Positions 1-64,000 of a DNA stretch of 64,000 bases are shown one piece after another. A model generated the notes under the pieces. That model ran no database searches and was not told the DNA's origin. It worked only from the letters and a program-made list of their open reading frames with translations. A program made the position numbers and the translations under genes. How positions within the stretch are numbered: the first letter of the stretch is position 1; the number at the start of each line of letters is the position of its first letter. The stretch comes from Escherichia coli (GTDB taxonomy: Bacteria > Pseudomonadota > Gammaproteobacteria > Enterobacterales > Enterobacteriaceae): NCBI RefSeq assembly GCF_041886205.1, contig NZ_CP169029.1. The stretch is one strand, 5' to 3'.

Positions 1-2043
1 CATACAACCGATGCTGCAGGCTCAGCTCGTGCCGCCAGCACGTCAGCCGGACAGGCTGCATCATCTGCTCAGTCAGCATCTTCCAGCGCAGGAACGGCAT
101 CAACAAAGGCCAGTGAAGCATCGAAAAGTGCTGCTGCTGCAGAGTCCTCAAAAAGCGCGGCGGCCACCAGTGCCGCTGCGGCGAAAACGTCAGAAACGAA
201 TGCGGCAGCGTCACAACAATCAGCAGCCACTTCTGCATCCGCCGCGACCACGAAGGCGTCAGAAGCTGCCACCTCAGCCCGGGATGCGGCGGCCTCAAAA
301 GAGGCGGCAAAATCATCAGAAACGAGCGCAGCCTCGAGCGCCAGTAGTGCAGCCTCCTCGGCAACAGCGGCAGGAAATTCCGCGAAGGCGGCAAAAACGT
401 CCGAGACGAACGCTAAGTCTTCTGAGACGGCAGCAGCACAGAGTGCCTCCGCAGCAGCAGACTCAAAAACAGCGGCTGCCTCATCTGCCAGCGCCGCGTC
501 AACAAATGCCGGGCAGGCCTCAGCCAGTGCCACCGCCGCCGGAAAATCGGCAGAAAGTGCTGCATCGTCCGCTTCAACAGCCACAACGAAGGCTGGCGAA
601 GCCGCTGTACAGGCCAGCGCAGCAGCGAGGTCTGCTTCCGCAGCGAAGACATCCGAGACGAACGCGAAAGCGTCGGAAACCAGCGCAGAATCCTCAAAAA
701 CGGCTGCCGCATCGTCCGCCAGTTCGGCGGCGTCATCGGCATCATCGGCGTCTGCTTCAAAAGATGAGGCGACCAGACAGGCGTCAGCAGCAAAGGGCAG
801 CGCCACGACGGCATCCACGAAGGCGACAGAGGCAGCTGGCAGTGCGACGGCGGCAGCTCAGAGCAAAAGTACGGCGGAATCCGCGGCAACGCGCGCCGAG
901 ACAGCGGCAAAACGGGCAGAGGATATTGCATCCGCCGTGGTGCTTGAGGATGCGAGCACGACGAAAAAGGGGATAACCATGCCACAGGCGAGTTCTGTTG
1001 TTTCAATTACGTTGATTGGTGGTGCGGGATTTAACGTGGGGTCACCTCAACAGGCAGGTATATCTGAACTTGTTTTGCGTGCAGGTAATGGTAATCCGAA
1101 GGGGATTACTGGTGCTTTATGGCAGCGCACATCGACAGGGTTTACAAATTTTGCCTGGGTCAATACATCTGGTGATACTTACGATATTTACGTTGCAATC
1201 GGAAATTATGCGACTGGTGTAAATATTCAATGGGATTATACCAGTAATGCCAGCGTGACGATTCATACGTCACCAGCATATTCTGCTAATAAGCCGGAAG
1301 GGTTAACGGACGGTACAGTTTATTCACTCTATACGCCATCAGAGCAGTTTTATCCGCCTGGCGCACCAATCCCGTGGCCATCAGATACCGTTCCGTCTGG
1401 CTATGCCCTGATGCAGGGGCAGACTTTTGACAAATCTGCATACCCGAAACTTGCAGCCGCTTATCCGTCAGGCGTGATCCCTGATATGCGTGGCTGGACG
1501 ATTAAGGGCAAACCCGCCAGTGGTCGTGCCGTATTGTCTCAGGAACAGGACGGCATTAAATCGCACACCCACAGCGCCAGCGCATCCAGTACGGATTTGG
1601 GGACGAAAAACACATCGTCGTTTGATTACGGAACCAAATCCACGAATAACACCGGGGCGCATACCCATAGTATTAGCGGGACTGCAAATAGTGCCGGTGC
1701 GCACCAACACAAGAGTTCCGGTGCATTTGGTGGCACGAACACGAGCATTTTCCCTAATGGTTATACCGCGATTTCAAATCTAAGCGCGGGGATTATGAGC
1801 ACAACAAGCGGTAGTGGCCAGACTCGTAATGCAGGGAAGACATCATCAGATGGTGCTCATACCCACTCGCTGTCCGGCACTGCTGCAAGCGCAGGCGCAC
1901 ATGCACATACTGTCGGTATTGGTGCTCATACGCACTCCGTTGCGATTGGTTCACATGGACACACCATCACCGTTAACGCTGCTGGTAACGCGGAAAACAC
2001 CGTCAAAAACATCGCATTTAACTATATTGTGAGGCTTGCATAA
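1..2043 (+). CDS. stfQ: Side tail fibre protein, 5'-partial (continues upstream of window)
   Basis: Frame 1 is open from base 1 to the TAA at 2041-2043; Ala/Ser/Thr-rich repeats (AKTSETNA-like) then His-rich HTHS/AHxH C-terminal motifs typical of lambdoid Stf; the ORF track 937..2043 is the C-terminal part of this frame. Confidence 0.85.
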
Positions 2044-2618
2044 TGGCATTCAGAATGAGTGAACAACCACAGACCATAAAAATTTATAATCTGCTGGCCG
2101 GAACTAATGAATTTATTGGTGAAGGTGACGCATATATTCCGCCTCATACAGGTCTGCCAGCAAACAGTACCGATATTGCACCGCCAGATATTCCGGCAGG
2201 CTTCGTGGCTGTTTTCAACAGTGATGAGGCATCGTGGCATCTCGTTGAAGATCATCGGGGAAAAACCGTCTATGACGTGGCTTCCGGCGACGCGTTATTT
2301 ATTTCTGAACTCGGTCCGTTACCGGAAAATGTTACCTGGTTATCGCCGGAAGGGGAGTTTCAGAAGTGGAACGGCACAGCCTGGGTGAAGGATACGGAAG
2401 CAGAAAAACTGTTCCGGATCCGGGAGGCGGAAGAAACAAAAAACAACCTGATGCAGGTAGCCAGTGAGCATATTGCGCCGCTTCAGGATGCTGCAGATCT
2501 GGAAATTGCAACGGAGGAAGAAATCTCGTTGCTGGAAGCATGGAAAAAGTATCGGGTATTGCTGAACCGTGTTGATACGTCAACTGCACAGGATATTGAA
2601 TGGCCAGCACTGCCGTAG
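2043..2618 (+). CDS. tfaQ: Tail fibre assembly protein (191 aa)
   Basis: ATG overlaps the stf stop (TAATG); protein [16 protein letters not shown]... matches the Tfa family. Confidence 0.9.
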
Positions 2619-2715
2619 GGTAAAACATATAAATTCTATAATTAGATGTATCTTTCCATTTACGGCAAGGAAGGGGGCTTGGAACACGTAAAGCATCTCA
2701 CACCGAGATTATTTT

Positions 2716-3306
2716 TTATATGTCAGGTGTCTGAAGTTTTGCTTTGGCTCTTAAAATGGTTTGCCGCGAGGTTTTGAATTCCCGGGCAATGGCACTTATA
2801 CTTACACCTGACTTAATTCGTTCGAATACCACCTGTTTCTGTTCTTCATTTAACACAGGTGGTCGACCAAAACGTTTCCCTGCGCCGCGGGCTCTTACTA
2901 TCCCGGAATGAGTGCGTTCAAGTAAAAGGTCTCGTTCAAATTCAGCGACTGCTGAAATTACTTGCATCATCATTTTTCCTGTTGGACTGGTCAGGTCAAT
3001 GCCACCCAATGCTAAGCAATGCACTCTGATACCTGTTTCGGTCAGTTGTTCCACTGTTTTCCTGATATCCATTGCATTACAACCAAGGCGATCCAGTTTT
3101 GTCACAATCAATTGATCACCACATTTCAGGCGAGCAAGCAACCGGTTAAAACCAGGACGCTCACTGGTTGCTGCTGAGCCGCTAATGTGTTCTTCGATTA
3201 TTTGCTGAGGTTTGATTTTAAAACCTGCACTTTCGATTTCCCGGCGTTGATTTTCGGTGGTCTGATCCAGCGTTGATATCCGACAGTAAGCAAAAATTCG
3301 AGACAT
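2716..3306 (-). CDS. pinQ: Serine recombinase / DNA invertase (Pin/Hin/Gin family, 196 aa)
   Basis: N-terminal resolvase fold [15 protein letters not shown] with catalytic Ser context, C-terminal HTH; convergent with stf-tfa. Confidence 0.9.
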
Positions 3307-3623
3307 AGTGAGACTCTATTCGAAATTGGTGTTCATATCATAATGCATCTCAGAAAATAATTATGATTATTTTTGTGCATATTTGTATGTACACGTTCGA
3401 AAATAAACGAATGCGTATGCAACCCCGTAATTTTTGGTGAGACCCAAAATCGATTTTGTGAAAAATGGCTTTAACTTGGTTTGTTTTTCGAGTTCCGGGC
3501 GGGCTCAAGGAAGAAGAATAGTGTTGCGTGTTATTTTAACCAGATTTCAAGTTGTTTGGACGTGGAAAAGTGGAGCAAAATGTTGTTAAAGTGGAAAAAT
3601 GATAAAAAAGTAAGTTTATTATA

Positions 3624-3857
3624 TTACATTTTACCATTTAAATTTTGGTTGTCTTTAAGAACTGATATCGCTGTTTGTAATAATTCTTTGTTATCCAGCC
3701 ATGATTTTTTCTTTATGTTTCCTTCAATGTAATCAAGCAATGTTCTGGTATTAATAGGTCTTCCCTGTTTTGCTACTTCCACTACAGCATCCCCTAGGAT
3801 AATTCTTACTTCAGGAAGCTGCGCAGGGAACCACTTAAGGGTGTCTTTTGATTTCAT
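3624..3857 (-). CDS. ydfK: Small prophage protein YdfK/YnaE family (77 aa)
   Basis: ORF track 3624..3890; start placed at the internal ATG 3855-3857, which has an AAGGAA Shine-Dalgarno 8 nt upstream. Confidence 0.75.
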   Translation of the reverse strand: MKSKDTLKWFPAQLPEVRIILGDAVVEVAKQGRPINTRTLLDYIEGNIKKKSWLDNKELLQTAISVLKDNQNLNGKM

Positions 3858-4642
3858 GAAGATATTCCTTAAAATATTATTGATTTTCATTGCGATATTG
3901 TATGTCTGATTCAGGATATGTTGACTTATACATCGGTTTTGTCTGGGTTATTGGATATGCCAATCCCTAATTTTATTAGGGCATGACTAAAAATGCTGAA
4001 TATGATAAGGAGAGAAGTGATTATCAGTATGCTGTTCATATAGCCTCGAATTAGTAATGTGTTATATATGATATAGTTGACAATTTTTATCTTGGGTGTT
4101 TTTAAAGTTCGTAGATAAACATTGTCGTTTCAGGTATACAGGAATGCTAGCAGGTGGCAGCAAAAATCAGGCGGTTTATGGCGCAAGCTGAAGCGGCAAC
4201 TGCAAACTATCTTATGCAGAGACTCTACACGGATTGGGTTTAAAAGTATACATAGATAACAGTTTTTATCTGAAAAAGAAAAATATCAAGGTGATATAGC
4301 CTATATGCCTTTGATGCGGAGGAATGACTGTGATGGGAGTGATGTATCTGAATAGTTGAAAAAACGCAGACACGCCTTATGCAAGAACGTGCTGCGGTTG
4401 GCTGGTAAATTTTTCGATAGTGTGAGTATTGAATGATTTCCAGCCGTTCTTGATTTTACGCATAAATCCATGAAAAAACTACTTATCTGTTGGGGAGTTT
4501 TTTTGGGGCATATATGGGACAGAAATAGGCCCCAGATAGACACTGAGATCGAACTTAGGATGCTTTTTAAAAAATGCAACTATCTGAAAAAACCTAGAAA
4601 ACGCCAAGGAAACCACAGGATGGGAAAAAACACCTGTGAATT

Positions 4643-5926
4643 ATGGATTTCCAGTTATATTCGCTCGGCGCAGCGTTAGTGTTTCATGAAATATTTTTTC
4701 CTGAATCATCAACGGCAATGGCGTTAATTCTGGCAATGGGAACCTACGGTGCAGGTTATGTGGCGCGTATTGTCGGAGCATTTATTTTCGGCAAAATGGG
4801 CGACAGAATAGGGCGTAAAAAAGTGCTCTTTATTACCATCACCATGATGGGGATCTGTACTACCTTAATTGGTGTGCTGCCGACCTATGCACAAATTGGT
4901 GTTTTTGCACCCATCTTGCTGGTGACGCTGCGTATTATTCAGGGGTTGGGTGCAGGTGCGGAAATTTCCGGTGCCGGTACGATGCTGGCGGAATATGCGC
5001 CAAAAGGTAAGCGCGGAATTATCTCCTCATTTGTGGCTATGGGAACTAACTGCGGAACCTTGAGCGCAACGGCAATCTGGGCCTTTATGTTCTTCATTCT
5101 CAGTAAAGAGGAACTGCTGGCGTGGGGATGGCGTATACCGTTCCTGGCGAGCGTTGTCGTGATGGTCTTTGCTATCTCGTTACGTATGAATCTGAAAGAA
5201 AGCCCGGTCTTTGAGAAGGTTAATGACAGCAACCAACCGACAGCAAAACCTGCACCTGCTGGTAGCATGTTCCAGAGCAAATCCTTCTGGCTGGCAACAG
5301 GGCTGCGTTTTGGTCAGGCGGGTAACTCCGGGTTAATTCAGACTTTCCTTGCAGGCTATTTAGTGCAGACGTTATTGTTTAACAAAGCAATTCCAACAGA
5401 TGCATTGATGATTAGTTCGATTCTCGGCTTTATGACCATTCCGTTCCTTGGTTGGTTATCCGATAAAATTGGTCGCCGGATCCCGTATATTATTATGAAT
5501 ACCTCCGCGATTGTGCTGGCATGGCCAATGCTTTCTATCATCGTAGATAAAAGCTATGCCCCGAGCACCATTATGGTTGCACTGATTGTGATTCATAACT
5601 GTGCGGTGCTGGGATTATTTGCTCTGGAAAACATTACCATGGCAGAAATGTTCGGCTGTAAAAACCGCTTTACCCGGATGGCTATTTCTAAAGAAATTGG
5701 TGGTCTTATCGCTTCCGGTTTTGGTCCTATCCTGGCGGGTATTTTCTGCACCATGACGGAATCCTGGTATCCGATCGCCATTATGATCATGGCATATTCA
5801 GTGATTGGTTTAATCTCTGCGCTGAAAATGCCAGAGGTGAAAGACCGTGATTTAAGTGCGCTGGAAGACGCTGCGGAAGATCAACCGCGTGTTGTAAGAG
5901 CTGCGCAACCTTCCAGAAGTCTGTAA
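4643..5926 (+). CDS. ydfJ: MFS (MHS-family) transporter, apparently N-terminally truncated at the prophage junction
   Basis: 427-aa ORF with MFS signatures (GKMGDRIGRKK loop) but lacking the usual N-terminal segment; begins right after the prophage/host boundary. Confidence 0.8.
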   Translation: MDFQLYSLGAALVFHEIFFPESSTAMALILAMGTYGAGYVARIVGAFIFGKMGDRIGRKKVLFITITMMGICTTLIGVLPTYAQIGVFAPILLVTLRIIQGLGAGAEISGAGTMLAEYAPKGKRGIISSFVAMGTNCGTLSATAIWAFMFFILSKEELLAWGWRIPFLASVVVMVFAISLRMNLKESPVFEKVNDSNQPTAKPAPAGSMFQSKSFWLATGLRFGQAGNSGLIQTFLAGYLVQTLLFNKAIPTDALMISSILGFMTIPFLGWLSDKIGRRIPYIIMNTSAIVLAWPMLSIIVDKSYAPSTIMVALIVIHNCAVLGLFALENITMAEMFGCKNRFTRMAISKEIGGLIASGFGPILAGIFCTMTESWYPIAIMIMAYSVIGLISALKMPEVKDRDLSALEDAAEDQPRVVRAAQPSRSL

Positions 5927-6013
5927 ACCCTCAATCCCTTCTCTTACCGGAGAGGGGATTTTTATTCATATAACAAAACATGTAGCTTGCATATTTAAAT
6001 TTAAGGAATTGTT

Positions 6014-7474
6014 ATGGGAAATAATTTGTTATCAGCAAAAGCGACGCTCCCTGTTTATGATCGTAATAACCTAGCTCCAAGAATTGTTCATTTAGGCTTT
6101 GGTGCATTTCACCGTGCGCATCAGGGTGTGTATGCCGATATTCTTGCTACGGAACATTTCAGTGACTGGGGATATTATGAGGTCAACTTAATCGGCGGCG
6201 AACAGCAAATTGCCGATTTACAACAGCAAGATAATCTTTATACCGTTGCGGAAATGTCGGCCGATGTGTGGACGGCTCGCGTTGTTGGCGTCGTTAAAAA
6301 AGCCTTGCACGTACAGATAGATGGCTTAGAAACCGTGTTGGCAGCGATGTGTGAACCGCAAATCGCGATTGTCTCTCTGACAATCACCGAAAAAGGGTAT
6401 TTCCACTCTCCGGCGACCGGACAGTTAATGCTCGATCACCCGATGGTAGCTGCCGACGTGCAAAATCCCCACCAGCCGAAAACAGCAACAGGGGTGATTG
6501 TTGAGGCGCTGGCTCGCCGTAAAGCGGCAGGACTTCCCGCATTTACCGTCATGTCATGTGACAACATGCCAGAAAACGGTCATGTTATGCGTGACGTTGT
6601 CACTTCCTACGCACAAGCCGTTGATGTAAAACTGGCACAATGGATCGAAGATAACGTGACTTTCCCATCAACAATGGTGGACCGTATTGTGCCCGCAGTG
6701 ACAGAGGATACGCTGGCGAAAATCGAACAACTTACCGGTGTGCGCGATCCTGCGGGCGTTGCCTGTGAACCTTTCCGCCAGTGGGTAATAGAAGATAACT
6801 TTGTTGCCGGACGTCCGGAATGGGAAAAAGCGGGAGCCGAACTGGTTAGCGATGTGCTGCCTTATGAAGAGATGAAGTTGCGCATGCTCAACGGCAGTCA
6901 TTCATTCCTGGCGTATCTGGGGTATCTTGCAGGATATCAGCACATTAATGACTGTATGGAAGATGAACATTATCGTTATGCGGCGTATGGCTTGATGTTG
7001 CAGGAACAAGCGCCGACGTTGAAAGTGCAGGGCGTTGATTTGCAAGATTACGCTAACCGATTAATTGCACGCTATAGCAACCCGGCGTTACGTCATCGAA
7101 CCTGGCAGATTGCGATGGATGGTAGCCAGAAATTGCCACAGCGGATGTTGGATTCTGTTCGCTGGCATCTGGCGCATGACAGCAAGTTCGATCTGCTGGC
7201 GCTGGGCGTCGCGGGTTGGATGCGTTATGTCAGTGGTGTTGATGAACAGGGAAATCCGATAGAAATCAGTGACCCACTGTTACCTGTTATTCAGAAGGCT
7301 GTACAAAGTAGTGCCGAAGGGAAAGCGCGCGTCCAGTCATTGCTGGCGATTAAGGCGATCTTTGGTGATGATTTGCCAGACAATAGTTTGTTTACTGCAA
7401 GAGTGACGGAAACGTACTTGTCTTTATTAGCGCATGGCGCGAAAGCGACCGTGGCAAAATATTCCGTGAAGTAA
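6014..7474 (+). CDS. ydfI: Mannitol/mannonate dehydrogenase-family oxidoreductase (486 aa)
   Basis: [10 protein letters not shown] dinucleotide-binding N-terminus, long-chain mannitol dehydrogenase family; RBS present. Confidence 0.9.
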
Positions 7475-7477
7475 AAA

Positions 7478-7498
7478 AGCAATGCCGCCATCGGCGGC
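7478..7498. terminator. Hairpin (AATGCCGCC-atc-GGCGGCATT) between convergent ydfI and ydfZ; T-run on the minus strand
   Basis: Perfect 9-bp stem read directly; followed by a T-tract on the ydfZ strand. Confidence 0.5.
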
Positions 7499-7508
7499 AT
7501 TCACACGC

Positions 7509-7712
7509 TTAGTTCATGCCGAGACGAATCAGGTCCAGTGGTGCCAGTTTCTCTTCACAACCTTCAACAACTACGGTTTTTCCGCGGCGGATTTGCTCAG
7601 CGGTCAGACCTTCAGTATCAATCGACAGGATCTTGCCAGTGTGACCGGTGCCGCTAACCATAACACGGCTGCCAGTGGTGATTGCGTTACGGTTACGATC
7701 GTAGGTCGTCAT
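7509..7712 (-). CDS. ydfZ: Small conserved protein YdfZ (67 aa)
   Basis: [39 protein letters not shown]...; conserved position. Confidence 0.85.
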
Positions 7713-7888
7713 AGGTGTTTTCTCCTTTCTGATTTACAGTCGAAGCCCACGTAACGGGCGCAATATAAATACTCCTGTCGAGTGAAATATTTTTTGTTTT
7801 TGATCAAGCTCACATCTTTTTTGATGCATGCATGAGCCATAAGGCGGGGGAAAAGACTCTCACCCCGGATGGGATGAGAGGAAATGAA

Positions 7889-8575
7889 TTACTCTTCGCT
7901 AAACCAGTCGCTGTTTTCCTGGCGGATCTGGCGCACGGATTCGCTGATTTCCTGCAAATGTTGCGTCATTGCACGTTCTACCGCATCGCCATCACGTTTT
8001 TGCAGGGCAGAGAAAATATCAAGATGCTGGCGTAACAGCATTTCTGGTGGAGAAACGTGGTCGAAACTCATATAGCGCACGCGATCAACGGTCGCTTTCA
8101 GGTTCTCAATGGTATCCCACGCCAGTTGACAGTCGGCAATCTGCGTCAGGAGTTGATGGAAGTTGTCATCAAGTTCAAAAAAATCATCCAGTTGCTTGCG
8201 CTCAATGGCAATGCGTTGCTGGTGAAGATTTTGTTCCAGTTGATAGCACTGGCTTTCGGTAATCATGCTCGCCGCCCGACGCGCCACCGCGCACTCAATG
8301 GCCTGACGGATAAAACTGCCGTTGCGCACCTGGGCCATGGAAATTTTGTTGACGTAGCTGCCACGTTGCGGACGAATTTGAATCAGGCCGTTTTCCGCCA
8401 GTTTAATAAAGGCTTCACGAACCGGCTGGCGTGACACATTGAAACGAACAGAAACTTCTTTTTCCGACAACGGTGTGCCTGGAGCAATCAGGCAATGGAC
8501 AATGTCGCGACGAAGAATACGATAAATCTGCTGATTGACAGGCTGTGTGGGATTAAGTTGCGTTTCGACGGTCAT
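7889..8575 (-). CDS. ydfH: GntR/FadR-family transcriptional regulator (228 aa)
   Basis: N-terminal winged HTH ([40 protein letters not shown]) plus FCD domain. Confidence 0.9.
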
Positions 8576-8663
8576 TCGTTCTTGCTTGTGAGTGAGTTAA
8601 CTGCATGAGTCTACCACTTTTTTGTGACAAGCAATAACCCGGCAGTTACGCCGGGTATAAAAA

Positions 8664-9410
8664 TTACTGACGGTGGATATTCAGTCCGGCATAGCTTTGG
8701 GTAACCGGCATCATTTCCAGGGTATTGATATTGACGTGAGCAGGCAGCGTTGACACCCACCAGACGGCTTCGCTGACATCTTCTGGCGTCAATGCAACGG
8801 TATTTTGATAGGTTTTTTCTGCTTTACCGTCATCGCCTTTAAAGCGGACATTGGAAAACTCGGTACCACCCACCAGACCCGGTTCGATGTCGGTGACGCG
8901 CACCGCCGTACCATGCAGATCCGTACGCAGATTCAGGCTAAACTGACGAACAAACGCTTTCGTCGCACCGTAAACGTTACCACCGGCATACGGCCAGCTA
9001 CCTGCCGTTGAGCCAATGTTAATAATATGACCATGATTACGTTCAACCATACCCGGTAAGACGGCGCGCGTCATATATACCAAGCCTTTGTTGTTGGTAT
9101 CAATCATCGTTTCCCAGTCTTCAACGCTGGCTTTATGCGCAGGCTCCATGCCCAACGCTAGGCCGGCATTATTTACCAGGATATCAATATTGCACCACTC
9201 GGCAGGAAGCGATGCCAGCATCTCTTCAATAGCGGCGCGGTTGCGAACGTCCAGTTGGGCGATATACAGATTATCTCCCAGTTCGTCTTTTAACTCCTGC
9301 AACCGTTCCTGGCGACGGCCAGTGGCGATAACTTTATGCCCTTGTTGAATAAAACGACGAGTAATGCATTCACCAAAACCTGCCGTTGCTCCAGTTACTA
9401 AAACGATCAT
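8664..9410 (-). CDS. ydfG: NADP-dependent short-chain dehydrogenase (3-hydroxy acid dehydrogenase, 248 aa)
   Basis: TGATAGFG Rossmann motif, SDR fold; start taken at MIVLVTG. Confidence 0.9.
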   Translation of the reverse strand: MIVLVTGATAGFGECITRRFIQQGHKVIATGRRQERLQELKDELGDNLYIAQLDVRNRAAIEEMLASLPAEWCNIDILVNNAGLALGMEPAHKASVEDWETMIDTNNKGLVYMTRAVLPGMVERNHGHIINIGSTAGSWPYAGGNVYGATKAFVRQFSLNLRTDLHGTAVRVTDIEPGLVGGTEFSNVRFKGDDGKAEKTYQNTVALTPEDVSEAVWWVSTLPAHVNINTLEMMPVTQSYAGLNIHRQ

Positions 9411-9546
9411 CTCACTGTTCCTCAACGCTTTTGTGTGTCAATAACATAGCACGGGATGCTTAAGAGCGGGTAATACTGGATTGCAAGATTGCACTCCGTT
9501 ATCAGTAAGCCTACGCTATGGAACACCTCGCGTTCAGGAGAAGAAA

Positions 9547-11592
9547 ATGACAACAATGAATCCTTTCCTTGTGCAAAGCACACTGCCGTATCTGGCTCCC
9601 CATTTTGATCAAATTGCCAATCATCACTATCGCCCGGCATTCGATGAGGGAATGCAGCAAAAGCGGGCAGAAATTGCTGCCATCGCGCTTAACCCGCAAA
9701 TGCCTGATTTCAACAATACTATTCTGGCACTGGAACAAAGCGGAGAATTACTTACCCGCGTTACCAGCGTCTTTTTTGCGATGACTGCGGCGCATACCAA
9801 TGATGAATTACAGCGTCTTGACGAGCAGTTTTCCGCTGAACTGGCGGAACTGGCTAATGATATCTATCTGAACGGTGAATTATTCGCGCGGGTAGATGCT
9901 GTCTGGCAGCGCCGTGAATCCCTGGGGCTTGATAGTGAATCCATCCGCCTGGTGGAGGTGATTCATCAACGTTTTGTCCTTGCCGGAGCCAAACTTGCGC
10001 AAGCTGATAAAGCAAAATTAAAAGTACTGAATACAGAAGCTGCGACCCTGACCAGCCAGTTTAACCAGCGATTACTGGCAGCAAATAAATCCGGCGGTCT
10101 GGTTGTGAACGATATCGCGCAGCTGGCAGGAATGAGTGAGCAAGAGATTGCGCTGGCGGCAGAGGCGGCTCGCGAGAAAGGTCTGGATAACAAATGGCTG
10201 ATTCCGCTGCTGAATACCACCCAACAACCGGCGCTTGCCGAAATGCGCGATCGTGCGACGCGTGAAAAACTGTTTATTGCGGGCTGGACGCGAGCGGAAA
10301 AAAATGATGCCAATGATACCCGCGCTATCATTCAACGTCTGGTGGAGATCCGTGCACAACAGGCAACACTACTTGGTTTTCCTCATTATGCCGCATGGAA
10401 AATCGCCGATCAGATGGCAAAAACACCCGAAGCAGCACTCAACTTTATGCGGGAAATTGTTCCAGCGGCGCGTCAACGTGCGAGCGATGAATTAGCCTCC
10501 ATACAGGCGGTTATCGATAAGCAGCAGGGCGGGTTTAGCGCGCAGCCGTGGGACTGGGCATTTTATGCCGAACAGGTCCGGCGGGAGAAATTTGATCTTG
10601 ATGAGGCGCAGCTCAAGCCATATTTTGAATTAAACACGGTGTTGAATGAAGGTGTATTCTGGACCGCGAATCAGCTCTTCGGTATTAAGTTTGTCGAACG
10701 TTTTGATATTCCTGTCTACCATCCTGACGTTCGAGTGTGGGAAATTTTTGATCATAATGGCGTGGGACTGGCGTTATTTTACGGTGATTTCTTCGCCCGT
10801 GATTCAAAAAGCGGCGGTGCATGGATGGGCAATTTTGTTGAGCAATCAACACTTAATGAAACGCGTCCGGTAATTTATAACGTCTGCAATTATCAGAAAC
10901 CCGCTGCCGGTGAGCCTGCGTTGTTACTCTGGGATGATGTCATAACCTTATTCCATGAATTTGGTCATACGCTGCACGGCCTCTTTGCCCGCCAGCGTTA
11001 TGCCACGCTTTCCGGCACCAACACGCCGCGTGATTTTGTCGAATTTCCGTCGCAAATCAACGAACACTGGGCAACGCATCCGCAGGTATTCGCTCGCTAC
11101 GCCCGGCATTATCAGAGCGGGGCAGCAATGCCTGACGAACTGCAACAGAAAATGCGTAATGCCAGCCTGTTCAACAAAGGGTATGAGATGAGCGAACTGC
11201 TTAGCGCCGCACTTCTCGATATGCGCTGGCATTGCCTGGAAGAAAACGAAGCAATGCAGGATGTCGATGATTTTGAATTGCGGGCGCTGGTGGCGGAAAA
11301 TATGGATCTTCCTGCTATACCGCCACGCTATCGCAGCAGTTATTTCGCCCATATTTTTGGTGGCGGATATGCCGCAGGTTATTACGCTTATCTGTGGACA
11401 CAAATGTTGGCCGATGATGGTTATCAGTGGTTTGTTGAGCAGGGCGGATTAACGCGTGAAAATGGGCTGCGTTTTCGCGAGGCGATCCTTTCCAGAGGTA
11501 ACAGCGAAGATCTGGAACGCCTGTATCGACAATGGCGCGGTAAGGCTCCTCAGATTATGCCGATGCTGCAACATCGTGGCTTGAACATATAA
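9547..11592 (+). CDS. dcp: Dipeptidyl carboxypeptidase II (M3 metallopeptidase, 681 aa)
   Basis: HEFGH zinc-binding motif present; AGGAGA RBS before the ATG at 9547; the longer ORF-track start at 9481 is rejected. Confidence 0.95.
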   Translation: MTTMNPFLVQSTLPYLAPHFDQIANHHYRPAFDEGMQQKRAEIAAIALNPQMPDFNNTILALEQSGELLTRVTSVFFAMTAAHTNDELQRLDEQFSAELAELANDIYLNGELFARVDAVWQRRESLGLDSESIRLVEVIHQRFVLAGAKLAQADKAKLKVLNTEAATLTSQFNQRLLAANKSGGLVVNDIAQLAGMSEQEIALAAEAAREKGLDNKWLIPLLNTTQQPALAEMRDRATREKLFIAGWTRAEKNDANDTRAIIQRLVEIRAQQATLLGFPHYAAWKIADQMAKTPEAALNFMREIVPAARQRASDELASIQAVIDKQQGGFSAQPWDWAFYAEQVRREKFDLDEAQLKPYFELNTVLNEGVFWTANQLFGIKFVERFDIPVYHPDVRVWEIFDHNGVGLALFYGDFFARDSKSGGAWMGNFVEQSTLNETRPVIYNVCNYQKPAAGEPALLLWDDVITLFHEFGHTLHGLFARQRYATLSGTNTPRDFVEFPSQINEHWATHPQVFARYARHYQSGAAMPDELQQKMRNASLFNKGYEMSELLSAALLDMRWHCLEENEAMQDVDDFELRALVAENMDLPAIPPRYRSSYFAHIFGGGYAAGYYAYLWTQMLADDGYQWFVEQGGLTRENGLRFREAILSRGNSEDLERLYRQWRGKAPQIMPMLQHRGLNI

Positions 11593-11636
11593 ACACCACC
11601 AATGGCTGTCCTGGAGATATCGCCAGGCCAGCCTGG

Positions 11637-12155
11637 TTATAGCAGTAATTGCAGCAGCTGGGCGAGGGCAAACCTCACCGCTAAAGCTAATACCGTTTCG
11701 CAGTCGCCAGCAAAATGCATAACCGCAGTATAGGTCTGGCCTTTAATATGCCACGCGAACCAGACGGTACCCGCTGGCGTACCATCTTCACCGCCCTCCG
11801 GTCCGCCGTAGCCGGTAATGGCAATACTGACATCAGCATCCGCACGCTCTATGGCACCGGTTGCCATTTCTGCTGCCACTTTCTCACTCACCGCAGAATA
11901 TCGTTCAAGAGATTGCTGGCTTACGCTGAGGATTTTCATCTTTGCCTGATCGGTGAAAGTAACAAAGCCTGCACCGTAAAATTTGGGTGTATCTTCAGCT
12001 GCACACAGGGCGCTAGCCAACTTACCGCCGGTGCATGATTCGGCGGTAGTTAAGCGTAATTGATCCGCGATTAGTCTTTGACTCAACGCGGATGTCAGGT
12101 TTTCAATAGTGTCGGTATCTGCAAGTTGTACAATTTTATCGCTATTAATGTTCAC
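11637..12155 (-). CDS. ydeJ: CinA-like competence/damage-inducible domain protein (172 aa)
   Basis: ORF with CinA C-terminal domain character; conserved position next to dcp. Confidence 0.85.
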   Translation of the reverse strand: MNINSDKIVQLADTDTIENLTSALSQRLIADQLRLTTAESCTGGKLASALCAAEDTPKFYGAGFVTFTDQAKMKILSVSQQSLERYSAVSEKVAAEMATGAIERADADVSIAITGYGGPEGGEDGTPAGTVWFAWHIKGQTYTAVMHFAGDCETVLALAVRFALAQLLQLLL

Positions 12156-12430
12156 TGTTTTTTGTCCACGCTTTTATATGTAAAGGTGATTTGCTTTTTC
12201 TGTATGCTCGTCCAATATAATAATTTTCAAACATATAAATCCGATTATTCTGAAAATATATTTAAGACTATTTGATCTTCTTAACTTTAGTGAGTTAAAT
12301 TCTCTGAATATTTGACAGCTAGTTGCCTGATTTTAAATGCCTTATAACAATTGGCAGTATTCTTATTTGGCAATTATAAAAATAGCAACCAGACTTAATA
12401 AGTCAAACCAAACGCAATTAAGGAGTCAGT

Positions 12431-12823
12431 ATGAAATTTCAGGCCATTGTATTAGCAAGTTTTCTTGTCATGCCTTATGCGTTGGCAGATGACCAGGGCG
12501 GTTTAAAACAGGATGCAGCGCCACCGCCGCCTCATGCAATAGAAGATGGCTATCGCGGAACCGATGATGCAAAAAAAATGACCGTTGATTTCGCAAATAC
12601 CATGCACGATGGCGCTTCGGTTTCACTACGCGGTAATTTGATTTCTCACAAAGGAGAGGACCGTTACGTTTTTCGCGATAAGAGCGGTGAAATTAATGTC
12701 GTTATTCCTGCGGCCGTCTTTGATGGACGAGAAGTTCAGCCGGACCAGATGATCAACATTAGCGGCAGTCTGGATAAGAAAAGCGCGCCGGCCGTCGTTC
12801 GGGTCACTCATTTGCAGAAATAA
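12431..12823 (+). CDS. ydeI: YgiW/BOF-family periplasmic stress protein (130 aa)
   Basis: Signal peptide [19 protein letters not shown] then OB-fold family sequence; good RBS (AAGGAG). Confidence 0.85.
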
Positions 12824-13077
12824 AAATAAATTAGCCTGATGGCCTGAACTACTGGGCCATTAGGGTATTGGGTTATGCTATTTGTCATCCTTTTATTTAC
12901 GATAATGCAGAGGTAATTTACAGAATTAAACACTTTTTTATCCGCTGATTTTGTTTTAAATCACAATGTTATCTCAGAGATGACTCATAACTTCGGATTT
13001 CTATGAAAATATTGACGTAATTTTGCTTTTCTCTCGTTAGAATAGCGCGCACAAGGAACTGTGAAAAAGGAGTGGCA

Positions 13078-13968
13078 ATGATCAAGAAGACAACGGAAAT
13101 TGATGCCATCTTGTTAAATCTCAATAAGGCTATCGATGCCCACTACCAGTGGCTGGTGAGTATGTTTCACAGCGTGGTCGCGAGAGATGCCAGTAAGCCA
13201 GAAATAACGGATAACCATTCTTATGGACTGTGCCAGTTTGGTCGGTGGATTGATCATCTGGGGCCACTCGATAACGATGAATTACCTTACGTTCGGCTAA
13301 TGGATTCTGCCCATCAACATATGCATAACTGTGGTCGGGAATTAATGCTGGCTATTGTTGAAAATCACTGGCAGGACGCGCATTTCGACGCCTTTCAGGA
13401 GGGGTTGCTTTCTTTTACTGCGGCATTAACCGATTACAAAATTTATTTGCTGACGATCCGTAGCAATATGGATGTTTTGACGGGATTGCCGGGGCGTCGG
13501 GTTCTTGATGAATCCTTTGATCATCAGTTACGCAACGCTGAGCCTCTGAATCTTTATTTAATGTTGTTGGATATTGACCGATTTAAATTGGTTAATGATA
13601 CCTACGGGCATTTAATCGGCGATGTAGTATTACGCACCCTGGCAACTTACTTAGCCAGTTGGACGCGTGATTACGAAACGGTTTATCGCTACGGGGGCGA
13701 AGAATTTATCATTATTGTCAAAGCGGCTAATGATGAAGAAGCATGTCGTGCAGGTGTCAGAATTTGCCAGTTAGTCGATAACCATGCCATCACGCATTCT
13801 GAAGGGCATATCAACATTACCGTGACAGCAGGTGTCAGTCGCGCATTTCCTGAAGAGCCTCTGGATGTGGTCATTGGAAGAGCAGACCGGGCAATGTATG
13901 AGGGTAAGCAAACCGGAAGAAATCGCTGCATGTTTATTGATGAACAAAATGTGATTAACCGAGTTTAA
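13078..13968 (+). CDS. dgcZ: Zinc-sensory diguanylate cyclase (CZB + GGDEF, 296 aa)
   Basis: C-terminal GGDEF domain with RYGGEEF active site; start at MIKKTTEID. Confidence 0.9.
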   Translation: MIKKTTEIDAILLNLNKAIDAHYQWLVSMFHSVVARDASKPEITDNHSYGLCQFGRWIDHLGPLDNDELPYVRLMDSAHQHMHNCGRELMLAIVENHWQDAHFDAFQEGLLSFTAALTDYKIYLLTIRSNMDVLTGLPGRRVLDESFDHQLRNAEPLNLYLMLLDIDRFKLVNDTYGHLIGDVVLRTLATYLASWTRDYETVYRYGGEEFIIIVKAANDEEACRAGVRICQLVDNHAITHSEGHINITVTAGVSRAFPEEPLDVVIGRADRAMYEGKQTGRNRCMFIDEQNVINRV

Positions 13969-14085
13969 GCTCCGTTTAACATTCATTGAGAAAACTGATG
14001 CTACTGTGTCAACGATCCGTTATCAGTGCAGGAAAATGCCTGTTAGCGTAAAAGCAAAACACAAATCTATCCATGCAAGCATTCA

Positions 14086-14111
14086 CCGCCGGTTTACTGG
14101 CGGTTTTTTTT
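14086..14111 (+). terminator. Rho-independent terminator downstream of dgcZ (CCGCCGG-ttta-CTGGCGG + T8)
   Basis: Stem-loop followed by eight T read directly. Confidence 0.55.
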
Positions 14112-14118
14112 CGCCGTC

Positions 14119-14159
14119 ATAAAAATCAGGCCCCTTGTACACAACTGTAACAAGGGGCC
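14119..14159 (-). terminator. Rho-independent terminator for mgtS (GGCCCCTTGT...ACAAGGGGCC, U-run on minus strand)
   Basis: 10-bp perfect stem then TGATTTTTAT on the minus strand. Confidence 0.55.
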
Positions 14160-14186
14160 GGTTAGGTGAGGGATTATCTCCGTTCA

Positions 14187-14282
14187 TTAGTCATCCCATT
14201 TGTGGCTGAAATACGCGGCCAGAAAACCAGAAAATAAAATTATTCCCAGTACGGCCATAAAAACATTCATATTACCCAGCAT
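14187..14282 (-). CDS. mgtS: Small membrane protein MgtS/YneM (31 aa: MLGNMNVFMAVLGIILFSGFLAAYFSHKWDD)
   Basis: Hand-translated; below the ORF-track length cutoff; GGAGG Shine-Dalgarno 6 nt upstream of the ATG; single predicted transmembrane helix; matches the known E. coli small protein. Confidence 0.8.
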   Translation of the reverse strand: MLGNMNVFMAVLGIILFSGFLAAYFSHKWDD

Positions 14283-14408
14283 TATTTGCCTCCGTTTATG
14301 GTGTGGTGTGTTTCCTCGCTTACCTTAATTTTCATCTCAATGAGAAAGATATTAGCAGAGGTAACCTAAACGAAGGCTGAATTAAATTTTTATTGTGTTC
14401 GACTTAAA

Positions 14409-15596
14409 TCAACAAAGCGCGGGCTGCCCCCACGGTTTTGCACGAATCCCTTTTAACATCAGCACCCACGCAGCAATGATCACCAACGCTAAGATGATAA
14501 ACAGCGAGGAAGGCGGCAGGCTGGTTAGCACTACGCCACTCACTAATGGGTTAATTGCAGCACCAAGCCAGCCTAAAGACTGGGCGGAAAAATAGCTGGC
14601 TTTCATTCCTGGCGGCGCAATATGGTCAATCAACATATACTCGCCCGGCGCATAAATGATTTCACCGACAGTAAATACCGCAGCTGACATACCCCACAAT
14701 AGCAGGCTGTTGCCGGAAAAAATAAAACCAACCAGACCGATGACGAAACAGAGGGTGCCTGCTGTCATCAGCGCGCGGATGTTAACCGGGTTAAGGCGGC
14801 GGCCCACGGAATATTGCAACGTAACTACCATGGCAGCATTAACCGGAAGAACAACCGCGACCACCTTTTCGGCAAAATCCCCATCAGCAATCACCATCAC
14901 ATATTGTGAAATGCATGAAGCAAATGCGCCGCTAACAAAGGAAGCCAGAAAACCAGAGCAGGTAAACCACAACAGTGCTTTATCTTGTAATAAAACTTTC
15001 GGCGACCAGACACTGCCTGTTTCCGTGGCGATGATTTTCTCGCTGCGCTTTACCCAAATTTGAATGAAAAGCATGGGAAACGCGGAACAGATAGCTGCCA
15101 GCCAAAAGGGCAGATTGATGCTCTGCATCACCAACAGCGTGCCGAGCGGCGGACCGATGGTCCAGCCAATGTTTAGCATGGTGTAGTTGATTGAGAAGAT
15201 TTTCGTTTTGCTGGTGGACGAAAGATTGTCGGCAAACCAGGCTTTCAACACGGTAGCAAAAACGGAATAGGCGCAGTTAATAAGGGCAAAAAAGAGCACC
15301 ACCAGCGTCACGTTATTCACTAAAGGAATGGCAATAAAACCGCTGGCGAAGGCGGTAATTGCCAGTAACATATAGCGTTTCTTGTCGAACTTATCCGCCA
15401 GGATACCAAAACCGAGGCTAAAAACGACGCCAATAGTGAGCGCAATTGTCATCGCATAACCGATTAGATCGACACTCAGGCTGTACTGGCGACTCAAGTA
15501 AATGGTCATAAATGGCAGCGTAGCGCCGCGTCCGATGGTTAATAACAACGACGAGGCAAGAAGGGCGCTGGTAGAGCGTCGTAGGGATAAGTTCAT
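14409..15596 (-). CDS. ydeE: MFS transporter (395 aa)
   Basis: 12-TM MFS-type ORF; conserved position. Confidence 0.9.
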   Translation of the reverse strand: MNLSLRRSTSALLASSLLLTIGRGATLPFMTIYLSRQYSLSVDLIGYAMTIALTIGVVFSLGFGILADKFDKKRYMLLAITAFASGFIAIPLVNNVTLVVLFFALINCAYSVFATVLKAWFADNLSSTSKTKIFSINYTMLNIGWTIGPPLGTLLVMQSINLPFWLAAICSAFPMLFIQIWVKRSEKIIATETGSVWSPKVLLQDKALLWFTCSGFLASFVSGAFASCISQYVMVIADGDFAEKVVAVVLPVNAAMVVTLQYSVGRRLNPVNIRALMTAGTLCFVIGLVGFIFSGNSLLLWGMSAAVFTVGEIIYAPGEYMLIDHIAPPGMKASYFSAQSLGWLGAAINPLVSGVVLTSLPPSSLFIILALVIIAAWVLMLKGIRAKPWGQPALC

Positions 15597-15790
15597 TTGT
15601 CTGTCCGGCAGTGCGTTTCGTTATGTTTTGTTTTAGAGATGTAAAGAAATAGCATGGCAAAAATCCGAAGTATAGCGACTTATTTGCGCATTAATGCCGT
15701 CGTAACCGGCGACTAACGAATCAACTGTTAAAGAAAAGTAAATTCAGCTAAGTTGATTGCTTACAAAAGATGAAATTCAGAGGCGGTAGA

Positions 15791-16690
15791 ATGTCGCGAA
15801 AAGATGGGGTGTTGGCGCTACTGGTAGTGGTCGTATGGGGGCTAAATTTTGTGGTCATCAAAGTGGGGCTTCATAACATGCCACCGCTGATGCTGGCCGG
15901 TTTGCGCTTTATGCTGGTCGCTTTTCCGGCTATCTTTTTTGTCGCACGACCGAAAGTACCACTGAATTTGCTGCTGGGGTATGGATTAACCATCAGTTTT
16001 GCGCAGTTTGCCTTTCTGTTCTGCGCCATTAATTTTGGTATGCCTGCTGGACTGGCTTCGCTGGTGTTACAGGCACAGGCGTTTTTTACTATCGTGCTTG
16101 GCGCGTTTACTTTCGGGGAGCGCCTGCATGGCAAACAATTGGCGGGGATCGCCTTAGCGATTTTTAGCGTACTGGTGTTAATCGAAGATAGTCTGAACGG
16201 TCAGCATGTGGCGATGCTCGGCTTTATGTTGACCCTGGCGGCAGCATTTAGTTGGGCGTGTGGCAACATCTTCAATAAAAAGATCATGTCGCACTCAACG
16301 CGTCCGGCGGTGATGTCGCTGGTAATCTGGAGCGCATTAATCCCAATCATTCCCTTCTTTGTTGCCTCGCTGATTCTCGATGGTTCCGCAACCATGATTC
16401 ACAGTCTGGTTACTATCGATATGACCACCATTTTGTCTCTGATGTATCTGGCGTTTGTGGCGACAATTGTTGGTTATGGGATCTGGGGAACACTACTTGG
16501 ACGCTATGAAACCTGGCGGGTTGCACCGTTATCGTTACTGGTGCCCGTAGTCGGACTGGCAAGTGCGGCACTATTGTTGGATGAACGCTTAACGGGTCTA
16601 CAATTTTTCGGTGCGGTGCTCATTATGACCGGGCTGTATATCAATGTATTTGGCTTGCGGTGGCGTAAAGCGGTAAAGGTGGGAAGTTAA
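15791..16690 (+). CDS. eamA: Cysteine/O-acetylserine exporter, EamA/DMT family (299 aa)
   Basis: Start at ATG 15791 (MSRKDGVLALLVV); duplicated EamA domains. Confidence 0.9.
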   Translation: MSRKDGVLALLVVVVWGLNFVVIKVGLHNMPPLMLAGLRFMLVAFPAIFFVARPKVPLNLLLGYGLTISFAQFAFLFCAINFGMPAGLASLVLQAQAFFTIVLGAFTFGERLHGKQLAGIALAIFSVLVLIEDSLNGQHVAMLGFMLTLAAAFSWACGNIFNKKIMSHSTRPAVMSLVIWSALIPIIPFFVASLILDGSATMIHSLVTIDMTTILSLMYLAFVATIVGYGIWGTLLGRYETWRVAPLSLLVPVVGLASAALLLDERLTGLQFFGAVLIMTGLYINVFGLRWRKAVKVGS

Positions 16691-16720
16691 TAAGCCCCGA
16701 GATGTCGGGGCCAGAACAAA

Positions 16721-16939
16721 CTACATAGCGTGTTGATTATAATAGGGCACGCCGAGCGCATCCGACTTATCACTGCCAGTACCCATGTGATTTAAATCAA
16801 ACGGTGGTTGTTCCTGCGATGGGGGAACAACCACGACATTGGCACAAGAAGTAACAACTGGCTGCGTGGTTTGTTCCGCAACGCCCTGCGCGGAAAAGAG
16901 AATAAGCGCAGCTGCTATTGCGGATAAAAGTGGTTTCAT
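16721..16939 (-). CDS. marB: MarB periplasmic protein (72 aa)
   Basis: Signal peptide MKPLLSAIAAALILFSAQGVA; last gene of marRAB. Confidence 0.9.
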   Translation of the reverse strand: MKPLLSAIAAALILFSAQGVAEQTTQPVVTSCANVVVVPPSQEQPPFDLNHMGTGSDKSDALGVPYYNQHAM

Positions 16940-16970
16940 GATTGCCTCAGTGACGTTGTCACGTTATCAA

Positions 16971-17354
16971 CTAGCTGTTGTAATGATTTAATGGATGTAA
17001 AAAGCGCGATTCGCCCTGCATATTGGTCATCCGGTATTTATGCGGCGGAACATCAAAGTAATTTTTGAAGGTTCGGGTCAGAGTTTGTTGCGACTCGAAG
17101 CCATATCGTTCTGCCAGATAGAGTATCGGCTCGTTACTTTCCTTCAGCTTTTGCGCGATTTCCGTCATCTTACGGCTGCGGATGTATTGGCCTAATGAAT
17201 GACCGGTTTCTTTTTTAAACATCCGTTGCAGGTGCCATTTGGAGTAACCCGAACGCTCTGACACTTTCTCCAGTGACAGTGGCGATTCCAGGTTGTCCTC
17301 GATCCAGTCCAAAATGCTATGAATGGTAATAGCGTCAGTATTGCGTCTGGACAT
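16971..17354 (-). CDS. marA: MarA AraC/XylS-family activator (127 aa)
   Basis: [51 protein letters not shown]... reads as MarA; ORF-track upstream extension rejected. Confidence 0.95.
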
Positions 17355-17373
17355 CGTCATACCTCTTTTTTGT

Positions 17374-17808
17374 TTACGGCAGGACTTTCTTAAGCAAATG
17401 CTCAAGTGTTGCCACTTCGTCCGCCGTCAGGTTTTTTGTTAATTCTTGATGCAGGTCCTGGCCAACTAATTGATGGCATTGTTCGCATATTGCCGCGCCG
17501 CTGGTGGTAAGTTTTACCAGTACGCCGCGCTTATCATTCGGGTTCGGCAACCGTTCAACCCAGCCTTTACAGACCAGGCGATCCAGCATACGGGTCAGTG
17601 CTCCCAGGTCGACCGACAACACTTTTTTCAGTTCAACCGGAGTAATACACGCCGCGCAGCGGATAGAGCAGAGCACCTTAAACTGTGCCGCAGTAATATC
17701 CAGCGGAGACAGATACTCGTTAAGCAGACGATCTTTCTTCTGATTAACCATATGGATTAAGCGACCCAATGGAATAATTTCATTGAACAGATCGCTGGTA
17801 CTTTTCAC
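17374..17808 (-). CDS. marR: MarR repressor (144 aa, GTG start)
   Basis: [49 protein letters not shown]...; start codon CAC on plus = GTG. Confidence 0.95.
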
Positions 17809-17925
17809 ATTAGTTGCCCTGGCAAGTAATTAGTTGCAGGGGATAATATTGCCCAGGCAAGTATAAGTCAAATGAATGAATGACCGATGCCACGTTTTGC
17901 TAAATCGGTTCAAGTTTTGGTCAAT
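17809..17925 (-). promoter_or_regulatory. marO: marRAB promoter with MarR operator sites (TACTTGCCTGGGCAA / TACTTGCCAGGGCAA) and marbox (GATTTAGCAAAACGTGGCATCGGTCA)
   Basis: Reverse complement of 17809-17925 reads TTGACTTATACTTGCCTGGGCAATATTATCCCCTGCAACTAATTACTTGCCAGGGCAAC and, upstream, the marbox sequence. Confidence 0.85.
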
Positions 17926-18027
17926 GCGATGCAAGGCAATGATACTAATCTGTATGGGAACGGAAAATATAATCTTTGCGTTATTATAACTGATAAGTTA
18001 TATTCAAGTATAAACAGGGGGGAAGCT

Positions 18028-18348
18028 ATGTATGAGCTACTATTTCACCCCGAAGCGGAAAGCGAAATTTATGACCTCGAACCTATTATGCAAGCAAAGG
18101 TACTTAAGGGACTAGAAAAGCTGGAAGCGAAAGGGCCGGAACTCCGCTATCCAGATACAGGCATTATCCAGGATGGTTTGTTTGAGTTGCGCGTAGGAAG
18201 AAAAGACATTTCAAGAACATTTTTTGCTTACGCTAAAGGTCGAAAGATCTATATTTTAAGAACGTTTATTAAGAAGACCCCTAAGACTCCGAAGGCCGAA
18301 ATTGCTCTGGCGACGTCAAGATGGGAGGAACTGAAAGATGGCTGTTAA
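18028..18348 (+). CDS. Type II toxin, RelE/ParE superfamily (Gp49/HigB-like, 106 aa)
   Basis: ATG at 18028 preceded by AGGGGGGAAG Shine-Dalgarno; about 106 aa basic protein (MYELLFHPEAESEIYDLEP...RTFIKKTPKTPKAEIALA...); 11-nt overlap with the downstream HTH gene. Confidence 0.8.
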   Translation: MYELLFHPEAESEIYDLEPIMQAKVLKGLEKLEAKGPELRYPDTGIIQDGLFELRVGRKDISRTFFAYAKGRKIYILRTFIKKTPKTPKAEIALATSRWEELKDGC

Positions 18349-18622
18349 AGGTATCAAGTTTTCTGAAGTCAAAGCAAAAGCACTTGCCAATCCTGACGTT
18401 AAAAAGGCTTACGATGAAGCCACGCAGGAAGAAGAACTCCGTGCAGTCCTCATTGAAATGAAGAAGAGAGCCGGATTAACCAGCACCGAGATTGCAGCTC
18501 GCATGGGAGTTAGCCAACCAGCTGTCAGCCGTCTTGAGAGGAATGTATCAAGTGCCAGCCTTACAACGTTACAACGTTATGCTGCAGCTTGTGGTATGCA
18601 CATTAAGTTGTCTCTTCAATAA
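18338..18622 (+). CDS. XRE-family HTH antitoxin (HigA-like, 94 aa)
   Basis: HTH LTSTEIAARMGVSQPAVSRLERN; translationally coupled to the upstream toxin. Confidence 0.8.
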   Translation: MAVKGIKFSEVKAKALANPDVKKAYDEATQEEELRAVLIEMKKRAGLTSTEIAARMGVSQPAVSRLERNVSSASLTTLQRYAAACGMHIKLSLQ

Positions 18623-18742
18623 AATCGACACACTCGGATAGCTACCAGCCACAGGTCTGGAGTCGACTCTCAGCGAACCCAGACCTTTTCATTTCGAACA
18701 ACACAATTGCCTTAATTGAGGCATACAGGATAACAACCACCA

Positions 18743-19408
18743 ATGTTAGATTTGTTTAAAGCAATTGGCCTGGGGCTGGTGGTGTTGCTGCCGTTAGCTA
18801 ACCCATTAACAACTGTCGCGCTATTTCTTGGTCTGGCAGGCAACATGAACAGTGCTGAACGTAATCGTCAGTCGTTGATGGCCTCGGTGTACGTATTTGC
18901 CATCATGATGGTGGCGTATTACGCCGGGCAACTGGTGATGGATACATTTGGCATTTCGATTCCCGGTCTGCGAATTGCAGGCGGCTTAATCGTCGCGTTT
19001 ATCGGTTTTCGGATGCTCTTTCCGCAACAGAAAGCGATTGATTCACCGGAGGCGAAAAGCAAGTCGGAAGAGCTGGAAGATGAACCCAGTGCCAATATTG
19101 CTTTTGTACCACTGGCAATGCCAAGTACCGCCGGTCCGGGAACCATTGCGATGATTATTAGCTCGGCGTCCACAGTGCGTCAGAGTTCAACCTTCGCTGA
19201 TTGGGTACTGATGGTTGCGCCGCCGCTGATCTTTTTCCTGGTGGCGGTTATTTTGTGGGGAAGTCTACGCAGCTCTGGCGCAATTATGCGGCTGGTGGGC
19301 AAGGGTGGCATTGAAGCGATCTCCCGCCTGATGGGGTTCCTGCTGGTATGTATGGGTGTGCAGTTTATTATTAACGGCATCCTGGAAATCATTAAAACGT
19401 ACCATTAA
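18743..19408 (+). CDS. marC: MarC/UPF0056 inner membrane protein (221 aa)
   Basis: [33 protein letters not shown]...; multi-TM. Confidence 0.9.
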
Positions 19409-19429
19409 AAAAGGCCCGAATGGGCCTTT
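19407..19429. terminator. Bidirectional hairpin terminator between marC and sotB (AAAGGCCC-gaat-GGGCCTTT)
   Basis: Perfect 8-bp GC-rich stem flanked by A/T runs on both strands. Confidence 0.6.
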
Positions 19430-19432
19430 CAA

Positions 19433-20623
19433 CTATTGCGTCTGTTCTTCGAGTGTCACTGGCCAGCGGCGAAATATAATGATTGACCATATTAACGCGG
19501 CAAAAGCAGGCACCGCGCCCACATAACCAATCATCGACATTGACCAGTGCAAACTCACCTGATTACCTACCAACGCACCCGCCCCGATTCCAATATTAAA
19601 TATCCCGGAGAATAGCGCCATCGCGACGTCGGTTGCATCTGGTGCCAGCGCCAGCACTTTAACCTGCATACCAAGCCCGATGATCATCATGGCGATCCCC
19701 CAGAAAATACTCAGCACCCCGAGGTGTATTTCACTGTTCGCCGCAGGTAGCAGCAGTGCCAGGCACACCAGCAACAGCGCAATCGCCGTACTTACCAACG
19801 CAGACGCATACTGATTACCCAGTTTACCGAAAATTACGCTGCCAATAATGCCCGCACCACCGAGTAATAACAGTAATGCCGTGGCAAAGTTGGCGCTGAA
19901 TCCCGCAATGTTTTGCACAAAAGGCTCGATATAGCTGTATGCCGTGTAATGGGCGGTGACAACCACCACAGTTAACAAATAAATGCTCATCAATGCCGGG
20001 CGGCGGAACAATAGCGGGAGGCTTTTCAATGAACCGGAATGCTCACTGGGCAGTAAGGGAAGTAACTTAATCAGGCACAAAAGGGTGATAAGCGCCCCTA
20101 TACCAATCGCGAAGAAGGTCATTCGCCAACCGAAATACTGCCCCACAATGCGCCCGAGAGGTAAACCTAAGACCATCGCCAGTGCTGTACCGGTGGCAAT
20201 TAAACTCAAGGCCTGTGCCCGCTTCCCGGCCGGAGCCATACGGATCGCCAGAGACGCCGTAATCGACCAGAAAATCGCATGTGCAAAAGCCACACCAATG
20301 CGACTGATCACCAGAACGGTAAAGCTCCACGATAAAAACGACAGTACGTGGCTGGCAATAAACACCACAAACAGGCAGATCAGTAATTTGCGCCGTTCAA
20401 CCTGACTGGTCATTAACATAAAAGGCAATGACATTAGCGCTACTACCCATGCGTAAATGGTCAACATAATGCCGACCTGAGCGGTTTGCATGTGAAAACT
20501 TTGCGCAATGTCAGAGAGCAGGCCAACAGGGACAAATTCGGTGGTGTTGAAGATGAAGGCGGCGACTGCCAGCGTAACGACCCGTAGCCACGCCACTTTG
20601 CGGGAAACAGTGTTTGTTGTCAT
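19433..20623 (-). CDS. sotB: MFS sugar efflux transporter (396 aa)
   Basis: 12-[44 protein letters not shown]... Confidence 0.9.
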
Positions 20624-20772
20624 AACAGATTATCGGGTGAGTTGCGAAAAAGTGATGAAATGATCTTAAAACGGTTAATGATGTGAATACAATGCATTTG
20701 TGATCTGGATCGCGTTTTCCGTTTCTCTGATGCTGATTCTGTTCCGCGTCAGAGAGTCGGTAACATCACGGT

Positions 20773-21888
20773 TTAATGACGTTCAGGGAGGTCTGGCGTT
20801 TTGGCGGTTGCGGGTATAGTTGGTCTGACAGGGGAGCGAGGCCTGTTTTTCACCAGGTCTTCGTGAGTAACTTTTGGCGGTGTTTCATTTTTTACAAACA
20901 GTTTGAGGGTCCTGCGCGCCATATGTTTGATAATTTTATCATCACTTAATGATGCTGGCATCAACACGTCATTCAAATCACTTTCATTGGGATTCATAAA
21001 TTGGTGATAGTGCAATAACATATTGGCGAAAAATAAAAACAAGTTCTGAAAATGAGGAGATTCTTGTTCTGCTAAAAGGGATAAAAAGCAGATGCAGACT
21101 TCGGGTAGTACATGTTTGTTAGAACCTAATGAATCCATCAGGCTTTGCAACAAATCCTCTTTTAATTCGCTGTCCGTTATGTCGAGAATGGCGGTGATCA
21201 AGTTAGGATCTTTATTGACGAACCATCTGTGAACCTCAGAGTCATTCCATAATCGGGGGAGTATGACAAAATTACCGCGAGAGATAAAATTCAGGACAAG
21301 CAAATCAAACTGGCGTAAGTAATCTGCAGCGGTATGGTGATCCGGAGGCAGGGGTTCAATATGTGGTGTATGCGCTCTTTTGATGGGAACACCAGGGTTG
21401 ATCATTGGAAATTGTTCAATAAAATCATTCAGAAACAGAAAGAGTACACGCTCGACGCCGGTCTGAAATACGCGCCCCATAGTGACAGGCTTTGGGTTGG
21501 GAGCGCAAAAAATATTAATTTCTCCATCATGGCGAAAATTATCTAAATAAATAGGGCTTAAATTTATTACTACCTGAAATTCAATATTTTCTTTGTGTCT
21601 TCCATTCCTGGCGGGATAAGTGAGTTTAAACTGAACCTTTTCATTGTATAGCGTGTCGTTACCCCGAAAAGAAGTCCTCTGAATATATGATAAGTTGTCA
21701 AGGTTATTAAATATCTTTTTTGTGACTGAGTTGATGTTTAAAGACGTGCGCCACTCTTCATCACATATTATTGTACTAAGTGCATCAATAAAATCCTTTA
21801 AAGCTTCTTTTACCTGAGGTGCAATATTACGTACGGGAAAATCATCAGGAAGAGATATGTAATTGCTGATGCTTACTGGCGTAACCAT
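20773..21888 (-). CDS. yneK: Conserved hypothetical protein (371 aa)
   Basis: Long ORF with lower GC than neighbours; no recognisable domain. Confidence 0.8.
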   Translation of the reverse strand: MVTPVSISNYISLPDDFPVRNIAPQVKEALKDFIDALSTIICDEEWRTSLNINSVTKKIFNNLDNLSYIQRTSFRGNDTLYNEKVQFKLTYPARNGRHKENIEFQVVINLSPIYLDNFRHDGEINIFCAPNPKPVTMGRVFQTGVERVLFLFLNDFIEQFPMINPGVPIKRAHTPHIEPLPPDHHTAADYLRQFDLLVLNFISRGNFVILPRLWNDSEVHRWFVNKDPNLITAILDITDSELKEDLLQSLMDSLGSNKHVLPEVCICFLSLLAEQESPHFQNLFLFFANMLLHYHQFMNPNESDLNDVLMPASLSDDKIIKHMARRTLKLFVKNETPPKVTHEDLVKNRPRSPVRPTIPATAKTPDLPERH

Positions 21889-21965
21889 ATTTGCCCCATA
21901 TAGTCATAAGTCATCGGAACATCACTATATAGAGCATATTAGCCGCAAGAACTATCAAAAATAGC

Positions 21966-22847
21966 TCATTGATAACCCTGTTTTGCCGAGTCAGGCACAT
22001 CCAGCAGTTGAATAAATGCCTCAAGCGGACGCGTTTTCGCACCACGACGCCAGACCAGCCAGGTTGTTAACCAACGCCATTGCTCAGCTAACGGCCACGC
22101 TTCAACCTGGTGATGCCCCGGCATACTTTCCAGCATAGAGCGTGGAATAAGCGCAATGCCTGCTCCTGCGACCACACAGGCCAACATTCCGTGATAAGAC
22201 TCCATCTCATGGATAGTTCCCGGAGCGGCACCGTCAGCATGAAACCAGCTCTCGAAGTGGCGACGATACGAACAATTGGCGCGGAAGGCATAAATGTTAC
22301 TGCCGTTAACCTGACTGGCGCGGATTACTGGCGCATGACCTTGTGGCGTGACGATCATCAGCTCCTCGCGGTATACCGGTATCCCGTCAATGGCAGTATG
22401 GTTAATGGGCCCATCAATAAATGCCGCATTCAGTTTTCCCTCCAGCACCCCTTCCAGCATAGTGCCGGAAGGGCCGGTGGAAAGTGAAAACTGAATTTTG
22501 GGATAACGACGGTTGAATTCCGCCAGCGTGGCCGGAATGCGCACTGCTGCGGTGCTTTCCAGCGAACCAAGAGAAAATAAACCTTGCGGCTCATCGCCAG
22601 CGACAACGCTCCGCGCTTCATCCACTAACGCGAGAATTTGTTGGCTATAGCGTAAAAAGTTATGCCCGGCAGGAGAGAGACGTAAACGCTGATTCTCGCG
22701 AATAAACAGATCAACCCCCAGTTCTGTTTCCAGCTGGCGCAGACGGGTAGTGAGATTCGACGGCACGCGATGCACTTTTGCTGCAGCCTGGGTTATGCTG
22801 CCAGCTTCGGCAACCGCGTTGAACATCTCCAGTTGGGTCAGATCCAT
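21966..22847 (-). CDS. yneJ: LysR-family transcriptional regulator (293 aa)
   Basis: N-terminal [43 protein letters not shown]; divergent from sad. Confidence 0.9.
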
Positions 22848-22947
22848 AGCATTCTCGATTCGTGAATAAGTGGCTTAATATTATTCATTTTAAAGCAAGA
22901 GTAAATCTGCGTATCTTCATACCATGACTCATAAAGGAGATACCCCG

Positions 22948-24336
22948 ATGACCATTACTCCGGCAACTCATGCAATTTCGATAAATCCTGCCACGGGTGA
23001 ACAACTTTCTGTGCTGCCGTGGACTGGCGCTGACGATATCGAAAACGCACTTCAGCTGGCGGCAGCAGGCTTTCGCGACTGGCGCGAGACAAATATAGAT
23101 TATCGTGCTGAAAAACTGCGTGATATCGGTAAGGCTCTGCGCGCTCGTAGCGAAGAAATGGCGCAAATGATCACCCGCGAAATGGGCAAACCAATCAACC
23201 AGGCGCGCGCTGAAGTGGCGAAATCGGCGAATTTGTGTGACTGGTATGCAGAACATGGTCCGGCAATGCTGAAGGCGGAACCTACGCTGGTGGAAAATCA
23301 GCAGGCGGTTATTGAGTATCGACCGTTGGGGACGATTCTGGCGATTATGCCGTGGAATTTTCCGTTATGGCAGGTGATGCGTGGCGCTGTTCCCATCATT
23401 CTTGCAGGTAACGGCTACTTACTTAAACATGCGCCGAATGTGATGGGCTGTGCACAGCTCATTGCCCAGGTGTTTAAAGATGCGGGTATCCCACAAGGCG
23501 TATATGGCTGGCTGAATGCCGACAACGACGGTGTCAGTCAGATGATTAAAGACTCGCGCATTGCTGCTGTCACGGTGACCGGAAGTGTTCGTGCGGGAGC
23601 GGCTATTGGCGCACAGGCTGGAGCGGCACTGAAAAAATGCGTACTGGAACTGGGCGGTTCGGATCCGTTTATTGTGCTTAACGATGCCGATCTGGAACTG
23701 GCGGTGAAAGCGGCGGTAGCCGGACGTTATCAGAATACCGGACAGGTATGTGCAGCGGCAAAACGCTTTATTATCGAAGAGGGAATTGCTTCGGCATTTA
23801 CCGAACGTTTTGTGGCAGCTGCGGCAGCCTTGAAAATGGGCGATCCCCGTGACGAAGAGAACGCTCTCGGACCAATGGCTCGTTTTGATTTACGTGATGA
23901 GCTGCATCATCAGGTGGAGAAAACCCTGGCGCAGGGTGCGCGTTTGTTACTGGGCGGGGAAAAGATGGCTGGGGCAGGTAACTACTATCCGCCAACGGTT
24001 CTGGCGAATGTTACCCCAGAAATGACCGCGTTTCGGGAAGAAATGTTTGGCCCCGTTGCGGCAATCACCATTGCGAAAGATGCAGAACATGCACTGGAAC
24101 TGGCTAATGATAGTGAGTTCGGCCTTTCAGCGACCATTTTTACCACTGACGAAACACAGGCCAGACAGATGGCGGCACGTCTGGAATGCGGTGGGGTGTT
24201 TATCAATGGTTATTGTGCCAGCGACGCGCGAGTGGCCTTTGGTGGCGTGAAAAAGAGTGGCTTTGGTCGTGAGCTTTCCCATTTCGGCTTACACGAATTC
24301 TGTAATATCCAGACGGTGTGGAAAGACCGGATCTGA
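22948..24336 (+). CDS. sad: NAD-dependent succinate-semialdehyde dehydrogenase (462 aa)
   Basis: Aldehyde dehydrogenase family (catalytic Cys in GQVCAAAKR, Glu in ELGG); start at [10 protein letters not shown]. Confidence 0.9.
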
Positions 24337-24399
24337 CGCGACATATTCAGCTCTGATATACTCGCAGGTCTTTTCAGACCTGCGGTCCAGGAGTAGAAA

Positions 24400-25326
24400 G
24401 TGGCAGTCGCCATGGATAATGCAATTTTAGAAAACATCTTGCGGCAAGTGCGGCCGCTCATTGGTCAGGGTAAAGTCGCGGATTATATTCCGGCGCTGGC
24501 TACAGTAGACGGTTCCCGATTGGGGATTGCTATCTGTACCGTTGACGGACAGCTTTTTCAGGCCGGAGACGCGCAAGAACGTTTTTCCATTCAGTCTATT
24601 TCCAAAGTGCTGAGTCTCGTTGTCGCCATGCGTCATTACTCCGAAGAGGAAATCTGGCAACGCGTCGGCAAAGATCCGTCTGGATCACCGTTCAATTCCT
24701 TAGTGCAACTGGAAATGGAGCAGGGTATACCGCGTAATCCGTTCATTAATGCCGGTGCGCTGGTGGTCTGCGATATGTTGCAAGGGCGATTAAGCGCACC
24801 ACGGCAACGTATGCTGGAAGTCGTGCGCGGCTTAAGCGGTGTGTCTGATATTTCCTACGATACGGTGGTAGCGCGTTCCGAATTTGAACATTCCGCGCGA
24901 AATGCGGCTATCGCCTGGCTGATGAAGTCGTTTGGCAATTTCCATCATGACGTGACAACCGTTCTGCAAAACTACTTTCATTACTGCGCTCTGAAAATGA
25001 GCTGTGTAGAGCTGGCCCGGACGTTTGTCTTTCTGGCTAATCAGGGGAAAGCTATTCATATTGATGAACCAGTGGTGACGCCAATGCAGGCGCGGCAAAT
25101 TAACGCGCTGATGGCGACCAGTGGTATGTACCAGAACGCGGGGGAGTTTGCCTGGCGGGTGGGGCTACCGGCGAAATCTGGCGTTGGTGGCGGTATTGTG
25201 GCGATTGTTCCGCATGAAATGGCCATCGCTGTCTGGAGTCCGGAACTGGATGATGCAGGTAACTCGCTTGCGGGTATTGCCGTCCTTGAACAATTGACGA
25301 AACAGTTAGGGCGTTCGGTTTATTAA
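24400..25326 (+). CDS. glsB: Glutaminase 2 (308 aa)
   Basis: Serine-dependent glutaminase family sequence; conserved position. Confidence 0.9.
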
Positions 25327-25685
25327 TGCAGTCTCTCGATCCACTCTTCGCGCGTTTATCCCGTTCAAAATTTCGCTCTCGCTTTCGTCTGGGCATGAAA
25401 GAGCGTCAGTATTGCCTGGAGAAAGGCGCGCCAGTCATCGAACAACATGCGGCGGATTTTGTCGCTAAACGTCTTGCTCCGGCATTACCGGCTAATGACG
25501 GTAAGCAAACCCCCATGCGCGGGCATCCGGTGTTTATCGCTCAGCACGCCACCGCGACCTGCTGTCGCGGTTGTCTGGCTAAGTGGCATAACATTCCGCA
25601 GGGTGTTTCGTTAAGCGAAGAACAACAACGTTATATCGTGGCGGTAATCTATCACTGGCTGGTTGTACAGATGAATCAGCCATGA
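25326..25685 (+). CDS. yneG: Conserved hypothetical protein (119 aa), translationally coupled to glsB (TAATG)
   Basis: ATG overlaps the glsB stop. Confidence 0.85.
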   Translation: MQSLDPLFARLSRSKFRSRFRLGMKERQYCLEKGAPVIEQHAADFVAKRLAPALPANDGKQTPMRGHPVFIAQHATATCCRGCLAKWHNIPQGVSLSEEQQRYIVAVIYHWLVVQMNQP

Positions 25686-25853
25686 GAATTGCGGAAAACG
25701 ACAAAATAGCATTCCCAAGGTACCTTTATTTGCCGCCGCTGTCAGCGAACATGCTATCCTTTATGAGAATTTACTTATTACGTTGAGATAATTGCCACCC
25801 GCAATTGTATGGACAGATAATTAATACATGTACACCCCATTTCAACTTTCCGT

Positions 25854-27242
25854 TTGTTCCAGGAAGGTCATCTGCTACGTAATAGCATCGCTATTTTTGC
25901 GCTAACCACGCTGTTCTATTTTATTGGTGCAGAGTTACGGCTGGTTCACGAACTTTCTCTTTTCTGGCCGCTGAATGGCGTAATGGCGGGGGTGTTTGCC
26001 CGCTATGTCTGGCTTAATCGACTGCATTACTATGCGATCAGTTATGTGGCGATGCTGGTTTATGATGCCATAACCACCGAATGGGGACTGGTTTCACTGG
26101 TTATCAATTTCTCCAATATGATGTTTATTGTTACCGTCGCCTTACTGGTCGTGCGGGATAAGCGTCTGGGGAAAAATAAGTATGAGCCAGTAAGTGCCTT
26201 ACGGCTATTTAATTACTGTCTCATTGCCGCATTATTATGCGCTATTGTCGGGGCGATTGGTTCGGTCAGTATTGATAGTCTGGATTTCTGGCCTTTGCTT
26301 GCGGACTGGTTCAGTGAGCAATTCTCAACGGGCGTGTTGATCGTGCCTTGTATGCTGACGTTGGCTATTCCTGGAGTGCTGCCGCGCTTTAAAGCAGAAC
26401 AGATGATGCCCGCCATCGCGCTTATTGTGTCGGTTATTGCCTCGGTAGTCATTGGCGGAGCGGGGAGTCTGGCGTTTCCGCTGCCTGCATTAATCTGGTG
26501 TGCAGTGCGCTATACGCCGCAGGTAACATGTCTGTTGACCTTTGTCACCGGTGCGGTGGAAATCGTACTGATAGCAAATTCGGTGATTGATGTCTCGGTC
26601 GGTTCGCCGTTCTCCATTCCGGAAATGTTCTCCGCACGTCTCGGTATTGCCACGATGGCGATATGCCCAATTATGGTTTCTTTTAGCGTGGCAGCGATCA
26701 ATTCGCTAATGAAGCAAGTTGCGCTGCGAGCCGACTTTGATTTTCTGACTCAGGTTTACTCACGGTCCGGTCTTTATGAGGCGCTGAAAAGTCCATCGCT
26801 GAAACAGACACAACATCTGACTGTCATGCTGCTTGATATCGACTATTTCAAAAGTATTAACGATAACTATGGACATGAATGTGGCGATAAAGTGTTAAGC
26901 GTGTTTGCAAGGCATATTCAGAAGATTGTCGGTGATAAGGGGCTGGTGGCACGAATGGGCGGCGAAGAATTTGCTGTTGCAGTGCCGTCGGTGAATCCTG
27001 TCGATGGTCTGCTAATGGCGGAAAAAATCCGTAAAGGCGTTGAACTGCAACCATTCACCTGGCAACAAAAAACGCTTTATCTCACGGTAAGTATTGGCGT
27101 CGGTAGTGGTTGCGCATCGTACCGAACGCTGACCGATGACTTTAATAAATTGATGGTCGAAGCCGATACGTGTCTGTATCGCTCGAAGAAAGATGGGCGC
27201 AACCGTACCAGCACTATGCGTTACGGTGAGGAAGTTGTCTGA
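25854..27242 (+). CDS. dgcF: Membrane-anchored diguanylate cyclase (MASE-like + GGDEF); start uncertain
   Basis: C-terminal GGDEF with RMGGEEF; the ORF-track start at 25854 is a TTG and the true start is probably an internal ATG. Confidence 0.8.
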   Translation: MFQEGHLLRNSIAIFALTTLFYFIGAELRLVHELSLFWPLNGVMAGVFARYVWLNRLHYYAISYVAMLVYDAITTEWGLVSLVINFSNMMFIVTVALLVVRDKRLGKNKYEPVSALRLFNYCLIAALLCAIVGAIGSVSIDSLDFWPLLADWFSEQFSTGVLIVPCMLTLAIPGVLPRFKAEQMMPAIALIVSVIASVVIGGAGSLAFPLPALIWCAVRYTPQVTCLLTFVTGAVEIVLIANSVIDVSVGSPFSIPEMFSARLGIATMAICPIMVSFSVAAINSLMKQVALRADFDFLTQVYSRSGLYEALKSPSLKQTQHLTVMLLDIDYFKSINDNYGHECGDKVLSVFARHIQKIVGDKGLVARMGGEEFAVAVPSVNPVDGLLMAEKIRKGVELQPFTWQQKTLYLTVSIGVGSGCASYRTLTDDFNKLMVEADTCLYRSKKDGRNRTSTMRYGEEVV

Positions 27243-27468
27243 TATCTTTATTCATTCCGCGCGATTTGAATGCAATGTGTTCTACCACTTTATGATCCAG
27301 GAAAAGGCGTATTTCCTCGATTAAACCATGATCCGCGCCACACTTTTCTCATAAAACTGCTCATTAATCATCAGGAGTTGATCAAAACAGGGGTTCAGCG
27401 TATTAAAGTTTGCTAACCTGTCGTACCAATTCAAACAGGTTGTATGACTAATCAGAAGGGAACCCATT

Positions 27469-28920
27469 GTGAAAACACTAAATCGTCGCGATTTTCCCGG
27501 TGCACAGTATCCAGAACGTATCATTCAGTTTGGTGAAGGTAACTTCCTGCGCGCCTTTGTTGACTGGCAAATCGATCTCCTGAATGAGCACACCGATCTG
27601 AATTCTGGCGTGGTCGTTGTTCGTCCGATTGAAACTTCATTCCCGCCGTCACTGAGCACGCAGGATGGTCTGTATACCACCATTATCCGTGGCCTGAATG
27701 AGAAGGGGGAAGCGGTCAGCGACGCGCGTCTGATTCGCTCGGTTAATCGTGAAATCAGCGTCTACAGTGAATACGATGAATTCCTGAAACTGGCTCACAA
27801 CCCGGAAATGCGCTTTGTTTTCTCTAACACCACCGAAGCGGGTATCAGCTACCATGCGGGCGATAAATTCGATGACGCGCCAGCGGTAAGCTATCCGGCA
27901 AAACTGACCCGTCTGCTGTTCGAACGCTTTAGCCATTTCAACGGTGCGCTGGATAAAGGTTGGATCATCATCCCGTGTGAGTTGATCGACTACAATGGCG
28001 ACGCGTTGCGTGAACTGGTGCTGCGCTATGCGCAAGAGTGGGCACTGCCAGAAGCATTTATTCAATGGCTGGATCAGGCTAACAGCTTCTGTTCTACACT
28101 GGTGGACCGTATCGTTACCGGCTATCCGCGTGATGAAGTGGCTAAACTGGAAGAAGAACTGGGTTATCACGATGGTTTCCTCGACACCGCTGAACACTTT
28201 TACCTGTTTGTGATTCAGGGGCCGAAATCCTTAGCGACTGAACTGCGTCTGGACAAATATCCGCTCAACGTGCTGATTGTTGACGATATTAAACCGTACA
28301 AAGAACGCAAAGTGGCAATCCTCAACGGTGCGCACACCGCGCTGGTGCCGGTGGCGTTCCAGGCAGGGTTGGATACCGTAGGTGAAGCGATGAACGATGC
28401 TGAAATTTGCGCATTCGTTGAAAAAGCCATCTACGAAGAAATTATTCCGGTTCTGGATTTGCCTCGCGATGAACTGGAGTCTTTCGCCAGTGCAGTCACC
28501 GGGCGTTTCCGTAACCCGTACATCAAGCATCAGCTGCTGTCTATCGCGCTCAACGGTATGACCAAGTTCCGCACCCGCATCCTGCCGCAGCTGCTGGCAG
28601 GGCAGAAGGCAAAAGGCACGCTTCCGGCGCGCCTTACTTTCGCATTAGCGGCATTGATTGCCTTCTATCGCGGTGAGCGTAACGGAGAAACATATCCGGT
28701 ACAGGACGATGCACACTGGCTGGAACGTTATCAGCAACTCTGGAACCAGCATCGTGACCGTGTCATCGGCACCCAGGAACTGGTAGCGATTGTTTTGGCA
28801 GAAAAAGACCACTGGGAGCAGGACCTGACGCAAGTGCCTGGTCTGGTCGAGCAGGTTGCTAATGACCTGGATGCGATTCTTGAAAAAGGGATGCGCGAAG
28901 CTGTACGTCCGTTGTGCTAA
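27469..28920 (+). CDS. uxaB: Altronate oxidoreductase (tagaturonate reductase, 483 aa)
   Basis: Mannitol dehydrogenase-family fold; [30 protein letters not shown]. Confidence 0.95.
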
Positions 28921-28937
28921 TAACACCGTTACTTCTG

Positions 28938-28965
28938 AACCCGGTTTCGACCGGGTTTCTTCTTT
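28938..28965 (+). terminator. Rho-independent terminator after uxaB (AACCCGG-tttcga-CCGGGTT + T-rich)
   Basis: Stem-loop plus TCTTCTTT read directly. Confidence 0.5.
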
Positions 28966-29126
28966 CACCATATTAGTTACAACATCCTATGTGCCTTTAT
29001 CATTAACAGGTGCCACATGCAGCGCCTGTTAATGTTGTAAGCTTATAGGTAATTTGTAAGTAGCGTCTTGAGAATGTGATCGTAATCACGTTTAATAGGG
29101 CGACTTTTCCACGCCTGAAGATAACC

Positions 29127-30041
29127 ATGATTGTTCGTCCACAACAACACTGGCTGCGCCGTATTTTTGTCTGGCACGGCTCAGTATTATCCAAGATATC
29201 CTCGCGCTTACTACTCAATTTTCTCTTTTCTATCGCTGTTATTTTCATGCTGCCCTGGTACACGCATCTGGGCATCAAATTCACCCTCGCACCGTTCAGC
29301 ATTCTCGGTGTTGCCATCGCCATTTTTCTTGGTTTTCGTAATAATGCCGGTTACGCCCGTTACGTTGAAGCGCGAAAACTTTGGGGGCAGTTGATGATTG
29401 CCTCACGGTCGTTACTACGTGAGGTAAAAACGACATTGCCGGATTCGGCAAGTGTAAGGGAGTTTGCCAGGCTGCAAATCGCCTTCGCTCACTGTTTACG
29501 CATGACATTACGCAAACAGCCACAGGCGGAAGTGCTGGCACATTATCTCAAGACTGAAGATCTTCAGCGTGTACTGGCTTCGAACTCTCCAGCTAACCGT
29601 ATCTTGTTAATAATGGGGGAGTGGTTGGCGGTTCAGCGCCGCAATGGGCAGCTTTCAGATATCCTGTTTATTAGCCTCAACGATCGGCTTAACGATATTT
29701 CAGCGGTTCTGGCAGGCTGTGAGCGCATTGCCTACACGCCAATTCCCTTTGCCTACACCCTGATTTTGCATCGTACCGTTTATCTGTTTTGTATCATGCT
29801 GCCGTTCGCGCTAGTCGTGGACCTGCATTACATGACGCCTTTTATCTCTGTGCTGATTTCCTATACTTTTATTTCGCTGGATTGTCTGGCGGAAGAACTG
29901 GAAGATCCGTTCGGTACTGAAAACAATGATTTACCGCTGGATGCCATCTGCAACGCTATTGAAATTGACCTGTTACAGATGAACGATGAAGCCGAAATTC
30001 CAGCAAAAATTCTTCCCGATCGTCATTACCAGCTGACGTGA
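29127..30041 (+). CDS. yneE: Bestrophin-family membrane protein (304 aa)
   Basis: Multi-TM ORF; start at internal ATG 29127 (MIVRPQQHW) rather than the ORF-track 29076. Confidence 0.85.
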   Translation: MIVRPQQHWLRRIFVWHGSVLSKISSRLLLNFLFSIAVIFMLPWYTHLGIKFTLAPFSILGVAIAIFLGFRNNAGYARYVEARKLWGQLMIASRSLLREVKTTLPDSASVREFARLQIAFAHCLRMTLRKQPQAEVLAHYLKTEDLQRVLASNSPANRILLIMGEWLAVQRRNGQLSDILFISLNDRLNDISAVLAGCERIAYTPIPFAYTLILHRTVYLFCIMLPFALVVDLHYMTPFISVLISYTFISLDCLAEELEDPFGTENNDLPLDAICNAIEIDLLQMNDEAEIPAKILPDRHYQLT

Positions 30042-30044
30042 TAA

Positions 30045-30803
30045 TTACTCCGTACGGCGGGCAACAATAAAAAGACGCGGAAATGCCAGCAGTATCTGTC
30101 CGTTCTCTTGCAGTGGATACTGCTCTTCCAGCATCTGATGGTAGCGCGTAAGAAAAAGCTGCTGTTCGCTCTCGGTCAGATCCTGTAACCACGGACGTAA
30201 TCCAGTGGCGGTCACCCAATCGATAATCGCCTGGTGCGACGGCATCTGGTGATAGTAGGTGGTTCGCCAGATATCGACCTCACATCCGGCTTCGCTCAAA
30301 ATATCGTAGTAAGCATGAACGCCAGCCAACGGCTCACGCCCGCGATCCGGGTAGTTTTGTTCCCAGGCAACTTCGCGCATGAGCACATGGGTCGGCTCCA
30401 GCCAGTTATCTGGCATCTGTACTGCCAGCACGCCCTGCGGATTAAGTAAAGAAACCAAGTGAGGAAACAATTCGTAGTGGTCGGGCAGCCATTGCAGTGA
30501 GGCATTAGCAAAAATCAGATCGAGTGCCTGTTCCGGTTGCCAGTTGCGGATGTCTGCTTCCACGAACTGGCAGTCTGGCAAAGCACTGCGCGCTTCAGCA
30601 ATCATCGCCGGAGACGAGTCGATGCCTGTTATCCTGGCCGCAGGCCAACGTTGATGCAGCAGGGCGGTGCTGTTACCTGGGCCACAGCCAAGATCGGCAA
30701 CGTATTTGATATTCTCCAGCGGCACTCTGGCAAGCAGCTCCACCGCCGGACGCGATCGTTCAGCGGCAAAGTGCAGATATAAAGAGGGGTTCCAGTCAGA
30801 CAT
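30045..30803 (-). CDS. tam: trans-Aconitate 2-methyltransferase (252 aa)
   Basis: SAM-dependent methyltransferase motif [10 protein letters not shown]. Confidence 0.9.
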
Positions 30804-32606
30804 TTATTTACTCCCGTCAGCGCGTTACCCCAATTGTAGATAAAACTGTTGACATCCTCCACGCCCTGAATGACGAGGATCCTGCTACGTTCAGGCTGTC
30901 GCCTGAATCATTTCGGTGGGTTCCTGCTTCAACGGGCGGCCTGACTGCACCATCCCTCCACAGGCAAGAACGGCGTGCCCCGCCGCTAAAATGTTACGAG
31001 CGCCATTTACATCGGCGTTCGCTGTATATCCACATACCTGGCATCTGAATTTACTTTGTGACAGGCGGTTCTCTTTCGCTGTATGACCACAGTACGCGCA
31101 ACGCTGGCTTGTATACGCTGGCGGAACAGCAAGCACCTGACCGCCACGCCAGAGCTGCTTGTACTCAAGCTGGCGGCGCATTTCATACCAGCCCTGATCC
31201 AGTATCGAACGGTTTAAACCTGATTTTGCCCGGACATTGCGCCCCGGCTGGCTGACCGTACCCGCTGCTGACTTTGACATGTTGCTGACCTTCAAATCCT
31301 CAATGACTATCATTGCGTGGTTTTTGCTGACGGTCGTTGTGACTTTGTGAAGGTAGTCCCTGCGGATATTTGCGATACGGGAATGCAGTCGCTGTATTTT
31401 GCGTTTCTGCTTCTGCCAGTTGTTGCTGAATTTGACCTTGCGGCTTAACTGTCGCTGAAGTCTCGCCAGCTTCTTCTGGTTTTTCTGAAAACTGTTTACA
31501 GGCTCAAAGACTGTACCATCTGACAGCGTGGCGAGTTTAGCCACGCCAGCATCCAGCCCGATCATTGATGCTGAAGGGTGAACCGGAGTTGATACTTCAC
31601 TTTCTGTCTGAATACTGATGTGCCACTTACCGCAGGACTGGCTGACCGTGACATTTTTCACAACACCCGTGACCTGACGGCTATTCCGGTAGCGCATCCA
31701 GCCCAGTTTCGGCAGAAAAATACGGCTGTTTTCCTGATCGAGCTTAACGCCCTGCGGGTAGCGGAATGCATCATTCTGTCCCCGCTTTTTGAATCGGGGA
31801 AAAGCAGCCCGCTTCTGGAAGAAGTTTTTGTAAGCCCGCTCAAGGTCTTTCAGTGACTGTTGCAATGGCTGTGACGGGGCATCTTTAAGCCATTGCGTTT
31901 CAGTGGCATTTTTCCACTCAACCAGCCAGGAAGCCATTTTCCCGTAAGGGATGTATTTATTACCGGCCTCATGATTCTCATTCTGACGTGCCAGAGCACG
32001 ATTGAAAACGAAACGACATGCGCCTGCGAAGCGCCTCATTTCACGCTCCTGTTGACCACCGGGTCTTAACTGGAATTTAAATGCCTGTAGTCGTTTCACA
32101 GGTCAAATTATATTTTGGTCTGTGAAAAAAGAAACCGATATCCGGCGTGGAAGGCATTGTGTTTTCCTGAAGCATGTTCACATGGTCTTTGTCACCAAAT
32201 ACCGACGCCAGATTTTTGACCATGACGCGACAGAAAAACTACGCACTTACTTTTCAAATGTATGTGCTGATTTTGAAGCTGAACTGGTTGAAATGGATGG
32301 CGAACCAGATCACGTCCATTTGTTAATTAACTATCCTCCCAAACTGGCGATATCCAGTCTGATAAACAGCCTCAAAAGCGTATCGGGTAGGTTACTGCGA
32401 CGAGATCGACCAGATATTGCAGTCAGGTATTACTACAAAGGCGTTTTGTGGAGTCCTGGCTATTTTGCCAGTAGCTGCGGAGGTGCGCCAATATCCGTCA
32501 TCCGCCAATACATTGAACAACAGCAAACACCTGGTCAGGTGGAAAACCGCGCCTTATATCCCCGCCCTGAAGGACGGGGTTTTACGGCGCACCGGATAAA
32601 TTCGCC
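30804..32606. mobile_element. IS200/IS605-family insertion sequence with divergent tnpB and tnpA between tam and lsrG; ends approximate
   Basis: Y1 HuH transposase gene and TnpB gene back to back (starts 22 bp apart), occupying the whole 1.8-kb interval between tam and lsrG; imperfect hairpins at both ends. Confidence 0.8.
30891..32099 (-). CDS. tnpB: TnpB (IS605 OrfB), RuvC-like RNA-guided nuclease, 402 aa, apparently intact
   Basis: RuvC-I (IGLDAGV), RuvC-II ([13 protein letters not shown]), zinc finger (CAYCGH...[18 protein letters not shown]) all present, no internal stops. Confidence 0.9.
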
Positions 32607-32688
32607 TCACGGCATCAACCCATTGAACAGACGTTTTTTACGCGGCCCGGTCATTAAAGATTCCAGTTTCGCGACACAGGTTTTGTAG
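32122..32688 (+). CDS. tnpA: TnpA, IS200-type Y1 (HuH) transposase; C-terminal extent uncertain (ORF runs to 188 aa and overlaps the lsrG 3' end)
   Basis: HuH motif (HVHLLINY) and tyrosine-containing C-terminal region (YIEQQ); typical family members are about 140-155 aa. Confidence 0.8.
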
Positions 32689-32894
32689 TGGGGCGTGGTT
32701 TTATGGAACGCCACTGCGTCTTCATCTTTATAGGCTTCGTAGATATAAAAGCGCGAATTCACTTCCGGGTCCTGTAAGACATCGAAGCGCAAATTGCCTT
32801 CTTCCTGTACAGAGCCCAGGTGGTTCTGGCGAAAAACTTCGATAAACTCGTCAACCTTGTCTTCATGAACGTTAATTTCAACCAGTGTGACGTG
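32607..32894 (-). CDS. lsrG: (4S)-4-hydroxy-5-phosphonooxypentane-2,3-dione isomerase (96 aa)
   Basis: ABM-domain ORF starting [10 protein letters not shown]; last gene of the lsr operon. Confidence 0.9.
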
Positions 32895-32919
32895 CATGTT
32901 TCTTCTCCTTAATCCGCAG

Positions 32920-33795
32920 TTACTGTTTTTCACTCAGATAGAGTTCATATGCCCGATCAGCCGTTTCGTTATGGTGTACCACCGCCTGTACGGCTTTCAT
33001 CATCGCCACCGGATGGTCAGACTGGAAAATATTACGCCCCATATCCACACCAGAAGCGCCCTGATCGATAGCCTGCCAGCACATTTCCAGCGCCTCGCGC
33101 TCCGGTAATTTTTTACCGCCAGCAATAACAATGGGTACCGGACATCCGGCAACAATCCGTTCAAAACCTTTATCGACATAATAGGTTTTGATAATTTGCG
33201 CCCCCATTTCAGCGGCGATTCGAGTCGCGAGCGAGAAATAACGCTGATCGCGCACCATATCTTTGCCCACGCCTGTCACGGCCATGGTCGGCATTCCCAC
33301 TTTCATTCCGGCATCAACCAGCTGAATAATATTTTTGATCGACTGATGTTCATATTCGCTGCCGATATAAACCTGCGCCGCCACCGCGCAACTGTTCAGG
33401 CGCACGGCGTCATCCATCGATAACGCCACGGCTTCATTACTTAATTCCGCCAGAATAGAGTTCGCACCTGACGCCCGCAGTACCACCGGCCTATTGGTCG
33501 CAGGGGGAACTACGCTGCGCAAAATGCCGCGCGTACACATTAATACATCGGCATGTTCAAACAGCGGGGCGATATTTATATCAATGCGTTCAAGTCCGGT
33601 AGTCGGTCCCTGAAAATAACCATGGTCAAAAGCCAGCATCACGGTTTTACCCGTTTTCGGATTAAATATCCGCGATAAGCGTGACTGCATTCCCCAATCC
33701 AGCGCACCGCAACCTTTCAGGGTAAAAGGGATATTTTTTTGCGGTTGATCGGTACGAAAATCTTTACCATCTTTAATATCGTCTAAATCTGCCAT
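32920..33795 (-). CDS. lsrF: 3-hydroxy-5-phosphonooxypentane-2,4-dione thiolase, DeoC/aldolase family (291 aa)
   Basis: Class I aldolase-like sequence in conserved lsr position. Confidence 0.9.
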
Positions 33796-33821
33796 AACTT
33801 ACTCCGGTTAAGTAATGCACA

Positions 33822-34844
33822 TCAGAAATCGTATTTGCCGATATTCTCTTTGTTGAATATCACGCGCTCCGGTAACAGTACGATGCCATTACCATCCGCT
33901 TCGTAGTCATAGCCCTGAACGCTGTTTGGCGAGACTTCAACCTGACCTACGCCCTTGATATCCAGCTTGTCGCCCGTTTTCATTGATCCTTTTTTCAATA
34001 ATGCATCCGCGACATACACTGAAATTTTGCCTTGCTGAACCACATCCCACAGGCCAAATTCTTTCACCGTGCCGCGCTCTACATACGGGCGCATCACATT
34101 TGGCGTACTGAATCCGACAATCGCAACTTTGTCATTTTTCAGGTTTTCTGCGGCTTGTGCGGCAGCGGGCAGGGCGTTGGCATCAGGGGCGATAATGGCG
34201 TCGAGATCGCTATACGCTTTTAATATTCCTTCTGCGGTTTGTAACGATTTAGTGGCATCGTTATAGCCAAACTGCGTAGTGACAATTTCCCAGCCAGGAT
34301 GCTCTTTGGCGATTTTCGCTTTCGCTTCTTTCACCCACTGGTTTTGGTCCGTAACGGTGGGGCTTGAGTAGAAAAACGCGACTTTGGCTTTGTCTTTATT
34401 CACCTGACGCGCCGCCATATCCACCAACATACCTCCCAACTGGGCGGGCGTTCCCTGATTAATGTAGTAAGAGCGGCACTCCGGTTTAGTATCAGAGTCC
34501 CAGGTCAGCACTCTCACACCACGTTGCATGGCGCGTTTCAGTGCCGGACACAAGCCATCAGGCGAAACCGCAGAAACGATAATGGCGTTATAACCCTGAT
34601 TGACGAAGTTATTAATCAACTGTACCTGACCAGAAACACTGGGTTCTGTCGGCCCGTCGTAGGTCACATCAACGCCCAGCTCTTTACCCGCTTGTTGTGC
34701 GCCGTTGCCACCACTGGTAAAAAATCCCACGCCAACCAGTTTGGGAATAAATGCAATACGCTCTGCGGCCTGCACATTCATAGAGATTGCGGCAATGCCA
34801 AGAGCGCTAAGTAAGGCGATTTTCTTAAAGCGATGAAGTGTCAT
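33822..34844 (-). CDS. lsrB: AI-2 periplasmic binding protein (340 aa)
   Basis: Signal peptide plus sugar-binding periplasmic protein fold. Confidence 0.9.
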
Positions 34845-34855
34845 GAAGATATCCT

Positions 34856-35848
34856 TTATGGCAATGGGTTATTGGCCCGACGCGCCAGCCACTCTTTAAT
34901 TTGCTGGCGATGCAGGCTAACGGAACGACCTACGACAACGACGATAAGTAGCGCACCGGAAAGGGCGCTGGACACCTGATTTGGCACTCCTGCCATTTGC
35001 AAACCTTGTTGCAAATATCCCACTAATAAAACCGCAATGGCGGTGCCGATAATGGAACCGGAACCACCATAAATATTGGCACCGCCAAGCACCACGGCGG
35101 TGATGGCGGGCATCAGAAACGACGCACCGAGATCGGAACGTGCTGAACCAAAATACGATACCAGCAGCACAGCGGCGACCGCAGACGCCAGCCCCGTCAT
35201 GGCATAGAGCGCACATAAGGTGCGGTTAACTGGAATCGCGCTATAAAGCGCCACGCGCGGGCTTTGCCCAATCAAAAACACATTACGTCCGGCATGGGTT
35301 TTATGCAGCCAGAGCCAGAAAACGAGGAGACATATCAGGAAGATAATCAGCGGAACGGGGAGCCCCAGCACATCCAGGTTAGCGAAATCTGTAAACGCCA
35401 TCGGGAATCCACCAATATCTTCGTACCCCGTCGCTCCGGCCATCCCGGAAAGCAGCAGGGCACTTCCGGCAAACAGATACAGCGTGCCAAGCGTAATCAC
35501 CAGCGGGTTAACTTTGGTATAGATAATTAATCCGGCGTTGATCAGCCCGCACAATACGCCGAGCAGTAAGGTCAGGAGTATCGCCAGCGGCATCGGCACA
35601 CCACTTTGAAACAGTACGCCCAATGCAATGGCGCAGAGGCCGATGGTCGAACCAAACGAAATATCGATCCCGCCACTGACAATCACCATCGTCAGCGGTA
35701 GGGCGACAATGCCAATGCAGATAAAGTCACTGGTGCTGAACAGCAACATATTGAGATCTAACATCCGCGGGTTAATTGCACCAAATGCGACAATCTCAAT
35801 AACGAGCAGTGCGGCAAGAGCCAGTTCCCAACCGTAGCGAATACGCAT
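34856..35848 (-). CDS. lsrD: AI-2 ABC transporter permease (330 aa)
   Basis: ABC-2 ribose-type permease ORF. Confidence 0.9.
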
Positions 35849-36876
35849 TATGCGGCCTCCCGTTTTTTACCTGACGAAGCGGGTTTAACGGATGGCGGTG
35901 GCGTCATAAAGCGGGCATATTTTTGCCGCCGCAGATTACGTTCCAGCGCACAACGCAGGCGTCCATCAAACACCAGCACCGCTAGCAGCACGAGGCCCGC
36001 GATAAAATCGTTCCACCATGCCGGAATGCGCAACAGCACCAGTACGCTATCGATCTGCGTCAGGAACCATGCGCCGAGTACCGCACCGATGATCGCACCG
36101 GAACCGCCGAGCAAACTAATGCCGCCCAGCACGCAGGCTGCAATTGCTTTCATCTCCAGCCCGGTACCGGTCTGGTTGGGGATAAAACCAATCTGCGAAG
36201 CAAACACAATCCCCGCCAGTGCCGCCATGCAGCCGTTCAACGAAAATGCCACAATGCGAATGGCTTCCGTACGAACGCCCAGTTGACGAGCTCCCTGTAA
36301 ATTATCGCCCGTGGCATAAAAACTGCGTCCAAACGCCGTCTTTGCCAGCAGCCAGGCCATAAATGCCACCAGAATTATCGTTAACTAACCAATTGCTGAA
36401 ACGCCAAGCAGCAGCGGGGCGGAGAGCTGTTTCAGTTCGGCGGGTAACCCCTCAATCCATTTACCGCCAGTCCACAGCAACATGATGCCTCTGTACAACC
36501 CTAACGAGCCAAGGGTGGCAACAATGGCAGGGATCTTTAGCCACGCGACCAGGACACCGTTGAAAAATCCCGCGAGCAAACCAAGCAGTAAAGTCGCGAC
36601 ACAGGCAACAGGTAGTGAATATCCTGCGTTCAGTAACATCCCCAACAGCACCGCGCACATTCCGGTAATCGAACCCACTGAAACATCAATATTGCGCGTA
36701 AGCATTACCAGCGTCGCGCCCATTGCCAGCAGGATCAGGATTTGCGCGCTGCTATAAACCATGGTCAGCGTTTGCACACTTAAATACTGGCGGTCGAGAA
36801 AACCGGGTAATACAAACAGCAGCACCACCGCCAGCAGTGCCGTGATTTCACGGTTGTTCTGAATAAACTTCAGCAT
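35848..36876 (-). pseudogene. lsrC: lsrC AI-2 ABC permease interrupted by an in-frame TAG stop (minus-strand codon at 36385-36387)
   Basis: Single reading frame carries the N-terminal 163 codons, then TAG, then continues in the same frame (...[17 protein letters not shown]...); the ORF track splits it into 36385..36876 and 35848..36369. Confidence 0.85.
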
Positions 36877-38395
36877 GACGCCTCCTGACGCTGACTATCG
36901 CCGAAGGCAACGCGCATAATAGTCTCGACATTAATATCGCGCCCGGTCAGTGCAGAGTGGGTAATTTCGCCCTGATGCATCACATACACACGATCTGCCA
37001 TCAGTTCGATCTCTTCCAGATCAGAGGAGATAAGCAGCACTGCCACATTCTGTGCGGCGATGCTGCGCAACAGCTGGTAGATATCATTACGGGCTGAGAC
37101 ATCCACGCCGCGCGTCGGCTCATCGACAATCAATGCTTGCGGCGAAGCTTCCAGGCATTTGGCAATGAGGATTTTTTGCTGGTTGCCACCGGATAATGTC
37201 CGTGCAGCTTGTTCCGGTTGGTTAAATTTAATATTCAGCGCCCGACGATATCGTTCCAGGGTGGCATTATCTTTCGCGGTTTTCGCCCAGAATCCACGAA
37301 GGTTATGAGTAAGGGCGCAGACGTTCCACGCCAGTGAAGCATCGAGATTCAGTCCGGATGACTGGCGATCTTCCGGCAGATAAACCAGACCGCGCAGTAA
37401 ACGTTCTCCGGTGGATAATCTATTGATCTCTTTACCATTCAGCATAATGCTTCCGCCACGCAAACTACGCAGACCATAGAGCGTCTCGGCCAGTTCTGTG
37501 CGTCCGGCTCCCACCAGCCCAGCCAGGCCCAGAATTTCTCCGGCATTGAGCGTCAGGCTGACATTCCTGAAACCTTCGCCAGTCAGATTTTCCAGTGTCA
37601 GCACCGACGTTCCGGCGGCATGTTGTGGGCGGTTACCAGGTAACTCCAGCCATAATTTTTGGCTGGCAGAGAGCGATTTTTCCCGTACCACTGGCGTGAT
37701 GGCCTGAATAATGTCGTCGGTAGACAGTTCGCTGGTTTTGCCGCTTAAGGCGATGGTTCCGTCGCGCATCACGCTAATTCGATCGGCAATCTGGCGAATT
37801 TCCGGCAGCTTATGCGAGATAAAAACAATACCCACGCCAGTAGCAAGCAGCTCTTGCAAGCGACTAAACAAGCGTTCGGTTTCCGCAGGGGTAAGCGAGG
37901 CGGTAGGTTCAGAATCCGCGAGTCGCGCATCAGCCCGCGGAGGATTTCCACCATTTGGCGATCGGCGACATCCAGCGATCCTGCCAGACTATGCAGATCA
38001 AACTGGCAGCCCAGCGCCGCCAGCAAGTTCTTCATTTTCTGCATGGAGAGCTGTTTTTTTGCCAGCCCAAACAGGATGTTTTCTTTTATCGACAGGCTTG
38101 GAAAAAGCAGCGGTTCCTGGGGAACGAGATAAATACCCAGCTGATGAGCATGAACTGGCGTTAATCTGGCGTAGTTGTTGCCCCCAATCTTCAGCGTACC
38201 GCTATCAGCAGGGGTAATACCGGCAATAATCTTCATTAACGTCGATTTACCGGCACCATTGCCGCCGAGCAGGGCGTGGACCTCCCCCTGATGCAACGTA
38301 AAATCGATGCCTTTCAGGACATTGACCCCTGAATACTGTTTATAAACCGAGCGGGCGCAAAGTAGCGGTAACGCGCGGGTATCACTCGTTTGCAT
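36870..38395 (-). pseudogene. lsrA: lsrA AI-2 ABC transporter ATPase disrupted by a frameshift near 37905-37915
   Basis: N-terminal ORF (37769..38395) has Walker [10 protein letters not shown] and runs ...RDSRIL then out of frame; the C-terminal ORF (36870..37871) continues the ABC ATPase in another frame; Walker B hhhhDE not encoded in frame. Confidence 0.85.
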
Positions 38396-38643
38396 ATTTC
38401 CCCTGTTCAGTTTTGCAGGTGAGTTTTGAACAAATGTATTTCTGCTTTTAATTTGTTCATAACCTTAGGTGGACATTGCACATATTTCCGACGAATAGAT
38501 CACAATTTATGCTATTTTGATTCTCCCGGTTGCGTTTGTTCATACTCGTAGAGTCAAACTGTGGTTGCCATCACAGATATAAATGCGCAAGAACTGAACA
38601 ATTGCATTAAAGATTTAAATATGTTCAAAGTGAAGAATGAATT
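38396..38643. promoter_or_regulatory. Divergent lsrR / lsrACDBFG control region with a perfect inverted repeat TGAACAAAT-N15-ATTTGTTCA (38427-38459)
   Basis: Inverted repeat read directly; position between divergent lsrA and lsrR starts. Confidence 0.6.
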
Positions 38644-39597
38644 ATGACAATCAACGATTCGGTAATTTCAGAACAGGGAATGTGTGAAGAAGAACAGGTC
38701 GCGCGGATCGCGTGGTTTTACTACCACGACGGGCTGACCCAGAGTGAGATCAGCGATCGTCTCGGCCTGACCCGTTTGAAAGTGTCGCGATTACTGGAGA
38801 AAGGGCATCAATCCGGCATTATTCGCGTACAGATTAATTCTCGCTTTGAAGGCTGTCTGGAATATGAAACACAATTACGTCGTCAGTTTTCGCTGCAACA
38901 TGTCCGGGTGATCCCAGGGCTTGCGGATGCTGATGTCGGCGGGCGACTAGGGATAGGCGCGGCGCATATGTTGATGAGTTTACTTCAACCACAACAGATG
39001 CTGGCGATTGGTTTTGGCGAGGCAACCATGAATACGCTGCAACGCTTAAGTGGTTTTATTTCGTCACAGCAAATTCGCCTGGTCACGCTCTCCGGTGGAG
39101 TCGGTTCTTATATGACGGGTATCGGGCAGCTTAACGCGGCGTGCAGTGTGAATATTATTCCGGCTCCGTTGCGGGCATCCTCCGCTGACATTGCCCGTAC
39201 GCTAAAAAATGAAAATTGCGTCAAAGATGTTCTGCTAGCCGCGCAAGCAGCGGATGTGGCGATTGTCGGCATTGGTGCTGTGAGTCAACAGGACGATGCG
39301 ACAATCATTCGCTCCGGTTATATCAGCCAGGGCGAACAGTTAATGATTGGCCGAAAAGGTGCAATTGGCGACATTTTAGGCTACTTTTTTGATGCAAAAG
39401 GTGACGTTGTCACGGATATTAAAATACATAACGAACTGATTGGCTTACCTTTAAGCGCGCTGAAGACCATACCCGTCCGGGTTGGCGTGGCAGGGGGAGA
39501 AAATAAAGCCGAAGCAATTGTCGCTGCAATGAAAGGCGGTTATATCAACGCACTGGTCACCGATCAGGACACAGCAGCGGCGATTTTACGTAGTTAA
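38644..39597 (+). CDS. lsrR: LsrR repressor of the lsr operon (SorC family, 317 aa)
   Basis: N-terminal HTH plus sugar-phosphate binding domain. Confidence 0.9.
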
Positions 39598-39675
39598 ATT
39601 TGCATGACCTTATTACCGGGAATGATGGAGAACGTATAGAGGAACAGACAGAACGCATAAGCCGAGGATAATCTA

Positions 39676-41268
39676 ATGGCTCGACTCTTTACCCCTTCAG
39701 AATCAAAGTATTACCTGATGGCGCTGGATGCAGGTACCGGAAGTATTCGGGCTGTGATATTCGACCTGGAAGGCAATCAAATAGCAGTGGGACAGGCGGA
39801 GTGGCGGCACCTGGCAGTACCGGACGTTCCTGGTTCTATGGAATTTGATCTCAACAAAAACTGGCAACTGGCGTGTGAGTGTATGCGCCAGGCGCTGCAC
39901 AACGCCGGCATAGCCCCGGAGTATATCGCTGCCGTTTCGGCATGTTCGATGCGTGAAGGCATTGTTTTATATAACAATGAAGGAACACCGATCTGGGCCT
40001 GCGCCAATGTGGATGCCAGAGCGGCGCGCGAAGTTAGCGAACTTAAAGAACTGCACAACAATACCTTTGAAAACGAAGTTTATCGCGCGACCGGACAAAC
40101 ACTGGCTTTAAGTGCCATCCCCAGATTACTTTGGCTGGCGCACCATCGTTCCGATATTTACCGTCAGGCATCAACCATCACCATGATCAGCGACTGGCTG
40201 GCCTATATGCTCAGCGGCGAACTTGCGGTGGATCCCTCTAACGCTGGCACCACGGGACTTCTTGATCTAACCATCCGTGACTGGAAACCTGCATTGCTGG
40301 ATATGGCTGGCCTGCGTGCCGATATTCTTTCTCCTGTCAAAGAAACCGGCACATTGCTGGGCGTGGTAAGTTCACAAGCGGCGGAACTCTGCGGTCTGAA
40401 GGTGGGCACTCCGGTGGTCGTTGGAGGAGGCGACGTGCAGCTTGGTTGCCTGGGGTTAGGCATTGTGCGTCCGGCACAAACCGCGGTTCTTGGCGGCACA
40501 TTCTGGCAGCAAGTTGTAAATTTAGCCGCGCCGGTGACAGACCCAGAAATGAACGTGCGCGTTAATCCTCATGTTATTCCTGGCATGGTACAAGCTGAAT
40601 CTATAAGCTTTTTTACCGGACTCACCATGCGCTGGTTCCGCGATGCTTTCTGTGCCGAAGAAAAACTGATTGCCGAACGTTTAGGCATCGACACCTATAC
40701 GCTGCTGGAAGAGATGGCCAGTCGGGTGCCGCCTGGGTCGTGGGGCGTAATGCCGATCTTCTCCGACAGAATGCGCTTTAAAACCTGGTATCACGCTGCG
40801 CCTTCCTTTATTAATTTGTCCATTGACCTGGATAAATGTAACAAAGCGACATTGTTCCGTGCGCTGGAAGAAAATGCGGCGATTGTATCAGCGTGTAATT
40901 TGCAGCAAATTGCTGATTTCTCGAATATTCATCCCACCTCGCTGGTTTTTGCTGGCGGAGGTTCAAAAGGGAAATTATGGAGTCAAATTCTCGCTGATGT
41001 CTCGGGATTACCCGTCAATATTCCGGTAGTCAAAGAAGCCACCGCATTAGGATGTGCCATTGCAGCTGGCGTCGGTGCCGGAATTTTTTCATCAATGGCA
41101 GAAACCGGAGAACGCCTGGTTCGCTGGGAACGGACGCACACACCAGACCCGGAAAAGCATGAACTTTATCAGGATTCACGCGATAAGTGGCAGGCAGTTT
41201 ATCAGGATCAGCTGGGGCTGGTTGATCATGGACTGACGACGTCGTTATGGAAAGCGCCTGGGTTATAG
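39676..41268 (+). CDS. lsrK: Autoinducer-2 kinase (FGGY carbohydrate kinase family, 530 aa)
   Basis: FGGY kinase N-terminal motif [16 protein letters not shown]. Confidence 0.9.
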
Positions 41269-41277
41269 TTTCATTGA

Positions 41278-41312
41278 CAGCCACATCATGATGACCGTGG
41301 CTGTTAGTTTTT
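41278..41312 (+). terminator. Rho-independent terminator after lsrK (CAGCCAC...GTGGCTG + TTAGTTTTT)
   Basis: 7-bp stem, T-rich tail. Confidence 0.55.
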
Positions 41313-41798
41313 GAGTATAGTTATTCTTATTTCCCTTCTTTTAGAACTGGCTTGTTAAATGCCAGCTTGCAGATTCATCCTTCCATCACCAGTAATATAT
41401 TCAAGGTGAAATTGCTATTTTTCTTAAAGCATTAAGCATAACCCTTATTTTATAGCGAATATTCCTAAAGACATTAATGGATGCAAAAGGGGTTTAATAA
41501 ACTTCGATTTTTAGCAATTAGTGCTATTCTTTGTTAAATATGATGATGGTAATTTTCCTATTAAAAGAAACAGTTTTCTTATTAAGCAACAATAACTCAT
41601 AGTTCATTTTTAAATAAAATAAGAACTATGCAATTTTTAATCTATCAATTCGAAAGCATTAGCAAATTAGCCAAATTGACACCTTCCCACCTCCAAATAA
41701 CACTCAATACAGACCTCTGACAATTTAATAAGTTTCATTTTTGATGTCTGGCGACTCATCTCTTTCGTGGCTGTATTGTTTGTATATGGAGCGTTTAT

Positions 41799-44700
41799 AT
41801 GAATAGAATCTATCGCGTGATATGGAATTGCACCCTACAGGTATTTCAGGTCTGCTCGGAATTAACTCGCAGGGTAGGTAAAAAATCGACGGTTAATTTG
41901 CGTAAATCCTCTGGACTGACAACGAAATTCAGTAGATTGACGCTGGGTGTTTTGCTGGCACTAAGCGGTTCAGCGTCTGGTGCGAGTCTGGAAGTTGATA
42001 ATGATCAGATTACCAATATTGATACTGATGTTGCTTATGATGCCTACCTGGTTGGCTGGTATGGCACTGGAGTGCTTAATATTTTGGCTGGCGGTAATGC
42101 CTCCTTAACCACGATTACTACCAGCGTCATTGGTGGTAATGAGAACTCGAAGGGCACCGTTAATGTTTTGGGTGGCACCTGGCGATTGTATGATAGCGGA
42201 AATAATGCAAGGCCTTTAAATGTGGGTCAATCCGGAACGGGGACGCTGAATATTAAACAGAAAGGTCACGTTGATGGAGGATATTTAAGGCTAGGTTCCT
42301 CGACAGGAGGCGTCGGGACGGTCAATGTTGAGGGAGAGGACTCTGTTCTGACGACCGAATTATTCGAAATAGGGAGCTATGGCACAGGCTCATTAAATAT
42401 TACAGATAAGGGTTACGTCACGAGTTCAATAGTCGCCATTTTAGGCTATCAGGCGGGCGGTAATGGCCAGGTTGTCGTGGAAAAGGGCGGCGAGTGGCTA
42501 ATAAAAAATAACGATTCCTCAATTGAATTTCAAATTGGTAATCAAGGAACGGGGGAAGCGACTATTCGCGGGGGTGGGCTGATTACGGCTGAAAACACGA
42601 TTATCGGTGGCAATGCCACCGGTATCGGAACCCTGAATGTGCAGGATCAAGACTCTGTCATCACGGTACGCAGACTCTATAATGGATATTTCGGCAATGG
42701 CACAGTCAATATTTCCAATAATGGACTGATTAATAACAAAGAATATTCATTGGTGGGCGTTCAGGACGGTTCCCACGGTGTCATCAACGTGACCGATAAA
42801 GGGCATTGGAATTTCCTCGGAACAGGCGAAGCTTTCCGCTATATCTATATCGGTGATGCTGGCGACGGTGAACTTAATGTCTCGAGTGAAGGCAAAGTAG
42901 ATTCGGGAATTATCACTGCGGGGATGAAAGAAACAGGCACAGGCAACATTACTGTTAAGGATAAGAACTCCGTTATCACTAATCTCGGAACTAATCTTGG
43001 TTATGACGGCCACGGCGAAATGAATATCAGTAATGAGGGGCTTGTTGTCAGCAACGGAGGAAGTTCACTCGGTTATGGAGAAACCGGCGTCGGGAATGTC
43101 AGCATCACCACGGGGGGGATGTGGGAGGTCAATAAGAATGTCTATACCACCATTGGTGTTGCGGGTGTCGGAAACCTCAATATTAGCGATGGCGGTAAGT
43201 TTGTATCGCAAAATATTACTTTTTTGGGCGATAAAGCAAGCGGTATCGGCACACTGAACCTGATGGATGCGACATCATCGTTCGATACTGTGGGTATCAA
43301 TGTCGGTAATTTTGGTAGCGGTATCGTAAATGTCAGTAATGGTGCCACCCTTAATTCAACGGGCTATGGATTTATCGGAGGAAATGCCTCCGGTAAGGGG
43401 ATAGTTAATATTTCAACGGATAGTCTCTGGAATTTAAAGACATCATCTACTAACGCCCAATTGCTACAGGTCGGTGTATTAGGCACGGGTAAACTGAATA
43501 TTACCACCGGAGGTATAGTTAAAGCGCGTGATACACAGATAGCTCTCAATGACAAAAGTAAGGGCGACGTGAGGGTGGATGGGCAGAACTCTCTGCTTGA
43601 AACATTCAATATGAACGTAGGGACGACTGGCACGGGTACGTTAACCCTGACGAATAACGGCACGCTGAATGTTGAGGGTGGCGAAGTTTACTTAGGTGTT
43701 TTTGAACCTGCTGTAGGAACGCTAAACATTGGTGCTGCTCACGGTGAGGCGGCGGCAGATGCCGGGTTTATCACCAACGCGACGAAAGTAGAGTTTGGTT
43801 CTGGCGAAGGTGTTTTTGTCTTTAATCATACCAATAACAGTGATACCGGCTACCAGGTCGATATGCTGATTACGGGTGACGATAAAGACGGAAAAGTGAT
43901 ACATGATGCAGGCCATACGGTGTTCAATGCAGGGAATACTTATAGCGGTAAAACGCTGGTCAATGACGGCCTCCTGACCATTGCGTCACATACGGCAGAT
44001 GGGGTAACGGGCATGGGTTCGAGTGAAGTAACCATTGCAAGCCCCGGTACGCTCGACATTCTCGCATCAACGAACAGTGCAGGAGATTACACGCTGACCA
44101 ATGCGCTCAAAGGCGATGGCTTGATGCGAGTTCAGCTGTCATCCTCCGACAAGATGTTTGGCTTTACCCATGCAACAGGGGCTGAATTCGCCGGTGTTGC
44201 CCAACTGAAAGACAGTACCTTCACTCTGGAACGCGACAACACCGCTGCGCTTACTCACGCGATGTTGCAGTCTGACATTGAAAATACCACATCGGTAAAC
44301 GTGGGAGAGCAATCCATTGGTGGACTGGCCATGAATGGCGGTACGCTCATTTTCGATACGGATATTCCTGCTGCGACGCTTGCAGAGGGATATATCAGCG
44401 TCGATACGCTGGTTGTCGGCGCGGGTGACTACACCTGGAAAGGCCGTAACTATCAGGTAAACGGGACGGGCGACGTGCTTATCGACGTGCCTAAACCGTG
44501 GAATGATCCCATGGCGAATAACCCTCTGACGACGCTCAATTTGCTGGAACACGATGATAGCCATGTCGGCGTTCAACTGGTGAAGGCGCAAACGGTTATT
44601 GGGTCGGGTGGTTCATTAACGTTACGTGATTTACAGGGCAACGAGGTGGAAGCGGACAAAACGTTACATATTGCGCAAAACGGAACGGTGGTCGCCGAGG

Positions 44701-64000: not shown

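Follow-up and report, generated by a model that had tools for sequence, protein, structure and literature searches.

Is lsrA, the ATPase gene of the AI-2 transporter, truly broken in this Escherichia coli genome, or do the two reading frames over which it is spread reflect an error of sequencing or an unusual way of making a working protein? The window analysed here, 64,000 nucleotides of contig NZ_CP169029.1 (assembly GCF_041886205.1), holds the lsr locus at 32.6-41.3 kb, with lsrACDBFG on the minus strand and lsrRK on the plus strand. All eight lsr genes were found in canonical order, lsrA being the first of lsrACDBFG and divergent from lsrRK (Table 1). Genes were assigned from the list of open reading frames (ORFs), the lsrG translation and the annotation of the near-identical genome of wlxctx60.

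Table 1. Genes of the lsr locus, reading frames of lsrA, differences from wlxctx60 (nucleotide positions in the window) and NBD1 motifs (residues of LsrA).
Feature	Position	Strand	Description
lsrG (isomerase)	32607..32897	-	intact, 96 aa
lsrF (thiolase)	32920..33795	-	intact, 291 aa
lsrB (periplasmic AI-2 binding protein)	33822..34844	-	intact, 340 aa
lsrD (permease)	34856..35848	-	intact 330-aa frame; missense G144D vs wlxctx60
lsrC (permease)	35848..36876	-	amber nonsense W164; split into 163-aa and about 170-aa pieces
lsrA pseudogene (AI-2 ABC transporter ATPase)	36870..38395	-	1526 bp; 1536 bp if intact
lsrA deletion junction	37909..37911	-	one TGA copy (TCA on + strand) remains after the 10-bp loss
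N-terminal lsrA ORF, 208 aa	37769..38395	-	162 native + 46 out-of-frame residues, TGA stop
lsrA remainder in the original downstream frame	36870..37908	-	NBD1 from P167 on and the whole of NBD2
Divergent lsrA/lsrR control region	38396..38643	no strand	one lineage-specific SNP at 38526
lsrR (repressor)	38644..39597	+	intact, 317 aa
lsrK (AI-2 kinase)	39676..41268	+	intact, 530 aa
lsrD G144D	35418		missense vs wlxctx60, also in SRR14867109
lsrC W164amber	36386		nonsense vs wlxctx60, also in SRR14867109
Intergenic A>C	38526		vs wlxctx60, also in SRR14867109
Autotransporter S223G	42465		vs wlxctx60, also in SRR14867109
NBD1 Walker A, GGNGAGKS	residues 44-51		intact LsrA
NBD1 Q-loop, VPQE	residues 91-94		intact LsrA
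NBD1 signature (degenerate), LDVADRQ	residues 141-147		intact LsrA
NBD1 Walker B, ILILDE	residues 161-166		intact LsrA
NBD1 H-loop, FISH	residues 195-198		intact LsrA

In a DNA alignment with the intact lsrA of LHM10-1, 10 bp (TGATCCTCGA) are missing from the window gene and the rest of the 101 compared columns are identical. LHM10-1 served as the reference for lsrA only and was not used for the whole operon, because it carries an lsrC deletion of its own. The loss appears as a single gap with a net effect of -1, GGATTC[TGATCCTCGA]TGAACC, in a context that is neither a homopolymer nor a tandem repeat. As a 3-bp TGA repeat is found at both edges of the deletion, the breakpoint is ambiguous within 37909-37911. 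The sequence-only reading had placed a deletion of roughly 10 bp (net -1) at about 37909/37910, and the alignment gives its size as exactly 10 bp at 37909-37911. Lost are the codons of I163-L164-D165 plus the first base of E166, at which the frame shifts; the Walker B motif ILILDE (161-166), which had been read as not encoded in frame, is indeed broken at its acidic end by the removal of three of its codons and the shift of a fourth. The lsrA frame was broken by one deletion of 10 bp, bounded by two TGA triplets that lie 10 bp apart, and the flanking repeats are suggestive of replication slippage or of a microhomology-mediated deletion.

Translation from the normal start would yield 162 native residues followed by 46 nonsense residues. 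This 208-aa product keeps Walker A (44-51), the Q-loop and the degenerate signature of the first nucleotide-binding domain (NBD1), and it lacks the Walker B aspartate, the catalytic glutamate, the D-loop, the H-loop and all of NBD2. A second ORF in a different frame (36870..37871, minus strand, 333 aa) reaches the normal C-terminus of LsrA. Gene callers place a 299-aa ORF at an internal ATG of lsrA (37767-37769, native M213), which overlaps with the upstream stop as TGATG (37767-37771, minus strand). Intact LsrA has 511 aa, and an uninterrupted frame of ~511 codons over both nucleotide-binding domains is absent from the window lsrA.

Family membership was evaluated with the LsrA equivalog model NF011967 (NCBIfam, cut-off 586 bits), the competing families being the CUT2 sugar ATPases RbsA, AraG, AlsA and XylG. 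The N-terminal ORF matches model positions 1-164 with 288.9 bits (E 6e-86), the next family scoring at most 122 bits, and the C-terminal ORF matches positions 179-510 with 606.4 bits (E 3e-182), compared with only 251.6 for RbsA. The LsrA of an intact relative aligns over positions 1-510 with 952.4 bits. Model positions 165-178, the Walker B segment, are not encoded in frame in the window. The model match and the genome-wide nucleotide search described below agree with the earlier naming of the gene as lsrA, and the window copy is a pseudogene of the LsrA family and not a functional member of it.

In ABC proteins each ATP site draws its Walker A, Walker B and H-loop from one domain and its signature from the other. 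In LsrA, the Walker A lysine, Walker B motif and H-loop histidine of NBD1 are all canonical. NBD2 of LsrA has a signature that follows the consensus (LSGGNQQ) and the Walker B motif LIVDE, together with a Walker A in which arginine replaces lysine (GLVGAGRT) and LISSD at the position of the H-loop histidine. From this reading of the motifs and from general knowledge of ABC proteins, the NBD1 motifs together with the NBD2 signature would form the only fully consensus site, which is predicted to be destroyed here. Since NBD1 would provide the only consensus catalytic site, no recoding would be expected to rescue ATPase activity. A structure of LsrA or of a close CUT2-type protein was not found in the PDB, where the sequence search gave generic ABC domains only.

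To see how widely the allele occurs, window positions 36800-38450 were searched by megablast against 5426 complete E. coli genomes. Matches to lsrA/lsrC were found in 4197 genomes, with 23% having no lsrA match. Query coverage was at least 80% in 4172 genomes, and 4170 of these keep one lsrA frame; the match spans 1661 bases in relatives versus 1651 in the window and two other carriers. Hence, the two-frame layout, which the sequence-only reading had not taken for a general feature of intact homologues, is found in just two of the 4172 lsrA-bearing complete genomes. A 44-mer over the junction likewise occurs in two of the 5426, wlxctx60 (Asiatic black bear faeces, Japan) and 6EVA (human faeces, Singapore). 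Both bear the PGAP label "lsrA frameshifted" (AC6IW3_RS10180 and SE698_RS10290, respectively), and this call on an identical allele, along with the motif loss, is in line with the earlier prediction of a non-functional ATPase. The exact 208-aa product is present on 165 contigs (198 blocks of the searched collection). Their sources are NCBI isolates, E. coli N1 (EKI53597.1) among them, as well as Logan run assemblies and ENA metagenomes. In the carriers examined, identity reaches 99.7% or more across the aligned portion of a 13.6-kb reference, which points to one origin of the deletion followed by clonal inheritance. The deletion marks a natural, phylogroup-A-like clone that has been sampled worldwide.

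This distribution bears directly on the possibility that the strain has an intact 511-codon lsrA and that the deletion is an artefact of sequencing or assembly. A single window is in principle unable to exclude an error, and the related 6EVA assembly contains several frameshift calls that resemble read errors. However, the identical junction was obtained for two complete genomes by different laboratories in different countries, and the exact truncated protein recurs in Illumina-based Logan assemblies, NCBI isolates and metagenomes (the 165 contigs). Moreover, a 10-bp loss in non-repetitive, non-homopolymer DNA is atypical as a platform error, and the window agrees with the SRR14867109 assembly at all four positions that differ from wlxctx60. 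As many independent assemblies share the allele, assembly error was rejected, and the chance that an artefact lies behind it is close to negligible. A gene that is really altered could still work, either through programmed ribosomal frameshifting or because its halves are translated separately, with re-initiation of the second at the ATG of TGATG. In favour of this, the stop of the first ORF overlaps with an in-frame native ATG (M213) at which the 299-aa ORF is called, and this ORF encodes the whole of NBD2, including Walker B LIVDE and the signature LSGGNQQ. Yet with the I163-L164-D165 codons gone from the DNA and E166 disrupted, a recoded product of any kind would lack the Walker B acidic pair, and the Walker A (GAGRT) and H-loop (LISSD) of NBD2 are non-canonical. 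No obvious Shine-Dalgarno sequence was recognised by reading before the ATG, lsrC is interrupted too in this genome, and the layout is not conserved, as 4170 of the 4172 genomes keep one frame. A programmed frameshift or naturally split gene was thus rejected, since only one clone has the layout and its Walker B codons are missing; residual function of lsrA by any of these routes is highly improbable. We are confident that the lsrA of this genome is a true, vertically inherited pseudogene.

The transporter genes carry further lesions. Only four positions in 13.2 kb distinguish the window from wlxctx60, and the SRR14867109 assembly agrees with the window at all of them. One of them converts codon W164 of lsrC from TGG to TAG (36385-36387, minus strand; SNP at 36386), and the two lsrC pieces cover positions 1-163 and 171-343 of the LsrC model. 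This amber codon is also found in E. coli N1 and is absent from wlxctx60 and 6EVA, in both of which lsrC is intact. The 163-aa LsrC fragment occurs on 17 contigs, E. coli N1 included, and 15 of the 17 show the split lsrA; of the remaining two, one starts inside lsrA with the same 299-aa downstream ORF and one is too short for lsrA. From this nesting the lsrC nonsense mutation appears to have arisen inside the lsrA deletion lineage. At position 38526, relatives including those with intact lsrA have A, compared with C in the window. The SNP is located between two TGAACA...TGTTCA inverted repeats and outside the CRP-like TGTGATCTATTCG; a promoter scan gave no consensus sigma-70 match in the lsrA-lsrR intergenic region.

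The closest genomes with intact lsrA, LHM10-1 and CP52E, have both lost 234 bp of lsrC, in frame, between 16-bp direct repeats (locus coordinates about 5283-6077), which leaves a 264-aa product and no PGAP pseudogene flag on the gene. The LsrACDB transporter is, on the predicted products, hit independently in these near relatives. Among the carriers of the lsrA deletion, ERR1157030 has a 1-bp insertion in lsrB, and 6EVA has a 1-bp lsrB deletion, which is in a GGG run and possibly a read error, as well as a deletion that fuses lsrK to hipA. Unique point changes in the lsr genes of 12 carriers comprise 9 missense, 1 nonsense and 5 synonymous changes. These numbers are compatible with relaxed constraint, but relaxed selection was rejected as a proven reading of them, as the counts are too few and the same ratio is expected from very recent divergence under ordinary selection. 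At 3 SNPs in about 8.7 kb, the lsr region is no denser in SNPs than its flanks (12 in 30.8 kb). The lesions seen in individual carriers suggest that decay of the lsr operon is at an early stage in the carrier clone.

Why the lesion exists is a separate matter from what it is. The loss of lsrA could have been positively selected and not neutral, in the sense of a "social cheater" or of balancing selection, with the clone gaining from not importing AI-2. The carrier clone is widespread (human, bear, metagenome; 165 contigs), and LHM10-1 and CP52E are hit in the same transporter by their own 234-bp lsrC deletion. In the view of Brito et al., lsr is lost too rapidly for neutrality (PMC3595036), and the oxidative-stress resistance of strain 83972 fell when lsr was re-introduced (PMC12263705). 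On the other hand, the allele is rare among complete genomes (2/5426), the lsr SNP density is no higher than that of the flanks, the missense and synonymous counts have no power to separate the models, and the spread is accounted for just as well by hitch-hiking with a successful clone. Selection for the loss is therefore possible, but we lean against it. A broader proposal would have the deletion found a globally dispersed, non-importing clone at the start of decay, with parallel, selected loss of AI-2 import in one phylogroup-A-like sub-lineage and independent second hits (lsrC W164amber, the two lsrB frameshifts and the lsrK-hipA deletion). We put it forward tentatively and think it unlikely to hold in full; if true, the "signal-blind cheater" model could be tested cleanly in this clone as a natural system.

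Inactivation of lsr in natural isolates has precedents. Across 44 E. coli/Shigella genomes, Brito, Rocha, Xavier and Gordo (2013, Genome Biol Evol 5:16; PMC3595036) counted at least 8 independent lsr inactivations and 34 lsr pseudogenes, namely 26 large truncations, 6 small indels (one of 7 bp) and 2 nonsense mutations. They describe decay as fast once begun, an IS element that flanks the operon, and retention of the signal synthase (PMC3595036). Their cases concern the same operon and species and include the lesion classes of the window, small indel and nonsense. Repeated lsr inactivation of this kind being already described, the window is an ordinary further instance. A difference is that its founding lesion is identifiable, as the rest of the operon is almost intact, whereas Brito et al. 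call such identification often impossible (PMC3595036). The 10-bp NBD1 Walker B allele and the clone were not found in the main text of PMC3595036, and a literature search on lsrA frameshifts in Escherichia coli returned nothing specific to this allele. The database records of wlxctx60, 6EVA and E. coli N1 have a junction or truncated product identical to that of the window and carry an automatic flag only; lsrC is intact in wlxctx60 and 6EVA, whereas the window, E. coli N1 and SRR14867109 add lsrC W164amber.

Other natural strains reach a comparable state by different routes. The locus is missing from most phylogroup B2 strains (PMC12263705), and the B2 strain 83972 resembles the window strain in being natural and without a working LsrACDB; strains of the 83972 type take up some AI-2 independently of Lsr. 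The B2 strains lack the whole locus, whereas in the window the transporter genes are hit and lsrR, lsrK, lsrB, lsrF and lsrG are open frames. In the Bacillus cereus group, Rezzonico and Duffy (2008; PMC2561040) described a truncated lsrA in B. cereus ATCC 14579 and frameshifted lsrB and lsrD in B. weihenstephanensis. As in the window, the same transporter is affected by truncation or frameshift in natural isolates, but in another phylum, by other lesions and in independent events.

With lsrA deleted in part and lsrC interrupted at W164, the LsrACDB importer is hit twice and is predicted to be unable to work. Uptake of AI-2 independent of LsrACDB has been demonstrated (PMC12263705), and K-12 knock-outs of lsrA, lsrB, lsrC or lsrD remove extracellular AI-2 less efficiently, removal not being abolished (PMC3595036). 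AI-2 may thus enter slowly via Lsr-independent routes and be phosphorylated by LsrK, which would relieve LsrR repression. By analogy with the knock-out phenotypes in PMC3595036, the strain, in which lsrB, lsrK, lsrR, lsrF and lsrG are intact, would still sense and process AI-2 and would clear it slowly from the medium. More speculatively, the stretch of about 900 nt of untranslated lsrA could lower downstream expression by polarity, and the TGATG overlap might permit some re-initiation.

For practical work, strains of the clone (E. coli N1, wlxctx60, 6EVA) are best treated as Lsr-transport-negative in studies of AI-2 quorum sensing, chemotaxis and biofilms, and both lsrA and lsrC should be annotated as pseudogenes in this genome. 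The allele adds a dated, well-resolved case to the pattern in which E. coli keeps AI-2 production and repeatedly loses AI-2 import. As the operon is near-intact, the clone could be a natural starting point for determining the fitness effect of import loss and the order of decay.

Several features of the surrounding DNA were also recorded. Between tam and lsrG, at about 30891-32532, lies an element of the IS200/IS605 family with an intact TnpB-like gene and a truncated tnpA; IS elements beside decaying lsr operons have been reported (PMC3595036). On the other side, lsrK is adjoined by an intact autotransporter gene of the ECSE_1600 family (1806 aa, 41799-47219, plus strand), which is split into 2-3 ORFs in the related assemblies L007, L011, L012 and L013, reflecting either real decay or assembly errors at repeats. 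The adjacent hipBA genes are intact in the window (47442-49030, plus strand), and in wlxctx60 a TnAs1 element of the Tn3 family breaks hipA; an integrase island that includes a retron Ec78 system comes after it. The last 15 kb (49100-64000) contain the tricarballylate genes tcuA/tcuB, MFS transporters, an IS3 element and another autotransporter, and this segment is contiguous at a coverage of at least 80% in only 5 of the 5426 complete E. coli genomes. According to the wlxctx60 annotation, a RelE/ParE-family toxin with an HTH antitoxin is encoded between marC and marR (about 18028-18622, minus strand), and the first part of the window (about 1-5930) holds a Qin-like prophage remnant (tail fibre, tfaQ, pinQ, ydfK) and an N-terminally truncated ydfJ pseudogene.

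Follow-up and report, generated by a model that had tools for sequence, protein, structure and literature searches.

We found that the inverted repeat at positions 38427-38459 of the window (the whole 64,000-nucleotide stretch of E. coli DNA analysed here) is very probably the lsrA-proximal operator of LsrR, the AI-2 repressor, an assignment drawn from comparison of sequences. A sequence-only reading had reported a perfect 9-bp inverted repeat at this place, between the divergent lsr promoters, and named it a candidate LsrR operator. The sequence, the coordinates and the gene context were all correct, and the operator proposal was strongly favoured by the comparative and homology evidence. That LsrR controls the lsr operon is textbook knowledge of AI-2 quorum sensing, the locus is well studied, and both the kind of site and its regulator are already known. 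Finding the operator of such a repressor is no discovery and the gain is one of precision, with a modest added value in a sharper definition of the motif, a link to the DeoR operator and a possible ancestral layout of three sites.

The repeat, called site A here, is a candidate operator of 33 bp. Its arms, TGAACAAAT (38427-38435) and ATTTGTTCA (38451-38459), were complementary at 9 of 9 nucleotides, or at 12 of 13 (92%) when lengthened to 38423-38463, and they enclose a variable 15-nt core, GTATTTCTGCTTTTA. Site A was located 32-64 nt upstream of the lsrA ATG, inside the divergent control region of lsrA and lsrR, whose start codons (38395 on the minus strand and 38644 on the plus strand) are separated by an intergenic span of 248 nt. 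The identity of both genes was taken from NCBIfam equivalog models and from the RefSeq annotation of E. coli genomes with 98-99.6% identity, and a 281-nt stretch was 98-99.6% identical to the lsrR/lsrA region in 4171 complete E. coli genomes. The lsrR gene (38644-39597, plus strand) was intact and encodes a protein of 317 aa matching NF011947 with 619 bits, a SorC/DeoR-subfamily repressor (PDB 4GO1/4L5I) with four amino-acid differences from K-12. LsrR is the repressor expected to bind site A and the second copy, site R, described below.

Taken alone, a perfect 9-nt inverted repeat with a short loop is unremarkable. The window contained 19 of them with a loop of at most 30 nt, against 7.0 +/- 2.6 expected from first-order Markov simulations, a count that lends itself to the reading of site A as a chance palindrome in AT-rich intergenic DNA. 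Site A is beyond chance because of a second copy, an enrichment of its hexamers, and an invariance across genera that persists while the interior diverges; these conservation data exclude a chance palindrome, to which we assign a negligible probability.

The second copy, site R (38595-38627; TGAACAATTGCATTAAAGATTTAAATATGTTCA, TGAACA-N21-TGTTCA), was found 168 bp from site A, start to start. It has the same geometry, agreeing with site A at all but 2 of the 18 arm positions and showing 76% identity across the 33 nt, and 0.05-0.08 matches of this kind would be expected by chance per window. When TGAACA-N15-27-TGTTCA was searched in the 64 kb, sites A and R were the only occurrences, with 0.08 expected. 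The TGAACA/TGTTCA hexamers themselves were observed six times in the 248-nt intergenic region, where the window rate predicts 0.16 (approximately 40-fold enrichment). Site R occupies the stretch 17-49 nt ahead of the lsrR start codon, and must therefore overlap the lsrR promoter or its start. Both operators were identical to those of K-12, and the five differences within the intergenic region fall elsewhere. A window-specific T at 38404 (C in K-12) creates the sixth TGTTCA hexamer (38404-38409), beside the lsrA Shine-Dalgarno sequence, and also completes a small terminator-like hairpin on the plus strand (38402-38419; CCTGTTCAGTTTTGCAGG followed by a T-run). The stretch (T/C)GAACGGAGG was moderately conserved across genera, at a variable distance from site A.

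To assess conservation, we scanned for LsrR proteins using one genome per species and obtained 25 loci with divergent lsrA and lsrR, from Escherichia, Citrobacter, Kluyvera, an uncultured enterobacterium, Superficieibacter, Izhakiella, Serratia, Mangrovibacter, Buttiauxella and Edwardsiella, with 63 to 97% LsrR identity to the query. A search of a plasmid collection brought in Salmonella, Klebsiella and Enterobacter, giving 28 enterobacterial loci from about 12 genera. The outer hexamers of site A, TGAACA-N21-TGTTCA, were present without a mismatch in 28 of the 28 loci, while the central 13 nt or so varied freely. In an alignment of 11 sequences at the genus level, the outer hexamers had a mean pairwise identity of 1.00 and the 9-nt arms one of 0.96-0.98, compared to 0.58 within the 15-nt interior and 0.62 over the intergenic region as a whole, i.e. 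site A is conserved at orthologous lsr loci where the neighbouring DNA has diverged. Site R showed 0-2 hexamer mismatches across genera. The remaining invariant blocks were two CRP-type elements, GATCAC (38498-503) and TGTGG...TCACAG (38560-76).

Beyond the enterobacteria, alphaproteobacterial lsr loci (S. meliloti pSymB and Thalassospira) had TGTTCA-type hexamers but not the N21 geometry. These loci instead carried a 34-bp quasi-palindrome with everted TGTTCA/TGATCA-type hexamers and an inner TTCATGAA (S. meliloti pSymB, locus L033, 2230-2263; Thalassospira, locus L032), located 9 nt from the lsrA start, and the LsrR recognition helix was conserved all the same. The lsr locus of a record labelled Roseateles sp. 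XES5 (L034, UNVERIFIED_ORG), its intergenic region included, was almost collinear with that of Sinorhizobium meliloti pSymB, which suggests from sequence that its organism label is wrong.

A third copy, central to the other two, was observed in several genera. This site C has the form TGAATA-N21-(T/A)GTTCA in Salmonella, Kluyvera, Superficieibacter, Serratia, Edwardsiella and others, and in several genera lies 83-84 bp from each neighbouring operator, most clearly in Salmonella. In a Salmonella Senftenberg record filed as a plasmid (locus L029, 2287-2485), three near-perfect 33-bp operators were spaced exactly 83 bp apart, with the central one between both CRP-like elements. In E. coli, including this window, the left half has gone, and only the right arm (GTTTGTTCA, 38535-43) remains at the place of the central copy (38511-38543). 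The distance from site A to site R was 166-168 bp in most genera and 163 bp in Buttiauxella and Enterobacter. One Buttiauxella locus (sp. A111, L026, about 2770-2890) had an insertion of about 120 bp that extends this distance from 163 to 285 bp; its inverted-repeat-like content may represent a REP or a miniature mobile element. We considered helical phasing as evidence for looping and rejected it, since with spacings of 163 to 285 bp phasing is not universal, and we regard LsrR looping between sites as a low-probability arrangement.

The position of site A relative to the lsrA promoter was examined next to the two CRP-type elements. On the lsrA-sense strand, TAAGGT-TA (38467-38460) directly precedes site A, and TAAGGT (38462-38467, minus strand) is a candidate -10 element, so that site A would begin 2 nt past the -10 of a CRP-dependent lsrA promoter. 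Its first, second and last bases (TAnnnT) were conserved across genera at a fixed distance from site A, with variants including TAAGGT, TACCGT, TACTGT, TATGTT and TACGCT, and the alignment was gap-free between site A and a conserved CRP half-site. If TAAGGT is the -10, transcription would start near 38455, the CRP-like core at 38489-38504 would be centred at -41.5 (the class II position), and site A would extend from about -4 to about +29, where steric repressors classically bind. Site A thus probably covers the lsrA transcription start. A sigma-70 consensus scan found no promoter, and such a scan is uninformative for CRP-dependent promoters.

Only the TGTGATC half of the first CRP-like site (38489-38504, minus strand; TGTGATCTATTCGTCG) was conserved, with GATCAC invariant, and a 'CRPI' box has been placed beside TGTGCAAT (38476-83) (PMC5137460). 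The second CRP site (38560-38575; TGTGGTTGCCATCACA) had one mismatch to TGTGA-N6-TCACA and both halves conserved across genera. It was the only match to TGTGA-N6-TCACA with at most two mismatches in the intergenic region, and none overlapped 38427-59. The suggestion in the sequence-only reading that the repeat might overlap a CRP site was not borne out: the only good match is at 38560-38575, the conserved half-site GATCAC is about 40 bp away, and the nearest CRP-like core starts 30 bp beyond the repeat (about 54 bp centre to centre).

TGTTCG/CGAACA-type half-sites serve other sugar repressors, and the repeat could in principle belong to a regulator other than LsrR, for example CRP, CytR or a GlpR-like repressor. 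The region depends on CRP, and one proposal puts a CytR site close by (PMC5137460). However, no CRP match with at most two mismatches overlaps the repeat, and the proposed CytR motif is the same TGTGCAAT at 38476-83. The element also accompanies the lsrR-lsrA locus through about 12 genera and in the Salmonella record filed as a plasmid, and it matches the operator of DeoR, the structural homologue of LsrR. We therefore consider another factor very unlikely.

An equally improbable alternative is that the repeat is no DNA operator but works in RNA, where a hairpin in the 5' leader of lsrA would influence the stability of the mRNA or its translation. The lsrA-sense RNA of site A folded at -9.3 kcal/mol with a z-score of -3.8, and transcription starting near 38455 would take in most of the repeat. 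That same start, however, would leave most of the 5' arm (38451-38459) untranscribed and so form no hairpin. The stem is A/U-rich with a 15-nt loop, site R folded no better than shuffled sequence (z-scores of -0.1 to -0.8), and the arms are invariant, so that no compensatory change or covariation backs the pairing. The hexamer pair moreover recurs at three phased positions that are transcribed in different directions. Site A did not have the G+C-rich stem and U-tract of a terminator, and the only terminator-like hit was a different hairpin, the one at 38402-38419.

The DNA operator reading was then compared with the LsrR boxes in the literature. In the portion of Xue et al. 2009 (Cell Res 19:1258) relayed in PMC8487509, the p-lsrA-box consists of AAAACT and AAAACTGAA, both needed for binding, and the p-lsrR-box of AACAAT and AAGATTTAA. 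On the lsrR side, these relayed motifs fall inside site R (AACAAT at 38597-602 and AAGATTTAA at 38610-18). The limits given elsewhere for the lsrR-side box, -237..-197 from the lsrA ATG (PMC5137460), correspond to 38592-38632 of the window, that is, to site R plus or minus 3-5 bp. The published lsrR-side box is site R, and so the homologous copy of site A is a documented LsrR site. On the lsrA side, the relayed motifs occupy 38407-38427 on the minus strand (AAAACTGAA as the reverse complement of 38407-15 and AAAACT as that of 38422-27), between site A and the ribosome-binding site and with one base in common with the repeat. The sequence-only reading had named footprinting of LsrR elsewhere in the intergenic region as grounds against its proposal, and the lsrA-side motifs go part of the way towards this.

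This raises the possibility that LsrR contacts the lsrA promoter through the AT-rich boxes at 38407-38427 only and that the palindrome is irrelevant to it. In addition to the binding requirement relayed from Xue et al., the LsrR motif still appears as NNNTTTTNN--NNNTTTTNN in a paper from 2026 (PMC13393413). Against this, the relayed boxes were among the least conserved parts of the intergenic region (mean pairwise identity of 0.48 and 0.55), with indels shifting them relative to site A. The stretch was missing altogether in Buttiauxella, Klebsiella and Enterobacter, where about 15 nt separate site A from the lsrA start codon, and the lsrR-side box relayed from the same authors is itself within a copy of the palindrome. 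AAAACT directly borders the TGTTCA arm, and AAAACTGAA shares bases with another TGAAC hexamer; mutations of the two motifs may therefore have disturbed adjoining hexamer contacts. We consider recognition through the boxes only to be unlikely.

Promoter-up mutations clustered in the 'LsrR box' (38603-38609 of the window) were selected in an lsrR deletion host (PMC5137460). Relief from LsrR repression therefore cannot be how they work, and loss of the divergent lsrR core promoter is a possible cause. Hauk et al. 2016 reported that distal p-lsrR-box mutations raised expression in the lsrA direction. We rejected this as evidence for cooperation or looping between sites A and R since both selection and assays were made in LW6, an lsrR deletion strain, and interference from the divergent lsrR promoter is the more likely cause.

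We found no description of a dyad for LsrR in the open-access literature that was searched, and the MG1655 RefSeq record was without binding-site features in the lsrR-lsrA intergenic region. A more general proposal, which we offer tentatively as a possibility, is that the true LsrR element is the 33-bp DeoR-type dyad and not the AT-rich boxes, with ancestral operators A, C and R of which E. coli has half-lost C. If true, ancestral operators repeated every 83-84 bp or so, with two CRP sites in between, could have formed a phased cooperative LsrR array or loop. The AT-rich boxes have been used in open-access papers to predict LsrR targets, e.g. katG, ahpCF, cysP and fimA. A dyad that occurs in about 12 genera, and that B. 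subtilis DeoR shares, would offer a far more specific search pattern for genuine LsrR targets, and would aid the design of synthetic lsr promoters.

The operator is accompanied in this genome by a damaged AI-2 importer. The lsrA gene (36870-38395, minus strand) is a pseudogene with a frameshifting 10-bp deletion near 37912, corresponding to nt 485-494 of K-12 lsrA. This deletion was rare (about 4 of 4187 complete E. coli genomes, including wlxctx60 and 6EVA). The lsrC gene (35848-36876, minus strand) is also a pseudogene, with a TGG-to-TAG change at codon 164 (W164*, 36385-36387) that was absent from wlxctx60; from sequence, the two lesions are independent hits on the importer within one lineage. 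Downstream in the operon under the predicted control of site A, lsrD, lsrB, lsrF and lsrG (32607-35848, minus strand) were intact, with no internal stops and 0-2 amino-acid differences from K-12, and lsrK was full length. Past lsrK, an intact ORF of 1806 aa was observed at 41799-47219, which near-identical E. coli records place in the ECSE_1600 family of autotransporters; this gene is a frameshifted pseudogene in a K-12 derivative and intact in wlxctx60.

The contrast of a broken transporter and an intact repressor, drawn in the sequence-only reading, held for lsrA, lsrC and the full-length lsrR and lsrK, while lsrD, lsrB, lsrF and lsrG were intact. Its further idea that the repeat may now mainly serve lsrR autoregulation found no support, as the lsrR-side copy is site R and the repeat itself sits on the predicted core promoter of lsrA, from which lsrD, lsrB, lsrF and lsrG, all intact, are still driven. 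The premature stops in lsrA and lsrC could, through polarity, lower the expression of these four genes. An unchanged operator despite dead lsrA and lsrC fits recent pseudogenisation together with continued regulated expression of lsrB, lsrF and lsrG.

The protein side of the assignment comes from DeoR. The helix-turn-helix of LsrR aligned with that of B. subtilis DeoR (PDB 8R7Y, 7BHY), and the recognition helix R-x-x-V-S-R-L-L was kept in gamma- and alphaproteobacterial LsrR proteins. The base-contacting arginines of DeoR, R34 and R39, correspond to R44 and R49 of LsrR, both retained, and the half-sites of site A are dyad-symmetric and of the TTGAACA type read by the homeodomain-like HTH of SorC/DeoR proteins. 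The DeoR operator of dra-nupC-pdp is the 39-bp ATTGAACAAAATTTCAATTACCAATTTACATATGTTCAA, i.e. TGAACA-N23-TGTTCA; it is bound by one tetramer, neither half is bound alone, and each half includes a weaker inner subsite (PMC11229326). According to the same paper, LsrR forms tetramers in crystals, and Xue 2009 is cited there for its tetrameric assembly on DNA. Of the 12 positions at the right end of site R (AAATATGTTCAA), 11 agreed with the corresponding end of the DeoR operator (ACATATGTTCAA), and the left end of site A (TTGAACAAATGTA) resembled the complement of the DeoR right half (TTGAACATATGTA).

On this basis, we propose that one LsrR tetramer, a dimer of dimers, would occupy each 33-bp site. 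Each dimer of DNA-binding domains would read one outer (T)TGAACA hexamer and, about one helical turn inward, a weaker A/T-rich inner subsite (ATGT or AATT), leaving the central 11-13 bp or so as a spacer without specific contacts. LsrR bound at site A may then exclude RNA polymerase or block open-complex formation. Phospho-AI-2 would break the tetramer, the avidity for two halves would be lost and the promoter would open, while site R would have the same role at the lsrR promoter and provide autoregulation. The dyad would in this way explain both the tetramer as the DNA-binding form and derepression through its dissociation by phospho-AI-2.

Compared with the E. coli LsrR boxes of Xue et al. 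2009, in so far as PMC8487509 relays them, sites A and R involve the same regulator and the same intergenic region, with one site per divergent promoter. The relayed motif is AT-rich with little shared sequence, whereas A and R share the defined dyad TGAACA-N21-TGTTCA, and a third, central site not in the published scheme was found here in several genera. The B. subtilis DeoR operator also resembles the lsr sites. Both it and site A have inverted outer hexamers, TTGAACA ... TGTTCAA, and the TGTA of site A matches TGTAA, the complement of the inner TTACA of DeoR. Total lengths are similar (33-39 bp for the lsr sites and the DeoR operator), the recognition helix of DeoR, also a tetrameric repressor, is almost identical to that of LsrR, and the DeoR operator overlaps a core promoter in a divergent regulator-operon region, as is predicted for the lsr sites. 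They differ in the spacing of the outer hexamers (21 bp in the lsr sites and 23 bp in the DeoR operator), in the tighter TTGAA-N6-TTCAA palindrome of the DeoR left half, in the effector (phospho-AI-2 for LsrR and deoxyribose-5-phosphate for DeoR), and in the number of operators, one for DeoR and two or three for lsr; the organisms and regulons also differ. B. subtilis CggR (SorC/CggR subfamily, 45 bp) likewise binds a bipartite 40-45-bp operator as a tetramer that its effector disassembles. Unlike LsrR, CggR has a winged-helix DNA-binding domain and recognizes G-rich direct repeats in an operator downstream of the transcription start.

Follow-up and report, generated by a model that had tools for sequence, protein, structure and literature searches.

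AIDA-I (4MEE) is homologous to YneO of Escherichia coli across the autochaperone, linker, and barrel (E 5.9e-87, 37% identity, TM 0.95), and the match of YneO to the AIDA-I family model (NF033176) is confined to aa 1298-1805, reaching 357 bits against a cutoff of 1200. Salmonella MisL (469 bits over aa 1480-1806 of YneO), ShdA (220 bits), and E. coli YfaL/EhaC (197 bits for YfaL) also have a related barrel and autochaperone; however, their scores are far below the respective family cut-offs, and their passengers are not orthologous to that of YneO. For the N-terminal passenger, the best matches among solved folds are Ag43 and TibA (7KOH, 4KH3, and 4Q1Q), which are right-handed beta-helices with short repeated rungs. 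This match is weak (TM ~0.3, 13-15% identity, E ~2e-5), the rungs of YneO are ~25-26 aa long (TIGR04393) compared with 19 aa in Ag43 and TibA, and its passenger is about three times longer. The YneO protein has no match to the 19-aa AIDA/TibA-type repeats that are targets of heptosylation (TIGR04415), and no heptosyltransferase gene of the aah/tibC type lies beside yneO, whose neighbors are lsrK and hipB. An AIDA-like fragment that does match TIGR04415 is found nearby, at 49233-50915.

A second point of comparison is provided by the poly-G/C autotransporters of Bordetella pertussis and Neisseria, in which a G run likewise lies in the coding sequence and a change of +/-1 turns the product off (PMC1891110, PMC3960869). 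In contrast to those tracts, the runs of yneO are short (G7-G8) and E. coli-specific, and its OFF alleles have reached clonal fixation and continue to decay. A literature search for poly-G phase variation in E. coli autotransporters returned other genera only.

The gene itself was recorded in 2008, when the SE11 genome paper described ECSE_1600 as a protein of 1806 aa, intact in SE11 and HS, with the same locus disrupted in K-12 and lacking in B2 strains (PMC2608844). We found no functional study of yneO, ydeK, ydeU, or ECSE_1600 in the literature; because yneO is a pseudogene in K-12, the YneO protein has so far escaped study. Here, we describe an intact yneO allele which, in our reading, encodes a surface autotransporter with an adhesin-type helix, is expressed at a low level, and harbors slippage hot spots in its G runs; we assign this reading as a whole a probability of roughly 0.8.

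An intact yneO allele between lsrK and hipBA

In the window, that is, the 64-kb stretch of DNA analyzed here, the autotransporter gene is a single open reading frame (ORF) with an ATG start, 0 internal stops, and a Shine-Dalgarno sequence (GGAG) 8 nt 5' of the ATG (Table 1). Its start and end are identical in the RefSeq annotation of a genome with 100%-identical DNA (strain wlxctx60). The protein aligns over its full length (1-1806/1806) with the NCBIfam model NF011422, "ECSE_1600 family autotransporter," at 4151.9 bits (the curated cutoff being 2335). We identify the gene as E. coli yneO (ydeK + ydeU of K-12) in its intact form and as a member of the ECSE_1600 family. The preliminary description of this DNA, which had reported an uninterrupted 1806-aa ESPR autotransporter with a complete barrel immediately upstream of hipBA, is borne out by the ORF, by the Pfam and NCBIfam matches, by the structural match to 4MEE, and by the annotation of hipB and hipA directly downstream.

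The order lsrK - autotransporter - hipB - hipA seen in the window is kept, as lsrK-X-hipBA, in wlxctx60, and the same lsrK/hipBA flanks were found for K-12 and 16 sampled E. coli genomes; in more distant orthologues, the hipBA linkage alone is kept. K-12 yneO (b4696; formerly ydeK, b1510, and ydeU, b1509) occupies the same locus and is the same gene, 91 SNPs away over 5.4 kb. The view of the preliminary description that the K-12 equivalent is a disrupted pseudogene was confirmed by alignment and ORFs: K-12 carries G8 instead of G7 (+1) at 45753-45759, which splits yneO into ydeK (1325 aa) and ydeU (466 aa), whereas none of the three G runs discussed below disrupts the frame of the window allele.

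The intact 1806-aa form was present in 8 of the 16 sampled genomes, the other half being frameshifted, and its protein cluster contains 18,868 member sequences. B2 strains lack the lsr + autotransporter block altogether, and IS2 insertions into the yneO gene are known (PMC7858067). The gene call is thus already known, belonging to a curated family that is common in non-B2 E. coli, and is less special than the preliminary description implied. Intact alleles have a dN/dS of 0.10-0.18 overall, both within E. coli and between lineages, and of 0.05 in the barrel; they are under purifying selection.

Table 1. Positions of the yneO allele, its predicted domains, poly-G runs, and flanking elements in the window
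Feature	Position	Strand	Basis or remark
AT-rich lsrK-to-autotransporter spacer, regulatory region, 530 bp, 31.5% GC	41269..41798	+	Composition
Candidate MarA-box 15-mer, GCACTAATTGCTAAA	41510..41524	-	Exact match to ETEC H10407 MarA ChIP-seq site
Sigma70 promoter-like element, CTGACA-17-TTTGAT	41717..41745	+	Sequence comparison with K-12
CDS, intact ECSE_1600-family (YneO) classical autotransporter, 1806 aa	41799..47219	+	ORF and NF011422
ESPR extended signal peptide, aa 1 to ~62	41799..41984	+	Pfam PF13018, aa 1-47, E 2.5e-14
N-terminal passenger, aa ~80-640, ~22 beta-helix rungs	42036..43718	+	TIGR04393 x11, E 9e-63
Poly-G run T1, G7, codons 438-440	43112..43118	+	G8 gives 445-aa truncated product in other strains (e.g., N196)
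Second passenger segment, less regular, aa 641-1331	43719..45791	+	AlphaFold2 all-beta, pLDDT mostly >80
Poly-G run T2, G8, codons 1277-1279, main E. coli frameshift hot spot	45629..45636	+	Exact-match genome counts
Poly-G run T3, G7, codons 1319-1321	45753..45759	+	Alignment with K-12 and ORFs
Type 1 autochaperone domain, aa 1332-1438	45792..46112	+	Pfam PF18883 (AC_1), E 6.8e-26
Predicted alpha-helical linker filling the barrel pore, aa ~1483-1497	46245..46289	+	AlphaFold2 helix, model residues 844-858
12-stranded outer-membrane beta-barrel, aa ~1524-1806	46368..47216	+	PF03797, aa 1525-1784, E 9e-42
GC-rich hairpin, AAGCCGCATG-N9-CATGCGGCTT, terminator-like, weak T tail	47227..47255	+	Read by eye; 8 nt past the stop
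hipBA promoter region, four HipB operators TATCC-N8-GGATA	47308..47420	+	Pattern search; neighboring unit, outside the autotransporter gene

Predicted architecture of the YneO autotransporter

Domain searches and AlphaFold2 models together predict a classical (type Va) autotransporter, with an ESPR signal, a beta-helical passenger with autochaperone, and a 12-strand barrel with a helical linker (Table 1). In the signal peptide region, a hydrophobic core (aa 46-56) is followed by SGSASGA, and, as judged by eye, the signal would be cleaved near SGSASGA/SL. The label "lipoprotein YdeK" found among UniProt and NCBI names did not hold up, as the protein has no lipobox-like L-[AS]-[GA]-C and its cysteines fall within the ESPR motif; the label is probably an annotation artefact.

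The rungs of the N-terminal passenger are ~25-26 aa each, with the motif G-x-G-x-[LV]-N-[IV], and self-similarity in this region has periods of 26, 49, and 105 aa. AlphaFold2 models aa 55-700 as all-beta (pLDDT 88.5, pTM 0.86) and likewise aa 640-1806 (pLDDT 87.2). The second, less regular segment is homologous to parts of giant autotransporters (33-48% identity), and PATR/TIGR02601 repeats are present at aa 1253-1283. The strands at aa ~836-1054 of the model are unusually long.

The autochaperone domain also matches that of IcsA (3ML3/5KE1, E about 1e-17), and a Pfam Pertactin match covers aa 1335-1452. The predicted linker aligns with the AIDA-I transport unit 4MEE, and the modeled barrel, whose presence the HMM search supports through PF03797, has twelve long strands and superimposes on 4MEE in Foldseek (TM 0.95, rmsd 2.2 Å, 37% identity). 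In AIDA-I, the passenger is cleaved autocatalytically at S846/A847, with the participation of D878 and E897 (numbering after Charbonneau et al. 2009). In the alignment, Asp1379 of YneO lies opposite AIDA-I Asp878, the position of E897 is Ile1398 with D1396 two residues away, and the scissile Ser-Ala pair corresponds to Lys1347-Pro1348. Because Ile1398 stands at the position of Glu897, AIDA-like self-cleavage of YneO is doubtful.

If YneO follows established type V secretion biology, the ESPR signal peptide would direct the 1806-aa precursor across the inner membrane via Sec, and the C-terminal 12-stranded barrel would be inserted by BAM. The passenger would then be threaded out C-terminus first, folding on the autochaperone domain, to yield a right-handed beta-helix of ~1400 residues at the cell surface.

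Upstream region and expected expression

The spacer between lsrK and the autotransporter gene has a GC content far below the 49% of the whole window (Table 1), in agreement with the very AT-rich upstream DNA noted in the preliminary description. In the K-12 spacer, Shimada 2014 placed a constitutive sigma70 promoter, identified in vitro, and also listed "HNS" there (PMC3946193). The K-12 counterpart of the promoter-like element in the window is CTGACA-17-TTTAAT, so that the -10 hexamer of the window strain differs by an A-to-G change; TTTGAT is weaker than the K-12 hexamer, and the ORF, though intact, may be silent. A MarA ChIP-seq site has been assigned to ETEC1580/yneO in ETEC H10407 (PMC5684230), and MarA may bind the identical 15-mer in the window strain. 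Scans for consensus promoters and terminators gave no more matches than shuffled sequence and did not call the hairpin downstream of the gene. Transcription would start from the weak sigma70 promoter in the AT-rich spacer and, since this spacer is H-NS-listed in K-12 and MarA-bound in ETEC, yneO expression is likely low unless de-repressed; the same would be expected of the window strain.

Such a promoter also suits the notion that yneO is a cryptic gene, silenced under ordinary conditions by H-NS at its AT-rich promoter and lacking a phenotype, in which frequent frameshifts are nothing but neutral decay. We regard this as possible, if short of probable. Besides the 31.5% GC of the spacer, its H-NS entry in K-12, and promoter hexamers that are weak, with the -10 worse in the window strain, it would account for frameshifts in half of the sampled genomes, for the tolerance of IS2 insertions, and for the loss of the lsr + autotransporter block from B2 strains. 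It is, however, at odds with the low dN/dS of intact alleles, which points to their being kept by selection, and the in vivo occupancy of the MarA site in ETEC suggests conditional activation. As intact alleles are maintained by selection, expression must be needed somewhere.

Poly-G runs as frameshift hot spots

The unstable sites of the gene are three poly-G runs, here called T1, T2, and T3 (Table 1), and not the passenger repeats, which the preliminary description had proposed as potential sites of length variation. The passenger is repetitive at the protein level (~22 rungs, TIGR04393 x11) but not as tandem repeats in the DNA, where Tandem Repeats Finder returned 0 arrays within the autotransporter gene. 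Repeat-driven length variation is therefore unsupported. It was also not borne out by 80 distinct in-frame deletion alleles (92-363 aa) taken from the protein database, whose junctions show no homology beyond chance (longest direct repeat per junction, median 4 nt vs 3 nt in random controls).

At T2, exact-match counts gave G8 in 2369 genomes, G9 in 433, and G7 in 349, so that the run is off by one in 782 of 3151 classifiable complete E. coli genomes (24.8%). The control homopolymer in the same genome collection, an A8 run in ydeI rather than a G8 run, was A8 in 527 genomes, A9 in 0, and A7 in 1, i.e., variant in 1 of 528 (0.2%). T3 was G7 in 1332 genomes and G8 in 384, and the exact 445-aa T1 product occurs on 417 contigs. 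Of 9 characterized frameshift alleles, 8 have their frameshift at G runs, with T2 affected in 6 of the 8 sampled frameshifted alleles, and at least six independent slip events took place on alleles 0-5 SNPs apart. Each exact truncated product was found on 9 to >1000 contigs (NCBI, ENA, and Logan assemblies). The on/off state of yneO across E. coli is largely set by +/-1 changes in G runs.

These observations raise the question of whether yneO is a true contingency locus, in which G runs are kept for reversible ON/OFF switching by slipped-strand mispairing, as in the autotransporters of Neisseria and Bordetella. Several observations would fit this explanation: three runs of G7-G8 fall in one gene, which holds 4 of all 9 G/C runs with at least 6 bases in the 64-kb window; synonymous-codon shuffling yields at least three runs of length G7 or above with P = 0.027; T2 contrasts with its control; slips have recurred among near-identical alleles; and purifying selection acts on intact alleles. 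However, the enrichment of G runs is just mild. In the orthologues L003 and L004 (83-84% nucleotide identity), T2 reads GTGAGTGGTGAA, T1 is G5 or G3, and T3 is just G6; the runs are thus not anciently maintained tracts.

Further evidence against programmed switching comes from the broken alleles, which gain second and third lesions instead of being restored: N196 carries T1+1 and T2-1; 2013C-4991 carries T1-1, T2-1, and T3+1; and UTAK-12 has deletions as well. No reversion was seen among the characterized alleles. The pair T2-1 and T3+1 does not act as a compensatory double slip, as stop codons at aa 1303 and 1314 interrupt the frame between the two. Moreover, OFF alleles have become clonally fixed in large lineages (the O26/O103 type, K-12, and O157), each being present on at least 1000 contigs. 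In E. coli with functional mismatch repair, a G8 run is expected to slip at a rate far below that of classical phase-variable tracts. With the runs absent from orthologues of other lineages and broken alleles gathering lesions, a mutational hot spot fits better than programmed phase variation, and we consider a true contingency locus unlikely. The fuller version, in which an adhesin under purifying selection is toggled by E. coli-specific G7-G8 slippage, perhaps mainly in transient mutators, appears slightly more doubtful still.

Function of the passenger

From its fold resemblance to Ag43 and TibA, YneO is most likely an adhesin or cell-aggregation factor, and surface display, adhesion, and aggregation would be its expected properties. 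The passenger might instead be non-adhesive, acting as a secreted protease or toxin, an esterase, or a serum-resistance factor. The ~690 aa of the second segment (641-1331), which lack a specific domain match, and the unusually long strands modeled within it leave some room for such an activity. We nevertheless find it improbable, given that no protease, lipase, or other catalytic family was matched in Pfam/NCBIfam, that the structural neighbors are all beta-helical adhesin-type passengers or autotransporter barrels, and that the homologues are giant repetitive autotransporters.

Lastly, homopolymer errors in the sequencing or assembly of long-read genomes are highly improbable as the main source of the poly-G polymorphism, and we largely reject this explanation. 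In its favor, T2 is G7 in several K-12 laboratory-strain assemblies (checked in ER1709) while the MG1655 reference has G8, so that some of these G7 calls may stem from errors in long-read assembly, and some slip-bearing assemblies also have frameshifts in neighboring genes (A35 in hipA, UTAK-12 in lsrK). Against it, the A8 control varied in a single genome, the Sanger-era genome of O26:H11 11368 has G9 at T2, and the truncated proteins expected from the slips recur as exact matches on 82 to >1000 contigs from NCBI, ENA, and Logan assemblies.

Implications

The window strain provides, ready for use, an intact allele for an 1806-aa autotransporter whose three G runs all keep the reading frame. 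The "presence" of yneO in annotation or pan-genome studies says little, since about a quarter of the genotypable complete genomes are knocked out by a one-base slip at a single G8 run. Were yneO a contingency locus after all, host immunity, phage, or niche would repeatedly drive lineages to lose and regain YneO, and the gene would join the very short list of E. coli genes whose phase variation is driven by a homopolymer. The slip pattern is a cheap marker, and it poses a testable question, namely whether homopolymer instability in a surface protein is of use to E. coli or is simply endured by it.

Identity and distribution of the autotransporter gene

The six-frame ORF list holds a single unbroken frame of 1806 aa that opens with ATG, has GGAG 8 nt 5′ of its start codon, and is followed by hipB, with four TATCC-N8-GGATA operators, and then hipA. 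This agrees with the preliminary description of an intact gene upstream of hipBA; its extended signal peptide region (ESPR) and complete C-terminal barrel were likewise recovered by Pfam profiles. Alignment to the curated NCBIfam model NF011422 ("ECSE_1600 family autotransporter") spans 1-1806 of 1806 and scores 4152 bits (cutoff 2335), and all testable features of a classical type Va autotransporter and of the ECSE_1600 family were found. No catalytic domain was detected in the Pfam and NCBIfam profile searches, and no functional study was found in the full-text literature under yneO, ydeK, ydeU, or ECSE_1600. A 6.6-kb query matched 5341 of 5426 complete genomes (near-full-length copies, n = 3885), the single 100% identical copy being that of strain wlxctx60. 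In a 15-billion-protein collection, the 90%-identity cluster of the protein has 18,868 member sequences and the exact sequence occurs on 44 contigs. The gene is correctly called, known, common, and functionally uncharacterised.

The family takes its name from E. coli SE11, whose 2008 genome paper gives ECSE_1600 as 1806 aa. According to that paper, SE11 and HS carry an intact gene and MG1655, E24377A, and O157 Sakai a disrupted one, while the B2 strains CFT073, UTI89, and 536 lack it (PMC2608844). Strain 536 lacks the autotransporter gene together with the entire lsr operon, and tam directly adjoins hipB. At this locus MG1655 has the pseudogene yneO (b4696), whose two ORFs, ydeK and ydeU, are 1325 and 466 aa long. 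As the preliminary description stated for K-12, the equivalent gene is disrupted, and alignment with yneO places the lesion at one added G (G8 versus G7) in the poly-G run T3.

Positions of features in the window and in the 1806-aa protein
Feature	Position	Strand	Detail
Autotransporter gene	41799..47219	+	1806 aa
ESPR	aa 1-47		Pfam, E 2.5e-14
Type 1 autochaperone domain	aa 1332-1438		Pfam, E 6.8e-26
Pertactin	aa 1335-1452		Pfam
Autotransporter beta-domain	aa 1525-1784		Pfam, E 9e-42
Run T1	43112-43118	+	G7
Run T2	45629-45636	+	G8
Run T3	45753-45759	+	G7
Control run in ydeI	12571-12578		A8
Promoter element	41717-41745		
-10 hexamer	41740-41745		TTTGAT
MarA-site 15-mer	41510-41524	-	
hipB operators	47308-47420		four
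hipBA	47442-49030		intact
Autotransporter fragment	49233-50915	-	559 aa
lsrC and lsrA region	35848-36876 and 36870-38395	-	lsrC, stop at codon 163; lsrA split
Accessory block	53676-61646		
ORF at TnpB position	30891-32099	-	402 aa

Passenger and transport unit

The long repetitive beta-helical passenger proposed earlier is supported at the protein level by the repeat profile TIGR04393 (11 matches) and by confident all-beta models. Its N-terminal part (aa ~80-640) is built of ~22 rungs, each ~25-26 aa long, that share the motif G-x-G-x-[LV]-N-[IV], and it shows self-similarity periods of 26, 49, and 105 aa; the ~690 aa that follow are less regular and are homologous (33-48% identity) to parts of giant autotransporters (2,000-7,700 aa). 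AlphaFold2 models, built with modest alignments, were all-beta for aa 55-700 (pLDDT 88.5, pTM 0.86) and for aa 640-1806 (pLDDT 87.2), the latter with a helix (aa 1483-1497) ahead of twelve long strands. In Foldseek searches, the predicted C-terminal part resembled the AIDA-I transport unit (PDB 4MEE; TM 0.95, rmsd 2.2 Å, 37% identity); the barrels of other autotransporters and the C-terminus of the IcsA passenger came next. Ag43 and TibA were the best, but weak, matches of the N-terminal passenger model (E ~2e-5, TM ~0.3). The modelled transport unit is AIDA-like, and Ag43 and TibA come nearest to the predicted passenger fold.

With AIDA-I residues numbered as in the literature, Asp878 aligns with the conserved Asp1379, whereas Glu897 aligns with Ile1398 and the cleavage pair Ser846/Ala847 with Lys1347-Pro1348. 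Because of these two replacements, AIDA-style self-cleavage is doubtful, and the passenger may stay covalently attached. Membership in the AIDA-I/self-associating autotransporter (SAAT) group was rejected (AIDA-I model, 357 bits; cutoff 1200); a profile search found no 19-aa repeats of AIDA-I/SAAT type in the protein, and no heptosyltransferase gene adjoins the autotransporter gene.

Upstream region and candidate regulation

The AT-rich upstream DNA, put at about 500 bp in the preliminary description, is the 530-bp lsrK-to-autotransporter spacer, with 31.5% GC versus 49% for the whole window. In K-12, genomic SELEX placed a constitutive sigma70 promoter, CTGACA-17-TTTAAT, in this spacer, for which the same promoter table enters "HNS" (PMC3946193); H-NS binding, part of the silencing idea, therefore has literature support. 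The corresponding -10 hexamer in the window is TTTGAT versus TTTAAT in K-12, so the intact ORF may lie behind a weaker promoter. ChIP-seq in ETEC H10407 links MarA to yneO (ETEC1580) through the site gcactaattgctaaa, which falls in the strongest class of binding (PMC5684230). An identical 15-mer occurs in the window ~200 bp upstream of the listed promoter. This distance suggests either action over a long range or a further promoter, and MarA is one more candidate regulatory input. In a collinear strain, marRAB lies ~24 kb from the locus.

Neighboring genes and locus history

Two orthologue loci from other lineages, L003 (GCA_035726825.1) and L004 (SRR26334011), encode proteins 85-86% identical to that of the window and still have hipBA downstream, with a 52-aa Pmp3-family gene in between; their upstream neighbor is a molybdenum oxidoreductase cluster and not lsrK. 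The linkage to hipBA is therefore older than that to lsr. In the window, lsrR and lsrK are intact, lsrC carries an in-frame stop, and lsrA is split into ORFs of 333 and 208 aa ("frameshifted" in the annotation of the 100%-identical strain), so the AI-2 uptake operon looks inactivated.

The window's hipBA has four canonical operators. Elsewhere hipA is also often broken: in wlxctx60 (hipBA region at 12509-18601 of its locus), 100% identical over the 6.6-kb query, a TnAs1-type transposon with a chemotaxis-receptor gene splits it; the annotations of A35 and TW11681 give it a frameshift, and those of 536 and O157:H7 a truncation. Just downstream of hipA, a 559-aa ORF corresponds to an inner piece of an AIDA-I-like autotransporter (NF033176, 937 bits, model positions 654-1089 of 1287; also the TIGR04415 heptosylation-target repeat), with a remnant of an IS3 transposase joined to its N-terminus; the intact gene seems to have a second, decayed autotransporter as its neighbor. 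The accessory block downstream of the locus comprises LacI-family and LysR-family regulators, tcuABC (tricarballylate utilisation), and an IS3-family transposase, at a position occupied in K-12 by yneL and the ydeT fimbrial genes. A 402-aa ORF lies where a collinear strain carries, between lsrG and tam, an IS200/IS605 TnpB of the RNA-guided endonuclease family with a truncated tnpA next to it.

Poly-G runs and recurrent disruption

The passenger repeats had been proposed as sites of length variation, but Tandem Repeats Finder reported no DNA tandem array inside the gene; the unstable elements are poly-G runs instead. The gene contains four of the nine G/C runs of ≥6 in the 64-kb window. To count run lengths, short queries were matched exactly against the 5426 complete genomes. 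At T2 (4234 genomes matched), G8 was in frame in 2369, with G9 (+1) in 433 and G7 (-1) in 349, i.e., 24.8% of classifiable genomes were out of frame. At T3 (1796 matched), where only the in-frame and +1 forms were queried, 1332 had G7 and 384 had G8, the latter mostly K-12 laboratory derivatives. A control A8 run in ydeI (4294 matched) gave 527 A8, no A9, and one A7, which puts homopolymer assembly error at ~0.2%, about a hundred-fold below the variation at T2. G9 at T2 also occurs in O26:H11 11368, a Sanger-era sequence. Some K-12 laboratory-strain assemblies (ER1709, DTU-1, DH5alpha, MG1655 CP009685) have G7 at T2, where the MG1655 reference has G8, and ER1709 otherwise shows 0 SNPs to K-12; either slippage under laboratory propagation or homopolymer error in long-read assembly would account for this.

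Of 16 genomes chosen as a spread sample of those with full-length matches, eight carry alleles that RefSeq annotates as intact and eight carry frameshifted ones. A G run was involved in eight of nine frameshift alleles (the eight sampled plus K-12), and the truncated products expected from the slips were found, as exact sequences, on numerous contigs of several origins.

Frameshift alleles, their lesions (+1 and -1, one G gained or lost), and predicted products
Allele	Lesion	Product (aa)	Contigs
K-12 YdeK	T3+1	1325	at least 1000
G9, K-12-like background	T2+1	1289	at least 1000
G9, O103 type	T2+1	1285	at least 1000
A35 type	T2+1	1289	82
LCP22S3_I2, 2022S01-140, UTAK-12	T2+1		
ST130 type	T2-1	1302	9
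N196 type	T2-1; second lesion T1+1	445 (T1+1)	417
W619 type	+1 in GGGG at 45842	1354	293
O157:H7	8-bp insertion at 45782	1343	at least 1000

K-12 and 2022S01-140 differ by 0 SNPs over 5.4 kb, and the intact alleles of WS4437A-1 and PC6 are only 2-4 SNPs from this pair; LSN03 (intact) and N196 (broken) differ by 2 SNPs, and XJ55 (intact) and ST130 (broken) by 3. These SNP distances show that the frameshifts arose independently.

Deletions and insertions also occur. The protein search returned >100 mostly singleton clusters (relatives P0003-P0120), each the same protein lacking one internal stretch of 92-363 aa in frame. At least 80 distinct deletions were resolved between aa 316 and 1495; most were seen once, and some take out the autochaperone domain. 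One recurrent allele of 1589 aa, lacking aa 953-1169, was present on dozens of contigs. A repeat-mediated origin was ruled out because junction microhomology across 80 deletions was at background level (median 4 nt versus 3 nt in controls). IS2/IS3 insertions interrupt the gene in H4 and H10, and three IS2 insertions in yneO arose during a long-term stationary-phase experiment (PMC7858067).

Selection and mode of inactivation

Intact alleles gave dN/dS values of 0.10-0.13 against orthologues at 83-84% nucleotide identity and 0.12-0.18 within E. coli, the barrel being the most constrained part (0.05) and the N-terminal passenger the least (0.16-0.20). These ratios show clear purifying selection on intact alleles, which argues that the gene functions where it is kept.

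The reading we favor is that the gene is inactivated repeatedly, and largely in one direction, at mutational hot spots. We consider reversible phase variation at a maintained contingency tract an unlikely, minority reading for the following reasons: (i) the G runs are missing in distant orthologues, where the T2 position reads GTGAGTGGTGAA and the runs at T1 and T3 are G5 or G3 and only G6, respectively; (ii) three or more runs of ≥G7 reach only P = 0.027 under synonymous-codon shuffling; (iii) frameshifted alleles are fixed clonally in large lineages and gain more lesions, such as extra slips and, in UTAK-12, deletions of 12 and 233 nt; and (iv) the T2-1/T3+1 combination (ER1709, 14EC017, 2013C-4991) leaves the frame unrestored, with stops at aa 1303 and 1314. 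A description of the poly-G hot-spot pattern was not found in the literature searched. The interest of the locus is modest and rests on this pattern together with the in-frame allele, an intact version of a gene that has been inaccessible to K-12 research.
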